Part shown: one piece after another, positions 1 through 64,000 of the stretch | How positions within the stretch are numbered: position 1 is the first letter of the stretch | Layout of the letters: every line of letters starts with the position of its first letter | DNA from: a virus | IMG/VR virus record: IMGVR_UViG_3300045988_174992 | DNA length: 64,000 nucleotides | Strand: one strand, 5' to 3' | Made by a program: the position numbers and the translations under genes | Notes under the pieces: model-generated | Told to the model about the DNA's origin: nothing | The model's input: the letters and a program-made list of their open reading frames with translations, nothing else | Database searches by the model: none

Positions 1-1
1 T

Positions 2-91
2 TCTTCTGGTGTATTGCCAAGACCAGAAGATGAAATAACTGTTGCTCCATCCACTATTGGTGACCCATTAGTAGTATCAATAGATTCATAG
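2..91 (+). CDS. C-terminal end of a CDS that starts upstream of the window (product unknown)
   Basis: Frame 2 is open from the window edge to TAG 89-91 (...STIGDPLVVSIDS*). Element E0 starts 5 nt after the stop. Confidence 0.4.
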   Translation, partial: SSGVLPRPEDEITVAPSTIGDPLVVSIDS

Positions 92-96
92 ATTCA

Positions 97-173
97 CTAG
101 GAAAGTACCTAGAATGTTTAGGAAGTGGAAAATGCTTCAGACTTAAGTCTGAAGCATTTTTTGTTTTTTTCTA
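97..173 (+). promoter_or_regulatory. Stop-proximal structured element, copy E0 (AT-drifted), containing a terminator hairpin
   Basis: P1 is CTAGG 97-101 / CCTAG 108-112. P2 is TAGGAA 119-124 / TTTCTA 168-173. GTGG lies at 125-128. P3 is 129-142 / 147-160 (14 bp) followed by a T-run. 31/38 identical to E3 over 97-134. Confidence 0.6.
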
Positions 174-204
174 GTTAACTCTTAAAAGATATTCAATTGA
201 TGAT

Positions 205-220
205 ATTTTTACTTAAGCAT
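205..220 (+). promoter_or_regulatory. Late-type motif ATTTTTA..TAAG
   Basis: ATTTTTACTTAAGCAT, 13 nt before ATG 234 and just after the E0 terminator. Confidence 0.35.
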
Positions 221-233
221 ATATCTAACTTAC

Positions 234-2069
234 ATGAAAAGCAACACAATCATAATAAATGGAGACAAATATTTAGTGGAAATGATTGATTCTGATATAA
301 TTTCTACTAAACAGTATGTTGCATTCAGAAATAATGATGTCATAAATGACATGACTGTAGATACAGATATATACTTAGCTCCAATAGATAGGGATATCCC
401 TATTATATGGCCATCTACTAACACAACGGGAATTCCATTGATGTCAACAAATTCTGATGCATTTTCAGAATCTATTAAAAATGAATATGATAATCCAACG
501 CCAGCAAGAATTATTCCTAAATATTATTCTACATGGCGTTGGCGTAGATATTCATTCAGCATATTGCTTGATGAAGATCTATATATAAAGAATGTTAAAA
601 CAATAAAGCTTAGAATATGGCACCCAACAACTGATTTGAATCGTGATATGATATTGTATGTTGATAGTTGGGTAAATTCTTTACATATCCATTGGTATTG
701 CGATATAATACAACGTGAAGATAAGCATACAGGTAAAGAAAGACGACTAAATCAAGATATATACAATGAGTATTTTGAGGTAGAAATTCCTGACTTTAGA
801 GACGTCTTATATGGGTCTACATATATAGAAGAACCATCATTGATATTTAGAAATGAATATTCTAAAAATAAGATAAAATATGCTGAAGAACTTATTCCAG
901 TTAGAGCCATCCATAAAGATACAGATTATAAAGTATATGAAGAGTTAGAAGAACCAGAAGATGGATGTATTCAATTGGCAGATATGAACTTACTGTTGCA
1001 TTATTGGAAATATCATAAGGAAGATGATGGAACAGAAATGAAGGAGTATGTTGAAAATCCATACTCTATTCCTGAAATGATTTCACTAAATGTAACTTTA
1101 TATCCATGGAAATCAATATCGGATAATGGAATATTTACTATAAACAAATATGCTAAACCTGCTTCTTGCTATTTTGTTGATGACTTTAAAATGTCAATAA
1201 AAGCATCATTTGAATTCATAAATGGTACAATATCAGTAGTTGGTAGATTTTGCTATCCAGAATCATTTTCTTCTATAGAATCTGCTTGGCAAAGAATATA
1301 TAGTACTGACTTTTCTAAATATAAGTCATTATCAGAAAAGGCCAAAGATTATGAAGATTTGAAAGAAATTTTGGGTGATAGCTTAGAAATGGTAAAATAC
1401 ACATGTATTGTTTCTTCTGACTATCTATCAAAAAACATAATACATGAAGAAATATCATATTCTGATAGGGTTGATGACTTTTCGTTTCCTATGAAAGACC
1501 TGTTTTCTAAATGGTCACAAGTACCAGATAATGTTTATGTAAGACTCATAATGGAAGACAGAGCTATTGGTAAGAACTGTTCTTCTCCTACTGTATTATT
1601 TACCAAAGACAAATTGAAATATACAATAAATGAACAACAGTATACTAGATTGTCTATAAAGAAAAAAGAAACAGATATTGATGATATGAATAAAGAGAAT
1701 TTCAACTTCATAAGCAATATGAATTGTCGTATAGTAAAGAGTAATGATGACAAACAGCAAATACAAAAGAATTCTGTTCAACCAAGAATAATTTACAAAC
1801 CAATATTCTTTAAAGTTCAGGATTTGCAGAATATAGTATTGCGTTCAAACATGTCACAAAACATTGGAATATCATTATCTTCTTATGTAAACAAAGTAGA
1901 TGAATTCATATTGTCAATAGGAGAAAACAAGTGGCATGAAAGTTCAAGAACATCTTCATTTGTCATATTCAATGTAAATTCCAAACTTATAAAAGAAGCA
2001 ACTGGAAAATATGATATTCTTACTTCTGATAATGAATATCTGTCTACAGGAAATTATACCATAGAATAA
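234..2069 (+). CDS. Hypothetical virion (baseplate-module) protein, 611 aa
   Basis: Long ORF and first gene of a tightly packed co-directional block with the gp25-like and gp6/J-like genes. No motif recognised. Confidence 0.5.
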   Translation: MKSNTIIINGDKYLVEMIDSDIISTKQYVAFRNNDVINDMTVDTDIYLAPIDRDIPIIWPSTNTTGIPLMSTNSDAFSESIKNEYDNPTPARIIPKYYSTWRWRRYSFSILLDEDLYIKNVKTIKLRIWHPTTDLNRDMILYVDSWVNSLHIHWYCDIIQREDKHTGKERRLNQDIYNEYFEVEIPDFRDVLYGSTYIEEPSLIFRNEYSKNKIKYAEELIPVRAIHKDTDYKVYEELEEPEDGCIQLADMNLLLHYWKYHKEDDGTEMKEYVENPYSIPEMISLNVTLYPWKSISDNGIFTINKYAKPASCYFVDDFKMSIKASFEFINGTISVVGRFCYPESFSSIESAWQRIYSTDFSKYKSLSEKAKDYEDLKEILGDSLEMVKYTCIVSSDYLSKNIIHEEISYSDRVDDFSFPMKDLFSKWSQVPDNVYVRLIMEDRAIGKNCSSPTVLFTKDKLKYTINEQQYTRLSIKKKETDIDDMNKENFNFISNMNCRIVKSNDDKQQIQKNSVQPRIIYKPIFFKVQDLQNIVLRSNMSQNIGISLSSYVNKVDEFILSIGENKWHESSRTSSFVIFNVNSKLIKEATGKYDILTSDNEYLSTGNYTIE

Positions 2070-2072
2070 AAC

Positions 2073-2426
2073 ATGGAAATAGATCTTGCATTAGATAATA
2101 GTAAAGTAATAGAATCACCTTTTGATGCTGCTATACAAGAATTAGATTTGTTGCTTGGAACAAATTGCACCGAAGTTTTAGGAAACCCTGGATTTGGAGT
2201 AAACATGGAACAGTTCTTATGGCAAATGACCCCATCTCCAATGGAAGTACAATCATATATACAGAGAAAGATAATAGAAAATACCTATTGGTGCAATAAG
2301 TTAAATGTAAGCATAGAAGTAAACGTCATAAAAGGATCTTTACGTGATATATATGAAGTTAAGATTGGATTGAAAGCACCAAATACTGGTAATCTAGTTA
2401 AAGAAAAGAAATATCAATACAGATAA
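2073..2426 (+). CDS. Baseplate wedge protein, GPW/gp25 family
   Basis: 117 aa, a typical size. ELDLLLGTNCTEVLGNPGFGVNMEQFLWQ resembles the gp25/GPW signature (T..GE....P.fG..l). Starts 3 nt after the previous stop. Confidence 0.7.
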   Translation: MEIDLALDNSKVIESPFDAAIQELDLLLGTNCTEVLGNPGFGVNMEQFLWQMTPSPMEVQSYIQRKIIENTYWCNKLNVSIEVNVIKGSLRDIYEVKIGLKAPNTGNLVKEKKYQYR

Positions 2427-4079
2427 ATGAGACTATTTGAAATATTAAAGACATCTTATGAGAATTTTTCTGAAACCATGCAGGATTTTCTCAACAAATC
2501 ATTTGGTGGTTTAGGACAAGCATATTCCCAATCATCAATATTTGGATCCGTATTAGAAGGAATAAAGGGTGTCATGCAAAATATGATGTTCTACATAGAA
2601 GATGCTATGACAGAACAGAATATATTTACTGCTACTAGAAAGAAGTCAATATACAGCTTAGCAAAAATAAGTGGATATGATGCATATTATGGTGCCGCTG
2701 CTTCAGGTACTGTGCTCATTTCTAATAAGATATCTAATTCAACTGATAAGATAGTTATAGAAGATGAATGCCAGTTGATGAATGATTCAACTGGTGTAAC
2801 ATATTCTGTTGATTTACCTGTTGATTCCATGGTAATAGATATGAGTAAACCATTAGTTACACATTCTATATCTATTTTACAAGGTACATGGAAAAGAGCA
2901 ACTGCTACAGCTAAAGGAGAACCATTAGAAACAATAGAAGCAGAAGTAAATAGCTTGTATGACATCAATCACATGAAAGTATATGTAAATGGAGAAAGAT
3001 GGTCAATATCAAGTTGTTTGTATGATATGATAGAAGATGAACATAGTTGTGTAGTAAAGAATGGTTATGATGGTGGATTCTCTGTTATGTTTGGTAATGG
3101 ATATCATGGACACAATTTAAGTGAAGGTGACCAAATAACTGTAAAATACATATCTCATGATGGAAGTCTTGGAAATATTTCACCATCAGATGATGTTACT
3201 TTGAAATTCAAATCTTCTGTAAGAAATTCTATTGGAGATTTAGTAGAAGCTAATGACTTGTTGAATATCACAATAACAAGCTATATATGTGGAGGTACAG
3301 ATGCTGATACTATTGCAAATGTAAAAGAATTAGTTGGTATGAATTCTAGATCTTTAGTATTGGCAAGTGAAGACAATTTCAAGATGTTCCTAAAGAGATT
3401 TTCGTTTGTTGGACAATTCAATTTGATGTCATCTAGAAATTCTACAAAGATAACTTGTATTGCATTTTCTAAATTCAAAGATCACTTATCTACTCCAAGT
3501 GATTATTTGGAATTAAGTAAAGAATCTATGCTATTGACTGATAATCAAAAATCCATGATTATTCAAGCTTTAGAACAATCAAACAAAGCTTTTGTTGGTA
3601 CTTCCCTTGCTTTTGTAGATCCAATAATAAGAAGATACTCTATCATGTGCTATATAAAGCTATCAACATCTACAATAAAAGATTCTATAAAAAACAGCAT
3701 AACTAATGTAATATCTAATTATTTCATGTCATTACCTACTGATACGTTGTTCATAAGTAAATCTGAATTGATATCGTATGTTACAGAAAATACTAATGGA
3801 TTGCTTAGCTTTGACTTGGATTTCATATCAGAAGCAGATGAGATAGCTAGATACAGGGGTTATTGGTATAAGAAAGAACTTCATTTTACATCATCTAAAG
3901 ATTTAAGTTATGTTGATGTAAGAACAATATATGATAAGTCAGATATGATTGGATTGGACGAAGTTGGAAATATAAGACTTAAGACAAATCTAGAAATGCC
4001 AATTATCCATAAATGTACTATGACTTATGATGACATGACACAACAGCAAGTAGAACCAATACAGTTCTTCTTCTTATAA
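2427..4079 (+). CDS. Baseplate J / T4 gp6-like wedge protein
   Basis: 550 aa, directly abutting the gp25-like gene (TAA then ATG). CGGTDADTIANVKELV resembles the conserved gG.d.Es.e.lr region of Baseplate_J proteins. Gene order gp25 then J is canonical. Confidence 0.55.
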   Translation: MRLFEILKTSYENFSETMQDFLNKSFGGLGQAYSQSSIFGSVLEGIKGVMQNMMFYIEDAMTEQNIFTATRKKSIYSLAKISGYDAYYGAAASGTVLISNKISNSTDKIVIEDECQLMNDSTGVTYSVDLPVDSMVIDMSKPLVTHSISILQGTWKRATATAKGEPLETIEAEVNSLYDINHMKVYVNGERWSISSCLYDMIEDEHSCVVKNGYDGGFSVMFGNGYHGHNLSEGDQITVKYISHDGSLGNISPSDDVTLKFKSSVRNSIGDLVEANDLLNITITSYICGGTDADTIANVKELVGMNSRSLVLASEDNFKMFLKRFSFVGQFNLMSSRNSTKITCIAFSKFKDHLSTPSDYLELSKESMLLTDNQKSMIIQALEQSNKAFVGTSLAFVDPIIRRYSIMCYIKLSTSTIKDSIKNSITNVISNYFMSLPTDTLFISKSELISYVTENTNGLLSFDLDFISEADEIARYRGYWYKKELHFTSSKDLSYVDVRTIYDKSDMIGLDEVGNIRLKTNLEMPIIHKCTMTYDDMTQQQVEPIQFFFL

Positions 4080-4091
4080 AATATATAGATA

Positions 4092-5012
4092 TTGAATGCT
4101 ATGACAGTAGAAGAACTGAAAAAATCATCACCAGTTTTAGTAAATAGAGATGTATGGGAAAGAATAAAAAATGAAAATTCATCTGTTGGAGAGACCTCTG
4201 ATAAGATAAATTTCACAGCAATACATCTTTATTACAAATCAATAAATGAAGTAGAGTATTCATTGTTGAATAATGCTGCTAAAGATTGTTGCTATCGAAT
4301 ACCAGATAACCTTAAAGAACTTGATGGATATCTGCTTTTTGTAGGAGATTTAGATAATATAGATGACTATTGGAAAGAACAAATAGAAAATCTTAAGAAG
4401 AATGATCTTTTGATAGAATTAGAAGTTTCTGAAAAGATATTTGAAAATGATTATTTTGAAAAGTATACTAGGCAAATAAAGAGGTTAGATATCACTTATG
4501 TCGTACATTGGAAAAATCTAGTAAAGTTTTCTAAACCATTAGGTATACCAGTAATAGATACATTAAAAGGGTTATCTGAAGATATTTTAGGATCAGAAGA
4601 TAAGACAATAGTAAATTCTAAAGTAGAAGAATTGAAATCTATTTATCTAGATCCATTGATATATAAAGTAAGTTTCCCATTAATCAATAAGAAAGTACCT
4701 TCTAATTTACTTGACATAATATCTTATGGATGCAAGAAACATGATATAGATAAACTGAAACATTATTCATATAGATATTCATATAGAGATGGGAATACAG
4801 AAAAGATATATATACTTGCAATAGTAGATAAGCTTAGTGATAATATATGTACTATAAGATTCCAATCAGAAAAATTAAATGACAAAGATCATTATCTATA
4901 TTTTAATTATGAACTGTTTGAATATTTAGGAAATAAAAAGGTTATAAAGAAAATATATGACAATTCTGAATATTGGACAGAAAAGACAAAATCAGATTTA
5001 ATAAGTAAATAG
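4092..5012 (+). CDS. Hypothetical baseplate-module protein (306 aa)
   Basis: The ORF-track start is TTG at 4092; the first ATG is at 4101. Co-directional with the baseplate genes. No motif recognised. Confidence 0.45.
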   Translation: MNAMTVEELKKSSPVLVNRDVWERIKNENSSVGETSDKINFTAIHLYYKSINEVEYSLLNNAAKDCCYRIPDNLKELDGYLLFVGDLDNIDDYWKEQIENLKKNDLLIELEVSEKIFENDYFEKYTRQIKRLDITYVVHWKNLVKFSKPLGIPVIDTLKGLSEDILGSEDKTIVNSKVEELKSIYLDPLIYKVSFPLINKKVPSNLLDIISYGCKKHDIDKLKHYSYRYSYRDGNTEKIYILAIVDKLSDNICTIRFQSEKLNDKDHYLYFNYELFEYLGNKKVIKKIYDNSEYWTEKTKSDLISK

Positions 5013-5014
5013 AA

Positions 5015-5914
5015 ATGGTAGGATTAGAAGGTTACATATTTGAGAATGCAAGAACAACCCATTCTAATAAAGAACGTAAAGAAGAATTAGAAAAGTGGCT
5101 TAAAGGAAAGAAATATCCTGATTATGTAAAGATACTCAACAAAATGCTTGATGATCCAAAAGCTAAGACTTTGCTTGAGGATGGCTTTGGTGGTGATTTA
5201 GGAGATACAAAGTTTGTATTTAAAGTAAAGCTTATCAAGCCATTAAAATTAAGACCAACACAAAATGAGATAGATGTTGATAAATCTGTAAAACATAGCC
5301 TTACTAATTCTGATAATATGAAAGATTTGTTTAAAGATGAAATCATTACTGCCGGCATGCCATTAGTAACATTTAGAGGTAATTATGTTATAGATGGTCA
5401 TCACCGTTGGTCAGAATGTGCTATGATTAATCCTGAAGGAAAGATGGTATGTTTTGATTATGATGCTGATATAAGCCCTATCCAAATGTTGAAAGCTGTA
5501 CAAGGTAATATTGCAGCTGCTTTAGCAGTTAGAGATGAAGATCCTGAAATACCATCAGGAAAGACAAATGGTCCTAATTTATATGATAAAGAATGGGATA
5601 GAGAAAAGATTCATGAATATGTAGATGATAAATTGCGAGAAGAACCTGCAAAAATCTTTTTACAGAAAATGAATATTGATACAGATAAAGGTGAAGATAT
5701 AAGAAAGAAAGCATTACAAGTTATCTGTGATAATATTTGGAATGTAAAGATAAACAATTATCCAGAAGATAATGCCCCATCTAGAGGTGAAATGCCACAA
5801 ACAGATAAAGCAGGTCAACAAAAAGGTTCTAAACCAAGTAGTTATCCCGATAAAGAAGGTTCTGCTTTAAATAGAATGAAAAATGGAAAATTTGATAGTG
5901 GTGCTATTAAATAA
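5015..5914 (+). CDS. ParB/Srx-like N-terminal domain protein (possible nuclease or DNA-binding protein)
   Basis: 299 aa. LRPTQNEID... and VIDGHHRWSE match the ParB-N/sulfiredoxin fold signature (DGHHR). Confidence 0.6.
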   Translation: MVGLEGYIFENARTTHSNKERKEELEKWLKGKKYPDYVKILNKMLDDPKAKTLLEDGFGGDLGDTKFVFKVKLIKPLKLRPTQNEIDVDKSVKHSLTNSDNMKDLFKDEIITAGMPLVTFRGNYVIDGHHRWSECAMINPEGKMVCFDYDADISPIQMLKAVQGNIAAALAVRDEDPEIPSGKTNGPNLYDKEWDREKIHEYVDDKLREEPAKIFLQKMNIDTDKGEDIRKKALQVICDNIWNVKINNYPEDNAPSRGEMPQTDKAGQQKGSKPSSYPDKEGSALNRMKNGKFDSGAIK

Positions 5915-5919
5915 ATCAT

Positions 5920-5935
5920 ATTTTTATCTATAAAG
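5920..5935 (+). promoter_or_regulatory. Late-type motif
   Basis: ATTTTTATCTATAAAG, 15/16 identical to 39429-39444 and 20 nt before ATG 5956. Confidence 0.45.
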
Positions 5936-5955
5936 ATATCTTTAGAATAAATAAA

Positions 5956-6156
5956 ATGAAAAGTTTATTAGAATCATTAAACGATGCTTTAGTTTTTGAA
6001 GAAGAAGCTGAAGTATTTGTTGTAAAGGATAAGGATGATGGTACTATCATTACTGTTTGCGACACTGAAGCTCAAGCTAAGAAAGCTGTAGCAGATGCAG
6101 AAAATGGAAACAACTATGAAGTTGTAAAAGATAAAAAATCAAATTACGTAAAATAA
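5956..6156 (+). CDS. Small acidic hypothetical protein (66 aa)
   Basis: ORF preceded by the late-type motif at 5920-5935. Balanced, charged composition. Confidence 0.45.
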   Translation: MKSLLESLNDALVFEEEAEVFVVKDKDDGTIITVCDTEAQAKKAVADAENGNNYEVVKDKKSNYVK

Positions 6157-6160
6157 AGAT

Positions 6161-7804
6161 ATGTCATTTTTAGATTTTGTAAAGCATAAAGATATGATGA
6201 ATGAGAATGCTCAATGGATAAATGAAGCATTCAAAGAGAAAGATTATAATAAAGCAAAGAAGGCAATTCTCAGTATATTGAAAAAAGAAATTACTGTAGG
6301 AAATGTATACTACTTAGGTGTATATGATTTAAAAGTTGATGGCAATGATTGTAGTTCAGCAATGTATGTTGTAGTAGATAAGGATGATGTATCAATGAAA
6401 TCATCATTTAGCATCAACTTTTTGAAGAGTGGACAATCTATGGTACCTTATTCAATTATTTTCTTTGATAAATCTTATTGTACATCAATGTTATGGGGCA
6501 ATGTTTCAAATTATACAGCTAAGGCACAACTTGAAATCAAGATGATGGGTGCTAGCATTGTTTATTATATTCCAGTAATTGCAAATGTAATAAACAGTGG
6601 TAAGTTTGATATTTCATCAGAAGAAGCAGTAAAGCTTGGGCGTAAAGTATATGATACCAAGAATGAATGTGTTTCTTGGGATATGTATTTTGGTGCCCAG
6701 AAATATCATATTTATGAAGGAATTTCTGAAGATAAGGTTATTGAAAAATTCCATTTAAATCTTGGTCATAAATACAAGAAAGTTGATGATACATATCAAT
6801 GGATAAATGAAACAGAGCTTGAAGATCGTAAGAAAGAAGTATATGCTAAGATGAAAGAAAATACTGATCCAGATGTTGGTAAAGCTCTCTATAAAGAATA
6901 TCGCCAGATATTGAATGCTATTAAAGGTGGTGCAACATCTTTGGAAGATCTTGAATGTTCTGTGAAGAAAAATGTTTCAGTATCATCTAGTATTCCTGGT
7001 GCTGCAGAAGCACAAAAGAAGATTGAGATAGCTAAGTCAGATCCTAAGACGGCATTCAAGGAAATGCAGATGTATGTTAAGATGGTTATCAAAGGAATTC
7101 AACCTGCTGTAATTCTTTGTGGTGCACCTGGTGTTGGTAAGACTTATCGTATCATGCAACAATTGAAAGCTGCTGGATATACTATGAATGGTGATAATGT
7201 AATCAAAGGTAAGTGTTCTCCACGTCAGCTTTATTTAACACTTTATAACAATAAAAGTAAAGGTGATATTGTTGTTATCGATGATGCGGATTCGTTAGTA
7301 GGACCAAAGGCACCTGAGGATAGCATTAATATTCTTAAAGCTGCATTAGATTCCACTGCTGATGATGAAGGTCGTCTTGTATCATATAAGATTTCTGGTG
7401 AACTTAAGGATGATGAAGGTGTTCCAGTTCCTAAGTCCCATTACAACAAGTGCGGTGTTATTGTAATCACAAACTATAATGTTGGTCAAATTGATACCGC
7501 TCTTAGAAATAGAGCATTCACCCAGTCACTTGAATTCTCTGTATCAGATTTGCTTGGTATTGTAAGAGATTTGATGCCAAAGATTGAACCAGAACATCTT
7601 TCAATGTCATCTAAAGCTAAAGCAATGAATTTCCTTGAAAAGTTAGTAGAAGATAAGGAACCAATTGAAGTGAGTATAAGGTCATTTATTACTTGCTCGA
7701 GGATTTATGAAAATGCTGAAGATGAAGAAGAATTGAAGCTCTGTGAGAAAATGATCAGAGAGCAAATGCGTAATCAATCCCTTCGAGGAGGAAAGAAATT
7801 TTAA
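6161..7804 (+). CDS. P-loop (AAA-type) ATPase
   Basis: 547 aa. Walker A is ILCGAPGVGKTY and Walker B is GDIVVIDDADS, both in the C-terminal half. A hairpin terminator follows. Confidence 0.65.
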   Translation: MSFLDFVKHKDMMNENAQWINEAFKEKDYNKAKKAILSILKKEITVGNVYYLGVYDLKVDGNDCSSAMYVVVDKDDVSMKSSFSINFLKSGQSMVPYSIIFFDKSYCTSMLWGNVSNYTAKAQLEIKMMGASIVYYIPVIANVINSGKFDISSEEAVKLGRKVYDTKNECVSWDMYFGAQKYHIYEGISEDKVIEKFHLNLGHKYKKVDDTYQWINETELEDRKKEVYAKMKENTDPDVGKALYKEYRQILNAIKGGATSLEDLECSVKKNVSVSSSIPGAAEAQKKIEIAKSDPKTAFKEMQMYVKMVIKGIQPAVILCGAPGVGKTYRIMQQLKAAGYTMNGDNVIKGKCSPRQLYLTLYNNKSKGDIVVIDDADSLVGPKAPEDSINILKAALDSTADDEGRLVSYKISGELKDDEGVPVPKSHYNKCGVIVITNYNVGQIDTALRNRAFTQSLEFSVSDLLGIVRDLMPKIEPEHLSMSSKAKAMNFLEKLVEDKEPIEVSIRSFITCSRIYENAEDEEELKLCEKMIREQMRNQSLRGGKKF

Positions 7805-7839
7805 CTTTTATTAACAATTAATTAAATAATTTAACATAA

Positions 7840-7884
7840 GTGTTGTCTATTTTCTTTTATAAGAAGAATTTAGACAACATTTTG
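7840..7884 (+). terminator. Intrinsic terminator after the ATPase gene
   Basis: 10-bp stem GTGTTGTCTA / TAGACAACAT with a structured loop, followed by TTTGT. Confidence 0.6.
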
Positions 7885-7905
7885 TATATTGATAAAATGC
7901 ATACT

Positions 7906-7921
7906 ATTTTTAATAAACTTA
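7906..7921 (+). promoter_or_regulatory. Late-type motif (variant)
   Basis: ATTTTTAATAAACTTA, after terminator 7840-7884 and 13 nt before ATG 7935. Confidence 0.3.
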
Positions 7922-7934
7922 CAGAACATTAAGA

Positions 7935-8468
7935 ATGAAAAGCTTAAGTGATTTGATTTTAGAAGCAGAAGATCAACAAAATAACAATCAGAATAATGAT
8001 CAGCAAAATAATGACCAAAATCAACAAGATAATAAAAACAAATCTGTAAAAGGTGATGCTGGTACATTCAAGCAATGGCCAGCTTTTGAAACAACTGTTA
8101 AAGGATGGATTAAAGTCATGTCTGGTCAAGAAGAAGCAAAAGATAGTTTCTTCGATGGTGGTTTCTTAGTACCAAATAGTATAGCTGGATGTGTTACAAA
8201 TACACAGGCTAAGACTGCAACATTAACTAAGCAACTTGATTCTACTTGTAAAGTTTTGATAACAGAATTTTCGTCTGATTTCAGTTTCTTGTTAGATAAT
8301 TTGAAACCTTATGGATATCAATCATCTGGTTGGTCTAAGACAAAAGGTCCAAAGATTGCAGATATCATTAAATCTATGAAGGCTGAAGCTAAATCAGGTA
8401 ATTCTGAAGAAAACAAAAATAATGACAATAAAGACAATGGAAACAGTAATAATGGAGGTACCATGTAA
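7935..8468 (+). CDS. Hypothetical protein with N/Q/D-rich low-complexity termini
   Basis: 177 aa. EDQQNNNQNNDQQNNDQNQQDNKNK at the N-terminus and NKNNDNKDNGNSNNGG at the C-terminus. Confidence 0.5.
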   Translation: MKSLSDLILEAEDQQNNNQNNDQQNNDQNQQDNKNKSVKGDAGTFKQWPAFETTVKGWIKVMSGQEEAKDSFFDGGFLVPNSIAGCVTNTQAKTATLTKQLDSTCKVLITEFSSDFSFLLDNLKPYGYQSSGWSKTKGPKIADIIKSMKAEAKSGNSEENKNNDNKDNGNSNNGGTM

Positions 8469-8562
8469 TCAAACAACCAATACTTATTGTGAAGGAATGG
8501 TAACAGAAGATTCCAAGAAAAAGAAAACAACAAATGATATAATTTCAGATTAAGGTGATCCA

Positions 8563-8844
8563 ATGAAACAGATAAATGAATATCTTGAGAAACCTATAAA
8601 TGAATCTCAAGTTTATGATGACATCATTAATTCACTTCAAGAATCTAAAGAACAAGGTAAACCTATAGAAGAAGGACTTTTTACAGGTTTATTTGCTGGT
8701 GCTGCGGCTTTTACTGTTGGCCCTACAATAATGAAAGCCGTTGCTAATGTTCTTGGAATTGATTTGAAGGGTCCATTAGGTAGTTTAATGACAAGTCGAT
8801 TGATTTTAACTGCAGTTGGAGCAAAATTGGGATACCGTATTTGA
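8563..8844 (+). CDS. Small membrane protein
   Basis: 93 aa. Gly/Ala-rich hydrophobic stretch GLFTGLFAGAAAFTVGPTIMKAVANVLG and a second one, LILTAVGAKLG. Confidence 0.5.
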   Translation: MKQINEYLEKPINESQVYDDIINSLQESKEQGKPIEEGLFTGLFAGAAAFTVGPTIMKAVANVLGIDLKGPLGSLMTSRLILTAVGAKLGYRI

Positions 8845-8862
8845 TATCCCAATTTTATTTTT
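8829..8862 (+). terminator. Weak intrinsic terminator overlapping the stop of 8563..8844
   Basis: GGGATA / TATCCC stem followed by AATTTTATTTTT. Confidence 0.4.
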
Positions 8863-8896
8863 ACTTTATTCCTTGAACATAACCAAGTGATGTTCA

Positions 8897-10225
8897 TTAT
8901 TTTAGATATTTTAATTCTTTCAAATACTTTGTACAAATTGCATTTCCATAAAGATAAGCAATTACACTCTTCATTGGATCATTTATGATATATGAAGTCA
9001 ATTTCATCCAAATAATACCAACGATAATCTTTATATTTGTATCAATTGGCATATCATCCAAATCAATTTGTGTAATTGAAGAAAAATCACCGGATGGATA
9101 TTTCAATTTAAGATTCATACCATCAGAATAATCAATTTCTTCAATTGTAACATAAGGAGCACTATTGAATCTTGAATATCCATTAAGTCCATAGCAGAAT
9201 TTTGCAATATCATATTCTGCCATTCCTAATCCAATTGTCTTAAGGTTTCCAAAATATCCACGTGGATCAATAAAGATTACATTACCATCTTTATCAATCA
9301 TTGTATTATCTGTATTTGGATCACCGTGACAAAGGCATGCATTGAAATTGACTTCATTATTCTCATACCATTTCTTTAATGCATCCATCAATACATTAAA
9401 ATGTGTTGTAATTGGCATGTAATCAATACATCTTACTTCAGTTTCCTCAATGAAATAATCAATCAGTTTCTTACATGGATTTACTCTAGTATATACTTTT
9501 CCAATTAATTCATTATAGAATGCTCTTCTGATATCTTCATCTTCATCATCTACATCTATATCAACATCATTAATAGTATGTAAAGCTTTGATTACATTAG
9601 AAATCAATTTCTTAAAATCTCCATTTTTGTAATACCATTCTTGTGCTGTTACTCCATCGATTTTATTCAAAATCAATTCATGTTTGTTTTCATCATATCC
9701 TTGTTTTCCACACAAACATGGTATATTGCTATATCTGTCATAGAAATCATTTTCAATCTTTTGTAATTTGATAGCATCTTCTGTTTTTGCAATCTTAATT
9801 ACTTTATCATCTTCAATTTTAATCTGATTGAAATATCTGCATGTATTTTTAGTTGACAAATCCCTAAGATATTTCTTTTGGTCAAATTCATCTCTAATAC
9901 CTCTATCCCAACATTCAATAGAAAAAGTTTTTGTCAAATCACCCATCCTATCAATTTCAGAAATTACATGTACTCTATCATAATATTCTCTATTATGGCA
10001 AAGAAATGAATTTAACAACTCAGCATATTCATGAAATGCCTCATAAACATAAATATCACCATCATATTTATCAAGCAACTCATCAATTTTTCTTTCAATT
10101 ATAGTTTTTTCTCCATCTGTAACCAAGTAAAATGGAAAAACCAACTCTAAATTAAGCTCCATATAATGGCTTTCTGGATAATGTGACTGAACAACAAATA
10201 AACAATTCTTTTTCATTTTCATCAA
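8897..10225 (-). CDS. Protein-kinase-like (APH / choline-kinase fold) small-molecule kinase, substrate unknown
   Basis: 442 aa. CLCHGDPNTDNTMI gives the HGDxxxxN catalytic loop. VIFIDPRGYFG supplies the metal-binding Asp. There is an extra N-terminal region of about 130 aa. Confidence 0.6.
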   Translation of the reverse strand: MMKMKKNCLFVVQSHYPESHYMELNLELVFPFYLVTDGEKTIIERKIDELLDKYDGDIYVYEAFHEYAELLNSFLCHNREYYDRVHVISEIDRMGDLTKTFSIECWDRGIRDEFDQKKYLRDLSTKNTCRYFNQIKIEDDKVIKIAKTEDAIKLQKIENDFYDRYSNIPCLCGKQGYDENKHELILNKIDGVTAQEWYYKNGDFKKLISNVIKALHTINDVDIDVDDEDEDIRRAFYNELIGKVYTRVNPCKKLIDYFIEETEVRCIDYMPITTHFNVLMDALKKWYENNEVNFNACLCHGDPNTDNTMIDKDGNVIFIDPRGYFGNLKTIGLGMAEYDIAKFCYGLNGYSRFNSAPYVTIEEIDYSDGMNLKLKYPSGDFSSITQIDLDDMPIDTNIKIIVGIIWMKLTSYIINDPMKSVIAYLYGNAICTKYLKELKYLK

Positions 10226-10248
10226 TTTTAAATCAATACTAATATAGA

Positions 10249-10902
10249 CTAGTTTCTTAAGGTATTCAAAAGATTAGTGACTTTTGATTGTAATGTTCCG
10301 GATGGATGACTCTTTTGTAATCTTTCACACATTTTTACTATGCCAAGCTCTTCTGATTTGAATGCACCAGATATAGCTGTGGACATTACTGCTTCAAATA
10401 TTATGTTTGATGTAGCCGGTACAATCCCAAATCCATCCAACTCTCCTGGATCTGTTTTTATATGACAGATGAAATCAATATCTTTGCATGACCTTACTTT
10501 ATTCAATTGCATTTCATTTGACATGCAAATCATTACAACTTTGCATTTTGGACGCAATTGTTTCATGTATTTAAACAACACATAAAGTTCATTTGAACAC
10601 CCGGATTTTGACATGGCGATCAACAAAGATGGTTTGTCAACTGAAATAGGTCCTAAATCCCCATGTCCTGCTAAGCATGCATCTATGAATTGTCCATCAA
10701 CCATTATTGATTTCAATGTAGCAGCATTCTTTTGTGCTATATATCCTGGCTTACCTATTCCTGTAATATATATTGTTTGATTGTCTAATATAGCTTCTTT
10801 AATCATATCAGAAAGAATGTTTATGTTTTTCATGGACCCAACGTCATTCCTCATTGTATTTAATGAAGCCAAGCAATCATTTATGAAATCGAAATTTATC
10901 AT
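10249..10902 (-). CDS. Single-SIS-domain sugar-phosphate isomerase, KdsD/GutQ-like (arabinose-5-phosphate isomerase type)
   Basis: 217 aa. ITGIGKPGYIAQKNAATLKS, AGHGDLGPI, SKSGCSNE and SHPSGTLQSK line up with the KdsD motifs GMGKSGHIGRKMAATFAS, AAHGDLGM, SNSGES and SHPGGALGRK. No CBS domains. Confidence 0.7.
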   Translation of the reverse strand: MINFDFINDCLASLNTMRNDVGSMKNINILSDMIKEAILDNQTIYITGIGKPGYIAQKNAATLKSIMVDGQFIDACLAGHGDLGPISVDKPSLLIAMSKSGCSNELYVLFKYMKQLRPKCKVVMICMSNEMQLNKVRSCKDIDFICHIKTDPGELDGFGIVPATSNIIFEAVMSTAISGAFKSEELGIVKMCERLQKSHPSGTLQSKVTNLLNTLRN

Positions 10903-11018
10903 AAAATTATTTTATTTTTAAACAACTAAGAATTAAATATTGTACTTTAATAAAATAGAAATTAAGTGTTTCGGTTTCATCCGAACCTATTCATAAATAA
11001 ATTATACCAAAAACTAAA

Positions 11019-12299
11019 ATGAATCTAAATTTGATTAAAGGCCTTCAATTTGCTGAAAAGCTCAACATGACAGAGGCTATTACCGAGTCGGGTAAGGAAT
11101 TCTTGAAATCTTATCGTGGCTATCTTTACACAAATCCAGCAAGCTATGGCCTTGTCAATGGTTTCATATCTGAAGCATGCAACCATAAGTATGACAATGG
11201 CATTGCTTCTATTTTAGAGTCAGTTCTGAAGTATGTAACAGAAAACAAGATAAGTTGGAAGATTGCAAGTGCATGTGAGATCATTGAAAACTCTAATGAT
11301 CCTTATGGTTATATTGCTAAGGAAGGTTGCAAGACAGCAGAAAAGCTTCTTGAAATGAATGAACCAGAAGTAGTACAGTATATTAAGGCTGGAGCACTAA
11401 AATCTATCCAGTACATTCCAGAATTCAGAAACATTTGTAAAGAGGTATATGGTACAATGCATGTTGATGAAGTACGTACACAACAATATTCACTCATCAA
11501 TCCATTGTCTTATGCCATTGTAAATGAAGATGAAACCTGGTTCTGTGTAAATGGTCTTACTTATTGTATTAAAGAAGGTAAAGTAGAAAATAAGATGTGT
11601 GAAGATCAAACTTTCAACACTATCAACTATCTTCTTCCTAACTTTGAAAAGGTAGATGAAAGTCTTGTGTTTACTTGGACTCCTAACTTTGGTGAAAAAC
11701 CATTTACTTTTGTTCTTGCTGAATCTGGTATTCAACTTAAGAAGGATGGTATTGTAGATGAATCATTCAACAATACAGTAGACTTTAAAGTTTATTGTGA
11801 CAATCTTTCTACTACAATGTTTGGTGTCACTAAGACTAACTTCATGAATATAGTAGCGAATGTTGCTACTGTACAAGAAGGTATGGACAACATTTGTGAA
11901 GTAGATAATGCCAAGATTCTTGAATGTGCAGATGGCAGCATTGCTACAATTGTAGAAGCTAAAGAAAATGTTGCACTGACTTGGAATCGTAGTGCACAAG
12001 TAAAGTGTAATGAATGCCAGAATTTTGAATACATGCATGAAGCATTGGATCAAATTAAGGCTTTGACTAACATCAATCTTCGTGAAAACTATCAAGCTCG
12101 TATTGATGAAGATTTGAAGAAAGAAGACCCAGATTCTTATGCTCAGATTCATGAACAACTGCAAGCAAATAAAGATGCAAAGATTGAATCTCGTCGTATG
12201 AAGATACAGCAACTTGCAGAATCTTATAAGAATGATCCTACAAAGATTGCTATTCTTTCTACATTAAGTAAAGAACTTGCAATGCTTGAAAACAAATAA
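11019..12299 (+). CDS. Hypothetical protein (426 aa), possibly abundant
   Basis: Noticeably more G/C-ending codons than its neighbours. Charged, helical C-terminus. A strong terminator follows. Function not recognised. Confidence 0.5.
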   Translation: MNLNLIKGLQFAEKLNMTEAITESGKEFLKSYRGYLYTNPASYGLVNGFISEACNHKYDNGIASILESVLKYVTENKISWKIASACEIIENSNDPYGYIAKEGCKTAEKLLEMNEPEVVQYIKAGALKSIQYIPEFRNICKEVYGTMHVDEVRTQQYSLINPLSYAIVNEDETWFCVNGLTYCIKEGKVENKMCEDQTFNTINYLLPNFEKVDESLVFTWTPNFGEKPFTFVLAESGIQLKKDGIVDESFNNTVDFKVYCDNLSTTMFGVTKTNFMNIVANVATVQEGMDNICEVDNAKILECADGSIATIVEAKENVALTWNRSAQVKCNECQNFEYMHEALDQIKALTNINLRENYQARIDEDLKKEDPDSYAQIHEQLQANKDAKIESRRMKIQQLAESYKNDPTKIAILSTLSKELAMLENK

Positions 12300-12316
12300 G
12301 ATATAAAATAATATAA

Positions 12317-12356
12317 AAGAAAAGAGAACTTTCAATTGAAGGTTCTCTTTTTTGTT
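12317..12356. terminator. Bidirectional intrinsic terminator between convergent genes
   Basis: AAAGAGAAC / GTTCTCTTT stem around a palindromic loop, with T-runs on both strands. Confidence 0.7.
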
Positions 12357-12382
12357 TTTCATAGCTTAAACTTAAATTGTGT

Positions 12383-12466
12383 CAGGGACGTTGAAATTGT
12401 CTTAGCTGATAGAATATACTGAAGCATATTTTTCCGCTCCCTGTGTGACCCAGGCGCCATCCTGGA
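12383..12466 (-). promoter_or_regulatory. Stop-proximal structured element, copy E1
   Basis: On the minus strand: P1 is TCCAGG-ATGGCG-CCTGGG (12466-12449), then GTCACA. P2 5' strand is CAGGGA (12443-12438), followed by GCGG. The inner region has only weak hairpins. P2 3' strand is TCCCTG (12388-12383). Confidence 0.55.
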
Positions 12467-12470
12467 GAAT

Positions 12471-12845
12471 TTATAGACAATCTCGTAAATCATTAAAGAA
12501 TTCTGTAACAAAAATACCTGCATCATCAAGATCATCCTTAAAAGAATATATGATAGAACGATTTGTCAATGCTGGATCATGTGAAACTAGATAAATAGGA
12601 CATTCCTTAATAGGATACATTTCTACTGTTCCATCTGTAAAACATACACCATAGATTCTTTCTGACTTATCACCTAACAAATTATATAGCTTTTGCAAAT
12701 CTTCTGGTGTAGTTATCTCAAAAATATCCTTTAGCAAATCAATCTTGATAGTAGTATTACGACTATGATAACCTGTACCATACCATAAAATTGCTTGCAA
12801 TACCAATTCTAGATTGAACTTATCTAATTCTGTACAATTCTTCAT
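12471..12845 (-). CDS. Hypothetical protein (124 aa)
   Basis: Clean ORF. Element E1 starts 4 nt after its stop. Confidence 0.5.
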   Translation of the reverse strand: MKNCTELDKFNLELVLQAILWYGTGYHSRNTTIKIDLLKDIFEITTPEDLQKLYNLLGDKSERIYGVCFTDGTVEMYPIKECPIYLVSHDPALTNRSIIYSFKDDLDDAGIFVTEFFNDLRDCL

Positions 12846-12865
12846 GTTCTATTTTTTAATTTACT

Positions 12866-13117
12866 TTATACAAAATAAAAATCTCTATATGTTACATCAT
12901 AAGTATTTCCATCTACCTTCAAATAGAATGACATTGAACCATCATTTACATAATCTGTATAGGTTTCACATCCTTCTAAAATACCAGTAACATCATTAGT
13001 AATGAACTCCTTGCCATTCCACTCTTCATTTACTTTCTTTATAGTAACTGCACGTCCAATGTTTGGATTTACTGCATCAGTGAAAATTTTTTCTACATTT
13101 AAAATATTCATAATCAT
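12866..13117 (-). CDS. Hypothetical protein, tandem-paralog A (83 aa), MIMN start
   Basis: Paralogous to the next gene (NPNIGRAVTIKK..W.GKEFI..DVTGILE.C.TY.D.V..G.MSFYLKV.G..YDVT.RDFYF). Early-type promoter at 13153-13180. Confidence 0.55.
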   Translation of the reverse strand: MIMNILNVEKIFTDAVNPNIGRAVTIKKVNEEWNGKEFITNDVTGILEGCETYTDYVNDGSMSFYLKVDGNTYDVTYRDFYFV

Positions 13118-13127
13118 AAAAAATTAA

Positions 13128-13166
13128 AGTTCTACATTCATTAACATTATGAATATAGAACTTTTA
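13128..13166 (-). terminator. Hairpin between the tandem paralogs (terminator/attenuator candidate)
   Basis: AAAGTTCTA / TAGAACTTT outer stem and ATTCAT / ATGAAT inner stem. On the minus strand it is followed by AATTTTTT. It overlaps the -7-like half of promoter motif 13153-13180. Confidence 0.45.
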
Positions 13167-13180
13167 TTATTTATTTCAAA
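13153..13180 (-). promoter_or_regulatory. Early-type promoter motif TTTGAAAT-N12-TTCTATAT
   Basis: Exact match on the minus strand, 35 nt upstream of ATG 13117. Confidence 0.55.
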
Positions 13181-13204
13181 TTATTTTGAATATTTTTGAA
13201 TTTA

Positions 13205-13447
13205 TTATATAGGAAAATAGAAATCTCTATCTGTTACATCATAAATATCTCCATTTACCTTCAAGTAAAATGACATTGGCCCTTTACCAACATGATCTTT
13301 ATAGGTGTTGCATTCCTCTAAAATACCAGTAACATCTTCATTATGAATAAACTCTTTACCAAACCATCCTTCTTTTGCATTTTTAATTGTAACAGTATGA
13401 CCAATGTTTGGTTTTACTAAAATATTGAAAATTTCTGTTATATTCAT
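13205..13447 (-). CDS. Hypothetical protein, tandem-paralog B (80 aa)
   Basis: Start moved to the internal ATG (MNITEIFNILVKPNIGHTVTIKN...). This removes the overlap with 13458..14483 and matches the length of paralog A. Confidence 0.55.
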   Translation of the reverse strand: MNITEIFNILVKPNIGHTVTIKNAKEGWFGKEFIHNEDVTGILEECNTYKDHVGKGPMSFYLKVNGDIYDVTDRDFYFPI

Positions 13448-13457
13448 ATCAAAATCT

Positions 13458-14483
13458 TTAGAAAAAATTATATCCTTGAATTTCTTTATATTTGTAATGT
13501 TGTTCATCATCAGAAGCTTTATGGCCAATTTCATATAGAAATAAAGAATTTTTATCCATGGATTTCCATTTGTCAATATCAATATAGCCCAAAACTGATC
13601 CTATAAAGATTGATGGATCTTTAGTGTATTCAAGCATTTCATTTGTCCATATTGTTTCTACAATATTCATCAAATGATCTGACTTTATTTTCTTATGCAA
13701 TTCAAGATAATGTTCTTTTTCCTTCTCTCTTTCTCGATACTTCTTGACAGTAATAGTTACAAAATCATTGTAGTTCAATCTAGAATCACCAAACTTACTT
13801 AATTTATGACCATTATCAAATTCAACATCAACACACTTATACCAAGCATGTGGCAATCCTCCAATATAGTCAATATATTTTCTACCTTCATTGATATTGT
13901 AAGTGTTGATCAGATTTCCAAACACAATATCATCACAAATTGTTTGATAAGCAAAATAAATACCATTCTTTATGATAGCTTTATCATATACTTCCTTACT
14001 TGTAAGAATTCCATTTCCTCTTGGGTATATGCAAAGTGGATAAGGACAACAAGCTTCAGATAGAGAATACAAATCAGAACCATAAGTGATTTTTGGATCA
14101 GCATGATTCAATGTGAAATCATTCAAAACTCTGATATTTATATAAGTACTTGTATTAGTTCTGAATATCCAATCTGGAGAATACTTGTCTGCAATAAACC
14201 TATATGCCATCCAAGTTTTCTTAAATGTATATTGCATATCATCTTCACAGGCAAGATGCAAATACCAAACATTTTCATGATCTTTATATTGATTGAATTC
14301 AGATTTCATATATGATCCACCATCATAATACACAATATTAACATTCTCTGGGAGCTCTTTAGCCCAGGTCTCTAAAGCAAGGTCAAACTCATCTTGGAAA
14401 GTGAATCCTTTACAAATTTCAGCATTAGCTCCCATCACTAATATGAATAATTTAGGAGCATATTTTAATTGATTTTCTGTCAT
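13458..14483 (-). CDS. Putative Fringe/GT31-like glycosyltransferase-fold protein
   Basis: 341 aa. KKTWMAYRFI...DWIFRTNTSTYINIRVL, PRGNGILTSKEV and CDDIVFGNL resemble the Fringe/GT31 pattern (KT..., W..k.DDDtyv, GGaG..lS, DD..lG). The DDD position reads TNTS. Confidence 0.35.
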   Translation of the reverse strand: MTENQLKYAPKLFILVMGANAEICKGFTFQDEFDLALETWAKELPENVNIVYYDGGSYMKSEFNQYKDHENVWYLHLACEDDMQYTFKKTWMAYRFIADKYSPDWIFRTNTSTYINIRVLNDFTLNHADPKITYGSDLYSLSEACCPYPLCIYPRGNGILTSKEVYDKAIIKNGIYFAYQTICDDIVFGNLINTYNINEGRKYIDYIGGLPHAWYKCVDVEFDNGHKLSKFGDSRLNYNDFVTITVKKYREREKEKEHYLELHKKIKSDHLMNIVETIWTNEMLEYTKDPSIFIGSVLGYIDIDKWKSMDKNSLFLYEIGHKASDDEQHYKYKEIQGYNFF

Positions 14484-14484
14484 A

Positions 14485-15168
14485 TTAAATATGATTTAGT
14501 TTTTCATCTTCTGCAGCATATTTTATTGCTAGTTTCTTAAACTTCTGAATATCTTCTTCTGTAAGTTTCTCATCTACATTGTGATTGTAGAAAAGATGAT
14601 TTCCCATCATTATCTTTGTATGCTTATGGCCCTTGATATCTCTTGTATAGAAATATCCATCTTCTTTCTTATCATAGAATTTCTTAGGATCCATGATAGC
14701 TTCTGCCGCCTCTATTGGGATAGGTAATGCACCACAACGTAATGCAAATGTTGCAGCTTTTGAAGAGAATTCACCCCATACATTTCTTTCCATTCTCTTG
14801 AAATCTTCTATCAATATCTTCTTCAGATATTCTGAATTTCCTTCTGATGCAGCTACTGCAACTAACTTTCTACCCCTATTCTTTGTTCTGTCATTCAAAT
14901 AAACATCTGAACCAGCATTAGGATGTCTCTTATCAGCATATAATGCAACAGCAACTATCTTACCTTCATTTCTGTATAACTTAGCAAAATCTGCTTTATT
15001 TACAATATCTTCTTTCTTCTCAATTCCAGAGCAACCACCAATATCTATATATCCATATTCTATAATTGCAAACATATCATCCCCATATTTATTAACCAAT
15101 TTAGATACTGATTCTTTATCTGTTCCTGTAATATAATGCTCTTCAATATACTGAGTTAATTTCTTCAT
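14485..15168 (-). CDS. Hypothetical protein (227 aa)
   Basis: Clean ORF with a 4-nt ATGA overlap with the upstream gene, suggesting translational coupling. No secure motif. Confidence 0.5.
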   Translation of the reverse strand: MKKLTQYIEEHYITGTDKESVSKLVNKYGDDMFAIIEYGYIDIGGCSGIEKKEDIVNKADFAKLYRNEGKIVAVALYADKRHPNAGSDVYLNDRTKNRGRKLVAVAASEGNSEYLKKILIEDFKRMERNVWGEFSSKAATFALRCGALPIPIEAAEAIMDPKKFYDKKEDGYFYTRDIKGHKHTKIMMGNHLFYNHNVDEKLTEEDIQKFKKLAIKYAAEDEKLNHI

Positions 15169-15809
15169 GGTATAACCATTGTATTTTTATAAAAATTGTT
15201 TGCTTTAGGAATAATTGTATTTATTAAATTATTATATGCTGGTAATATATATTTTGCCTTTTCATCATCATTTAACTGATGTTTACCATTAGGAACAATA
15301 TATTTAGTCAAAATATTTTTGTGAAACTCTGTAGGTAATACTTTTGTTCTCTTTATTACTTCATCATCATCACTCCATACCAATACAGAATAATATCCAT
15401 CTTCAGCATCATCCCACCGATAACCAGTCCAATATTCATCAGTTTCAAATAATGGATGATCTTCAGAATACTTTACAAGATTTTCTACAATATGACTATC
15501 ATGATTTGAAACATAATCCACAACCTGCTCTAATGTAGAATCAGTTATTGGGTTAATGAGAATGCTTGGTAATGAACAAATGCTTGCAACATGCATAGCA
15601 TACCACCCACCAAGACTTGATCCAATCACAATATCAATATCCAACTCTTCTACTAAAGAGCATAAATATGGAATAGAATTTTCTGGATCCGACTGAACAT
15701 ATCCAAAACTATATACAACCGTATTAGGTAGATTATTTTTCAACCATTTGCATGTACTAGATTTTGGTGAACTACCATAACCATAGATATATAATACTTT
15801 CTTTTTCAT
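15165..15809 (-). CDS. Alpha/beta-hydrolase, YqiA-like esterase
   Basis: 214 aa. VLYIYGYGSSPKS at the N-terminus and the nucleophile elbow GSSLGGWYA (GxSxG). Confidence 0.6.
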   Translation of the reverse strand: MKKKVLYIYGYGSSPKSSTCKWLKNNLPNTVVYSFGYVQSDPENSIPYLCSLVEELDIDIVIGSSLGGWYAMHVASICSLPSILINPITDSTLEQVVDYVSNHDSHIVENLVKYSEDHPLFETDEYWTGYRWDDAEDGYYSVLVWSDDDEVIKRTKVLPTEFHKNILTKYIVPNGKHQLNDDEKAKYILPAYNNLINTIIPKANNFYKNTMVIP

Positions 15810-15815
15810 ATTAAA

Positions 15816-16622
15816 TTAAAGTGACAATGAAGTGAATGGGTAAGGTTTGAATGATGTAACATATTCAATTTCTGTTGTTTTAAACACCTTATCAAGCATT
15901 CTGAAGTAAGGTACTCCAATTACTCTTGCACAAGCAGTTCTCTTATTGAACTTACCTTCAAATTTACCATCACAATATCCACCAATTCTTGACTTTCCAG
16001 TATCAACACACCAACATTTATTGTCTGCACCTAATCTAATCAATGAATAAGAACATTCAGCTTCTATCGTATTATTTACTTCATCAACATATAATGGCTG
16101 TACATAACACTCAGCTCTATGACATCTCTTTGGTTTATATCTGTCACCGTTCCAGTATCCATCGGGATAAGACCAAGTTGATGTATGTACTTTGAATATT
16201 CTTTTCTTATCTGCATCCCAATAGAATTCCCAGAATTGTTTTGGATTAATCCAATTGAATATCTTATCACTATCTTTATATTCATCAGTAACATCCGTCA
16301 AGACCATTTCATAAATCTTATCTATTGACTCCCAATGAACATCATCTTCTCTTGGATCATATTCACCTAATTCATTTAGTGAAATGATATGGTAAATTGG
16401 TTCAGGATCAGTAATGTTACAACCTTTCTTGAGAAATGGAGCAACTGCTGTAATAATGAATCTACCACTTCCACCTCCATACATAATAGAATTACACTCA
16501 TAGATATGGCCTACCTTCAAGAATTCTAATGGTTTCTGAAAATTCAAATAATTCTGATATTCTGTTTCAAGAATCTTATTTAACTTCGGTGAACTTTCTT
16601 TAATAAAAGACAAAAAATCCAT
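15816..16622 (-). CDS. Hypothetical protein (268 aa)
   Basis: Clean ORF. Early-type promoter motif at 16670-16697. Confidence 0.5.
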   Translation of the reverse strand: MDFLSFIKESSPKLNKILETEYQNYLNFQKPLEFLKVGHIYECNSIMYGGGSGRFIITAVAPFLKKGCNITDPEPIYHIISLNELGEYDPREDDVHWESIDKIYEMVLTDVTDEYKDSDKIFNWINPKQFWEFYWDADKKRIFKVHTSTWSYPDGYWNGDRYKPKRCHRAECYVQPLYVDEVNNTIEAECSYSLIRLGADNKCWCVDTGKSRIGGYCDGKFEGKFNKRTACARVIGVPYFRMLDKVFKTTEIEYVTSFKPYPFTSLSL

Positions 16623-16669
16623 ATTTATTCTGTTTTTAAATTCAACTTATGAAATAATTTACAAAATAA

Positions 16670-16697
16670 ATATAGATTTTTTATATGAAATTTCAAA
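16670..16697 (-). promoter_or_regulatory. Early-type promoter motif
   Basis: TTTGAAAT-N12-ATCTATAT (1 mismatch), upstream of 15816..16622. Confidence 0.5.
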
Positions 16698-16700
16698 CTT

Positions 16701-17053
16701 TCAAGCTATTTCTTTAGCAAAAGCTATAGCCATCTTCTTACAATCATCTAATGTTTTTGCTTCTAATGGACCATTCTCTTGCTTTAGTGTTTCATATCCA
16801 ACTTTACCAGGACCAGATTTAACCCCAATCTTAAATCCATATATAGCTCGATGGCTCCATCCATACCAAGCTTGTTCCTTTTCAGAAAATCCAATTTGAT
16901 TTACCTTAGAACTTGGACTTATCTTTTCTGGTACAATACCATGCTTATTGAAAACTTCTGCAATGGAGATTGTTCATCCCCTTCAACTACAATATCATTA
17001 AATATCATAGTTGCCTTCATTTCATTTAATTTTACAAGTGTTGTAAGTTTCAT
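16701..17053 (-). pseudogene. Small gene interrupted by a -1 frame change (pseudogene, sequencing error or programmed frameshift)
   Basis: ATG at 17053 opens MKLTTLVKLNEMKATMIFNDIVVEGDEQSPLQ..., which stops at 16921-16919. The -1 frame is open from 16973 to TGA 16703-16701 and encodes ...AEVFNKHGIVPEKISPSSKVNQIGFSEKEQAWYGWSHRAIYGFKIGVKSGPGKVGYETLKQENGPLEAKTLDDCKKMAIAFAKEIA. Total length is 353 nt, not a multiple of 3. It fills an otherwise empty gap between packed genes. Confidence 0.45.
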
Positions 17054-17060
17054 GAATATT

Positions 17061-18941
17061 TTAGCTATAGAATTTGAATCTCTTTTGTGTTTCCAACGGG
17101 ATTGAAGACTTCATCTGATAAAACCAAAAGTTAAAACTACCATCCAATATATACGTCTGACACCAATCACCATCATATCTTACACCTCTACCAATACTTT
17201 GAATAATAGTTCGTAATGTTTCATTTTGATACCATCCATCATATAAGTCCTTCTTACGTTGAACTAGTCTGGATCCAAGATATGGATATGGCATCTTAAT
17301 CATAATGATGAATCTGCATTCATCTCCTGGCAAATCAATACCTTCATTCAATGTTGGTCCAACTAATATTGTATCAGAATCAGTATTCTTATGGTAATCT
17401 ATCAAATCTCTCTTTTCTTTTGCATCATTGTACAAAAGCATTCTATCCTTCAAATCCTGTGGAGCTTCTTCATATATCTTCTTTGCAAGATCATAAGTCC
17501 AAGTCTGGATTATTCCTTTCTTATTCTTATATCTGTTACAAAGTTCATAAGTAGCAGATTGTACATGTGGGAAACTTTCATCTTTGAATTTCTGACTCAT
17601 TTTCCATCTTGAAAGAACATATATAGGACTGTTTGTAAAATCAAATAATGATGGAAGATTATCCTCTAATGGATCAACAATACCAAGATTTTCAGAAAAA
17701 CTATCCATATTTCCTATAGTGGCAGAAGTCATAACAATATGTTCTGGACCTTGCAACAAAAATGCTTGTGCAATATAATCTTCTTTTGCACATTGTAAGT
17801 CAATAGTCTTTTCCTTTTTCTTAGCAATCTTTCCTGTTTTATGATTGAAAATTTCTATAGTATGTTCATTTGGTGTTACAACAACATAATCCTTATTTTC
17901 TTCTACAGCAACAATATTGAAGTAATTTTTAAGCATAGTTTCATGCCTCTTTTGCCATTCACATTCTTCATATACTTCATATTCTGTACTTGAAACATAA
18001 CCTTTTCCTTTGATGTTTGCAGAAAGTTTTTCCATTATCTTATCTACAACACCATTAAACATGCTAATCTTATATGCATATTCTTTTATTCTATCAAGAA
18101 CAGTATTGTCATTACATTCATATATAGAATTGAACAGAGCCTCAAGATTATCCTTCAACTGATTATGTGAACAAGCAATATCTGTTGAAAGACTTGACAA
18201 TTCTTCTTGCCATTCATCAGCAAACATATCATTGTTCAAACTTATTGCATAATCATATATATGTAATAATTTAGAAAGATTTGTATCTCTTAATTGAGGA
18301 CAATATGAACCCTGAAGCAAATTAGGAATATTGTGACACTCATCACAAAATACAATAGGACGAACATACCAAGCATTTGGATTTACTTCTATATGCCCAG
18401 CTACTGCTCTAAAGTACATCTGATAAGTCATAATTGTTATATCAGATCGCATTGCTTGCTTTCTTGCCTTAATATAAGGACACCATCTTGCACAATCATA
18501 TCCACAATCATCAGCTAATTCTGGATTAATCAAAGTTTTCCAAGAAATCTTAGCTATCTTACATTCTCCTTTATTTACTTCTTTGTTGTTTTTCTGACAA
18601 ACATAATTTGCAGATCCTTTTATTCTTCCAATCTTATGCTTCAGCTTTTCATGTGAATCAATGAAATCATCATATTGTTTCCACAAAGAAAGATCTGAAC
18701 AAAGCAGAAAACTCTTCTTGTTGTAACATTCTGCAAGTACTAATGCAGATATTATTAAAATTATTGACTTACCAGTACCAGTAGGTGCTTGAACCAAATG
18801 GGTCTGGTGATTGCTTTTCTCTTCTATGCAATTACGTACTATCTTTGCAATAATTTCAAGTTGATTTTCTCTAAACTTAAAATCATTACCAAGTACTTCT
18901 TTTGCTATATTTTCTATATTATATTCTATCTCATTTATCAT
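17061..18941 (-). CDS. Superfamily-2 DinG/XPD(Rad3)-like helicase with putative Fe-S cluster domain
   Basis: 626 aa. Walker A is VQAPTGTGKS and motif II is VFCDECHN (a DEAH variant). A four-Cys cluster, C..x..C...DCGYDCARWCPY, lies between motifs I and II, as in XPD/DinG. Confidence 0.75.
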   Translation of the reverse strand: MINEIEYNIENIAKEVLGNDFKFRENQLEIIAKIVRNCIEEKSNHQTHLVQAPTGTGKSIILIISALVLAECYNKKSFLLCSDLSLWKQYDDFIDSHEKLKHKIGRIKGSANYVCQKNNKEVNKGECKIAKISWKTLINPELADDCGYDCARWCPYIKARKQAMRSDITIMTYQMYFRAVAGHIEVNPNAWYVRPIVFCDECHNIPNLLQGSYCPQLRDTNLSKLLHIYDYAISLNNDMFADEWQEELSSLSTDIACSHNQLKDNLEALFNSIYECNDNTVLDRIKEYAYKISMFNGVVDKIMEKLSANIKGKGYVSSTEYEVYEECEWQKRHETMLKNYFNIVAVEENKDYVVVTPNEHTIEIFNHKTGKIAKKKEKTIDLQCAKEDYIAQAFLLQGPEHIVMTSATIGNMDSFSENLGIVDPLEDNLPSLFDFTNSPIYVLSRWKMSQKFKDESFPHVQSATYELCNRYKNKKGIIQTWTYDLAKKIYEEAPQDLKDRMLLYNDAKEKRDLIDYHKNTDSDTILVGPTLNEGIDLPGDECRFIIMIKMPYPYLGSRLVQRKKDLYDGWYQNETLRTIIQSIGRGVRYDGDWCQTYILDGSFNFWFYQMKSSIPLETQKRFKFYS

Positions 18942-18959
18942 GTTATTAAGATAGAAACA

Positions 18960-19574
18960 TTATCGATTCTTTTCAAACCAATCCATTGCATATTTTGCCA
19001 TTCCTTCACTGTCGCAAACATCGTCGATTTTTGGTAAATCAAAATCTGGAAATGAACCTTTGAATGTTGAAATCATCAATTGCTTATTTGCATTTCCAGA
19101 TCCTGTGTAAAACCTTTTTACTTCAGCAGGTGGTGTTACAAGAAGAGTACCAACAACAGTATGATGATGCAATCTGTCTCTTATCAGATAGTTCAATCCA
19201 GCAAGATCCATTACTGCAGCACTATGAATGGAACCATAAGATATTCCTTCCATACATATTGTTACTGAGTCAATAGTACTAGTTTTTCTGAATTGCTGTA
19301 ACAATTCTTCTATAATATTATATATTGTGTCTGCAATTGTTGACAAGTTGTGTGCTTTTGCTAGCTCACGTTCATGTGCATTATTTGTATCTTTTACATT
19401 TTCTTTTTGATATAAACAATATTCAAAAATTTCGGAATTATTTGATTGGGCATTCTTTTCTTTCTTTGTAAGCTTATCTCCTTTTATTATGAAAAATCTA
19501 CAGAAACCAGTATCAGTTCTTATTGTCATACCAGTACTGTTGATTGATGGATCAATTCCTATAAAAACATTCAT
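18960..19574 (-). CDS. RuvC-like Holliday-junction resolvase
   Basis: 204 aa. N-terminal VFIGIDPSINSTGMT provides the catalytic Asp, and CMEGISYGS provides the Glu. This is an RNase-H-fold pattern typical of phage RuvC-like resolvases. Confidence 0.6.
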   Translation of the reverse strand: MNVFIGIDPSINSTGMTIRTDTGFCRFFIIKGDKLTKKEKNAQSNNSEIFEYCLYQKENVKDTNNAHERELAKAHNLSTIADTIYNIIEELLQQFRKTSTIDSVTICMEGISYGSIHSAAVMDLAGLNYLIRDRLHHHTVVGTLLVTPPAEVKRFYTGSGNANKQLMISTFKGSFPDFDLPKIDDVCDSEGMAKYAMDWFEKNR

Positions 19575-19665
19575 GAAATCAATTTACATATTTACTTATA
19601 AATAAAAATGTGCAAATATATAAATTGATTTCATGAATTTCAAATTAAAAAATGTTAATTTAATT

Positions 19666-20037
19666 TTAGTCTTCAATTTTGAATGACCATTGCAACATAA
19701 ACCAAGAACTCTCTCGTTCTGCACGATACTTTGGCAATTTCATTCTCTTCATAATTACAGGGATAAGATGCTCTTCTCTCCATTTGTTATGCTGGATTGT
19801 AGTCCAAGTATGTTTCTGGAACCAATCTCTATCGGTTTTGCATTCAGTAAGTAACTGTTCTTCAGGTCTTGTATCTCCAATATATCTGAACATATCAATT
19901 ACTAAAGAATATACTAATGCTGGACTGTTTCTACCATTCAATGTACAAGATTCCCATCTATCTAATTTTCCATTCAACATTTCATCAAATGTAAACAAAC
20001 TTACATTTTCAAACTTCTTTCGATCCTCACGTTTCAT
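19666..20037 (-). CDS. Hypothetical protein (123 aa)
   Basis: Balanced composition and a variant early-type promoter motif upstream (20068-20096). The antisense ORF 19679..20053 looks spurious. Confidence 0.5.
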   Translation of the reverse strand: MKREDRKKFENVSLFTFDEMLNGKLDRWESCTLNGRNSPALVYSLVIDMFRYIGDTRPEEQLLTECKTDRDWFQKHTWTTIQHNKWREEHLIPVIMKRMKLPKYRAERESSWFMLQWSFKIED

Positions 20038-20109
20038 ATTATTTCTTATTTAAATTGTTCATTTATATGATAGAAATTAGTTTAGAAAATTTCAAAAAAT
20101 ATAATAAAA

Positions 20110-20218
20110 GTCACACAGGGACGTTTACAATATAGCAGGTTATAAATTATACTTGTAAACAACTATCCGCTCCCTGTGTGACCCAGGCGCTTAACAGGAG
20201 AACCCTGTGTATACCTAG
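20110..20218 (-). promoter_or_regulatory. Stop-proximal structured element, copy E2
   Basis: On the minus strand: P1 is CTAGG (20218-20214) / CCTGG (20187-20183), with an inserted hairpin ACAGG-GUUCU-CCUGU. P2 is a 12-bp perfect helix, 20182-20171 / 20121-20110. GCGG lies at 20170-20167. P3 is GTTTACAA / TTGTAAAC (20160-20153 / 20130-20123). A U-tract follows. Confidence 0.65.
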
Positions 20219-20224
20219 TGAATA

Positions 20225-21079
20225 TCATTGTTCTATTGGTGAACCATCATAATCAATATATGTTTTAGAATTGTCAAATGGTCCACAATCATCATTTAAT
20301 TTTGGATCATGATTCAAATCAAGATTATCTGTTGTATTGCCATTTACTGATATACTAGAATAAGGGTAATTCTTAAATCCAGTATCTTCTTTCTTTTTAA
20401 TGATTATGCTTTCTTCTATAGGTTTGTCAAATGGTTGTTCTTCTTCAAATCTGTTGTTAGTATCTGTTTGAATGAATTGGTAGTCAAAGTTAGAATACTT
20501 AAATACACATCTGAATGTAGCAGATTGTGCCAATGTCTGGGTATAGTCAAATTGCAACATATCTACCCCATCTATAACTGGATGATCTAATACAATTCTA
20601 GAATAAACACAGCCATTTTCATTTAAAAGATCAACATTAAAGCTATAGTCAAGATTCTTATCTAAATTTTCTGTATCTCTACAATATTGATAGCAAAAAC
20701 TTTCAAACAATAAAAAATAGTTTACATATCCTAAAGTATGTCTGAAATCTATGTTCAATGTATGGTCAACTAATGCAGCTGGACTAGCAACGCTTCTGTA
20801 ATTTACATCACTAGCACCACCTTGCATCCAATTTTGTTCAGTTCTTCCTGGAAGCCTTACTGGGTTACCGTGATTAGTTTGCTGTTGTGCAACAGTACCA
20901 GATGAGAATCCAAGTACTTCTACTTTCTGTATTGTCTCATTCAAGAATTCTATTGGTTTTGTTATGAAACTATGAGAATCTTTCAGTATCTTAGTGTATT
21001 TTTCTTGTATCTCATCTGGAATGAATTCATCTGGCAATATCAATCTGAATCCATCTCTATTTCCTGATAATGAAAACAT
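20225..21079 (-). CDS. Hypothetical tail-tip/baseplate-associated protein (284 aa)
   Basis: Lies immediately downstream of the tape-measure-like gene, the usual position of a distal tail or hub protein. No motif recognised. Element E2 follows its stop. Confidence 0.4.
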   Translation of the reverse strand: MFSLSGNRDGFRLILPDEFIPDEIQEKYTKILKDSHSFITKPIEFLNETIQKVEVLGFSSGTVAQQQTNHGNPVRLPGRTEQNWMQGGASDVNYRSVASPAALVDHTLNIDFRHTLGYVNYFLLFESFCYQYCRDTENLDKNLDYSFNVDLLNENGCVYSRIVLDHPVIDGVDMLQFDYTQTLAQSATFRCVFKYSNFDYQFIQTDTNNRFEEEQPFDKPIEESIIIKKKEDTGFKNYPYSSISVNGNTTDNLDLNHDPKLNDDCGPFDNSKTYIDYDGSPIEQ

Positions 21080-21100
21080 ATTTAAATATTATGAATGTTT

Positions 21101-24100
21101 TTATTCGGTAGATTGTGTTTTACTATTTAATGGATTATCTCCTGCTGGTGTTTCATCTCTTTCAGCACTATTTTGACCATTACCTGTAGAAGTATCACTA
21201 TATTGCATATTTGGATTTTCTGTATCTTGAACTTGCTTTACATTTACTTCTACTGGTTTGTTCAACAATGTACTGATCTTAGAAATAGAATCCTTTATAG
21301 CAGCATGACGTTTCTTTTGCATCTCATCAGCTTGATTTATAGTCTTAGCAGATATCTTAAGCTCTCTTACAAGCTTATCCAATACAACAGCTAGCTTATT
21401 TGCTAAAGTATTTGTTAATTTGTCAAGACCACCTAATCTTCTAGCCATTTGATCTAAAGCAGTTATCAAGTTAGTCATAGTTTGTGCTTTTGCCACATCT
21501 AAAGTATTTATAGATCTAGTAAACTTAGATACATCTTGAGTTTCTGTTCTGAACTGTGATGTATTCTTTACTTTACTTATTTCTACATTTATACCTTTTA
21601 CGGCATTTATTACATTGTCATATTTAGAAGTATCCTTTGGAGCTTTATCATAAACATCAAACAACATCTTCATTCCATTATAATAATCCACCATCATAGG
21701 TCCAAACATCAATATGTTCTTAGATAAACCTTTAGAATCCAAATTAACAAATGTCTCTGATATTCCTCTGACCATCTCTTTAGGTATGTCAGAGAGTGAT
21801 ATCACTATGCTTGCAGCATTGGCTTTAGTCTCTTTCTCTAACTTCTGTTTGAATTTAATTATCTTCTTATAAGATTTTATAGCATCATTCAGTATATCAG
21901 TATATATATCAAACTGGTTTTGTATAGAAGAAAATTCATCATCTTTCAAATTAGGCATCTTCTGAATAGCTCTAGACATGCTAAATGGAAGTTGTGTTAA
22001 AACAGCATCTACTATCTTATTTAATCCATGTATATCATCTTCCTTTCCAAATTTAGATTTTAATTTAAATATGTCACTATAAGAAGATACTATGTTATTC
22101 AAAAGCTCAGTATAAGAACTATAGCTAGAAGATATCTTCTCAATGTTATCTTTTGCATCTTCAAAGAATGGTTTGAGTTCTTCTTGATTCTCATCCATTG
22201 TTGCTTTCATTACAGCATTAGGAACAGAACTTATCATTAAAGAGATAATAGCTGAAAGATTATTCATCTTAGGTTTATCCAACTTTAAGTCAAGTATAGA
22301 TTTTATAGATTTTATATTTTCTGCAATTAATTTATCTAAACCACCTAAACAGTTCTTTACCTTAGCAAATGGACTAGTACTTCCATCATGATTAAGCCAT
22401 CCAGAATCTTCAAACCAAACTTTATTATGTGGATCATCATATACAGCCATTACAGCTGCTGGTATGCAAGACATCAAAGCTGTTACGTTATTATATACAG
22501 TTCCTCCAAGTCTTAATGATTCTATTGGTATTTTTTCATATTGACCTTTAAGAAGCTTTCCATTTGAATCATACTTTTGTATTCTTAAATCAGCCACATC
22601 TTTCACACCTTTAGCGGTTTCAGACATTAATGATCCAATTCCCTTCAATGCTGTAACTATTTGCGAAAATCTAGAACAAGTTCCGTCTTTAAACACAATA
22701 GATTGATCTTCAAACATCCACTCAGCATTAGGATTGTCTTTAAGAGCCAGAATAGAATTTCCAAGACATGACACTATACGTTGAGTATTTTCTGCAGCAT
22801 TCTTGAAATCCTTAAAACCAAGTGGTCTTGTTCCTTTCTGTTTTCCATCAGCTCCATATATAGGTATTCTTAAGTCAGCCATATCTTTGACACCTTTAGC
22901 TATATTAGATATCATTTTTCCTAAGCCTGTACAACCAGTAACAATACGACCAAATGGAGTTTTTACTCCTATCATATTTCCAAGCCAACCACTATCAAAC
23001 ATTCCTTCAGGAGCTTTATTATATAAATCTAATAATGCATATCCTAAGGTTGTAACAATTTTAGATATATTTTCAGCTGCATTAGTAAAATCAGGTTCTG
23101 TTAAATTACGATATCCTACTTTGTCTGTTCCTTTATAAATAGGTATCTTTAACTCTGCCATATCTTTAACACCTTCTGCTATCTTAGCAATCATCTTACC
23201 CATTCCAGTACATGATTTCACTACTCTAGTGAATGGTGTGTCCATACCTAAGAAGTCTCCAAGCATTCCATTAGAGAATATGGTAGGATTTTCTTTGTAT
23301 ATATCTAAGATAGTTCCACCTATTATAGTAACAATAGTTTTTATATTCTCTGCAGCATCTGTGAAATCAGCATCTGTCAAATTTCTTCTTCTTATTATCT
23401 TTCCTCCTTCTCCATATATAGGTATAGAAAGATTAGCATAGTCTTTAATTCCTTCTGATAACATAGACATCATGTGTCCTAAACTAGCAATAGTTCCAGA
23501 TGCAGCAACTATCATCATATCAAGCAATGGATTCATAAATGGTTTGAGTTCCCAAACTATGCTTAGCATGGCTTTAATATCATCTGTTATAATAGAAGTG
23601 TCAACTCTTTCAAGCTTAGAAGCCATATCCATTACCTTTATTATCTCTTGCATGGCTTTTCCTGCTAATAAGACGCATCCAATGATTCCAGCTAAAGCGG
23701 CTTCACCAGCCGCTAAAGCCAAACCTCCTAAACCACCAGTTCCAGCTGATAGATATCCAAGACCTATTACTCCACCAGCAAATGCCAATAGTACTGCTAT
23801 TGTAATTCCTATAGTACCCAATAGTCCACCCCAGTCACTTCCTATATTATCTCGGAGTTTTACTATCTCCATCATTGCATATCCTGACAATCCAATACAT
23901 ACAATAACTCCTAATAAAGCTAAAGCCCCCGTTTTAAGGTTTCTTTTTACCTTGCTGAGCATTCCTAGTATGAACGACATTCCACCTACTAGCAAGAGTT
24001 CTAAACCTAAGAACTTTAGTATGTTGATATCTAAGTCTGGGTAGTTCATCAATAACATTCCACCGGTAAGCAATGCTATAGAAGAGACTAATACTAAAGC

Positions 24101-27100
24101 AGATAATGCATATCCTAGGAATAATGTCTTCTCATTGATTATTTTTCCAGCAAATCCATAAGCTAATGTTATTCCAGCTACAAAACCACCTAATATTCCA
24201 GCAAATGATATAGTAGCAACTGCCATATTAGGTATCATCATAAACAATCCACCAACCAATAAGGTTGCTGCTGATAGCACAACTAAATTAGAGAATTCAT
24301 GTGCCATGATTAATCCCTTTTCTCCTTTAAGTATCTTATTAGCGCCATAGTAAGCTAATGATATTCCACCCAAGAATAAACCTAATGTAAGAGTAAATCC
24401 TATAGCAGACCAGAACATTCCATCTATATTCATAATCTTGGCACCTAACAAAAGTATAGCTCCAGATATTCCAACCAGAATTGCAAAATTCTTAGCATCA
24501 TCTATGGCTTTTTCTGTGGTTTGGGTAATACCTAACTTACCACCTAACTTACCACTTATATAATTAGCTGCAAAATCTCCGCCAGAGTATGCTAATTTCA
24601 TTAAGAAGATAAATATTCCAAGTTCAAAAGCAAACAATAAAGCAGTTCCAAACAGAATTGGATGTTTAGTCATATATACAGTTGGAAGAAGTAATGTCAA
24701 TCCAGCTATACCTATCAACCAAGCAAATTCTTCTGCTGATGAGATAGTTTCTTCTATCATATTGCTAGCTATTGTATAAGCACCTATAACACCAGTTATC
24801 AGTAGAGTTAATGAAAATGCAAACCCAATTACACTTCCTGTTGGAAGGAATTTATTGACCATAGCACCAAAAGCTAGTATAAAACCAGATTTTACAATTA
24901 AATTTATAAATGAATCTGATATTTCTATGGTTCTCTCTATCCTCTCACTAGCTAGAGTATAAGCAAAAGTAACAGCGCCGATAAATGCTGCTAGAGAAAG
25001 TGTGAAAAGAAAAGAATTCTCAAAGATACCTGGTATCATCATAACAGCAGCACCTATTAAAAGAGTAGCTCCGGACAAATATATTAACCTTGTTACTTTC
25101 TCAGTTTGCTTAAGAGCTTCATCCATTCCTTTAGTAGCAAGATTGTAAGCACCTATCACACCAAGTATGAATGTTCCTAAAGCAAATGTAAATCCAAGTA
25201 TTTCAGGCATTCTTTGAAGAACAAGCTTTCCTATGAATGCACCAGCTAACATTGTTGCCGATGCTATAGCTACAACAATACCTATGTTTTTAAGTCTATT
25301 AAAGAAGTCATCATTTATTTCTATTCCATTCAGAGTATCTATCATCTTACCTACTGCTACAGCAGATAATTGCATAGACTTAAATCCTAATATTGATAAA
25401 GGTGCAGTTATACCCATTACTGATCCAAGCATAGACACTATAGTGAGTTTTTCTACTAATTTCTCTATATTGTCTATTTTCTTCAAATCTTCTTGGTTTA
25501 TATCAAGGCCATCAGATTGAATTCTCTTTATCAAACTCTTCAAATTAGTAAGTACTTTCTTATACTCTTTTATTCCATCTTGTCCCTTACTAGCAAACAA
25601 TCCTCCTATAGCAGCTAAAAATGAGAGTTTACTAAGGCTTTCTACTATTTTCTGACAACTTTCTATCTTAGATACATCATCTTTAGAAGCTGTTAATGGA
25701 TTCTTCTTGTTATTTATGTTGTTGACTAAATACTTGAGTTGAGTAACCATAGTCTTCATATTTGACACTCCTTCTTTTCCTTTGTCAACAAACATTCCTG
25801 CTATAGTACTAACAATTGCAATCTTTCCTAAATTTAGAATAACATCCTCACAATTTTTCATTATGTTAGGAACTGATTCATCATTAATAGCAGAATCTTG
25901 CATTGTGAATATTTTCTGTCCTAAGAAGTCAAGCTTATCTAAGAAAACTAAAGCATCAGATATACCAACTATTCCATTTTTACTTACTTTAGATATCATG
26001 TTTGCTACACTCATCATGATAGTAAGTTGAATTAAAGTCTTTGTAGCACTCTTTATGTCTTTAGAAGTTGACTCATTGGCCGAAAGTCTTTGTACAACTT
26101 GCATAATAAATGAAAGCTTACCATTATCACCTATTAGTTTTGTGAGTTCATCATTATTTATCTTAGAAAGAGACTTTATTATATTCATATAAAGCCAAGT
26201 AGTACCTAAAGCATAAGTTGCTATCAACTGGGTATAGGCAACATCTTTAAACTTTACATCATTACCAATAGTGCTAATATCTTCTACTATATCTTCTATG
26301 GCTCTAAGAGAAGAGTTATTCTTTCCAACAACATTATTCTTAAATATTTCATCTCCAAGTTCTTTTACTTGTAATGTAAGATATGCAATAGGCCCTTTTG
26401 TATCGTATATTCTAAGAAGTGACCAAAGAGCCATCTGAGTCTTCATTATCTTAGTTCTGTCTACATTTGTGTTTTCTCCTAAAGAAACTAATGACTCTAT
26501 AAATTTAGATAAAGCACCTACTGATTTGAATCCACCCTGTCCTGCTTCTTTTGATCTAGCTACTATATTCTCTATGATAGCAGAAATCAATCCCTTAGAA
26601 GTGATACCAATACCTGTGAGAATATTAGATTTTGTTGTCATCCAATATATAGAACGAAGATTCTTCTTCAAAGTTTTCATCTTCTGTTTGTCTATTTCTC
26701 CAATAGAAGGAATAGCATTCATTAATTCAACTACATTTGACAACTGAGACATAGTTTTCTTGGAGTCTATAGATGCAGAATTTATAGCATCACAAAGTTT
26801 AAGGAAGTCATTTGTCAACAACTTGTTGACTTTAGATATTTTTTTCTTAAGGTTATCTATATCTATTTTTGATATACTTTTGTCTATTCCTGTAAGATAT
26901 TGCACTATGTTTTGATCTTTAACTTCATACTTTACTTTAGAAACACTATTTAATGCATCTGACAAAGTTTTCAAAGCTTCCAAAGAATCATTTCCAAAAT
27001 TCAAGTCATCTATTTTTACTTTTATATTATTTAAGTCAACAGAATTAACTTGATTATTAGTATTGCTAGTTAAAACCTTTATTATATTGTCTGATGCAAT

Positions 27101-27619
27101 TTTGTTTGAATTTTCTATTGTGTATCTTAATAGATCTAATTGTTTACTATAATCAGGTATATTTATGACAGGTTTTATTTCAGGTACTTCTACATTCTGT
27201 GATTTTTCCTTTTTTAATTTCTGTTCATTAAAATTAGTCACAATAACTTGCATGCCATCAGATGTCAATATCTTATTTGTATTTTTAATATTTTCAGATA
27301 TTGATTTAGCAAACTGCTGAATATTTGTTTGCTTGGAAGAATAAGATTGATTTTTTGATATGGATTGACCACCAGAAACAAAAGACATTAATGACTTATC
27401 ACTTTCTGAAAGAAGAAGCTGGCTTGGATCAACTAAACCATCAAATATTGCATCTATTCCAGAATAGATCTTATCTATATGATTATTTATATCCTTAGCT
27501 ACGTTTTCTATAATTGAAGATAAGTCACCAGTAATAGAATTATTGTCTTTTTGTGGTATACCTCCAGGTAAGTTTACTCCTTTACTTCTACGTACTGACT
27601 CATCTGATATTTTTGCCAT
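21101..27619 (-). CDS. Tape-measure-like giant protein (2172 aa) with many hydrophobic segments and tandem repeats
   Basis: Size and an alpha-helical, coiled N-terminal third. A central block of hydrophobic helices is encoded at about 23650-25300. Four repeats of about 95 aa (AKGVKDMADLRIPIYG...FTNAAENI...) are encoded at about 22300-23470. The C-terminal part is helical. Confidence 0.55.
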   Translation of the reverse strand: MAKISDESVRRSKGVNLPGGIPQKDNNSITGDLSSIIENVAKDINNHIDKIYSGIDAIFDGLVDPSQLLLSESDKSLMSFVSGGQSISKNQSYSSKQTNIQQFAKSISENIKNTNKILTSDGMQVIVTNFNEQKLKKEKSQNVEVPEIKPVINIPDYSKQLDLLRYTIENSNKIASDNIIKVLTSNTNNQVNSVDLNNIKVKIDDLNFGNDSLEALKTLSDALNSVSKVKYEVKDQNIVQYLTGIDKSISKIDIDNLKKKISKVNKLLTNDFLKLCDAINSASIDSKKTMSQLSNVVELMNAIPSIGEIDKQKMKTLKKNLRSIYWMTTKSNILTGIGITSKGLISAIIENIVARSKEAGQGGFKSVGALSKFIESLVSLGENTNVDRTKIMKTQMALWSLLRIYDTKGPIAYLTLQVKELGDEIFKNNVVGKNNSSLRAIEDIVEDISTIGNDVKFKDVAYTQLIATYALGTTWLYMNIIKSLSKINNDELTKLIGDNGKLSFIMQVVQRLSANESTSKDIKSATKTLIQLTIMMSVANMISKVSKNGIVGISDALVFLDKLDFLGQKIFTMQDSAINDESVPNIMKNCEDVILNLGKIAIVSTIAGMFVDKGKEGVSNMKTMVTQLKYLVNNINNKKNPLTASKDDVSKIESCQKIVESLSKLSFLAAIGGLFASKGQDGIKEYKKVLTNLKSLIKRIQSDGLDINQEDLKKIDNIEKLVEKLTIVSMLGSVMGITAPLSILGFKSMQLSAVAVGKMIDTLNGIEINDDFFNRLKNIGIVVAIASATMLAGAFIGKLVLQRMPEILGFTFALGTFILGVIGAYNLATKGMDEALKQTEKVTRLIYLSGATLLIGAAVMMIPGIFENSFLFTLSLAAFIGAVTFAYTLASERIERTIEISDSFINLIVKSGFILAFGAMVNKFLPTGSVIGFAFSLTLLITGVIGAYTIASNMIEETISSAEEFAWLIGIAGLTLLLPTVYMTKHPILFGTALLFAFELGIFIFLMKLAYSGGDFAANYISGKLGGKLGITQTTEKAIDDAKNFAILVGISGAILLLGAKIMNIDGMFWSAIGFTLTLGLFLGGISLAYYGANKILKGEKGLIMAHEFSNLVVLSAATLLVGGLFMMIPNMAVATISFAGILGGFVAGITLAYGFAGKIINEKTLFLGYALSALVLVSSIALLTGGMLLMNYPDLDINILKFLGLELLLVGGMSFILGMLSKVKRNLKTGALALLGVIVCIGLSGYAMMEIVKLRDNIGSDWGGLLGTIGITIAVLLAFAGGVIGLGYLSAGTGGLGGLALAAGEAALAGIIGCVLLAGKAMQEIIKVMDMASKLERVDTSIITDDIKAMLSIVWELKPFMNPLLDMMIVAASGTIASLGHMMSMLSEGIKDYANLSIPIYGEGGKIIRRRNLTDADFTDAAENIKTIVTIIGGTILDIYKENPTIFSNGMLGDFLGMDTPFTRVVKSCTGMGKMIAKIAEGVKDMAELKIPIYKGTDKVGYRNLTEPDFTNAAENISKIVTTLGYALLDLYNKAPEGMFDSGWLGNMIGVKTPFGRIVTGCTGLGKMISNIAKGVKDMADLRIPIYGADGKQKGTRPLGFKDFKNAAENTQRIVSCLGNSILALKDNPNAEWMFEDQSIVFKDGTCSRFSQIVTALKGIGSLMSETAKGVKDVADLRIQKYDSNGKLLKGQYEKIPIESLRLGGTVYNNVTALMSCIPAAVMAVYDDPHNKVWFEDSGWLNHDGSTSPFAKVKNCLGGLDKLIAENIKSIKSILDLKLDKPKMNNLSAIISLMISSVPNAVMKATMDENQEELKPFFEDAKDNIEKISSSYSSYTELLNNIVSSYSDIFKLKSKFGKEDDIHGLNKIVDAVLTQLPFSMSRAIQKMPNLKDDEFSSIQNQFDIYTDILNDAIKSYKKIIKFKQKLEKETKANAASIVISLSDIPKEMVRGISETFVNLDSKGLSKNILMFGPMMVDYYNGMKMLFDVYDKAPKDTSKYDNVINAVKGINVEISKVKNTSQFRTETQDVSKFTRSINTLDVAKAQTMTNLITALDQMARRLGGLDKLTNTLANKLAVVLDKLVRELKISAKTINQADEMQKKRHAAIKDSISKISTLLNKPVEVNVKQVQDTENPNMQYSDTSTGNGQNSAERDETPAGDNPLNSKTQSTE
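22300..23470 (-). repeat. Four in-frame tandem repeats of about 280-285 nt inside the tape-measure-like gene
   Basis: The recurring peptide (A/S)(K/E)G(V/I)KD(M/V/Y)A(D/E/N)L(R/K/S)I(P/Q)(I/K)Y is encoded near 22575-22615, 22855-22900, 23140-23180 and 23417-23458. Confidence 0.7.
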
Positions 27620-27645
27620 GTTAATTATTTGATTTCTTACTTTTA

Positions 27646-27661
27646 TTTCTTATATAAAAAT
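27646..27661 (-). promoter_or_regulatory. Late-type motif
   Basis: Minus strand ATTTTTATATAAGAAA, directly after terminator 27665-27690 and 26 nt before the tape-measure-like ATG. Confidence 0.45.
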
Positions 27662-27664
27662 TAA

Positions 27665-27690
27665 AAGGGAAGAACTATAGTTCTTCCCTT
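27665..27690 (-). terminator. Intrinsic terminator after the 1277-aa fibre gene
   Basis: 11-bp stem AAGGGAAGAAC / GTTCTTCCCTT with a 4-nt loop, then TTAATTTTT on the minus strand. Confidence 0.8.
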
Positions 27691-27715
27691 CATATATATT
27701 ATTTCATTATAAAAA

Positions 27716-30700
27716 CTATCCATTATAATAAGATTTACCATAACAATACAAGTGAACTGTTTTCTCAGTACCACCAGTGATATTGTTTTTAACATTTGCA
27801 GTTGATATATTAGGTATTGTAAGTTTATATGTATATTTTGCATCACCTTTATTTGTTCCACTTGTACCTATTACTGCCGTTAATTTTTTTGATGTACTGT
27901 TCAAAATAGAAGAAATAGGATAATCTGAAGTGATATCTTTTACTTTGGATCCAGATTTAGCTGTGACTTTATAATTATCGATCCAAGCAGATGTATTATA
28001 AGTTTTATCATTATCAAATGCTGTTATCGTTTTATCATCACTACATCTAAATTCACCTTCAAATACAATATCTGTTGCAAGAATCTTTGTCGACCAAGTA
28101 ATGGTATCAGAGGATTCTTCTGTATCAAACCACATTACTGTTACCTTACATGAAATACTTTCTGTATAATCTGTTTTGGACATCTTTGGGGTAACAACCC
28201 AATTAATTAATGTTGCTGTACTACCATTATCCCATTCGTTATCAGGGTATCCAACTATAATATTATGTTCTACTAAATGTCCATCATGACCTTCATTCTG
28301 ATAATATTTATCAGAAGTAAAAACACCTTCATCATAAGCATAAACACTATCTTTCATACCTTTTACATAAGCCTTTAATTTCCATTTTGCTGTAATAGAT
28401 CCTGAAACAGATGGACATACAATATATGTCCTTCTTGTATCTAAACCACTAATTTTTTCAGGTATTTCCTTATCCATATGTAATGTATTATTACTTAAAA
28501 CAAGATTCCTACTGATAACTTCTTTAATACTGTTATAAAAACCAGGATTTCCTACAACAATAGTAGGACCATATTTATACCAATTTTTATACATTGTATT
28601 TGGGTCTGACCCATCACCATGTAAATCTGACTCGGTAACTTCTATAAAATAATCAGATTTAGAATAATCTACTCTTATATTAGTTTCGTCATACTTTATT
28701 GATTTAGAACCAAAACCATTATTTCCATCTGTTCTTTCTACATATACACTATTATCATTTCCAGCATATCCTCCAGTATTTGATTCAACTTTATAATATA
28801 CTAATGATGAATCATAACTTGGCTTACCTCTTGTGATTTTAAATGGATTATCAAATAATCCTACACCATTCCTTTTTTCAACAGATGGAGAAGATGCCGT
28901 AGCAGAAGCAGCATTACCACTAACATTTATGGATAATTTAGAAGATTCTGATGATATTTCTGTCCAATCTCCATTTGCTGTGGATCTAGAATACCATTTT
29001 ATTGATGGTGTTACTGTTGAATCTCCTGGTATACTGACTGTAATCTTATCTTTGTTTAAACTATATTTTCCAAGATTTGTACCAGTGGCATTTAATGTTA
29101 AGCCTACATCAACAGAACTATTTGCTTTCCACCATAAAGTTTCTGCATTATCATTTGTGGTAATTGTTAATTTATCATTAGAACCATTCTTTTCTGCAGT
29201 AAAACTACTAATAATATTGTTTGTATGACCAGTGGTACCTCTTGGAATATTTAAGCTATGAGTTTTAGTATCTGATATAGATAATGATGTACCTATCAAG
29301 TTTACATATTTATTATTAACCGCATTTGGATTAGTATAAGATAATGAAACTGTACAATTTATTGTTTCACCACTTTGTGAAAATCCTGATATAGTTGTTT
29401 TTTCTAAAGTAGTTTTAGAATCTGAACTTTTTAATGTAACACTAGCATTTCTACTAACAGCCTCATGAGCTTTACTAATCTTTACATCATATATATTACT
29501 ATTAGTTGTATCAGTAACTGTAATTTCATCAACAGATGTTCTGTTAGGATCAGCATTTAAAGTCATCTTGTTTGGATTATACCGAGTATAATTACTATAG
29601 TCATTATAATTGAATGTACAACTATTTGTCACGGTAAGCCAATCCGATGATGATACACCAGATATTGTCAATGGATTATAGGTCATTTCTGATCCTTGAG
29701 GAATTCCAGCTTGAGTAACTGTTATTTCTGAACTGTTTACATTAGTAATCTGCTTACTATTTTGTGTAGTATCAGGTGTAAACTTCAGTTTCCATTTTAT
29801 ATCATCTACTTTCTTAGAATATCCTGGAATAAATGTAAGAGTTTCTGGATATAATGATATAAGACTTTTAGATTCTCCTGAAATTCCAAATGTTTTATTT
29901 GCAGATTCTTCTACTTTTATTTTACCAGAAACTGATATGTTAGTTAAAGAAGCAGATATGGTACCAAATCTATAGCCAAATTCATTATTTCCTTTACTTA
30001 ATGTTACGTTGCTTAAGCTTGTTGAATAATCATTAGAGGATAATTGTCTTATCTTGAATGATGCTGGATTACTTTGATCTATTTTATCTGTTTGTGGGTT
30101 TTCACATGTTATTGACAATTTACCAACAACAGTAGGGTTTGGTATCCAACTAGACCCAGCTTGTGTAACCGTTGTATCTATAGAAGGATTTGAAACATTA
30201 AAGTTAGTATAATAATTACCGGATACTTTAGTATTTACAGTTATATTTCGATCACTCGTATTGACGGCTGGCGTCATAGATAAACCACTAATGTTAAATG
30301 TTCCAGTTTTATATATTGGCTTTGGATTATTTATGCTTGATATAGATGGGGTACCAGTTATACTACCAATTGTACCACTATTATCTTTAACTGTAATTAT
30401 ATATTTATTTTGATAAGAATATTGTTGGTAACCATTATTATCTTTTTTAGCATTAACAGTAGTAGACACTATTCTTGTACCAGAAACATATTCAGAACCT
30501 GATGTTATTTTCCAAGAATAAGTCAATTCTGGATCTTTAGGATCATCTATGGTGCCACCGTCTTGGTAAATAGTAAATGACCCTGATAGTGTACCAGAAT
30601 TACCACTAGAAGAAGTGTTATAATCTGTTAATGAATAAGTTATAGTAGCATTTCTTGGATTTGAAGTAGAATTTGACTTATCTGTATTTGTTGTTACAAA

Positions 30701-31549
30701 TGCTTTACCATTATTATCAGAAGTAAATGTTACAGATCCTGCATGAGTATTAGATATAGAATTTCCATTAGAATCCTTATCTATATTGTAGTGAACTGTA
30801 TGTTTACCTGATATATCACCATATAATACTGACGGAGAATTGTCACTTATTATAAGATAATGGGCATTGCTACCAGTAGAGATATCTCCTGATGAAGAAG
30901 TAATAGATATGTTGTTACTTGTACTCCCATTTGCCGTTTGAAAAGATACCCAATTTACTGGAGAGTTTGCTGTGAATACAGTATAAGGAGCATCATAGTT
31001 ATAATATCCTTGAGCAACACCCTTTATTTGTTTGTTATCTCCTGCGAAAGAAGATGCGGTATTGAATACAACTTCTTTATTATTATTCCCATCTAATCCA
31101 TTTACTCTTATATTAGCATCAAAATAACGTAAACCAGCTAAGATTCTAGAAGGATTGAAATTGTTAGTTCCCTTTAATTGATGACTAGTAGAAGTATATG
31201 TTACTGGATTGTTAGATTTACCTTCTGTACCACCGTTAAACCAACTTAGCAACCCATAATTAAGAGAAGTTGTTTTTATTGGATGAGTACCAACATTTGA
31301 CTTGAGTTTCCAATCTATTCTATAAGTTTTACTTGTACTATTTATGACTTTATCATAATTGACACTATTGTTGTGTGTCTTAGAATAATCAGAATTTGAA
31401 GAAAATCCTGTATTGGATATAGTAATATTATTTGCACCAACAGTATTAACTACTCTAGCTAATGCATCAATAGCTGGTTGACCATTCATTGTAAATGGTA
31501 AATTTTTGTTAGAATCTCTAAATTTTGGGTTGCCATATTCTGTTGCCAT
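27716..31549 (-). CDS. Tail fibre / adhesin-like protein (1277 aa) with repeated Ig/BACON-like modules
   Basis: S/T/N-rich beta-type composition. Recurrent module-end motifs: TVTQAGSSW, ITVTQAGIPQG, FSQSGETI, IYQDGGT. A strong terminator follows. Confidence 0.5.
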   Translation of the reverse strand: MATEYGNPKFRDSNKNLPFTMNGQPAIDALARVVNTVGANNITISNTGFSSNSDYSKTHNNSVNYDKVINSTSKTYRIDWKLKSNVGTHPIKTTSLNYGLLSWFNGGTEGKSNNPVTYTSTSHQLKGTNNFNPSRILAGLRYFDANIRVNGLDGNNNKEVVFNTASSFAGDNKQIKGVAQGYYNYDAPYTVFTANSPVNWVSFQTANGSTSNNISITSSSGDISTGSNAHYLIISDNSPSVLYGDISGKHTVHYNIDKDSNGNSISNTHAGSVTFTSDNNGKAFVTTNTDKSNSTSNPRNATITYSLTDYNTSSSGNSGTLSGSFTIYQDGGTIDDPKDPELTYSWKITSGSEYVSGTRIVSTTVNAKKDNNGYQQYSYQNKYIITVKDNSGTIGSITGTPSISSINNPKPIYKTGTFNISGLSMTPAVNTSDRNITVNTKVSGNYYTNFNVSNPSIDTTVTQAGSSWIPNPTVVGKLSITCENPQTDKIDQSNPASFKIRQLSSNDYSTSLSNVTLSKGNNEFGYRFGTISASLTNISVSGKIKVEESANKTFGISGESKSLISLYPETLTFIPGYSKKVDDIKWKLKFTPDTTQNSKQITNVNSSEITVTQAGIPQGSEMTYNPLTISGVSSSDWLTVTNSCTFNYNDYSNYTRYNPNKMTLNADPNRTSVDEITVTDTTNSNIYDVKISKAHEAVSRNASVTLKSSDSKTTLEKTTISGFSQSGETINCTVSLSYTNPNAVNNKYVNLIGTSLSISDTKTHSLNIPRGTTGHTNNIISSFTAEKNGSNDKLTITTNDNAETLWWKANSSVDVGLTLNATGTNLGKYSLNKDKITVSIPGDSTVTPSIKWYSRSTANGDWTEISSESSKLSINVSGNAASATASSPSVEKRNGVGLFDNPFKITRGKPSYDSSLVYYKVESNTGGYAGNDNSVYVERTDGNNGFGSKSIKYDETNIRVDYSKSDYFIEVTESDLHGDGSDPNTMYKNWYKYGPTIVVGNPGFYNSIKEVISRNLVLSNNTLHMDKEIPEKISGLDTRRTYIVCPSVSGSITAKWKLKAYVKGMKDSVYAYDEGVFTSDKYYQNEGHDGHLVEHNIIVGYPDNEWDNGSTATLINWVVTPKMSKTDYTESISCKVTVMWFDTEESSDTITWSTKILATDIVFEGEFRCSDDKTITAFDNDKTYNTSAWIDNYKVTAKSGSKVKDITSDYPISSILNSTSKKLTAVIGTSGTNKGDAKYTYKLTIPNISTANVKNNITGGTEKTVHLYCYGKSYYNG

Positions 31550-31559
31550 TTTTAAAATA

Positions 31560-33080
31560 CTAATTCTTTTTTTCTGTAGTATATCTTTCTTGTCTCATAT
31601 ACCCAGGACATGTATCTTTATTTATATTTACTTTTACAGTAAGATTTATGTTCCAAGGAGTTGTAGACCTCATTCTCTTTATTCTGAATGTTGTTGAAAC
31701 ATCACAGAATTCTGCATTTGATGGTGTATCTATATTACTTTCTGATTGGGACATATAACCAGATTGTGCCCAGTTCTTCCCATCTATTCCAACTATATCA
31801 GAATCATTTTTCTTATTGTTTGGATTTGTCGAGTTGTTATAATCATCTGAAGTGTAACCTACATAATATTTCTCTATTGGATAATTTGTATTGTTATCTT
31901 CATTATTTATATATTTAGGGTATAGCAATATTCTTATTATCTTATCAGCAGATTTCCCATTAGCTATTTGTACTCCATAATTAGATAAGAATCTATTTCT
32001 ATCTGTTCCACTTATTTCAACGGTTATAGCATTAGTTGTCAATACATCTGGTACTGATGCACTTAAATTCTTTATAGCTTGATATCTTGTTGAATTTTTA
32101 TGGGAGTCATTCCAAAATATTGTATTTCCACCATCAGGTGATATTCCAAGCTCTATGTGCAAATATACACCTACATTCAATTCATTATATTCACAATTAT
32201 CATTGGTAATAGCATTACCATTTACATCAACCCAATTTGCATGACAATAATAAAGAATATTAGGTTTTTGCCACCAAGAAGCTAATTTTATGGAATTTCC
32301 AAGCTTTAGTAAATTTATAGTTTCTCCAATCTTAGTATAAATCTTAGATATGATTATCATACCATATCTGTTGTTTGTTGAGTTGTTAGGATTAACTGTG
32401 AAATGTGTCCAAAAATCCTCTGTAGATTTATAGCAAGGTGTGTATTTATAATCATCGGTATAATCAACTATATAATTGCCATTATCATCATAAATACATT
32501 TATAAAATTCATCTGGTTGATTAGGTTTTACTCTATACTTGTTTATTATAATATTATCTGTAGAAACCTTATAATTTTTAAATTCTTTTTCGTAAAGTTT
32601 TTTAACTTTATCAATATCATCATTTGAAAAATCTGTAGATGCTTCTATTGTACCTGCACTATCAACATTCCCAGGTAATTTTATTGAATCTATGGATCCA
32701 ATTTTAATATCATTAGCATCATTTGGTCCTATTACCAATATTTGCAATTCAGGTCTATGCCATAATGATGTTTCTCTATCAATCAAATTCATATATCCAT
32801 TACCACCATTAGGATCAAATTCATGAATTTTATCACTAGAAGAATTGTCAGGAATTGGTTTGTTTCCTTGAATACCTCCTAAATCATCTTTTGTATCCCA
32901 ATGAAATGATAATGTATTCTCTAAGCAATTGACATTAAATGAAGGCCATATTCTTTTTTTATCATATTTTAATTCATATCCATATCCATTATCTCCATTA
33001 GATTTATATCTCATCTGATGTACTTCATCAGATGATGTTTTCTTTCTATATATGAATCTACCATTTCGTATAACTACCAT
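31560..33080 (-). CDS. Hypothetical tail-fibre-module protein (506 aa)
   Basis: Long ORF packed between two fibre-like genes. No motif recognised. Confidence 0.4.
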   Translation of the reverse strand: MVVIRNGRFIYRKKTSSDEVHQMRYKSNGDNGYGYELKYDKKRIWPSFNVNCLENTLSFHWDTKDDLGGIQGNKPIPDNSSSDKIHEFDPNGGNGYMNLIDRETSLWHRPELQILVIGPNDANDIKIGSIDSIKLPGNVDSAGTIEASTDFSNDDIDKVKKLYEKEFKNYKVSTDNIIINKYRVKPNQPDEFYKCIYDDNGNYIVDYTDDYKYTPCYKSTEDFWTHFTVNPNNSTNNRYGMIIISKIYTKIGETINLLKLGNSIKLASWWQKPNILYYCHANWVDVNGNAITNDNCEYNELNVGVYLHIELGISPDGGNTIFWNDSHKNSTRYQAIKNLSASVPDVLTTNAITVEISGTDRNRFLSNYGVQIANGKSADKIIRILLYPKYINNEDNNTNYPIEKYYVGYTSDDYNNSTNPNNKKNDSDIVGIDGKNWAQSGYMSQSESNIDTPSNAEFCDVSTTFRIKRMRSTTPWNINLTVKVNINKDTCPGYMRQERYTTEKKN

Positions 33081-33100
33081 ATCCTTATATTAAGTCAATT

Positions 33101-35707
33101 TTATTTGTTTCTTATGATGAATATTGTATTAACATCATTAGAGAGAGAACCGAGACCAGCAAAATCAGTTGTATTACCAGACCAAACATAGCTAAAGTTA
33201 GAGTCACCACCACGTCCGGTGAATTTAGGACTATAATTAGCATTGTAAAGAATACCTTGGGTATATTGCTTGAATTTTTCTTCAACTTTTCTGTTTACTA
33301 TATCATCCATCTGATCTATACTTATGAAATCATTTCTTGTAGAAGCATCACCATCATATATGAAATACAAAGTATTTGGGTCTACTTGTTTGATCTTTAT
33401 ATAATCAGCATATTCACCTTTCCACATATAAGTAGGACCAGTACCATTCAATATAGAAGTAACTATTGGTTTCTTATCTATGAATGCAATACCATCTAAT
33501 GTTGGTGCTCTCTTTATTTCAAAAGCATTTGATCGATCTATATTGTTTGTTCCCCAACCAACTGAGAATAATGTATTATCTGATGATTTATTCCAGTTAC
33601 CAGAAGCATGCTCACCAGGATTTCTTGTTTCAGTACCTAATCCTTCAGCATGAGAATAACTTGCTCCAGTATGGCAATAAGTACCCCATCCTTCTGCATG
33701 ACAGAAATAAGCATAAGCATTATTTGGAGAACCATAAGTATCACCGTAATTATTGAAATATTCTGCACCAGTAAACATTGGCTTTAATACTTCGGGATTT
33801 TCTGGATCATTTATCAATGGATAGAAATTTTTTCTACCAGCAGAATTTCTCATAACATAAGTAACTGTTGCTACCTGTGCTAGTTGTCTTCTAGTAATAC
33901 AGTAAGATGATTCATTGTTTGCAACAGTAGAATAAGGATAGTCTTCTACATAATCCCAAGTGTATATTCCTTTATAAAGATAGCTTATTCCGTTCTCTCT
34001 TACATCTAAAGCATTTGATTCTCCATTAACATCACCATTACCTATCATAAATATGGTGTTTTGCTTTTCTAACTTAGGTGTATCAGTATAAGAACGTGTA
34101 TATCTACCAAAACCAACTTCATAAGGAGATTGTAGTGTTATATTAGAACCATGAGCAAACCCATAAGTTGCATTTTCTTCAACTCTGATGTTATAACCAG
34201 AAACATTGACAAAATCTATTCCTTTTTGATTATTTTCAATGTCTCCACTGTTTATTTCTAATAAACTACCTCTTAAAACAGAATAATTTGCATAACTATT
34301 TATAAATTTTCCATTTACTTCAGAGTATATACCCTTTACACTATTTAAAGTACCATAGATTACTACATTTTCACTGTTTGTATATACAGTATTTTCATTA
34401 CCACCAACATGAACATATTTTGTATCACCTATACTCTTTCCTATTCTATTTGCATATCCTTCTATATGGCTTGTATAGGCATAAGTTAGATGGCCAACAC
34501 CTTCTATGTGAGATTCTTTACCAAAATTATTTGAATCTTTTCCTTCTACATGTGAATTTATAGCATAATTCTTATTATTCAATCCTTCTATATGTGAATA
34601 GTGAGAATTAGTTATTATACCTATATTTCCACCATTTACATTATTATCACCTTCTACATGAGAAGATTTTGAAAATGATATTCTATTGTTTGATCCTTCA
34701 ATATGTGAAGAATCAGACAATGCATTTATTGTATTAGTGTTTCCTTCAGCATGTGCATAAGGAGAATATACTTCAGTTTCAGCCCCTTCAGTATGAGAAT
34801 CCTCTCCTGCAGCTATAGTATGATTTCCTTCTGCATGAGAATTCTTACTTCTAGCTTCTGTATTGTAACCTTCTGAATGAGAATTTTCTCCTGATGCTTT
34901 TGTTATATTGCCTTCTGCATGGGTATTAGTAGATGTTGCTTGAGATTTGTAACCTTCAGCATGGCCATTTTCACCAACAACTAAAGTATTGTTACCTTCT
35001 GAATGGGCATTCTTTGCTCTGACTATTGTATTCAAACCTTCAGCATGTCCATTTTCACCAGTATTTTCTACTATTGTAGTATTTCCTTCAGCATGAGCAT
35101 TCTTTGCACTTATAGTTGTATTGTAACCTTCAGCATGGCTATTTTCAGCTTCAGGTTCTACTTTAGTTATATTACCTTCTGAATGTGATCCTTTGGCTTT
35201 TGCATAAGTATTGTTTCCTTCAGCATGAGAATCTTCTCCTATTGCATAAGTAATGAATCCTTCTGTATGAGAATTTCTGCCTTGTGCTTCAGATTTATCA
35301 CCTTCAGCATGAGAGTTCATTCCTCTAGAATAAGAAGAATTACCTTCAGCATGAGAATTCTCTCCTAATGAATAAGAAGAATTGCCTTCAACATGTCCAT
35401 TAACTCCATTTACAAATGTTTTGTATCCTTCTGCATGAGAATAATTTGATTTAGCAATAGTGCTATATCCTTCTGCATGGGAATATGCACCAAGTGCTAT
35501 ATTATTCTGAAGATCATTGAATATTTCACCATACGATAATGTACCTGGATATACATTACCAAATGGCATACCTTGGTGCCATATAGTACGATGGTTTACA
35601 TCAAATATCAATGAATCCCAATAAGAATATATCATCTTATCAGGAACAAAGCTATCATTTTTATAATCTGTACCGTGTATGTATGTGTAAAAAAGCTTGT
35701 TTGCCAT
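33101..35707 (-). CDS. Tail fibre / spike protein with about 25-30 tandem 14-residue SHAEG repeats
   Basis: 868 aa. Residues about 75-440 form a continuous xxSHAEGxxTxAxG repeat (NSHAEGY.., NAHAEGN.., SSHIEGS..). This periodicity is typical of beta-roll/beta-helix heads such as YadA-like heads. Two further HAEG copies lie near the C-terminal third. Confidence 0.6.
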   Translation of the reverse strand: MANKLFYTYIHGTDYKNDSFVPDKMIYSYWDSLIFDVNHRTIWHQGMPFGNVYPGTLSYGEIFNDLQNNIALGAYSHAEGYSTIAKSNYSHAEGYKTFVNGVNGHVEGNSSYSLGENSHAEGNSSYSRGMNSHAEGDKSEAQGRNSHTEGFITYAIGEDSHAEGNNTYAKAKGSHSEGNITKVEPEAENSHAEGYNTTISAKNAHAEGNTTIVENTGENGHAEGLNTIVRAKNAHSEGNNTLVVGENGHAEGYKSQATSTNTHAEGNITKASGENSHSEGYNTEARSKNSHAEGNHTIAAGEDSHTEGAETEVYSPYAHAEGNTNTINALSDSSHIEGSNNRISFSKSSHVEGDNNVNGGNIGIITNSHYSHIEGLNNKNYAINSHVEGKDSNNFGKESHIEGVGHLTYAYTSHIEGYANRIGKSIGDTKYVHVGGNENTVYTNSENVVIYGTLNSVKGIYSEVNGKFINSYANYSVLRGSLLEINSGDIENNQKGIDFVNVSGYNIRVEENATYGFAHGSNITLQSPYEVGFGRYTRSYTDTPKLEKQNTIFMIGNGDVNGESNALDVRENGISYLYKGIYTWDYVEDYPYSTVANNESSYCITRRQLAQVATVTYVMRNSAGRKNFYPLINDPENPEVLKPMFTGAEYFNNYGDTYGSPNNAYAYFCHAEGWGTYCHTGASYSHAEGLGTETRNPGEHASGNWNKSSDNTLFSVGWGTNNIDRSNAFEIKRAPTLDGIAFIDKKPIVTSILNGTGPTYMWKGEYADYIKIKQVDPNTLYFIYDGDASTRNDFISIDQMDDIVNRKVEEKFKQYTQGILYNANYSPKFTGRGGDSNFSYVWSGNTTDFAGLGSLSNDVNTIFIIRNK
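34390..35490 (-). repeat. Coding tandem array of 42-nt (14-aa) SHAEG repeats
   Basis: The repeated GCATG(A/G)GA... / SHAEG codon blocks are visible throughout. Coordinates are approximate. Confidence 0.65.
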
Positions 35708-35730
35708 TTTATATATGCTTTATAATCTAT

Positions 35731-35746
35731 GCTTATATCTAAAAAT
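35731..35746 (-). promoter_or_regulatory. Late-type motif
   Basis: Minus strand ATTTTTAGATATAAGC, directly after terminator 35753-35772 and 23 nt before the SHAEG-fibre ATG. Confidence 0.45.
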
Positions 35747-35752
35747 AAAAAT

Positions 35753-35772
35753 GGGAAGCATTCCTGCTTCCC
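35753..35772 (-). terminator. Intrinsic terminator after the GT2 gene
   Basis: GGGAAGCA / TGCTTCCC stem with a 4-nt loop, then ATTTTTATTTTT on the minus strand. Confidence 0.8.
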
Positions 35773-35781
35773 ACCAATATA

Positions 35782-35820
35782 GATTATTTACATAAATTAT
35801 TTACATAGATTATTTACATA
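35782..35820. repeat. Three tandem 13-nt repeats (R)ATTATTTACATA
   Basis: Units at 35783-35794, 35796-35807 and 35809-35820. The last unit overlaps the GT2 stop codon. Confidence 0.7.
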
Positions 35821-36809
35821 CCTGGCAAACTGTTCAAATCTGTCTTGATATACTTTGCTTTCATTTCCTTATTCAAATCTGGGTTCAATTCTGGATCCAT
35901 TTCTACATTATATGTGATATCCTTCCACTTATCTGGATAAATGAACTTAAGCATATATGTATTCAATTTTGACATTTCATCAAAACCTTCACATTCACTT
36001 GACTTGTTGTTCATAATGGCTTCCAAATCAATCATAGAACGTGTATACATGGCTTTAAGAAGCTGTCTATCATCTTTGAATCTTGGGAACAATTCCGCTA
36101 TAGCAGAAATAGTGCCAAGTCTTGTATCAACCCAATTAGTTCTGATAATAGAATTAGATGCCGCTCTGTAGTTGATTTGTGGAATTGGCATAATAACAAC
36201 TTTATTGCAATTGCTTATCCATACTGGAATTGTTCTTACATCTTCAAATGTTCTTACTGTTGAATAAGGATAGCTTTCCACAATCTTTCTTGTATACATC
36301 TTAGACCAAACATTGAACTTGATGAGATTGTCTTTAAATAAAGCTATCTCCATATCATGAGGATCAGTAAGCACAATCTTCTGTGGAGCCGTAGAATTAG
36401 ATTGCTGTCCATTCTGTTGATTGTATATGACACCATATTCTACAACATCAGCATTTTCAGATGTAATTGTATTGTAAGCATTTTCTACAAAGTCAAGATG
36501 AATATAGTAATCATCTGCATCCAAGAACATGAAATAATTTCCTGTAGCATTTTCAATACCAAACTTACGAGCACCACCACATCCAAGATTATTTTCAGGT
36601 TCTACTAGCTTAAACTTGAAATTATCTTTTGATGTATTGTTTATGATATTCTCAACAATATTTCTAGAATTGTCTTGTGATTTGTCATCTACCAAAACAT
36701 ATTCAATTTCACAACCATCTGGTACTTTCTGACCTAAAACAGAGCCAATAGCATTACCAATAAACGTCTGTGCATTGTAAAATGTTGTTATAATTGATAT
36801 CTTATCCAT
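35814..36809 (-). CDS. Family-2 glycosyltransferase (GT-A fold)
   Basis: 331 aa. ISIITTFYNAQTFIGNAIGSVLGQK, VLVDDKSQDNS and the DxD motif FLDADDY. Confidence 0.75.
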   Translation of the reverse strand: MDKISIITTFYNAQTFIGNAIGSVLGQKVPDGCEIEYVLVDDKSQDNSRNIVENIINNTSKDNFKFKLVEPENNLGCGGARKFGIENATGNYFMFLDADDYYIHLDFVENAYNTITSENADVVEYGVIYNQQNGQQSNSTAPQKIVLTDPHDMEIALFKDNLIKFNVWSKMYTRKIVESYPYSTVRTFEDVRTIPVWISNCNKVVIMPIPQINYRAASNSIIRTNWVDTRLGTISAIAELFPRFKDDRQLLKAMYTRSMIDLEAIMNNKSSECEGFDEMSKLNTYMLKFIYPDKWKDITYNVEMDPELNPDLNKEMKAKYIKTDLNSLPGM

Positions 36810-36810
36810 G

Positions 36811-37452
36811 TTAGACTTCTAATTTTTTTAATTTGTTCATGGTAGGTGACATCACTATCTCTATAGTGTTTTCTGTGATACGTTGAGTAACATAGAATTT
36901 CCACCCATAAGCATTCATATCAGCTGGTACGGCATATCCTCTCTGTTTTTTAGATTTTCCTGTAGAATTAGGTTCACAATATTCTCCTGGCTTACACTTA
37001 CCATTATCACGTACAATTACTTTACCAATCAAATTTACTCGTACCCATTCTTTACGATTACTACGTTTTACATATTCTTGCTTTGGATCATAATATTGAC
37101 TTGGTACCTGTACATAATGATTATATGGTCTAGTGTGAATATATGAAAACTCTTCTACTTGGTCATACTCTTTTACACCAATAGCAATCTTATCATTCTT
37201 CAAAAACTTATCACCAACTTCATTACACATATATGCATATTTCCAATTGTTTGGATCATCTGAAGTATGTGACGTTTGAATAGTTGTTACACCAAGAATC
37301 TGTTCATCAGAACCAGATTTTACAGGTTCTATCTTATCAGGATTTTCAGAAGAAAATGTAACAAAGAGTCCATAAGGACTCTCTGCTGGTATCTCGGCCC
37401 ACTCATACATTTCTGAATATCCAACTGGATTAATGTATTCGTTATCTTGCAT
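36811..37452 (-). CDS. Free-standing Peptidase_G2 / intramolecular-chaperone (IMC)-like domain protein
   Basis: 213 aa. YSEMYEWAE, GLFVTF, ILGVTT and C-terminal RKEWVRVNLIGKVIVRDNGKCKPGEYCEPNSTG follow the pattern of the autoproteolytic IMC domain normally fused to tailspike C-termini (phi29 gp12 type). Confidence 0.55.
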   Translation of the reverse strand: MQDNEYINPVGYSEMYEWAEIPAESPYGLFVTFSSENPDKIEPVKSGSDEQILGVTTIQTSHTSDDPNNWKYAYMCNEVGDKFLKNDKIAIGVKEYDQVEEFSYIHTRPYNHYVQVPSQYYDPKQEYVKRSNRKEWVRVNLIGKVIVRDNGKCKPGEYCEPNSTGKSKKQRGYAVPADMNAYGWKFYVTQRITENTIEIVMSPTMNKLKKLEV

Positions 37453-37455
37453 TAT

Positions 37456-38055
37456 TTACTCACCATACATATATTTGATTTGAGCATCCAATGTTGGACG
37501 AATCTTCTCCATATATAGAAGAAGATTAGCTGCCTCTTCACGTGGTTTAATAAGACTATACCAATCCTTATACAAATCACTCTCCTTCTTATCCTTAATC
37601 TGCTTAGATGTAAGAATAAACTTAGTTGGCATTGTATCCAAATATGGACTTACAAATCTAGCAAAGTCAGATCCAGAAATTGCATTTGGCAACTTAATTG
37701 TCATAATAGGATTGACCATAGCATTCTCTGCAGCCATCTCTACTGCTAGATCTTCATCCTGTCGATTGTCAATAGGATTCTGTCGTGATACACCTACAAA
37801 CAATACATAGCGCTCTAAAGGGTTTTTACTTGGACCATTCATCTTATAGAGCTTACCTACGAAGGTACTTGCGCAATATGTACCCTTCATAACAGCTCTT
37901 CGTCCGTTATCTAACACAGTTTCCTTTTCACAACTTCGATCAGTATGAATATCTGAAACAACAAACTCATCAACCAACTTCTTTGTACGAATTGTAAATG
38001 GATCTGGCTTAGCACCAATAATTGCATAAGCCTCTTCTAAAGGAATATTCTGCAT
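37456..38055 (-). CDS. Hypothetical protein (199 aa)
   Basis: Clean ORF, 3 nt upstream of the next gene, with G/C-richer codons. No motif recognised. Confidence 0.5.
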   Translation of the reverse strand: MQNIPLEEAYAIIGAKPDPFTIRTKKLVDEFVVSDIHTDRSCEKETVLDNGRRAVMKGTYCASTFVGKLYKMNGPSKNPLERYVLFVGVSRQNPIDNRQDEDLAVEMAAENAMVNPIMTIKLPNAISGSDFARFVSPYLDTMPTKFILTSKQIKDKKESDLYKDWYSLIKPREEAANLLLYMEKIRPTLDAQIKYMYGE

Positions 38056-38148
38056 TTTTAAATAGTATTTAATTAAATTATTTTATTTAAACATGTACAT
38101 ATTATCATGCACAATTATAATATAGAAATATATGAACTAAAAATTCAT

Positions 38149-38679
38149 TTATCTCGGTAACTTTTTAATATAATGTTCTGAATTACCTTTACAAAGCTTA
38201 ATCAAGGTTTCTGTAAATGCATCTTCAAAATCAGATGGATTTTCAATACCTTCCTTTTCTTCATATTCATTAAGCAATTCATCTCTGATACGATCAGCGA
38301 TATTCTTTGTTTCAATTGGTTTGAACATGATTGCATTAGTCCAATCATCAAGACGTTTCTCTTCAGAATTGTACCATCCTGGTTTTAGTCCACTATCTGG
38401 ATGTGGAATACAATATTCTGCTATACTAGGAATTGCAATGAATCCATCATTTTCCATAGTAAGAACTTTTACCCAATCAAGTTCAATTCCATTATTTCTC
38501 ATAACAAAATAATCTTCAATTGGCAGCCATCCTTCCAACTTCATCAAATTAATGAAATTACCAGCCAATCCACTACCAACAATAGTATCATGTGTCAATT
38601 TATTCTCCATATTATTTAAGAATTTACAAGTTATTATGAAATCTAATTTTCTCAACAATTTAAATAAGAAATTCATCAT
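38149..38679 (-). CDS. Hypothetical protein (176 aa; alternative start MENKL at 38610)
   Basis: The ORF overlaps the upstream gene by 20 nt if the first ATG is used. Confidence 0.45.
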   Translation of the reverse strand: MMNFLFKLLRKLDFIITCKFLNNMENKLTHDTIVGSGLAGNFINLMKLEGWLPIEDYFVMRNNGIELDWVKVLTMENDGFIAIPSIAEYCIPHPDSGLKPGWYNSEEKRLDDWTNAIMFKPIETKNIADRIRDELLNEYEEKEGIENPSDFEDAFTETLIKLCKGNSEHYIKKLPR

Positions 38680-38935
38680 TCTTTCTTTTTACATTACATT
38701 CATTCAGTATGTCATAAGGCAATGAATCTTCTGGTAATTTAATACCATATTTCTTGAAATTATGATATGACTTTTTACAAGCATGATTATATATCACACA
38801 AAAAGCTTGTTCTTTTGTTACTTTCGTGAATAATTTTCCACATATTGGACACTTACATACATCACCTATATTCGCATTCTTATTCTCATTATATTGTAAT
38901 GTAATGATGTTATCTATTTCTTTATTTACATCCAT
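38660..38935 (-). CDS. Small zinc-ribbon-like protein (91 aa)
   Basis: CKCPICGKLF...C-x5-HACKKSYH gives a Cys/His pattern. Confidence 0.45.
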   Translation of the reverse strand: MDVNKEIDNIITLQYNENKNANIGDVCKCPICGKLFTKVTKEQAFCVIYNHACKKSYHNFKKYGIKLPEDSLPYDILNECNVKRKNDEFLI

Positions 38936-38947
38936 TTTATTTCTTAT

Positions 38948-39370
38948 TTAAGTCCATTCTACAAAAGCATTCAACTCAAATCCAGAAAGCATCTCTCCAT
39001 GAGTTGCCTTCCACCAAGCATCTTCTACATCATCTGCAATCCAAATAGCTTCTGAATCATTATGACCAGGAAGAACAATAGAAGTACGTGACCAAGTATC
39101 TTCAGAATCATCATACTTTACAAAAATCTTAGTGTTAGTAGGAATATGGATGAATTCATCCTGAAGATATGTCTCATTATTTTCAAGAATAATATCATGC
39201 ATATTGAAATGAATAGGAGTACCTTGAAGAATTTCCTCATGATTCTCAATCTTCTTGAGAAGTTCATCAAAGGTAATTCCTTCAGTAGGATATTCACCAA
39301 AAGTTACCTTTTCATTTTCAACTACGTTTACTATTTCAGGATATACAAAATTCATCATAATTTTATTCAT
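38948..39370 (-). CDS. Hypothetical acidic protein (140 aa)
   Basis: Clean ORF. Exact early-type promoter motif at 39390-39417. Confidence 0.5.
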   Translation of the reverse strand: MNKIMMNFVYPEIVNVVENEKVTFGEYPTEGITFDELLKKIENHEEILQGTPIHFNMHDIILENNETYLQDEFIHIPTNTKIFVKYDDSEDTWSRTSIVLPGHNDSEAIWIADDVEDAWWKATHGEMLSGFELNAFVEWT

Positions 39371-39389
39371 TATTTGTTTGACATTATAA

Positions 39390-39417
39390 ATATAGAATAT
39401 ATAAAAAGAATTTCAAA
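39390..39417 (-). promoter_or_regulatory. Early-type promoter motif
   Basis: Exact match, 19 nt upstream of ATG 39370. Confidence 0.55.
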
Positions 39418-39428
39418 TTAATTTTGCA

Positions 39429-39444
39429 ATTTTTATATATAAAG
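39429..39444 (+). promoter_or_regulatory. Late-type motif
   Basis: ATTTTTATATATAAAG, 24 nt before ATG 39469. Confidence 0.45.
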
Positions 39445-39468
39445 TTTAAAACAAGAAAATCTTTTCAG

Positions 39469-42400
39469 ATGGCAATATACGTTAAGAAAACTGGCAATCA
39501 AGATATTGGTGCAATAAAATTAGTAGATTCAAAGACAGATAAGCTTAAAGATATAAATGCAGTCTTTTGGAAAAATATGATGATTTGGCCAAGAGATTCA
39601 AAATATCTTTTCTGGAGCTCAAACAACAAAAACCATGATTTCATTTCTATTGATTCTGCTTTTGACAGAAATGGAATACATGTAAGTGCCGCTAGTCATG
39701 TTGTGACAATATACGTCAGATCTTGTGTAAAATACTGGCATGGAAGATACCCATTCAAAGTAGTACCTTATCAGAACTGGGTAACAGCTCCTAATATAGT
39801 ATATCCTATAGGATGGAACATAAAGACAGCTACTAAGCATGAATATGACGCTTTGTTTGATTTGAACATATCTGGTAATGTATCTACTTCAAGTTCTAGA
39901 ACTACTTATGTATCATTATGGCAAATTGACAGTAAAGATGAACATATAGATACTTCTGCATCTAAATATTCTGGAAAGCAAATAGTGATAAAGATAGTTC
40001 AAGATAAAGATGAAGAAGATCCAAATGCACAACCATCTTATGCAAATGCCATAATCACTTGGTATAAAGATGAGACGTTTTCTGATGAAGTAAAAGAATA
40101 TGGTACCGAAAGCAATCCTTATGTAGATGTGAATGGCAAATCTATTTCTCTGTATTGCAACATAACAGGCACAGTAAAGATGATGTCAGGAAACACAGCA
40201 AGATGTTTCTATGGTGACCATTATGGAGATGTAATTACTATAAATGAACTTAACATAGATAAGAATGCAATGTCATTGGAAAGTTCAGAATATCTTGGTG
40301 ATGGAAACTGGAGGATAAATCTGAAAATGAAGAGCAATGTTCCTACTAGTGCTAACTATACAAATGTAATAAGAGATCTTACATTGTCATCCAGTAGAGT
40401 AGACTATACTGGTGATATTGTTACAATGACCTGGAAAGTGTTTAATGAGGCAAATACTTTGACAAGATATTCCAATGTTGGTTTCTTACTTGGCAGAACA
40501 TATACTTCAACTACTAAGGTTTGGCAACAAGGTGGATATGCAAGTAACCAAGTAACTAATGTAACATGTTCTACTTGGGTGTCAAAAGAAGTTGCAAAAT
40601 GGATAAGCATATCAAATCCACAGATAAATTCTGCTACTTCTTCTTATTATGCCAAAGTAACAGTAAATCCACAGACTACTACTGAAAAGATGTATATTGA
40701 AAACATCAGTACATCTTACGATGATGATATAATTCCTGCAACTGATACATTGTTCCAAATAATGTTTATGATATTCAAAAACACAGGTTATTATGCAGGA
40801 AGAAAGGGTATCATAAATGTTACTTGTGTTTCTGATACTAAATCTGTAGAATTGACCCAAACGGAGCATTCTGGTACATCTTTTAATAAAATTACAGATA
40901 GAGATATAGATAAGAAAAAGATATCTATAGCAGGAATAGTTCCTAATTCTTACTATTCAAACATGATAACTAGCATTACAAACTTAAGATATGATTACAA
41001 TTATCTCATGTGGCTAGCTGATGTTTCCGTTACAAGAAATCCTAAAAAAGTTTTGAATCATGAATTGTCAGTCAACTCTTATCCTAAGGCAGTATCATCA
41101 AAATCCCAGTATCTTGAAATAACTTGGTCTATCATAACTGGTGAAGTGAATTCTTCTCCACGTTATGGAAAGATAAAATTCTCTATTCCTGATTACCATT
41201 GTGAAGATTACTATGATGTAACACAAAACGGTTCTACTGATGCACAAGGAGCTAAGTTTGATAAAGACTATTTAAATAATTCAAAACTATATAATATCAG
41301 TGACAATATTGTTTCTTCATCAACAACTAGTGATCCAAATACAAATCCAAATAGTCCTGGAATAATAAAATTAACTGATAATTTTTACACTGGCACTATA
41401 AAGATAAATGAGAATACTAAACATAATAATACAGTTGCATATATAAAACCAACAGAAATAACTGATTGGTCAGTTTCTGATTTTGACAATTACAACAATG
41501 CTGCATTCTATATAAGGATAAAAGGAAAGAATGTATATATTGGTATTGACAGAAATGTAAAGATAAAGTTGGAAATTACTGGAATAGGTTCAAAAGAAGA
41601 TACTATATTGCAAGAGAAAGCACCATCTGTAGACAGTAATACTTTAGCCAATGTAACAGATTTAGATGTTTCTTCTATTAAGATATCCGGTGAAGCAACA
41701 ACAAACAAATTACCTTATCTTATAACAAATGAAATGTACTGTGTACCTATCATACTGAATAAGAATGCTGTACCTACAAGATATGATTATGCCGTTGTTG
41801 TTGGTTCAAAAGAATATCCTGGATCATTTGATTATGGAGATTATGGTGATATTAATCTTACACCAGAAGATTCAACAGAATATTCAATACCTAACTATGA
41901 CAACATGTATACAGCTGTAACTTCTTGGTGGAGAAGACAAGGAGAAGAAAAGACAAGAACAGTAATATTATCTGTTGATGGAATAACCCAATCTATTACA
42001 AATACATGGACTGGTATAAAATATCAAGGAGACCAGACTTACAGATCTAATTTGTCAGAAGATTATTCTCTAACATTATCTGACTACAACCAACAATGGA
42101 TATCATTGAACCAAAATAATTTGATTTCTTCTTCTAACAGTACTTCTAGTACAAGAAGAATAGGTTTGACAGATACTCTATATCTTGATGATTTAAAACA
42201 GAAGAATCTGAAATTGTCTTTAAAGCAAGAACCAAGAGGAACCAGTACGAATTTCTTGTTTTCTTCTTCATTAGAATATGGAACTATAAAATATCTGAAT
42301 GCTACTGATAGTGCTTCATTCATGATATATAGTTTAGATGATGACTTAATGAAACCATTAGATATAAGTTGGACACCTACTGAGTTCAACAACATGATAT

Positions 42401-43428
42401 TGAGTTGTACTCATAATGATTACTGGTATAGCTTTACTATTGCTCCAACATCTTTGAATATATCTAATACAAACAGAACTTGGCAAGTAAGCTTTACCCA
42501 AGCAATTTCAGGCAAGAATATTTCATTAACATTTGTACAACATTGCTATCAATTCTCTTTAGATAAGACTTCTATAAACATTACTCCAAATGTTGAAGTT
42601 GAAATAAATGTAACATCTACAAAGAGTGGAAACTTCTTTGGTTTCACTTGGGATGCATTACCGAATTGGTTGATGGTATATAGAACATCTGATACTAAGC
42701 TTACATTCAAATGTATTGAGATAAATGATTCTACAAAAACAAGATCGTGTACAATAAGATTTACCCAATATGAATCTGGTATATCTACAACTCTTACAAT
42801 ATCTGAAGAATCTTGGAGAAATCCAGAACTTGATGAAAGTACAGTAAATTTATATTATAAAGGAGCAAAATCAGTAAAGGAGTTGTATTCTGATCAAGCA
42901 GGTATTGGATTACCAATAACAATAAGGCAAAGTGATGGTACTCTTAATTCAACAAAGATAAAAATAACTTCAAGAAACATATCTGATTCTAGATATACTA
43001 TAGATATTGTATCTTTAGTAGATTTAGAAGGAACTATTCCATTATTTGGAAGATATTCATTATCTAACAAAAACCAATATCTTGGAGAAATCTATTGCAT
43101 TATGCATGCTTATCAATTCAGTTGTTCTTCTGACAATACTTCTGAAATAGTTTGGACTTTAAGTCCTAAAGCAAATGAACTATGGTCTATGTATTATGTT
43201 ACATCAATAATTGATGGTGAATTTGCAGATTATGAAATTTCTGAAGCCAATGGTAATTTTACTTGCTATCATAGTGGAGTTAACATTACTATACTTCCAA
43301 AATTCACTAACTACAGTAATGAAAGAAAAAATTGGTCCTTGAAATTAAAACAAAATAAGACTAAGAAAGAAATATTTGTCAAAGTACAACAATTAGGTGC
43401 TAATGAATATGAAGAGGTGTATATATAA
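39469..43428 (+). CDS. Giant fibre/appendage-like structural protein (1319 aa from ATG 39469) with BACON-like modules
   Basis: The ORF track starts at TTG 39424. The first ATG (MAIYVKK) at 39469 lies 24 nt after the late-type motif. Recurrent module ends: VWQQGG, YDVTQNGS, ELTQTEHSG, KVQQLGANE. Element E3 follows the stop. Confidence 0.5.
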   Translation: MAIYVKKTGNQDIGAIKLVDSKTDKLKDINAVFWKNMMIWPRDSKYLFWSSNNKNHDFISIDSAFDRNGIHVSAASHVVTIYVRSCVKYWHGRYPFKVVPYQNWVTAPNIVYPIGWNIKTATKHEYDALFDLNISGNVSTSSSRTTYVSLWQIDSKDEHIDTSASKYSGKQIVIKIVQDKDEEDPNAQPSYANAIITWYKDETFSDEVKEYGTESNPYVDVNGKSISLYCNITGTVKMMSGNTARCFYGDHYGDVITINELNIDKNAMSLESSEYLGDGNWRINLKMKSNVPTSANYTNVIRDLTLSSSRVDYTGDIVTMTWKVFNEANTLTRYSNVGFLLGRTYTSTTKVWQQGGYASNQVTNVTCSTWVSKEVAKWISISNPQINSATSSYYAKVTVNPQTTTEKMYIENISTSYDDDIIPATDTLFQIMFMIFKNTGYYAGRKGIINVTCVSDTKSVELTQTEHSGTSFNKITDRDIDKKKISIAGIVPNSYYSNMITSITNLRYDYNYLMWLADVSVTRNPKKVLNHELSVNSYPKAVSSKSQYLEITWSIITGEVNSSPRYGKIKFSIPDYHCEDYYDVTQNGSTDAQGAKFDKDYLNNSKLYNISDNIVSSSTTSDPNTNPNSPGIIKLTDNFYTGTIKINENTKHNNTVAYIKPTEITDWSVSDFDNYNNAAFYIRIKGKNVYIGIDRNVKIKLEITGIGSKEDTILQEKAPSVDSNTLANVTDLDVSSIKISGEATTNKLPYLITNEMYCVPIILNKNAVPTRYDYAVVVGSKEYPGSFDYGDYGDINLTPEDSTEYSIPNYDNMYTAVTSWWRRQGEEKTRTVILSVDGITQSITNTWTGIKYQGDQTYRSNLSEDYSLTLSDYNQQWISLNQNNLISSSNSTSSTRRIGLTDTLYLDDLKQKNLKLSLKQEPRGTSTNFLFSSSLEYGTIKYLNATDSASFMIYSLDDDLMKPLDISWTPTEFNNMILSCTHNDYWYSFTIAPTSLNISNTNRTWQVSFTQAISGKNISLTFVQHCYQFSLDKTSINITPNVEVEINVTSTKSGNFFGFTWDALPNWLMVYRTSDTKLTFKCIEINDSTKTRSCTIRFTQYESGISTTLTISEESWRNPELDESTVNLYYKGAKSVKELYSDQAGIGLPITIRQSDGTLNSTKIKITSRNISDSRYTIDIVSLVDLEGTIPLFGRYSLSNKNQYLGEIYCIMHAYQFSCSSDNTSEIVWTLSPKANELWSMYYVTSIIDGEFADYEISEANGNFTCYHSGVNITILPKFTNYSNERKNWSLKLKQNKTKKEIFVKVQQLGANEYEEVYI

Positions 43429-43439
43429 ATAAGAAAGTC

Positions 43440-43524
43440 CCTAGGAAAGCGCCTGGGACGTTCAGGAAGCGGAAAATGGTCGAGAGATATAATTTATCAG
43501 CTCGACCATTTTTAATTGTTCCTG
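43440..43524 (+). promoter_or_regulatory. Stop-proximal structured element, copy E3, containing a terminator hairpin
   Basis: P1 is CCTAGG 43440-43445 / CCTGGG 43452-43457 (one G.U pair). P2 is CAGGAA 43463-43468 / TTCCTG 43519-43524. GCGG lies at 43469-43472. P3 is AAAATGGTCGAG 43473-43484 / CTCGACCATTTT 43501-43512. Confidence 0.65.
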
Positions 43525-43537
43525 GTGATGTTTTTAT

Positions 43538-44005
43538 TTAAATTATTTCTATAGTGATATTTTCACCTCTACTTTTGCTTGCAATCTTCATCTTATTGTA
43601 AAGGTCTTTAAAGTAATTAGTAGAATTGCTTACCCATCCTACTTTATCATTTTTTCCTGGAATGATACAACCTTCTGTATCCGATGCAGAATTGCCTGGA
43701 TGTATCAATACACCATCATAACCAGGTACATTCAGTAATCTAGGCATATATGCTTGACAGAACTGCATCATTGTCTTAGATTTCTTATACTTAGGACTTT
43801 GTACATTCAATACAATTTCATAAGTACCAGTAGGAATTGCAGTGATTCCAGGTTTTTTCATGAACAGGATCTTTTCTTTAGTCATATTTTGATTAAGACC
43901 TCTGTCTTTATCTTCTATTGTATTAGAAAAGAATACACCATCCACATAAAGCTGTCCAATAGTATATCCTTCTTTCTTCCATTTTCTTACTAGTTTGAGT
44001 TTCAT
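43538..44005 (-). CDS. Putative cell-wall hydrolase (DUF5675-like / L,D-peptidase-type H...GC motif)
   Basis: 155 aa. VLIHPGNSASDTEGCIIPG resembles the His...Ser-x-Gly-Cys active-site arrangement of the YkuD fold. The overall pattern is like phage DUF5675 proteins. Confidence 0.4.
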   Translation of the reverse strand: MKLKLVRKWKKEGYTIGQLYVDGVFFSNTIEDKDRGLNQNMTKEKILFMKKPGITAIPTGTYEIVLNVQSPKYKKSKTMMQFCQAYMPRLLNVPGYDGVLIHPGNSASDTEGCIIPGKNDKVGWVSNSTNYFKDLYNKMKIASKSRGENITIEII

Positions 44006-44008
44006 TTA

Positions 44009-44422
44009 TTATATGAATTTTATTGTTTTTCTTACTTTGTTAGTACGTATATAATCCCACCAAGCTGATTTTACATAATATAAATCATCTTGCTTCATAT
44101 ATGCTTCATATTCAAATGGGATTGTCTTATAAGCCTGTTTCCATGACATGAAGAATGGCCAAGCCTTCAAGAATTGACAGATATATATTAAGTAAAACCA
44201 AAACCATTTCATGAAACTAAATGTATTTGCTTGATAGATATGTATTGCTTCATGATGTGCCCAAATCTTACCTCTGTTAGTTTGTAAGTATCTCCAAACT
44301 ACATCTGCACTCTTTCTTGTATATACTATACCGAATAATGCGATAGCAGAATAACCTTTAGGTGGCAATATCTTACACTCACAAACAAATTTCAAATCCT
44401 GAAATTCTATCTTTCTACTCAT
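44009..44422 (-). CDS. HExxH-motif protein (putative zinc metallopeptidase-like)
   Basis: 137 aa. WAHHEAIHIYQ contains HEAIH, followed by a hydrophobic stretch FMKWFWFYLIYICQFL. Confidence 0.35.
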   Translation of the reverse strand: MSRKIEFQDLKFVCECKILPPKGYSAIALFGIVYTRKSADVVWRYLQTNRGKIWAHHEAIHIYQANTFSFMKWFWFYLIYICQFLKAWPFFMSWKQAYKTIPFEYEAYMKQDDLYYVKSAWWDYIRTNKVRKTIKFI

Positions 44423-44425
44423 ATA

Positions 44426-44866
44426 TTAAACATCTAGATATTTTTCATATTGCTTTCTGAATATGTTAGTTAAATTGAATTCATCTGTATTAGGTAAGCT
44501 TTTTACAAAATATGGATAGAATCTGATATCAACGTCAAATGGCTTTACATATTCATCAAAATCTAATTCCCAAAATAAGAAATTAATCAATGGACATAAG
44601 TCAATATCCTCATTTTTAAATGAAAACAAATCACAAGCACCAAAATCATCTGACTTACCACAAAGTGATAGCTTCCAAGTTGCATTAGATTGGCTTTCTA
44701 TTTTCAATATTCCACCACCAATAGGTAATGGTTCACCCTTCTTACGAAGATCTTTATGGTTCAAAACATAACCTGCTCTTATTTCTAACTTACCATTATT
44801 ATAAATAGCAATCCATTTAATTGTCTTATCTGAATTCATTTTTTTTCTCCACCAACTTTTATCCAT
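44426..44866 (-). CDS. Hypothetical protein (146 aa)
   Basis: Clean ORF in a tight operon. Confidence 0.45.
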   Translation of the reverse strand: MDKSWWRKKMNSDKTIKWIAIYNNGKLEIRAGYVLNHKDLRKKGEPLPIGGGILKIESQSNATWKLSLCGKSDDFGACDLFSFKNEDIDLCPLINFLFWELDFDEYVKPFDVDIRFYPYFVKSLPNTDEFNLTNIFRKQYEKYLDV

Positions 44867-44887
44867 ATTTATAGTATTTATAAGTAT

Positions 44888-45208
44888 TTAGTACATATCA
44901 TTTTCACTAAATCCATTGATATGAATCTCTTTCTTATCATGATCTATAACCATATCTAGTGCACAAGCCCAATTAAAACAAAGTTGAAGTTCATCATCAA
45001 ATGTTCCTAGGAAAAATCCACCAGGACATAAAATACTACGCTGTCCTTCTCGTTTGATTTCACGTTCACCAGCTCCACGATAGGCAAATCCAGATCTCCA
45101 AAAAACCCGATAATTAGAATATGTAGCTATTGCTTTCTTACAGTTCTTACTTTTTGTCAAACCTGTCTTTACAATATTCTGTTTCATAACTTCTGTTCTT
45201 AATATCAC
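44888..45208 (-). CDS. Hypothetical protein (106 aa)
   Basis: Clean ORF. Confidence 0.4.
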   Translation of the reverse strand: MILRTEVMKQNIVKTGLTKSKNCKKAIATYSNYRVFWRSGFAYRGAGEREIKREGQRSILCPGGFFLGTFDDELQLCFNWACALDMVIDHDKKEIHINGFSENDMY

Positions 45209-45254
45209 TTCAGTGATGTTATTAATCTATTGATTTTAATGTTTATTCAAATAA

Positions 45255-45521
45255 TTAATCATTAATAAATCTCTTTCTTGCAGCTTCCTTAAACCATTTC
45301 TTATGTCCATATTCATCAACATAAGTAGTGTACCAAATCCAAGGATCTTTCTGCATTCTTCGTTTTGCTAAAGTCTGTTCAGTACAGTAGAAAGTTTTAT
45401 TTGTACCAGCATCATAATGTCTGAAATGGTCATCAATAATTGAAACAACTACAGCAATGAATGTGAAAACGATCCAAACAATCAAAATAATAGCTATAAC
45501 ATTTACAATATTCATAATCAT
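45255..45521 (-). CDS. Small single-pass membrane protein (holin-like topology), MIMN start
   Basis: Start moved to the ATGATTATGAAT cassette at 45521, because the longer ORF would overlap promoter motif 45541-45568. The TM segment is IVNVIAIILIVWIVFTFIAVVVSII, followed by a charged tail. Confidence 0.5.
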   Translation of the reverse strand: MIMNIVNVIAIILIVWIVFTFIAVVVSIIDDHFRHYDAGTNKTFYCTEQTLAKRRMQKDPWIWYTTYVDEYGHKKWFKEAARKRFIND

Positions 45522-45540
45522 TAATATTTTAACAATCAAA

Positions 45541-45568
45541 ATATAGAACAACCTTTATAAATTTCAAA
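45541..45568 (-). promoter_or_regulatory. Early-type promoter motif
   Basis: Exact match, 19 nt upstream of ATG 45521. Confidence 0.55.
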
Positions 45569-45584
45569 GAAATTTTATAATATT

Positions 45585-45989
45585 TCATAAAACCAATGTC
45601 TCTATTCTCTTATCTTGACCTTTCTTTAATTCCATGGACCAGATGGATTTCTCAATCATAGGAATCCCATACTTCCCCATTATCTGTTTTCTGAATATCC
45701 CATCAAGTTCAATTGATGTGTATCTATCAAAGTAGATTCTGTTTCCTTTTGTTAGATCTCTCTGATTATAAGGAACTACTTTATCAATGAACTTCTTTAC
45801 AGGCAAATTAACGTTGAAATGTGCAACATGATTATATTCAACACACTTAGTGATGTAGTTATCTTCTTCATAAGTGTCATTCTCATCACCATCATATTCA
45901 TCACCATCAGTCTCACTAGTTATCCTTTCATAAGTTGACCATTTGATTGTGACGTATGTATACTTATCTATATCTGTTAATTTATCCAT
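45585..45989 (-). CDS. Hypothetical protein (134 aa)
   Basis: Clean ORF. Early-type motif at 46020-46047. Confidence 0.45.
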   Translation of the reverse strand: MDKLTDIDKYTYVTIKWSTYERITSETDGDEYDGDENDTYEEDNYITKCVEYNHVAHFNVNLPVKKFIDKVVPYNQRDLTKGNRIYFDRYTSIELDGIFRKQIMGKYGIPMIEKSIWSMELKKGQDKRIETLVL

Positions 45990-46019
45990 AATGATTCATT
46001 ATATTTTAATTTTATTAAG

Positions 46020-46047
46020 ATATAGAACTATCTTGATAATTTTCAAA
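46020..46047 (-). promoter_or_regulatory. Early-type promoter motif
   Basis: TTTGAAAA-N12-TTCTATAT (1 mismatch), upstream of 45585..45989. Confidence 0.5.
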
Positions 46048-46771
46048 AGGAAATCAAATTATATTGCAATCCTATTCCAATTCCATAAACAAATCCTTTA
46101 TTGCTATATCCTCCAAATACAGATGGACCTATTCCAAATTTCTTTTCTTTCTTTTGCTTAGGTATTGTTAGACCTGTTATTGAATTGAACTTTACATAAG
46201 GGTTGTCTGAAGTCATATATACAACATTATCTTTGACAACTAATGCATACTTGAACTGCATTATGTCTTTCTCTATATATAATCCTAAAGTATCATTAGT
46301 ATAACTTACATTACCTGTAAGATCTCTGTACTGGTTAGAAAAATCAAACTTTCTATATATATTCTTAGAAGTTATTTCAGTAACAGTGGGTACCCATACT
46401 GTATCATGCTTACCATTGTCTATTGAAGTTGATCCACCAATTACTATATCTGGTTTCTTTACTTGCATACTTTGTATCATTCTATATAGAGAATCATTGA
46501 TGATCTGCAAGTTCTTGTAATCAGTTTCTATCATTGTCTTCTTTGCTACTTCATTACCATACTTACCTTTATAATACTTTACAGAATCAGTAAGTGCTAT
46601 AATATTCTTATCATTTATATTTTTGTAATAAGTGCATTTATTGATTGACAAGGTTATAAATACGAAAAATGCAACCACTGAGAAAACTTCTATCAATATT
46701 CTCTTGTGATTGCGTACGAAAGTTAGGACCATTTGTCCCAACTTTTTACTCCATAAGCTTATTGCATTCAT
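46043..46771 (-). CDS. N-terminally membrane-anchored protein (242 aa; alternative start at 46732)
   Basis: TM segment ILIEVFSVVAFFVFITLSI followed by a beta-rich domain. Overlaps the upstream gene by 26 nt if the first ATG is used. Confidence 0.45.
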   Translation of the reverse strand: MNAISLWSKKLGQMVLTFVRNHKRILIEVFSVVAFFVFITLSINKCTYYKNINDKNIIALTDSVKYYKGKYGNEVAKKTMIETDYKNLQIINDSLYRMIQSMQVKKPDIVIGGSTSIDNGKHDTVWVPTVTEITSKNIYRKFDFSNQYRDLTGNVSYTNDTLGLYIEKDIMQFKYALVVKDNVVYMTSDNPYVKFNSITGLTIPKQKKEKKFGIGPSVFGGYSNKGFVYGIGIGLQYNLISF

Positions 46772-47363
46772 TTTGCAATTTGAATATTTTTGTTTTTTTC
46801 TTTATACACTCATAAGTTCTTTTCAATTCTCTTTCATAATTCTTATTAGATGAGTAACGATGACCATTCAAGTTAACGAAATTATTCATCAAGTGGTGAA
46901 CTGTTTTCTTCTTTCCTAGGTATTTTGTTTTCAATAAATCAATATAAGCGGTAGTAGAATGATTTCGATGCTTATAAGTCTTATATACACCATACATGCT
47001 TTTTCTTGATTTACCAATACCTGTTGTTCCAAAACAAGTTTCGTTCTGTGCTTGTGCTAATGCAAAGCAAATGTCAATGTCATTGTCAAGGCACTCCTTT
47101 ACAATGTGGCTACTAATGTCTTTGTCAAATTTTCTTGTAGTATTCTTTCTAATGTACTCTTCAACTTCACTTATCAATACAACTTTACAATTTTCAAGGG
47201 CAATTTTCTTGTTCATGAAAACAGCTTGCGCTGAATCCACTTTTTCGACATGCTCAATTTTGGTACCAGTCACATGCTTTGCCATTGCATGCTCTTCAGC
47301 ACCAAAAGGAGTAGAAACCACTAAAAACAATGACATTAATGTTAAAAGGATTTTCTTTTTCAT
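46746..47363 (-). CDS. Secreted glucosaminidase/muramidase-like cell-wall hydrolase
   Basis: 205 aa. Signal-peptide-like MKKKILLTLMSLFLVVSTPFGA. FALAQAQNETCFGTTGIGKSRKSMYGV...AYIDLLKTKY resembles the FlgJ-type glucosaminidase pattern (AqaalESgwG...NlFgi...dy..ll). Confidence 0.45.
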   Translation of the reverse strand: MKKKILLTLMSLFLVVSTPFGAEEHAMAKHVTGTKIEHVEKVDSAQAVFMNKKIALENCKVVLISEVEEYIRKNTTRKFDKDISSHIVKECLDNDIDICFALAQAQNETCFGTTGIGKSRKSMYGVYKTYKHRNHSTTAYIDLLKTKYLGKKKTVHHLMNNFVNLNGHRYSSNKNYERELKRTYECIKKKTKIFKLQNECNKLME

Positions 47364-47429
47364 TAATGTTATACGTATTTTAGATATATTTCCGAATACC
47401 GAAAATTGGTATTCATATTAAAAATAGAA

Positions 47430-47462
47430 AGCACCATGAAATATTTCATTCATAGTGCTTTA
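47430..47462 (-). terminator. Intrinsic terminator after 47484..47795
   Basis: AAAGCAC...GTGCTTT outer stem with ATGAAAT / ATTTCAT inner stem, then CTATTTTT on the minus strand. Confidence 0.6.
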
Positions 47463-47483
47463 TGTATTTTCATTAATTAATAC

Positions 47484-47795
47484 TTACTTATCAAGACTGA
47501 TTCCATCATACATAAATCTATGGCATGGACCCATTTCCTTTTCATAATAAAGGTAATTTTTAAACGCCTTAGTAAAGCATGAAAAGAAATATCTTGTTTC
47601 ATTAAAAAGTTCTGGTCTAGCAAGAAGATAGTGAAGATTTCTTCCATTTACTCCAGCAAGTCTTTCACAAAGTTCCATAACACTATTAGCTCTTACAGAA
47701 ACTTTAACAATCTCTTTTCTGTTAGTAATTTTGTTAAAAACGTGAATGTTAACTTTGATGATATTGTTTGTATTTGTATTCATAATCATAATCAT
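47484..47795 (-). CDS. Hypothetical protein (103 aa; MIMIMN start, possibly from 47789)
   Basis: Shares its promoter, leader and ATGATTATGAAT start with 47865..48260. A hairpin terminator lies downstream. Confidence 0.5.
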   Translation of the reverse strand: MIMIMNTNTNNIIKVNIHVFNKITNRKEIVKVSVRANSVMELCERLAGVNGRNLHYLLARPELFNETRYFFSCFTKAFKNYLYYEKEMGPCHRFMYDGISLDK

Positions 47796-47827
47796 TTTAA
47801 ATTATTAATATTTTATTGACATGTATA

Positions 47828-47855
47828 ATATAGAAACAATCTAAAAAATTTCAAA
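47828..47855 (-). promoter_or_regulatory. Early-type promoter motif
   Basis: Exact match, upstream of 47484..47795. Confidence 0.55.
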
Positions 47856-47864
47856 TAAAATTGA

Positions 47865-48260
47865 TTAAAGTGAACAAAATAAATCAATATTAAATGATTC
47901 AACTTTCTTAGATCTTGTAAAGAGAACTTCAAACATTGTATATTCTGTAGGGCGATCTTCAAACATAATGTAATCTGCAACATATACATAGTTCTTCTTT
48001 CCTTTTGGCATGATTTCTACCTTTTCTACTTTGTTATCAATAAATGGATGAAGAACCTTAACGCGAACTGAAGCACCAGTAGGAATATGTTTAAATACAG
48101 CAACTTCATTTTGATAAGTATCAAGCTTAAACTCATTTACTTTGATTGAAGTTGTATAAAATGTATTGTCAATATCAAAGTGTTTCTTGATATAAGACTT
48201 ACCATTAGAAACTGCTTTAACCAACTCGCTGAAAGAAATATTTGTTGTATTCATAATCAT
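47865..48260 (-). CDS. Hypothetical protein (131 aa), MIMN start
   Basis: Its upstream region is near-identical over about 50 nt to that of 47484..47795. Confidence 0.5.
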   Translation of the reverse strand: MIMNTTNISFSELVKAVSNGKSYIKKHFDIDNTFYTTSIKVNEFKLDTYQNEVAVFKHIPTGASVRVKVLHPFIDNKVEKVEIMPKGKKNYVYVADYIMFEDRPTEYTMFEVLFTRSKKVESFNIDLFCSL

Positions 48261-48298
48261 AATAATTTTAAATGTTATTTATTTATTTGACATGTATA

Positions 48299-48326
48299 AT
48301 ATAGAAACAAACTAAAAAATTTCAAA
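48299..48326 (-). promoter_or_regulatory. Early-type promoter motif
   Basis: Exact match, 38 nt upstream of ATG 48260. Confidence 0.55.
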
Positions 48327-48336
48327 TAAAATGTGA

Positions 48337-48352
48337 ATTTTTAATAATAAAG
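48337..48352 (+). promoter_or_regulatory. Late-type motif
   Basis: ATTTTTAATAATAAAG, 15 nt before ATG 48368. Confidence 0.4.
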
Positions 48353-48367
48353 TTACTATTTTATATT

Positions 48368-48820
48368 ATGGTTAGATCAGATAACTTCATAAAAAATGTA
48401 AAACCAAGAAAGAACAGTTACTACCATCAAACAATAGTAGATCCCAAGAAATTCAAAAAATGCAAAGAAAAAGAACCAGTAATTGCAAGATCTGGATTGG
48501 AAATGAAATTTATTCAGTATGTAGAAAATCAATCTAGCATTACTGGATGGGTATCTGAATCTTTAGCTATACCATATTATAGCAGATTGAAGAAAGGTAT
48601 GGCAAACTATTATCCGGATTTTATTATAGAGAATGCTGATGGACACCAGACAATAGTAGAAGTAAAACCTTATGCTCAAACTAAGAAACCAAGACCACAA
48701 GATTCTGTTTGGTTGAAAGAACAATGGATAAAGAATTGTGACAAATGGAAAGCTTGCATGAACTTTGCTAAAGAACATAACATGAAATTTATATTGGTAA
48801 CAGAACGTTTCTTCCAGTAA
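48368..48820 (+). CDS. PD-(D/E)xK nuclease-fold protein (possibly T4 gp4-type head-completion nuclease)
   Basis: 150 aa. YYPDFIIENADGHQTIVEVKP gives the D...E-x-K core. The comparison with T4 gp4 rests on size and motif, recalled from memory only. Confidence 0.45.
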   Translation: MVRSDNFIKNVKPRKNSYYHQTIVDPKKFKKCKEKEPVIARSGLEMKFIQYVENQSSITGWVSESLAIPYYSRLKKGMANYYPDFIIENADGHQTIVEVKPYAQTKKPRPQDSVWLKEQWIKNCDKWKACMNFAKEHNMKFILVTERFFQ

Positions 48821-48838
48821 ATTTATTTTATAATTTAA

Positions 48839-49477
48839 ATGCCTACTCAGAATCAACGATTACAACAAATAGATACTTACATTTACCAACCAGAAGAAAT
48901 TAAGAATTTTAGGTTGGATGAAGCTGTAAATGAACACCCATTAAAACGAAGACCTATCAATTTACGTTCTCGTCTTGCTTATAGAGAAATTCTCATAAAT
49001 ACTAAAGCCACTACTAAATACATTCTTCCTGGTCAAATAGTAGTATTCAATTATGCCACACCTAAAACAGCAGAAGATTTGGAGTATTATGACAAAACTC
49101 CTATGACTGTATTTTTTGGTTTGACAAGAGACAAAAAGAACAATATTCGTGAGATTGGTGTAAATATTCATTACTTTCCACCATTTGCAAGAACTCGTGT
49201 TATGAATACTATTTATGAAATATTCAAACAGTATTACCAATTGCAGTTCAATGATCCAGTACATAAAGTTAACAGATACATCAATTGGCCGGTACTTAAG
49301 AGATTATGTAAGAAGTATAAGATAGGATTCGCTGTGAGGATGTATATACCTATGTTGAGAAGTCAAACACATATCATACCAACTAGATTATTACCAACAG
49401 CTATATATACAGAAGGTCATTTTGCAAAAGATGTATTGACAAACATAATGACTTATTGGAGACATTTTAAACCATAA
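48839..49477 (+). CDS. Hypothetical protein (212 aa)
   Basis: Clean ORF. No motif recognised. Confidence 0.45.
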   Translation: MPTQNQRLQQIDTYIYQPEEIKNFRLDEAVNEHPLKRRPINLRSRLAYREILINTKATTKYILPGQIVVFNYATPKTAEDLEYYDKTPMTVFFGLTRDKKNNIREIGVNIHYFPPFARTRVMNTIYEIFKQYYQLQFNDPVHKVNRYINWPVLKRLCKKYKIGFAVRMYIPMLRSQTHIIPTRLLPTAIYTEGHFAKDVLTNIMTYWRHFKP

Positions 49478-49495
49478 AATTAACAATATTCAAAA

Positions 49496-50983
49496 ATGAA
49501 AAAGAATTGTATCATTATACCTATATATAAAGAAAGTCCTGGTTTATTGGATAAGCTAAGTCTTGAATCATTGTCAAAAAACTTGAAAGATTTTTCTGAT
49601 TATGAAGTTTATTTCATATATCCAGAAAATTTAGGTACAGCACAATGGAAGAGATATGTAGATCATGATGTAATATTACGACCATTTCCTTATGATTATT
49701 TCTTATCAACTTTATCTTATTCTAATCTTCTTGAAAGTTATGAATTTTGGCATACTTTCAAAGAACACGAATATGCATTGATATATCAAACAGATGGATA
49801 TTGTATTGGAGGAAGTCTTAAAGAATATATTGATATGAATTATGACTATATTGGTGCACCTATCATAGCACAGGATGCAAGATGGTTCAATGTTCCTACT
49901 GTTGGTAATGGTGGAGTTAGCTTGAGAAAGATAGATACTATGATAGAGGTAACTGATCCAACTGGGGAATTCATTAGAGAGAATAAAGAAGATATTGATA
50001 AGCATAATAGAATGAACAGCAATATGTATTCTATATATGAAGATTTGTACTTTGCCCAGTTGGTACCAATGCTTTGGGATTTCAGAAAACCAAATTTTGA
50101 TGTTGCTGCTTCATTTGCTTATGATATGAATGCAGATATTGTCTATGAAATGACAAAGCATAAGTTACCACTATTTATTCATGCTTTTGATAAGAATATA
50201 AGATTTTGGCAAAATATTCTTGATGACTTTAAAGATATAGATGTCATATCAGAATGTGAAATAAAGAATGAGAATGAATATCTATCAGAAAGAATAGGAT
50301 ATCAAGCAAATTTAGCTCATATAGATAAGATAAAGATAGCTGCTATAATGATAGTTAAGAATGAAAACTATCATTTGAATGAACAAATTTCTAAGATAAT
50401 ATCTTCTGGTGTTTCTAAAGTTTTTGTTATTGACAACAATGACATATCTGGAGAGAATCCTAAAGATATTCTTGATTTTTCTAATGTAGAATTGATTTCA
50501 AAATACAGAGGAGAACATGAAATATTGTCTGAAGCATATAGTGATGTTTACAATAACTATCTGAATGACTTTACCCATTGTATATTCATAGATGGTGATG
50601 AAGAAATTCATTCTGATTCTTTAAGGAAAACCATATATGATAATATTGATTCTAAAATATTGAAGATAAAGAGCATAATAGTATATAATGATGGTAATAG
50701 ATCTTCTTATCAGAATAATGCTTTCAAAACAGTAATGAAGTGTGGATTACCTATCAGAAACTTTACTAGAGAAGCTCCTTTATATTATATAGATTCTAAA
50801 GAAATTCCAGAAGAAGTATGTTGTTTACATAATTATGTTGGTTGCAATTCATTAGAAGAATATATGCAAAATAAACTTTATCGTGGATATCCAGATAAAG
50901 AAACGACAATTGGAAAACAACTTACCAGCATGGACTTATATTATAAAGTAAATCCACCAAAAAATAGTAGAATATATTTTTAA
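49496..50983 (+). CDS. Two-domain putative glycosyltransferase (DUF5672-like N-domain plus GT2-like C-domain)
   Basis: 495 aa. YDYIGAPI...VGNGGVSLRK matches the DUF5672 signature (yDYIGAPw..GNGGfSLR). The second half (IAAIMIVKNENYHL..., VFVIDNND, FIDGDEE) looks like GT-A/GT2. Confidence 0.5.
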   Translation: MKKNCIIIPIYKESPGLLDKLSLESLSKNLKDFSDYEVYFIYPENLGTAQWKRYVDHDVILRPFPYDYFLSTLSYSNLLESYEFWHTFKEHEYALIYQTDGYCIGGSLKEYIDMNYDYIGAPIIAQDARWFNVPTVGNGGVSLRKIDTMIEVTDPTGEFIRENKEDIDKHNRMNSNMYSIYEDLYFAQLVPMLWDFRKPNFDVAASFAYDMNADIVYEMTKHKLPLFIHAFDKNIRFWQNILDDFKDIDVISECEIKNENEYLSERIGYQANLAHIDKIKIAAIMIVKNENYHLNEQISKIISSGVSKVFVIDNNDISGENPKDILDFSNVELISKYRGEHEILSEAYSDVYNNYLNDFTHCIFIDGDEEIHSDSLRKTIYDNIDSKILKIKSIIVYNDGNRSSYQNNAFKTVMKCGLPIRNFTREAPLYYIDSKEIPEEVCCLHNYVGCNSLEEYMQNKLYRGYPDKETTIGKQLTSMDLYYKVNPPKNSRIYF

Positions 50984-50991
50984 ATATAAAA
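50976..50991 (+). promoter_or_regulatory. Late-type motif (variant)
   Basis: ATTTTTAAATATAAAA, overlapping the stop of the previous gene and 19 nt before ATG 51011. Confidence 0.3.
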
Positions 50992-51010
50992 TTTCAACGA
51001 AATTCAACAA

Positions 51011-52135
51011 ATGAAGACATTGTCAATGATAAAGGAGTCATTTGATAACCAACCATTAGGAAATAAAGTTGGTGTAACTAATCATTTGACTCCTGTAGAT
51101 AATATAGTAATAAATGTAAGAAATTTCTTTTCATCTCAACTTTCTATGGTTGTCACAAAGGCAGAAGATAATTTCTCTTTGAAATGTACATCATCATTAT
51201 GGCATTCAGAAGAAGATGTTAGAAATGCTATATATACAAATGTTTGGAATGACAGAACTTCTCTTTTTAGTTATGTATCAATGCAAGGTTTGTCATGTAT
51301 AAAGATTGTTCCTGTTGGAGAAGAATATTTCTTGTATTTTTGTCCTTCAGATATTAAACAATCTTATGGATATAATAGTCCATGTGATAATGGATCATGT
51401 GAATCATTACCAAAGATTGCTTGTCATGAACAAAAACAATTGCATCTTGGTGATATAGAATATAATCAGTTTGGTGAGATAAAAGAAGATGCATGGCAAC
51501 CTGATCAAGAAATTGAAGATATAACTAAGAAGGATATAAGACAATTGTTGGGTGGCAATGATAAAGTAAAAGCTGCAAAGGCATTTGCTGAAATTCTTAA
51601 ACAGAATATGAGAATGCCGGATAATTATTATATAACCGCAGTTCGAGATGAAGATGGAAATGAATCAGTTGCTTTGCGTTACAAACATGATGTAAGAAAA
51701 CCGTTTGGTAAGACAGCTACAGTTACAAAAACTCTTGTAAATATCTATGGTCTAGGTGATAATGGTATCTGGGTAAATGATGCTGATAATCCAAATGGAA
51801 TGGATCAAGAACTGAAAGGAGTTATTGATGATATGCTTGGATTCATTGGCGTAAGAAGAACTGGTGATGCTTGTTGTTTTACTATAGCTGAAGATCCAAG
51901 TACTACAGATGATTTGAAATCTGATCCTAATAATTCAGATAATAAAGATGAGAATAATGATAACAATGAAGAAAATAACAAAGACCAAGATACTGAACAA
52001 AAGAATAAAGATGATAATGGACAAGGTATCAATACACCTCAAAGAACTGACAAACCATCACAAGTAGCTGATAATCAAGCAGATAATTCCATATCTAATT
52101 CAGGAATTATGAGAACAGATGGTTCCAGTATGTAA
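51011..52135 (+). CDS. Hypothetical protein with D/N/K-rich disordered C-terminus (374 aa)
   Basis: Clean ORF. The tail is NNSDNKDENNDNNEENNKDQDTEQKNKDDNGQG. A palindromic bidirectional terminator follows. Confidence 0.45.
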   Translation: MKTLSMIKESFDNQPLGNKVGVTNHLTPVDNIVINVRNFFSSQLSMVVTKAEDNFSLKCTSSLWHSEEDVRNAIYTNVWNDRTSLFSYVSMQGLSCIKIVPVGEEYFLYFCPSDIKQSYGYNSPCDNGSCESLPKIACHEQKQLHLGDIEYNQFGEIKEDAWQPDQEIEDITKKDIRQLLGGNDKVKAAKAFAEILKQNMRMPDNYYITAVRDEDGNESVALRYKHDVRKPFGKTATVTKTLVNIYGLGDNGIWVNDADNPNGMDQELKGVIDDMLGFIGVRRTGDACCFTIAEDPSTTDDLKSDPNNSDNKDENNDNNEENNKDQDTEQKNKDDNGQGINTPQRTDKPSQVADNQADNSISNSGIMRTDGSSM

Positions 52136-52140
52136 ATACA

Positions 52141-52174
52141 AAAATGGTGAAATTCTTAAGAATTTCACCATTTT
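52141..52174. terminator. Perfect 34-nt palindrome acting as a bidirectional terminator
   Basis: AAAATGGTGAAATTCTT / AAGAATTTCACCATTTT lies between the convergent genes 51011..52135 and 52190..53278. Confidence 0.8.
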
Positions 52175-52189
52175 CTATTTAAACAAATT

Positions 52190-53278
52190 CTAAGCAAGTT
52201 CAAATACCGGGCGTGTATTGCAAATAACTACTCGACCTTTTCGTGTAGTCTTAAATGCATCTTTACCATCCTGAACTTCAAACTCCTTAATCTTAACATT
52301 AATAGGATCACCTGGATGATAATCAAGAAGCTTATTAGGATCTATTGGCATCAAACCTGTAATATTCAAACCATCAAGTTCAATGAATACACCTTGCTTC
52401 TTAGCTGAATTGATGATACCTGTAACATGACCATCTAAAACAGGACGTTCATAAGTAACATTATCATTCTTCTTTGCAAGACGTTCCTTCAACCACAAGT
52501 CATACAAATTCTGATAACCATCAAGCTGAAGCAATCGCTTGCGTGAACCAACAATAGACTTCTCAATACATCCAGTAGCATAATCATGCTTGAAGTCAAC
52601 TACCTTCTGTGGAATAATATCAATATCTTGATTTACCCACTTATCAAAGTCCTTTTCAATATTCAATACAATCTGTGAACCAGGAATGAATACTGAATTA
52701 ACATACTCCTTACCAGTAAGTTCAACCAATGGATCAATATTGACATGAGCGATAAATCCACCTTTTACTACTTCATCAATATGAACTGAAATAGGTGTTT
52801 CCTTCTGAATATCATTCTCAATCTGATGCATCCAATAACGGAAATAACCATTAGAAACAGATACAATGTAAGTATTGTCTTTCTTCTCACGTACTTCAAA
52901 CATCAACTGGTTATTATGAGTCATGAGATAGTTACGAATTGCATCAATGCAAGAATTGAAATTCTCCTTACAAATAAGCTCTTCCTTAACACCAGGAATA
53001 GTGAATGTCAAAACATTCTTGTCAAACTCTTTAACTTCACCAAGATAAAGCTGACCAACTTCAATGTTGGTAACTGTATTCATTGCCTTGTCCTTCTTTG
53101 TATCTTCAGACAATTCAATACCATAAGTCTTTGCAAACGCTTTAGCAATAGACATTGTTGCAAATGCTCGTGAATTGAACTTAATTCGATCCTTGTCGTT
53201 TGTAAACATTGAATTCAAAATGTCATTCTCATCTACTCTAGCACCAATGAGATTTTTTGTTTTTGTTTCTTTACTCAT
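52190..53278 (-). CDS. S1/OB-fold repeat RNA-binding protein (ribosomal protein S1-like)
   Basis: 362 aa with three S1-like modules: VGQLYLGEVKEFDKNVLTFTIPGVKEELICKE; ISVHIDEVVKGGFIAHVNIDP...FIPGSQI; LDGHVTGIINSAKKQGVFIELDGLNITGLMPID...GDPINVKIKEFE. Codons are G/C-richer than in neighbouring genes. Confidence 0.5.
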   Translation of the reverse strand: MSKETKTKNLIGARVDENDILNSMFTNDKDRIKFNSRAFATMSIAKAFAKTYGIELSEDTKKDKAMNTVTNIEVGQLYLGEVKEFDKNVLTFTIPGVKEELICKENFNSCIDAIRNYLMTHNNQLMFEVREKKDNTYIVSVSNGYFRYWMHQIENDIQKETPISVHIDEVVKGGFIAHVNIDPLVELTGKEYVNSVFIPGSQIVLNIEKDFDKWVNQDIDIIPQKVVDFKHDYATGCIEKSIVGSRKRLLQLDGYQNLYDLWLKERLAKKNDNVTYERPVLDGHVTGIINSAKKQGVFIELDGLNITGLMPIDPNKLLDYHPGDPINVKIKEFEVQDGKDAFKTTRKGRVVICNTRPVFELA

Positions 53279-53466
53279 TAAAAAGATTTAAAATTTAAAG
53301 GGTTAATAAATAATTTAAGTACAGCATTAACTTTAGTTCTTGAATAGAACTGAAAGTGATATTCATTAATTACTTGTACATATTTAATATAGTATTTGAT
53401 TATATGAAAGTTCAGTAATATTATGTTAATGATTGTTAAATCAACTAAGACAAATTAAGAGACAAG

Positions 53467-53766
53467 CTAATCTGTATTCTTCAACAAAGTTTCATCATCA
53501 CCAGGTCGATATCCATTACCATATCTATCTTTACAAGTAATGCATTTACCAGTTTCATCCCATACCCATCCATCAACAGGTCCTTCTGAAAAGAATACTT
53601 TACCATGTAATTGGTTTGGAATTTCTTTATAATCTACTGAATCTATTTTTACTTCATACCCAGACTTTGTAATAACCGGTTTATCATTATTGATCCAGTC
53701 CATATCCAATTTATCTGGATTAGACTGGATCATTTTTTCTTCTAATAATTTCGATAGTGTTTTCAT
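53467..53766 (-). CDS. Hypothetical protein (99 aa)
   Basis: Clean ORF. Confidence 0.4.
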   Translation of the reverse strand: MKTLSKLLEEKMIQSNPDKLDMDWINNDKPVITKSGYEVKIDSVDYKEIPNQLHGKVFFSEGPVDGWVWDETGKCITCKDRYGNGYRPGDDETLLKNTD

Positions 53767-53800
53767 ATTTAAAAATTGGTTTAAACCAATTTAGACTACA

Positions 53801-54559
53801 TTATGAAATGGCTGCACGAAGACCTTCGATCTTATCACACTGAGCTTTCTTCTCTACCTTCTTACGATCCTTTTCATAACTATCCTGTCTCTCATATTCC
53901 TTACCCCATTTCTTATAGAAGAAATCATAAGCCTCAGGAATTTCATTCTTAAGCATATTAGTAGTAGTGATAGTAGAGAATGCACAAGAAATATCCTTCT
54001 TGAACTTCAAATATTTCATTGCCTCAATAAAGTAATTCAAGAAAATTTCTTTGACTTCAGGATGATTAAGTGCATACTTTGATATTACATGTACACTATC
54101 ACGACTATTGTCACTATTACAACCCTTGCTGATTTCAAGACCAATGAAGTCAAAATTAAATACATTGTATTTGCTAGTTCTATATCCAAAATAACTTGAA
54201 CCAGAATACTTTACAAGATCAAGCTTGTTTAATAAATCATAAATATAGTTAGCAAACTCAACGGATTCTGGTGTATAATTCCTTTTCTTATTTTCAATTT
54301 TTGCTAAATAACCTGGTTCTTTTGGATCATATTGTGAAGTATTTGCATCAACAAATCTTGCAATATCATAAATGTTTCGCTTCTTCAACTCAAAATAATC
54401 TGGATATTGCTTATATGCTTGCTTTACAATATCTGGCAAATTCTCAGCCATGAAATCAGAAATCTTCTTTTGAGCTTCTGCTTTCTTTTCCATCAAATGA
54501 TTTTTCTCAATATATGTATTACACAAGAAAGTTCCGATTTCATCATACTGATACTTCAA
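53801..54559 (-). CDS. Hypothetical protein (252 aa)
   Basis: Clean ORF. No motif recognised. Confidence 0.45.
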   Translation of the reverse strand: MKYQYDEIGTFLCNTYIEKNHLMEKKAEAQKKISDFMAENLPDIVKQAYKQYPDYFELKKRNIYDIARFVDANTSQYDPKEPGYLAKIENKKRNYTPESVEFANYIYDLLNKLDLVKYSGSSYFGYRTSKYNVFNFDFIGLEISKGCNSDNSRDSVHVISKYALNHPEVKEIFLNYFIEAMKYLKFKKDISCAFSTITTTNMLKNEIPEAYDFFYKKWGKEYERQDSYEKDRKKVEKKAQCDKIEGLRAAIS

Positions 54560-54584
54560 AATAGTTCTACTTTCATAATTTATA

Positions 54585-55079
54585 TTAATTTTTAATGTTT
54601 GACTTTACAATTCTAGCGATATCTGACTTACGTGCATTTGGGTGTCCAGCAACAACATGATTAATTACTGCCTTCATATCCTTTTGAGAAATTTCTCCAT
54701 ACTTAATTACCCAATCTGCTACACCTTCATTGATTTCATCATCTGATGCTGGTTTTGGAAGAAGCTCATTCACAATATTGAGCTGATTCTGTGATTCAGA
54801 AGCATTAGCAATAGACTTTAGCGTGTTGATATTCAAATAAATTTCAACATCCTTCTTAAGCTCTTTCTGTACAGTTTCAAGCAACTTCTTCTCTGTTGCT
54901 AAATCATATACAGGACGTGGCTGACCTTCTTTTACTTCTTGTGTCTTAAATTCCATGATTCGAGACATAATCTGACGAAATGTCATCAAAGCAAACTTGT
55001 CACCCTTTAGCATTGCTTCCTTTACCATAGATGGAAAATCCAAGAAACCATCTTCTGTCTTCTTAATTTCTACAATCAT
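54585..55079 (-). CDS. GatB/YqeY-domain protein
   Basis: 164 aa, all-helical. The layout resembles YqeY proteins: LKGDKFALMTFRQIMSRI, then LLPKPASDDEINEGV, then DMKAVINHVVAGHPNARKSDIARIVK. Confidence 0.45.
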   Translation of the reverse strand: MIVEIKKTEDGFLDFPSMVKEAMLKGDKFALMTFRQIMSRIMEFKTQEVKEGQPRPVYDLATEKKLLETVQKELKKDVEIYLNINTLKSIANASESQNQLNIVNELLPKPASDDEINEGVADWVIKYGEISQKDMKAVINHVVAGHPNARKSDIARIVKSNIKN

Positions 55080-55090
55080 TTTAATAAATT

Positions 55091-55843
55091 TTAAACTTTT
55101 AAAAACTTCTTTAAATATTCTTTAGTTGACGGAACAAACTTACTAGTATCACCAATTGCCCATGCAATATAACCTTGGTCAAAACCAGCTACAAATTCTA
55201 CTCCTAATCCTCTATACTTTCCTAATGTGAAGCAAGGTACAACTTTACCATTGAATTCTTGCATAGCTACTACATTATCAATAGTAAGAATTTCTTCTGG
55301 TTCATAAGGATGTGCTTCTTGCTGCTTTACAAAGATAGCGGCAGTTGCTTTTACATCAGACAAAGCATCATGGGCATTCAAACCACATTCATCCATTGTC
55401 TTACCATAATATCGTTTGAACGTATCTGACAATCTATTTCCATTGATACGCTTTTCTTCATAGAAGCAATCATAATTGTCACAAGTACGTACATCAAACA
55501 ATATTCCACATCTAGAAAATTCTTCTGTCAATATGGCATTATCAAATGAACATCCATTATATGTTACAATATCACATCCAGTAAAGAAATCAAAAATCTC
55601 ACTTGCAACTTCTCTAAAATGAGGTTTGTCTTTTAAAAACTCTGCATTGATATGATGAACCATATAAGCACCAATAGGAATAGAATAACTACCTTCTGGT
55701 TGAATATAATAATTCTTACTATCAATGATTTTCTTTATGTTCCAATCATACTTTACTAATGCAATCTGAATAATCTGATCTTTTGATTTGTCAAGACCTG
55801 TTGACTCAACATCATAAATTACTAATGGTCTATCTCCTAGCAT
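55091..55843 (-). CDS. DnaQ-like DEDDh 3'-5' exonuclease
   Basis: 250 aa. ExoI is VIYDVESTGLD, ExoII is TYNGCSFDNAIL and ExoIII is HDALSDV. Confidence 0.7.
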   Translation of the reverse strand: MLGDRPLVIYDVESTGLDKSKDQIIQIALVKYDWNIKKIIDSKNYYIQPEGSYSIPIGAYMVHHINAEFLKDKPHFREVASEIFDFFTGCDIVTYNGCSFDNAILTEEFSRCGILFDVRTCDNYDCFYEEKRINGNRLSDTFKRYYGKTMDECGLNAHDALSDVKATAAIFVKQQEAHPYEPEEILTIDNVVAMQEFNGKVVPCFTLGKYRGLGVEFVAGFDQGYIAWAIGDTSKFVPSTKEYLKKFLKV

Positions 55844-55881
55844 ATTACTCTTTATTTTATTTGTTAATTAATACAAATATA

Positions 55882-55909
55882 ATATAGAACATTCGTAAAT
55901 TATTTCAAA
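55882..55909 (-). promoter_or_regulatory. Early-type promoter motif
   Basis: Exact match, 38 nt upstream of the exonuclease ATG 55843. Confidence 0.55.
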
Positions 55910-55933
55910 TATTTATTCTAATCTCTTAATATG

Positions 55934-56386
55934 TTAATTATACTTATTTAGTTTCATAAACAAGTGAAAAATATCAAAATCATTGTTCATTCTAATTATG
56001 TCTAATGGCTTCTTGAAATACTTATCAATTTTGTTATTGATAGCATTAATCAACTTGTTGTAAGTATGTAGTGCTTTTTTCTTATTCCTCATTAAGGCAA
56101 TATGATATCCTGTATCTTCATTATATGTATCTTTATCTGATACCTTAGAAGAAGCTGTAGTGGTAAATGTAAATGAATCATAATGGTCATTACCAATATA
56201 ATCAAGAGTTGGATCAATACTGATGAAATCTTCATTAGTAAATGCATAAGAAATAAAATCTAACAAAAATCTCATTTGAGGAAGTCTGCTAAAATCAATT
56301 GTCCATTTGACATCAACTTTAGTTATACCATTCTCTGGATCACTAACGGTTTTAATAATCTTACTTTTAATAAATCTTTTATGCAT
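55934..56386 (-). CDS. Hypothetical protein (150 aa from MHKRF)
   Basis: Start moved to ATG 56386, because the longer ORF overlaps promoter motif 56412-56439. Confidence 0.45.
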   Translation of the reverse strand: MHKRFIKSKIIKTVSDPENGITKVDVKWTIDFSRLPQMRFLLDFISYAFTNEDFISIDPTLDYIGNDHYDSFTFTTTASSKVSDKDTYNEDTGYHIALMRNKKKALHTYNKLINAINNKIDKYFKKPLDIIRMNNDFDIFHLFMKLNKYN

Positions 56387-56411
56387 ATTTAGTATTTTTT
56401 GTTCATATATA

Positions 56412-56439
56412 AGATAGAACAATATTTAGAAATTTCAAT
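56412..56439 (-). promoter_or_regulatory. Early-type promoter motif
   Basis: ATTGAAAT-N12-TTCTATCT (2 mismatches), upstream of ATG 56386. Confidence 0.45.
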
Positions 56440-56482
56440 TTTTAATTTGAATAAATTCAAAAGCCTAAATTGCCTATAAGCA

Positions 56483-56497
56483 ATTTTTATATAACAG
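56483..56497 (+). promoter_or_regulatory. Late-type motif
   Basis: GCAATTTTTATATA (from 56480) is shared with 39426-39439. It lies 21 nt before ATG 56519. Confidence 0.4.
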
Positions 56498-56518
56498 AAG
56501 TTGTATTTTTTAATTCAA

Positions 56519-58411
56519 ATGAAAAGAAAAACTAATCTATTTTATAAATCAGCAAGTCAAGATTCTAGTTTCTTAACTTTCTCTAACTATACAGAATCTT
56601 TGACAGCTAATTTGATGTCTACTGATAACAAGATATATCCTTCTACTTTCTTATGTATCAGTATGCCAAAGCTTAATTCAAGGGATTTTGCAGTAGAATC
56701 TTACAATGAGTGGGAAGAAACTATATTAGATACAAAGAATGTATCTTATACACTTAAGACAAATGTATTTGAAAATTTTGTAATCGAAGATAGTACAAAC
56801 ATAAATAAGATATATGTTGATGATCTTGGAACTGAATATAAAGCTGGTACATTACTTAAAGAAAGTCAAGTTGAATTCTTAATGTCTACAACTATTTCTA
56901 AGACAATATTGATAACATATAGAAATAATACTAAGCATACTAAGCTTTCTGAAAAGTCAAACAATATAAATTCTCCTTATTCTATTACTATAGAAAAAGT
57001 TTTGCTTGACTATAAAGATGATCCAACATTTATCAACAAAAAAGATGAATTGAGTACATTCATTTGGAATAAGCAACAATTGATAAACAAGTTAGTAACT
57101 TACTATGAGAATAAGCTAGCTTCTTTGAGAGATTTTTGTGTAGATAAAGACATGAATCAAGAATCTGTATTGCTTCCATTGAATTACTTATTAGAAACTT
57201 TACTGTCATTTGATCCATCTATTAAGATAAACTATGTAGGTGATATTACAGAGCAAGATTGGAATGGAACATTTTCTGACACTATTTGTGTAGTTGATAC
57301 CAGATCATTCAAATCTGGTACTATAGTAAGTGACAATAACTATGCAATGTCTTTAGCACCAGTTGATGGTGATGATACTAAAGAAAATCCATTGAACAAT
57401 TATGATAGTGAAAGATATTTGCATGGTTGGTTCACAACAAAATCTGAATATATAGAAGAATTAGATTTTGATAAAGATGAAAAGAATACAGTTTCTATAA
57501 ATCCTGTTGCTACTAACAATCTATATACTAATCTATATAGTAAGCTCAGTACAGAAGAACAGATAAAATTCAAAAGAACTCACAATATATCTACTAGTGA
57601 TACCGATGATTATAATACTTATATCATGATGGTACCAGAAGCAGATAAACAAATTCCAGAATACGTAAAGACTTTAGAAGATATAATAGAAGCATCTGAA
57701 ATAAAAGAAGAATATATAGGTCCACATTATGTAGAAGATTTGAAACCAGAATATGACAATTATGAAAATGGAACACATTATTATGAATTGACTTCACCTT
57801 TAAAAGAAATATCTTTTACAACTCATAATGATGTAAAAGAATGGACCGAAGTATCATTCAACTTACTTATCCCATTGTTTGACTTAGTAGATATGAACTA
57901 CAATACAAATTCTACTAATGTTGAATCTTCAGATCATTTGAATTTAACTAATGAAGATGAAGACAAAGAAATGTGTGTTAAGAATATGCCATTAGGCATT
58001 TGGTTCTCTGGTCCACAATTTGTAACATTAAAGTCTGATTTGTCAACTGGATTTTCTCCATCTTGGTCTTTATCATTATCTAGTCAGTTTAAGCCATTTC
58101 CTACTTCTGACTACATGCCTAGTGAGATAACAAATGATGCTAAGAAAGAAGCTTATTGTACATTTGCACAGATACTTTCTAGACAAAATGAAGTATTGGA
58201 TAAGTTTGTTGATATGTCAAAGATAATGAATAAGCTAAGTGAAAGAGTAACTTCATTGGAATCAGCTGTTGGTTCTGTTTTGACAGCTTACAATCTTGAT
58301 ACATTCAGAACTGATATAATGGATTTCAAAAACCAAATAACATATCAAGTATCTTATCTTGAAGCCTCTATTGAAGGTCTGCAGCTTCAGTGGATTCAAC
58401 GTGAAGGTTAA
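56519..58411 (+). CDS. Hypothetical structural protein (630 aa from ATG 56519)
   Basis: The ORF track starts at TTG 56501. ATG 56519 lies 21 nt after the late-type motif. The C-terminus is coiled-coil-like (LSERVTSLESAVGSVLTAYNLD...). Confidence 0.45.
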   Translation: MKRKTNLFYKSASQDSSFLTFSNYTESLTANLMSTDNKIYPSTFLCISMPKLNSRDFAVESYNEWEETILDTKNVSYTLKTNVFENFVIEDSTNINKIYVDDLGTEYKAGTLLKESQVEFLMSTTISKTILITYRNNTKHTKLSEKSNNINSPYSITIEKVLLDYKDDPTFINKKDELSTFIWNKQQLINKLVTYYENKLASLRDFCVDKDMNQESVLLPLNYLLETLLSFDPSIKINYVGDITEQDWNGTFSDTICVVDTRSFKSGTIVSDNNYAMSLAPVDGDDTKENPLNNYDSERYLHGWFTTKSEYIEELDFDKDEKNTVSINPVATNNLYTNLYSKLSTEEQIKFKRTHNISTSDTDDYNTYIMMVPEADKQIPEYVKTLEDIIEASEIKEEYIGPHYVEDLKPEYDNYENGTHYYELTSPLKEISFTTHNDVKEWTEVSFNLLIPLFDLVDMNYNTNSTNVESSDHLNLTNEDEDKEMCVKNMPLGIWFSGPQFVTLKSDLSTGFSPSWSLSLSSQFKPFPTSDYMPSEITNDAKKEAYCTFAQILSRQNEVLDKFVDMSKIMNKLSERVTSLESAVGSVLTAYNLDTFRTDIMDFKNQITYQVSYLEASIEGLQLQWIQREG

Positions 58412-58423
58412 GCAGATAAAAGT

Positions 58424-58439
58424 ATTTTTAAGTATAAGG
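58424..58439 (+). promoter_or_regulatory. Late-type motif (variant)
   Basis: ATTTTTAAGTATAAGG, 24 nt before ATG 58464. Confidence 0.35.
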
Positions 58440-58463
58440 ATATATTAAAGAAGAAATCAACTG

Positions 58464-61400
58464 ATGATAACTAACAATTCTATAAAAGAGTACTATACAA
58501 AACTCCATGGCATGTACATTCAATGCTATGATATGATAAAAGCAATGACCCAGAGTTTGTCTACTAGAGATAGTCAAATATCTTTAGTAGTCACAAACCC
58601 TCAGGGTGAAAGGGAAACTTTAAGAATACCATCATTCTTATATCTTGACAATAAGATAGAGCAGTTGGATTCTTCATTATCTTCATTAATAGAACTTCCA
58701 AATTCTGGTGAAGCTTGGTTGGAGTCAACAAATGACTTGTATAAGATAAAGATGGTTAAGAATGGAATTTCTCCTTCAACACCTAAATTAGAATCTGCAA
58801 ATCCTATTGCGCTATTCAAAGATAACAATTTCTTAAAAGACTTAGTTTCTCCTAAGACTTATTTGAAAGTAAATATTCCAAACATGTCAGATATCATATC
58901 TTCAATGATGATGAAAAAGATAGTTATATATGATTATGATATGTATAATGCTTTATCTGGATACTCTTCTTATGAAGATATAAAGACTGCTTTATATGGA
59001 TATGTAAAAGGAAATGATTATGAAGAATATGATAGTGAACTTGATATTCCTATTAAGCAAGAAAGATATAGAAGTGCATTCAGAATAGAATCTATTCCGA
59101 CAAAAGAAGAATTAGGAAATAATAATCCACATGCTGTTTCTGTTGGTTCAAAACTTTCTTATGTTTTAAACTTAGATACATTTGAATATTTCAATTCAGA
59201 AGATTCAACTATTTCTTATCAGTTGAAAGCAGGTGATTTCTTATGCATGAAAGGACAATCTACTACATGGAAAGTAAAGAATGTAGATTATTCAAATATG
59301 CAGATAGAGATAGAAGAAACTTCTGGGCATACTGCATTACAAACCACAGAAGAAAATGCTGATATGGTTTTCTCTATATACAACAACAATTATTCAGACT
59401 ATCATTATGTTGAAGTACCATTAGAGGAAAACCAATATATCATAGTATTCTTATCAGCAATATCAAACAATACTAGATCTTCTTGGTCTACTCCATTGTT
59501 TTGTGATCTCAATTCTATATATGTGAAAGATGCTGGTGGTAATTTTGTACAAGATGAATACGGCAACAACCTTTCTTATCTGAAATATTATAAGAAATAT
59601 TGTACAAATATTGGTGATTTGATTCTTGGTATAACAAATACTGCTTATCCCCAAATAAGCAACTTTACTATGTCACAATTGGAATCATTACAGGATTCTG
59701 ATGATATGCAAATAGCTGTATCTAATACATTTGATACAGAAAACATATTGCAAGTTGTACCAATCAATAAGCATTTAGTAGATGATACAAGTAATGAAGA
59801 GATAAAGAGCTTACATGCTTCTAAGAATGATTTCCAACAACAAATATCTGCTAAGCAATCTGAAATTAATGAAGTGACAAATAAGCTCATGACTACTGAT
59901 TTCTCTAAAGAGATAACAGTAACTCAGAACTCTCTTAAAACCCAGCTTAATTCTCTATATACAGAAAAGACACATCTACAGTCACAGTTGAATTCTATAG
60001 TAGATGAAATAAACATAAAATCTACTGATTTAGATGTTACTGGAAATGAAGTAAAATATAGAGTAAGAGGAGTAACAGATGTAAAGTATCTTTCTCAACT
60101 TATTTCTTCAATAGGTAATGGAATAGATGTAGAGATAATTGGATGTGATGTTGAGTATAAATACAAATCAACAAATAAAGAAAACAACCAACTCATATCT
60201 ATAGATTCTTCTACTTTTACTGATTGGAATAGATTAAATAATATAGATAGACAAAGAAAGCTGGTATTTGACAATTCTGTTGGAGTTGAATTTGTTGATT
60301 ATTCTACAACAGATAACATTATCAAGTGGAATCAAATTGATATCCCAATACAGCAAGGTGAAGATGTAATCATAAGATTGAGATATAAACTCAATATTGG
60401 ACAACCATTTATTTCTATCTATACCCCTTGGAGTGATGAAAAGACTGTAGTATTCCCATCACAGTATAAGTCTAATATAGATTTGACAACTATACTTACA
60501 GAAAATGATAAAGATACTGTTACTTCATCGTTCTCAAAAACTTTGATAGATGATGGATATACAGAGCATATACAAGATAAAGTAATAAGTTCAGATCAAA
60601 CTTTCTTCCATACACCAGAAAACATATATTCTGGTTTCAACACAGCAGAAAATAAGATGATATCATTGAAGGATAAACTTAATGATATGAATAATAATGT
60701 TGAAAAATGGAAGACTTTGATAGATAATGAGTCAAATAGTAAATTTGAAGTATACTTGACTTATGATGATTATTCTATATTATTGTCACCTAATACAAAA
60801 AATTCAGTAAATATATATAACATCAACCATATTTCTGATATATTCATTAAGAAAAATATGAATATAGTAATAAAGAATACTGGTGATGTTAGACTTAATC
60901 TCTATAGTATATTCCCTGGCAATACAAATACCCCATTGATAAATTGTAATGTTGATTCTTATAATTCTAACTTAGCTAACTTTGAAAGAGTTCCAATGTT
61001 AGTAAACAATAAGATATCTGCACAGTATCTTGGCCAATGGATTTACTTTAGAGAGAATTCTGCTTGGAATGGATCTTCTATATATTTCTCAACCACTGAA
61101 CAGAATGGTAAAGATGAAACAAATGTTTCAAATGGTAATAGATTGGAGTATCAAATAACTCCTTCTAACTATATTGGAATAAAAAACAGACAAGTATTGT
61201 TAGGATATCGACCAAGACAAGGTTCATTACATTATTCTACAATAAGTACAAGTAGTGTAAAATGGAAAGGACTTGTTTTTGATAATATCAATTCTAAAGA
61301 TGGGGTAGATTATACAAAATTATTAGAATATACATCAAAATTAAATGAAATTTCTACTACAGAAAACAAGACTACGGATTCTATCTATGTAGATATAATA

Positions 61401-61901
61401 AAGTCTAATTCTTCTTGGTATAATTACGGGTTATCCAATGACAACAACTGGTTAATGCGATATGAAGATATAGTAAAAGTTTCTTCAAATAATGAAAATG
61501 CTAATTATGAATATCTTACAAATAATACTACATTCAGATCATTTATAAGTAGTGGTGGAAGCATAAAGAATTTCTCATCACAAAACAGTTTTGTCGGTGG
61601 ATTTGTTTACCCATCTTTGCTTTCATTAGATACTATACTTACTAGTGGAGAAGACAAAGCTTCTAAATATATTGAAGTTGGAGAAAGCTTGTCAATCCCA
61701 ATAGAATTTGAATATTATACTAATTCAAATAGTAATTCTATAGTGAAATCATTGTATTTTGATTTGAGAAATTCCTTAATAAGAGACCCTTATCATTATA
61801 TGATTGAATTCACAGGAAACTATGATATGTCATCAGAAAATATAGATACATCTTCTAATTCATATAATGCATTTACTGATGAAGTAATATCAATGAAGTA
61901 A
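58464..61901 (+). CDS. Large hypothetical structural protein (1145 aa) with central coiled-coil
   Basis: Long ORF with a heptad-like stretch (SKNDFQQQISAKQSEINEVTNKL...LKTQLNSLYTEKTHLQSQLNSIVDEIN). No catalytic motif. Confidence 0.45.
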   Translation: MITNNSIKEYYTKLHGMYIQCYDMIKAMTQSLSTRDSQISLVVTNPQGERETLRIPSFLYLDNKIEQLDSSLSSLIELPNSGEAWLESTNDLYKIKMVKNGISPSTPKLESANPIALFKDNNFLKDLVSPKTYLKVNIPNMSDIISSMMMKKIVIYDYDMYNALSGYSSYEDIKTALYGYVKGNDYEEYDSELDIPIKQERYRSAFRIESIPTKEELGNNNPHAVSVGSKLSYVLNLDTFEYFNSEDSTISYQLKAGDFLCMKGQSTTWKVKNVDYSNMQIEIEETSGHTALQTTEENADMVFSIYNNNYSDYHYVEVPLEENQYIIVFLSAISNNTRSSWSTPLFCDLNSIYVKDAGGNFVQDEYGNNLSYLKYYKKYCTNIGDLILGITNTAYPQISNFTMSQLESLQDSDDMQIAVSNTFDTENILQVVPINKHLVDDTSNEEIKSLHASKNDFQQQISAKQSEINEVTNKLMTTDFSKEITVTQNSLKTQLNSLYTEKTHLQSQLNSIVDEINIKSTDLDVTGNEVKYRVRGVTDVKYLSQLISSIGNGIDVEIIGCDVEYKYKSTNKENNQLISIDSSTFTDWNRLNNIDRQRKLVFDNSVGVEFVDYSTTDNIIKWNQIDIPIQQGEDVIIRLRYKLNIGQPFISIYTPWSDEKTVVFPSQYKSNIDLTTILTENDKDTVTSSFSKTLIDDGYTEHIQDKVISSDQTFFHTPENIYSGFNTAENKMISLKDKLNDMNNNVEKWKTLIDNESNSKFEVYLTYDDYSILLSPNTKNSVNIYNINHISDIFIKKNMNIVIKNTGDVRLNLYSIFPGNTNTPLINCNVDSYNSNLANFERVPMLVNNKISAQYLGQWIYFRENSAWNGSSIYFSTTEQNGKDETNVSNGNRLEYQITPSNYIGIKNRQVLLGYRPRQGSLHYSTISTSSVKWKGLVFDNINSKDGVDYTKLLEYTSKLNEISTTENKTTDSIYVDIIKSNSSWYNYGLSNDNNWLMRYEDIVKVSSNNENANYEYLTNNTTFRSFISSGGSIKNFSSQNSFVGGFVYPSLLSLDTILTSGEDKASKYIEVGESLSIPIEFEYYTNSNSNSIVKSLYFDLRNSLIRDPYHYMIEFTGNYDMSSENIDTSSNSYNAFTDEVISMK

Positions 61902-61924
61902 AATATAAGTAAATAATTGAATAA

Positions 61925-63682
61925 ATGGCAATTTCAGAATATAATAAAGTAAGTTTCATTACTTCATCATCAACCAAAATACCTAAGATGCTAAACAGAA
62001 CTGGTTCACTCATAGTTCTGTCTAGTATCTTATCTAACAATCATAAGAGAACTTCTCTTTGGTTGAGAGGTAACTTGATTGCTAGTGGATGGGGATTAGA
62101 AAAAGAAGAAAATATGAATAATGCTGAATGGATTGCAATGTCATACAATCCAATATTCAGTCAAACATTTGGAATGTCTTACTTTTCACCTGAAGAAGAC
62201 GTAGTAGAAACTATAGATAATCCAAGATCTATAGAAATGTGGTTGAAACATAATCACAACTATACAGATACTTGTTACAATAATCTCTATACTTATGCAT
62301 CTGATCAATTTACTAAGATAAACAAAGATATAAATGGTATAAAAAATGATATTGGAAATATTGATATAAAACTCAATAAATACAAAGATGAAACTTATAC
62401 TTATGTAGCAACTGCTAAAGAAAATTGCTATACATATACAAAATATTGGGTAGACAGAATTATAGGAGGTGCACCAGATTTCTTAGATTCTTTAGATGAA
62501 ATAAAGAATTTCTTGAAGAATGATAGAGAAAATCACATGGCAACTCTTGCTAAGATTCAGAATATTGATAAATATTCTGTTAAGAGAGAAGATGAAATAA
62601 GTTCTGATGGAAAGCTATATACTTACATATCCACAAAATCCACTTATGAATATGTTGACAAGAATATAACGTATGAAGGTACTTATGAATATATAACTTA
62701 TGATAGTGATGGAAATCCAATAAAGAATACAGGTACTTATACTTATTATGGAACCTCTGTTTATGAAGGTGGACAGATATCTTTGAATTCTTTCCAAGTA
62801 TGCACTGGAGAAAAATGGAAAAATACTCCGTTGGATAGGCTTTTGAATTTATTAGTAGAACCATATCCTTATAAGAAACCTGTATTGAATAATGTAGTTA
62901 TAAATGATGTTTCATTAGAAAATTGGTCTAATGAAGTAATTGAATATAATTCAAAAGTGAATTTAGATACAATTAAACTAGATATATCATTAAATGATGC
63001 TTCTTCCACTACATTAACATTTGAAAATTCCATATTGAAGAATACAGCTTCTTTAAGAAATGGATTAAACAATGTAACCGGATTGTTGAATTCAATATCT
63101 ACTATATCAAAGAACCCTACCACTAAAGCAGAAGCATTAAATTTGATAAATAAGGAGTATACATTGAATGCTAACATGAAATATCAGTTCAACCATGGTA
63201 AAGCTAATGTAAACTTATATCCACAACTAAAATCTTTGAATATAGAAGATACAGATCATGCATTTGCTGAAGGTCTTACAGAGAAAACATATTTCCCAAA
63301 AATCAATAAGAAATTTTCATTTAAGGTTTTCTGGGGTATAACTGATCAAAGTGCTCCTACAACAGCAAATGGACTTAGTGGACAATCAAGCAAATTGATT
63401 GATTCAAAAGAATCTACCGGACAACTTAAAATAACCAACTTATCAGGACAATATATAATTTGGATTGCTTTACCTGCCCCATTATTTGACAATTCTAAGG
63501 TAATAATGAAATCATGGAATTCAGGAATTGAAAACGATATAACAGAGATAAATTCAGTAATGTTGAAAAAGCATATTTCTGATAAGTACGTCTATAATGG
63601 AACAGAATACAAAACATTCTATTTAGAAAATATTGAATACACAATGTTTGCAGATACCATGACTTTAGAAGTCAATTTTTAA
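61925..63682 (+). CDS. Hypothetical structural protein (585 aa)
   Basis: Long ORF co-directional with the previous two genes. Confidence 0.45.
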   Translation: MAISEYNKVSFITSSSTKIPKMLNRTGSLIVLSSILSNNHKRTSLWLRGNLIASGWGLEKEENMNNAEWIAMSYNPIFSQTFGMSYFSPEEDVVETIDNPRSIEMWLKHNHNYTDTCYNNLYTYASDQFTKINKDINGIKNDIGNIDIKLNKYKDETYTYVATAKENCYTYTKYWVDRIIGGAPDFLDSLDEIKNFLKNDRENHMATLAKIQNIDKYSVKREDEISSDGKLYTYISTKSTYEYVDKNITYEGTYEYITYDSDGNPIKNTGTYTYYGTSVYEGGQISLNSFQVCTGEKWKNTPLDRLLNLLVEPYPYKKPVLNNVVINDVSLENWSNEVIEYNSKVNLDTIKLDISLNDASSTTLTFENSILKNTASLRNGLNNVTGLLNSISTISKNPTTKAEALNLINKEYTLNANMKYQFNHGKANVNLYPQLKSLNIEDTDHAFAEGLTEKTYFPKINKKFSFKVFWGITDQSAPTTANGLSGQSSKLIDSKESTGQLKITNLSGQYIIWIALPAPLFDNSKVIMKSWNSGIENDITEINSVMLKKHISDKYVYNGTEYKTFYLENIEYTMFADTMTLEVNF

Positions 63683-63712
63683 CTAAATCGAATATATTAA
63701 ATAGCCAACAAA

Positions 63713-64000
63713 ATGGGTAATAAAATTCCATCTAGAGTATATGATACAAAAGGAAGAGTTGTAGATGTTGCATTCTCAATGAGAAGAAACACCAAGCAAC
63801 CATTGGATGAATCTTCTCTTCCTTTAAGTTATGATTCTTTAAAAGAAGAGATGAGGACTGGTACTTCATCTATATATAAGGGTCAAATTGTTGTAACTCA
63901 AGGACCTGAAACAATACCAGAAGGAGAAAACCAATCATATTATTATACTCCTTTCCTAATAAAGAATGAAGGTAATAGTGATGTTTCTTATTATGCTGAT
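63713..64000 (+). CDS. N-terminal part of a CDS running off the window (product unknown)
   Basis: ATG at 63713 (MGNKIPSRVYDTKGRVV...), open to the window end. Confidence 0.45.
   Translation, partial: MGNKIPSRVYDTKGRVVDVAFSMRRNTKQPLDESSLPLSYDSLKEEMRTGTSSIYKGQIVVTQGPETIPEGENQSYYYTPFLIKNEGNSDVSYYAD

What the first reader, a model, noticed from the sequence alone, without database searches (positions are those of the whole stretch)
43440..43524. Four-copy GC-rich structured element placed right after stop codons (E0-E3): a clamp helix enclosing a copy-specific hairpin
Four intergenic sites share one architecture: E0 97-173 (+), E1 12383-12466 (-), E2 20110-20218 (-) and E3 43440-43524 (+). Each starts 4-11 nt after the stop codon of the upstream gene, in that gene's sense orientation.

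Order of parts:
1. Hairpin P1 of 5-6 bp with a 6-nt loop. In E2 the loop carries an extra inserted hairpin.
2. A 6-7 nt joiner.
3. The 5' strand of helix P2.
4. Invariant GYGG followed by A-rich sequence.
5. An inner hairpin P3 whose sequence is unrelated between copies. It is a 12-14 bp terminator-like stem in E0 and E3, 8 bp in E2, and degenerate in E1.
6. The 3' strand of P2.

P2 carries two fully compensatory changes. Base pair 1 is C-G in E1-E3 and U-A in E0. Base pair 5 is G-C in E1/E2 and A-U in E0/E3. P1 base pair 2 is U-A, U.G or C-G depending on the copy. The core GCGCCTGGG-N6-CAGGRAGCGG forms the only GC-rich islands I saw in intergenic DNA of this AT-rich window.

Conserved flanks with a variable inner hairpin argue for a functional RNA or protein-recognition module rather than a plain terminator or a recently copied repeat. 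Possible roles are 3'-end stabiliser, processing site, antitermination or termination control, or a binding site for a phage factor. I cannot match it to any RNA family I know from memory.
Basis: partly seen in the sequence, partly recalled or inferred. Interest (0 to 1): 0.85.

Follow-up and report, generated by a model that had tools for sequence, protein, structure and literature searches.

The report
Conserved gene-end hairpin module, gut phage
The four GC-rich sites are real copies of a roughly 100-base structured repeat, found about 14 times per genome in one lineage of large human-gut phages, that most likely ends and protects transcripts at gene ends; it is a new family of a familiar kind of element, and its invariant core is still unexplained.

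Summary
Exactly four copies occur in the window, and none in shuffles. No Rfam family matches.

The family is much larger than four. More than 150 copies, about 120 of them distinct, sit at about 14 fixed sites per genome. They are confined to one clade of AT-rich, 167-294 kb human-gut myovirus-like phages.

Copies align almost without gaps over about 100 nt. So the "copy-specific" inner hairpin is in fact homologous.

The clamp helix P2 and the inner hairpin P3 show real compensatory changes. P1 is missing in about a third of copies.

Most copies directly follow a stop codon in sense orientation, and many carry a U-rich tail. Three site classes are followed at once by a promoter-like motif.

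Best reading: a nested intrinsic terminator and 3'-end hairpin module. Recombination between copies keeps them alike, as with PeSL cassettes and the conserved terminator motifs of jumbo phages.

Three points remain unexplained:
- the invariant 25-nt GC-rich core;
- three or four site classes that are antisense or do not follow a stop codon;
- an alternative core hairpin.

Interest is moderate.

The parts
43433..43536 (+). E3, whole element (104-position model). It begins 5 nt after the TAA stop (43426-43428) of the 1334-aa ORF and lies between convergent genes.
   Evidence: Covariance-model match of 81.9 bits; sequence; coordinates.
43440..43457 (+). E3 P1 hairpin: CCTAGG / loop AAAGCG / CCTGGG, with one U.G pair.
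   Evidence: Predicted fold. Family pair counts: pair 10-23 is C-G 74, U.G 34, U-A 3.
43449..43472 (+). E3 invariant GC-rich core, GCGCCTGGG-ACGTT-CAGGAA-GCGG. It can also fold on itself as an alternative 6-bp hairpin.
   Evidence: Pattern match with 0 expected by chance. RNAalifold picks a core hairpin, in a register shifted at its two basal pairs from the one counted; 97% of cells are paired but almost invariant.
43463..43468 (+). E3 P2 5' strand (CAGGAA).
   Evidence: Fold. P2 covariation: pair 35-87 is GC 78, GU 18, AU 17, UA 3.
43473..43513 (+). E3 P3: intrinsic-terminator hairpin AAAATGGTCGAG...CTCGACCATTTTT with its U-tract. The loop GATATAATTTATCAG is homologous to the inner loop of the other copies.
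43519..43525 (+). E3 P2 3' strand (TTCCTGG). It is also complementary to the far 5' segment CTAGGAA.
89..186 (+). E0, an AT-drifted copy: TAG stop 89-91, ATTCACTAGGAAA 92-104, core GTACCTAGA-ATGTT-TAGGAA-GTGG 105-128, terminator hairpin 129-162, 3' strand TTTCTAG 168-174.
   Evidence: Covariance model 34.5 bits, E = 1e-6; fold z = -5.7; terminator scan. Orthologous canonical copies are in L118 and L068.
12370..12473 (-). E1: TAA stop 12471-12473, ATTCTCCAGGATG 12458-12470, core 12434-12457, majority-type inner region 12389-12433, TCCCTG 12383-12388. The outer half of P2 and the U-tail are missing.
   Evidence: Covariance model 101.3 bits.
12315..12353 (.). Separate plain bidirectional terminator hairpin, 30 nt downstream of E1, between the convergent genes.
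20101..20223 (-). E2, with a 5' extension: ATTCACTAGG 20214-20223, inserted hairpin 20191-20213, core 20167-20190, P3 20123-20160, TCCCTGTGTGAC 20110-20121, U-rich tail 20101-20109.
   Evidence: Covariance model 98 bits; fold z = -4.4; eight orthologous copies.
20067..20096 (-). Promoter-like motif TTTGAAAT-N12-TTCTATCAT directly after E2, giving a terminator-promoter arrangement.
   Evidence: (repeat families D6 and D8).

Best explanation
E0-E3 belong to a lineage-specific family of roughly 100-nt composite stem-loop modules. The family marks gene and operon 3' ends in a clade of uncultivated, AT-rich human-gut jumbo myovirus-like phages, with about 14 fixed sites per genome.

**Proposed RNA structure (sense strand).**
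- In about two thirds of copies a short GC-rich hairpin, P1, sits directly after the stop codon.
- P1 abuts a long interrupted helix made of the P2 clamp, a short A/U helix, and P3 with an AU-rich loop.
- A U-rich tail follows.

**Proposed mechanism (inferred, not shown).** The module is a nested intrinsic terminator.
1. P3 plus its U-tract terminates first. This hairpin is strong in E0 and E3 and weak in the majority type.
2. Transcripts that read through complete the much more stable P2-closed hairpin and meet a second U-tract.
3. The finished structure also shields the upstream mRNA from 3' exonucleases.

**Maintenance.** The copies are kept similar by recombination or gene conversion among themselves. 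They often lie at the edges of variable gene segments.

**Open point.** The invariant 25-nt half, GCGCCUGGG-N5-CAG-NNN-GCGG, is more conserved than pairing requires. It probably carries an extra function: factor binding or an alternative hairpin. That function is not identified here.
For: **Position**
- 103 of 132 distinct contexts have a same-strand ORF ending about 0-12 nt upstream.
- 49 contexts are followed by a convergent gene.
- Three site classes (E2 site, U8, U11; 29 of 32 distinct copies) are followed within 6-22 nt by the phage's promoter-like motif.

**Terminator features**
- E0 and E3 hold 12-14 bp hairpins with U5-7 tracts.
- The mean T count in the 10 nt after P2 is 6.5-8 in six site classes, against about 3.5 expected from base composition.

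**Structure**
- P2 is predicted in about 105 of 117 distinct copies.
- Pair 35-87 occurs as GC, GU, AU and UA, including transversion-compensated copies L292 and L310.
- 46 cells show a change on both sides, against 16.2 in shuffles (0 of 500 shuffles reach the observed value).
- P3 has at least six unrelated but complementary stems. One position shows a C-G / U.G / U-A series across the orthologous copies E0, L118 and L068.
- G.U exceeds A.C among non-Watson-Crick events in P1 and P2: 16 versus 7, my tally. This favours RNA of the sense strand.

**Persistence**
- Every orthologous site examined is filled.

**Precedent**
- Jumbo phage terminators share conserved sequence motifs (PMC11512511).
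- PeSL terminator/promoter cassettes are known in T4-like phages (PMC2839356, PMC4122927).
Against: - No transcript data are available.
- E1 lacks the outer half of P2 and a U-tail, and relies on a separate plain terminator 30 nt downstream.
- In the majority type P2 closes a loop of about 48 nt, which is atypical for an intrinsic terminator.
- Three or four of about 14 site classes (U1, U10, U14, U12) are antisense or do not follow a same-strand stop. Yet U1 copies are among the best-scoring copies.
- Other gene ends in the window use plain terminators without the core. Termination alone therefore does not explain the invariant GC-rich block.
- The G.U over A.C excess is only marginal (one-sided binomial p about 0.05).
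- Covariation statistics come from closely related copies that also recombine with one another.
Confidence: 0.5

Rival explanations
1. Conditional terminator or factor-binding switch. The four complementary segments are M1, site 2 (GCGCCUGGG), M2 (CAGGGA) and M3. They can pair as 1:2 + 3:4, which gives P1 plus the P2 clamp, or as 2:3, the invariant core hairpin. A phage or host RNA-binding protein, or a ribosome sitting on the adjacent stop codon and covering M1, would decide which fold forms. That choice would set whether transcription reads through.
For: - The core can form a 6-bp hairpin (pairs 18-39, 19-38, 20-37, 21-33, 22-32, 23-31). RNAalifold selects a core hairpin, in a register shifted at its two basal pairs.
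- Its loop (the J segment) is the most variable part of the core.
- Its bulge, positions 34-36, is where the core varies in the copies with variant cores: at the E2 site, sampled without bias (GGA, TGA, TTG), and at other sites (GAA, GTG, GTA).
- Pair 19-38 is never broken: GC 111, GU 3, AU 2.
- E0, compared with its orthologues L118 and L068, changed all four segments in concert (C/G to U/A).
- M1 lies 0-10 nt from the stop codon, inside a terminating ribosome's footprint.
- M1 is dispensable, as expected for protein-dependent antitermination.
Against: - In E0 and E3 the real terminator (P3) does not overlap M2, so 2:3 pairing cannot control it.
- In the majority type the free loop TCACA offers a toehold for M3 to displace the weak core hairpin.
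- E1 and E3 face convergent genes, so read-through has no obvious target.
- Single changes in the core break pairing about as often as they keep it, roughly 7 versus 6 event types.
- E0's concerted change is compatible with general GC-to-AT drift (my estimate, p about 0.2).
- No candidate binding protein was found.
Confidence: 0.15
2. The element is chiefly a selfish or structural palindromic repeat and recombination module, in the manner of REP/BIME or PeSL. It persists because copies recombine and mark tolerated insertion points. Any terminator activity is incidental.
For: - The element is built from two complementary words (CACNCAGGRA and its complement) arranged in different orders. M1, inner and M3 versions combine as a mosaic across sites.
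- Alternative versions occur at the same orthologous site.
- The ends resemble inverted repeats: ATTCAC...GTGAAT.
- Both orientations occur.
- Indel or replacement breakpoints lie within a few nt of the element's 3' end at sites U1 and U16.
- A second repeat, F, clusters beside it.
Against: - No empty site, no target-site duplication and no transposase were seen. All sites are stably occupied across 8-16 genomes.
- There are only about 14 copies per genome.
- Placement against stop codons is strongly biased, and U-tails sit on one strand.
- Compensatory changes in P2 and P3 show selection on pairing.
Confidence: 0.2
3. The element acts at the DNA level. It would be a binding array for a phage DNA-binding protein, with four half-sites in alternating orientation, or a cruciform-forming palindrome used in recombination or replication.
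For: - There are four CAC-CAGG-like half-sites in alternating orientation.
- The core is invariant regardless of its pairing partners.
- Antisense site classes are as well conserved as sense ones.
- A RuvC-like resolvase gene lies in the window at 18960-19574.
Against: - Orientation follows the local gene strand over short distances: E0 +, E1 -, E2 -, E3 +.
- G.U is tolerated more than A.C.
- E0 changed its half-sites while E1-E3 in the same genome did not, which a shared protein reader would not allow.
- The element is adjacent to stop codons and to U-tracts.
Confidence: 0.08
4. RNase III-type (or other endonuclease) processing site that trims polycistronic RNA and leaves a protective 3' hairpin, like the intergenic RNase III sites of phage T7.
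For: - The helix is long and interrupted, 25-35 bp in all. It reaches 18 continuous bp in L009/L310-type copies.
- About 14 homologous intergenic copies lie directly after stop codons, including copies inside operons in antisense orientation, where the helix still forms.
Against: - No cleavage data are available.
- RNase III needs no invariant sequence, so the core stays unexplained.
- Many copies have terminator U-tracts that make processing unnecessary.
Confidence: 0.07

Closest known systems
PeSL cassettes (promoter-early stem-loop) of T4-like phages (Arbiol et al. 2010, PMC2839356; Comeau et al. 2014, PMC4122927)
   Same: Both are repeated, roughly 100-bp conserved intergenic cassettes in large myoviruses. 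Both contain a terminator stem-loop, lie next to sigma-70-like promoters, and sit at the edges of variable gene segments. Copies recombine.
   Different: In E the promoter is not part of the conserved unit and follows it in only 3-4 of about 14 site classes. E has an invariant 25-nt GC-rich core, a nested clamp helix and constant length. Sequence relatedness to PeSLs was not tested by alignment. Mini-circles and recombination activity were not tested.
Conserved terminator motifs of jumbo phages phiKZ and 201phi2-1 (PMC11512511)
   Same: Many transcription-unit ends in one large phage genome share sequence motifs that fold into strong stem-loops. Combinations of motifs occur.
   Different: Those motifs were defined from mapped 3' ends in Pseudomonas phages that encode their own RNA polymerases. 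E has no transcript data and comes from an unrelated gut phage lineage. Only a minority of this phage's terminators carry it (4 of about 12 terminator-like sites in the window, my count from the listing).
REP/BIME extragenic palindromes of enterobacteria (from my own knowledge)
   Same: Both are GC-richer imperfect palindromes just downstream of stop codons, in either orientation. Both form mosaic arrangements of two complementary words, stabilise upstream mRNA, and can affect translation termination when within about 15 nt of the stop.
   Different: REPs are 20-40 nt with hundreds of copies, are bacterial, and are linked to RAYT transposases. E is about 100 nt with about 14 copies, is phage-borne, and has no transposase in view.
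RNase III processing sites of phage T7 (from my own knowledge)
   Same: Both comprise about ten mutually similar intergenic hairpins with internal loops, placed after stop codons. They give upstream messages a stable 3' end.
   Different: Cleavage is not shown for E. E usually carries U-tracts typical of terminators, and it has an invariant sequence block.
Classical 1:2 / 2:3 / 3:4 attenuators and protein-dependent antiterminators (trp leader; RAT/BglG-SacY)
   Same: Four mutually complementary segments allow exclusive folds, and a weak, sequence-invariant hairpin overlaps the 5' strand of a terminator-like helix.
   Different: E lies at the 3' ends of genes, not in leaders. In E0 and E3 the true terminator is outside the switchable region. 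No regulator is known. E has no sequence similarity to RAT and lacks the dual hexaloop of ANTAR targets.

Membership tests
Any Rfam 15 family | Covariance-model score at or above the family's gathering threshold. | tested here: not met
   No match in the whole window at gathering thresholds. The best sub-threshold hits on E3 and E2 have E-values of 0.5-1.3 and are far below their thresholds.
Intrinsic (Rho-independent) terminator | A G+C-containing stem-loop followed immediately by a U-tract on the transcribed strand. | tested here: met
   Met for E0 and E3 (P3: 12-14 bp plus U5-7). Met for E2 and most family members through P2 plus a U-rich tail, although the enclosed loop is about 48 nt. Not met for E1, which has no U-tail and a separate terminator at 12315-12353.
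Intrinsic (Rho-independent) terminator | Transcripts end there. | not testable with these tools
   No RNA 3'-end data are available.
PeSL cassette | [quoted passage not shown] | tested here: inconclusive
   A stem-loop is always present. A promoter-like motif follows within 6-22 nt in only three site classes (29 of 32 distinct copies) and in none of the other classes with convergent, antisense or other contexts. It lies outside the conserved 104 positions.
PeSL cassette | Flanks variable genes and mediates their exchange by recombination between copies. | tested here: inconclusive
   Breakpoints of a roughly 470-nt insertion (U1) and of non-homologous replacements (U16) lie within a few nt of the element's 3' end. 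No second copy was seen at the far end of the insertion.
MITE / Correia-like element | Terminal inverted repeats, target-site duplication, and presence/absence polymorphism. | tested here: not met
   The ends ATTCAC...GTGAAT are inverted-repeat-like. However, no duplication flanks the copies (inspection only), and every orthologous site examined is occupied: 15 of 15 at E1, 9 of 9 plus 8 of 8 at E2, 13 of 13 at E3.
REP/BIME | Short extragenic palindromes in high copy number with an associated RAYT transposase. | tested here: not met
   The element is about 100 nt long, with about 14 copies per 170-295 kb genome. PHROG and Pfam scans of a subset of the window's proteins found no transposase; the rest of the genome was not scanned.
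Small protein-coding gene or read-through extension | An open reading frame conserved across copies. | tested here: not met
   Across the 48 aligned copies, the three frames are open in 0, 11 and 5 copies.
ANTAR dual-hexaloop target | Two tandem hairpins with hexaloops (A at position 1, G at position 4), the second overlapping a terminator. | tested here: not met
   The P1 loops (AAAGCG, AUGGCG, AAUGUG) fit A1/G4. But there is only one such hairpin, it is absent in about 35% of copies, and it is interrupted in E2. The ANTAR consensus is recalled from memory.
Integron attC / DGR target end | attC: conserved R/L core sites plus an integrase. DGR: template/variable repeat pairs plus a reverse transcriptase. 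| tested here: not met
   No repeats join the coding regions upstream of the four copies. There is no GTTRRRY core. No integrase or reverse transcriptase was found among the window proteins scanned.

The most novel reading that the evidence does not exclude
The element is a translation- or factor-sensing conditional terminator placed at the 3' end of genes. The invariant core hairpin (site 2 paired with M2) competes with P1 and the P2 clamp. A ribosome on the adjacent stop codon, or a dedicated phage RNA-binding protein that recognises GCGCCUGGG...CAG-NNN-GCGG, sets the level of read-through or the fate of the mRNA at about 14 operon ends. That would make it a phage-wide post-transcriptional regulon built on one RNA module.
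Probability: 0.15. Interest if true: 0.75.

Novelty: new variant of a known kind. Interest (0 to 1): 0.5.

Why it matters
Large uncultivated gut phages are almost unannotated: most proteins in this window match nothing. A recognisable, conserved RNA/DNA module therefore has practical uses:
- It marks transcription-unit ends and gives handles for annotating operons.
- It marks the lineage itself. The core pattern retrieves only this clade from viral, metagenome and genome collections.
- It could supply terminator parts for engineering low-GC Firmicutes.

If the invariant core proves to be a binding site or a switch, it would reveal a genome-wide regulatory layer in a phage group with no experimental system. 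Even as a plain terminator family, it extends the PeSL and phiKZ observation that big phages standardise and recombine their gene-end signals.

Tried and rejected
**Known RNA families.** Rfam at gathering and E-value thresholds gave nothing. No tRNA or tmRNA was found.

**Known phages.** There is no near or distant DNA match among 50,697 GenBank phage records.

**Coding hypothesis.** I tested for a mini-ORF behind the SD-like GGGAG, or a read-through extension. Stop codons occur in every frame in most copies.

**Mobility.** Flank-pair searches for empty sites gave only artefacts caused by the F repeat. Targeted checks of the E0-E3 sites, and an unbiased scan of the E2 site, found every orthologue filled.

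**Host copies.** The bacterial genome scan hit only GC-rich chance matches and two 'Romboutsia' MAGs. Five of the loci from those MAGs align to the window over 6-7 kb, so they are this phage.

**Structure prediction from the alignment.** RNAalifold returned only the invariant core hairpin, with zero covariation.

**Other motifs considered and dropped on inspection of the sequence.**
- K-turn, sigma-54 promoter, an internal sigma-70 promoter, and self-cleaving ribozyme cores.
- A pseudoknot of GCGG with the P1 loop. No complementarity exists, and the 3' partner region (positions 82-85) varies freely: AACG, CCGC, CCAC, CUAC.

**Partner proteins.** PHROG, Pfam and PDB sequence searches of window proteins found no RNA-binding, antiterminator, nuclease or transposase candidate. 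They found only baseplate, helicase, a RuvC-like resolvase, glycosyltransferase, a protease and similar.
Full report
**1. Is it there?**

The four sites read as described. The degenerate core GYRCCTRGR-N5-YAGGRAGYGG matches exactly these four places in the 64-kb window. It matches none of 100 dinucleotide-preserving shuffles.

I built a covariance model from relatives and ran it over the window with all filters off. It returns the same four sites and nothing else above noise: E1 101.3 bits, E2 98, E3 81.9, E0 34.5.

Energies are far below shuffles for E0, E2 and E3 (z = -5.7, -4.4, -6.0). E1 is not (z = -1.6).

The window is 30.5% GC. No Rfam family matches at gathering thresholds, and relaxed E-value scans of E3 and E2 add nothing.

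**2. The family is much larger, and confined to one phage lineage.**

The exact core pattern retrieved 48 further copies from IMG/VR. All lie in eight contigs of 167-294 kb from one sample; four other hits were GC-rich chance matches. A looser pattern found the same contigs only.

In metagenome assemblies it found many human-gut contigs of up to 292 kb.

In 185,579 bacterial and archaeal genomes it hit only chance matches and two 'uncultured Romboutsia' MAGs. Five of the loci from those MAGs align to this window over 6-7 kb, so they are the phage itself. This is either a host hint or mis-binning.

No GenBank phage resembles the region or the element.

The few recognisable proteins are a baseplate wedge, a helicase, a clamp-loader-like protein and a RuvC-like resolvase. 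They point to a large myovirus-like phage. The giant ORFs match nothing.

**3. Anatomy from about 120 distinct copies.**

Copies align almost without gaps over 104 positions. The layout, by model position:

| Positions | Segment | Notes |
|---|---|---|
| 4-16 | M1 | (R)TTC-N-C plus a hypervariable stretch; it supplies CYAGG, the P1 5' strand, in about 65% of copies |
| 17-25 | site 2 | GCGCCTGGG |
| 26-30 | J | TCACA in most copies; ACGTT, GCGGT, ATTGA, ATGGC or ATGTT in others |
| 31-36 | M2 | CAGGGA |
| 37-40 | GCGG | |
| 41-44 | A-run | |
| about 45-77 | P3 | Variable stems around a shared AU-rich loop, AGTATAWTYTATMA (positions 54-67) |
| 78-81 | T-run | |
| 82-85 | Variable | |
| 86-97 | M3 | TCCCTGTGTGA or TTCCTRGTGAA |
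| after 97 | T-rich tail | Usually present |

So the inner part is homologous between copies, not copy-specific. E1 carries the commonest version.

No reading frame is conserved.

**4. Which helices are real?**

*P2.* This is the best supported helix. Counts are from 127 distinct rows; 14 of the 130 aligned rows are reverse-strand matches of the palindromic helix.
- 88% of P2 cells are paired.
- Pair 35-87 appears as GC 78, GU 18, AU 17 and UA 3.
- For the whole P1 + P2 + A/U-helix structure, 46 cells carry changes on both sides, against 16.2 +/- 3.3 in shuffles (0 of 500).
- The UA cases (L292 and L310: CAGGTR with TACCTG) are transversion pairs that AT-drift cannot produce.

*P3.* It has at least six unrelated yet complementary stems. 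At the E0 site one pair runs C-G (E0), U.G (L118) and U-A (L068).

*P1.* It forms in about two thirds of copies. Pair 10-23 is C-G 74, U.G 34 and U-A 3, but three of the five P1 pairs are broken in 35% of distinct copies.

*Minimum-energy folds.* P1 + P2 appears in 73 of 117 distinct copies, and P2 in about 105 of 117.

*Strand.* Counting one event per pair type and site class, G.U outnumbers A.C by 16 to 7 in P1 and P2 (my tally). This is marginal support for selection on sense-strand RNA.

**5. An alternative fold.**

M1 resembles J + M2, and site 2 resembles M3. Other pairings are therefore possible.
- M1:M3 gives 9-11 bp in the E0, E3 and U14 classes. It is the minimum-energy fold of E0.
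- 'Type-b' M1 (TTCCCCTGT) can pair with M2.
- Site 2 can pair with M2 as a 6-bp core hairpin. RNAalifold picks a core hairpin, shifted in register at its two basal pairs.

In the core hairpin, J is the loop and positions 34-36 form a bulge. These bulge positions are where the core varies in the variant copies found: GGA, TGA and TTG at the E2 site when it is sampled without reference to the core, and GAA, GTG and GTA at other sites. Pair 19-38 is never broken.

But the hairpin is nearly invariant. Single changes break it about as often as they keep it. E0's concerted four-segment change is compatible with its general GC-to-AT drift. I treat this fold as possible, not shown.

**6. Context.**

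Of 132 distinct contexts:
- 103 have a same-strand ORF ending about 0-12 nt before the element;
- 49 face a convergent gene;
- 46 precede a co-directional gene.

In E0, E1 and E2 the conserved ATTC starts 0-1 nt after the stop codon.

Flank clustering gives about 14 site classes. Three or four of them (U1, U10, U14, U12) are antisense to the local genes or lie in a divergent spacer. In U1 and U10 the opposite end (GTGAAT, read as ATTCAC on the other strand) abuts a stop codon instead. U1 copies are among the best-scoring copies.

Six classes have 6.5-8 T in the 10 nt after P2.

In three classes, including the E2 site, the phage's promoter-like motif TTTGAAAT-N12-TTCTAT starts 6-22 nt after the element.

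Other gene ends in the window have ordinary terminators without the core. E1 is followed by one of these (12315-12353).

**7. Stability and exchange.**

Every orthologous site I could examine is occupied, and I saw no target duplications. So the element is not an active MITE in these genomes.

M1, inner and M3 versions combine as a mosaic, and different versions occupy the same site in different genomes. This indicates gene conversion among copies.

At U1 a 470-nt insertion carrying a small gene begins a few nt after the element. At U16 the upstream 2 kb is 94-95% identical between genomes, while the downstream sequence is unrelated or displaced by about 1.2 kb.

A second repeat, F, often adjoins E.

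**8. Interpretation.**

The features that point to a gene-end RNA module with terminator and 3'-protective function:
- placement after stop codons;
- strand-specific U-tails;
- bona fide terminators inside E0 and E3;
- promoters directly downstream at three sites;
- selection on P2 and P3 pairing.

The module is built as a nested pair: P3 with its U-tract, then the P2-closed hairpin with a second U-tract.

The closest known things are PeSL terminator/promoter cassettes of T4-like phages and the conserved terminator motifs of phiKZ-like jumbo phages. REP/BIME elements and T7 RNase III sites are functional analogues recalled from my own knowledge.

Termination does not explain three things: the invariant 25-nt core, the well-kept antisense copies, and E1. 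The rival explanations remain open: a switch or binding site, a recombination module, a DNA-level site, or a processing site.

**9. Verdict.**

It is a new family, a new variant of a known kind. It is of moderate interest, mainly as an annotation handle and as a candidate regulatory RNA in an unstudied gut phage lineage.

Noticed in passing
window 53332-53370 (+); F-tail-like piece at 8870-8896; L056 1251-1493: There is a second dispersed repeat, 'F'. It is a 39-nt unit, ACTTTAGTTCTTGAACAGAACTGAAAGWGATGTTCATTA, with the hairpin AGTTCT/AGAACT. It forms tandem arrays of up to 6.3 copies at 99% identity in related genomes. It often abuts E at the 3' end or, inverted, at the 5' end. It is present next to E3 in most relatives but absent in the window. 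Arrays of 36-40-nt units after a terminator recall type III antitoxin RNAs; this was not tested.
   Followed up: partly
window 39381-39430, 45532-45581, 47819-47868, 48290-48332, 55873-55922, 20067-20096 (all on the - strand): A conserved promoter-like motif, TTTGAAAT-N12-TTCTATAT (sigma-70-like: TTGAAA, 17 nt, TATATT), recurs upstream of many genes. In three site classes it directly follows E.
   Followed up: partly
L009 8641-9107 versus L177; L247 versus L105 and L089, downstream of the element: Related genomes differ by a roughly 470-nt insertion carrying a gene, and by wholly non-homologous segments. These differences begin within a few nucleotides of the element's 3' end, while the other flank stays 90-95% identical.
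   Followed up: partly
loci L166, L171, L177, L178, L180, L183-L187, L189, L193-L195, L202, L207, L208: Contigs of this phage are binned into two independent 'uncultured Romboutsia sp.' MAGs (CALFLM01 and CALESE01). This is either a hint that the host is a low-GC Peptostreptococcaceae member or a composition-driven mis-binning.
   Followed up: partly
window 12866-13117 and 13205-13582 (-): Two neighbouring small ORFs are tandem paralogues, 73-82% identical over about 240 nt (repeat families D5 and D7). They lie just upstream of the gene that precedes E1.
   Followed up: no
window 33642-35502 (-) and 22571-23491 (-): The 868-aa ORF contains a 42-nt (14-residue) periodic repeat. The 2172-aa ORF contains four repeats of about 280 nt. 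These suggest fibre- or domain-repeat virion proteins. Neither ORF has a Pfam match, and the 2172-aa ORF has no PHROG match either.
   Followed up: no
window 16623-17060 and 5915-6160: Two long 'intergenic' gaps have coding-like composition (0.27-0.29 GC). They probably hold genes missed by the simple ORF list, for example a disrupted or alternatively started ORF on the - strand at 16.6-17.1 kb.
   Followed up: no
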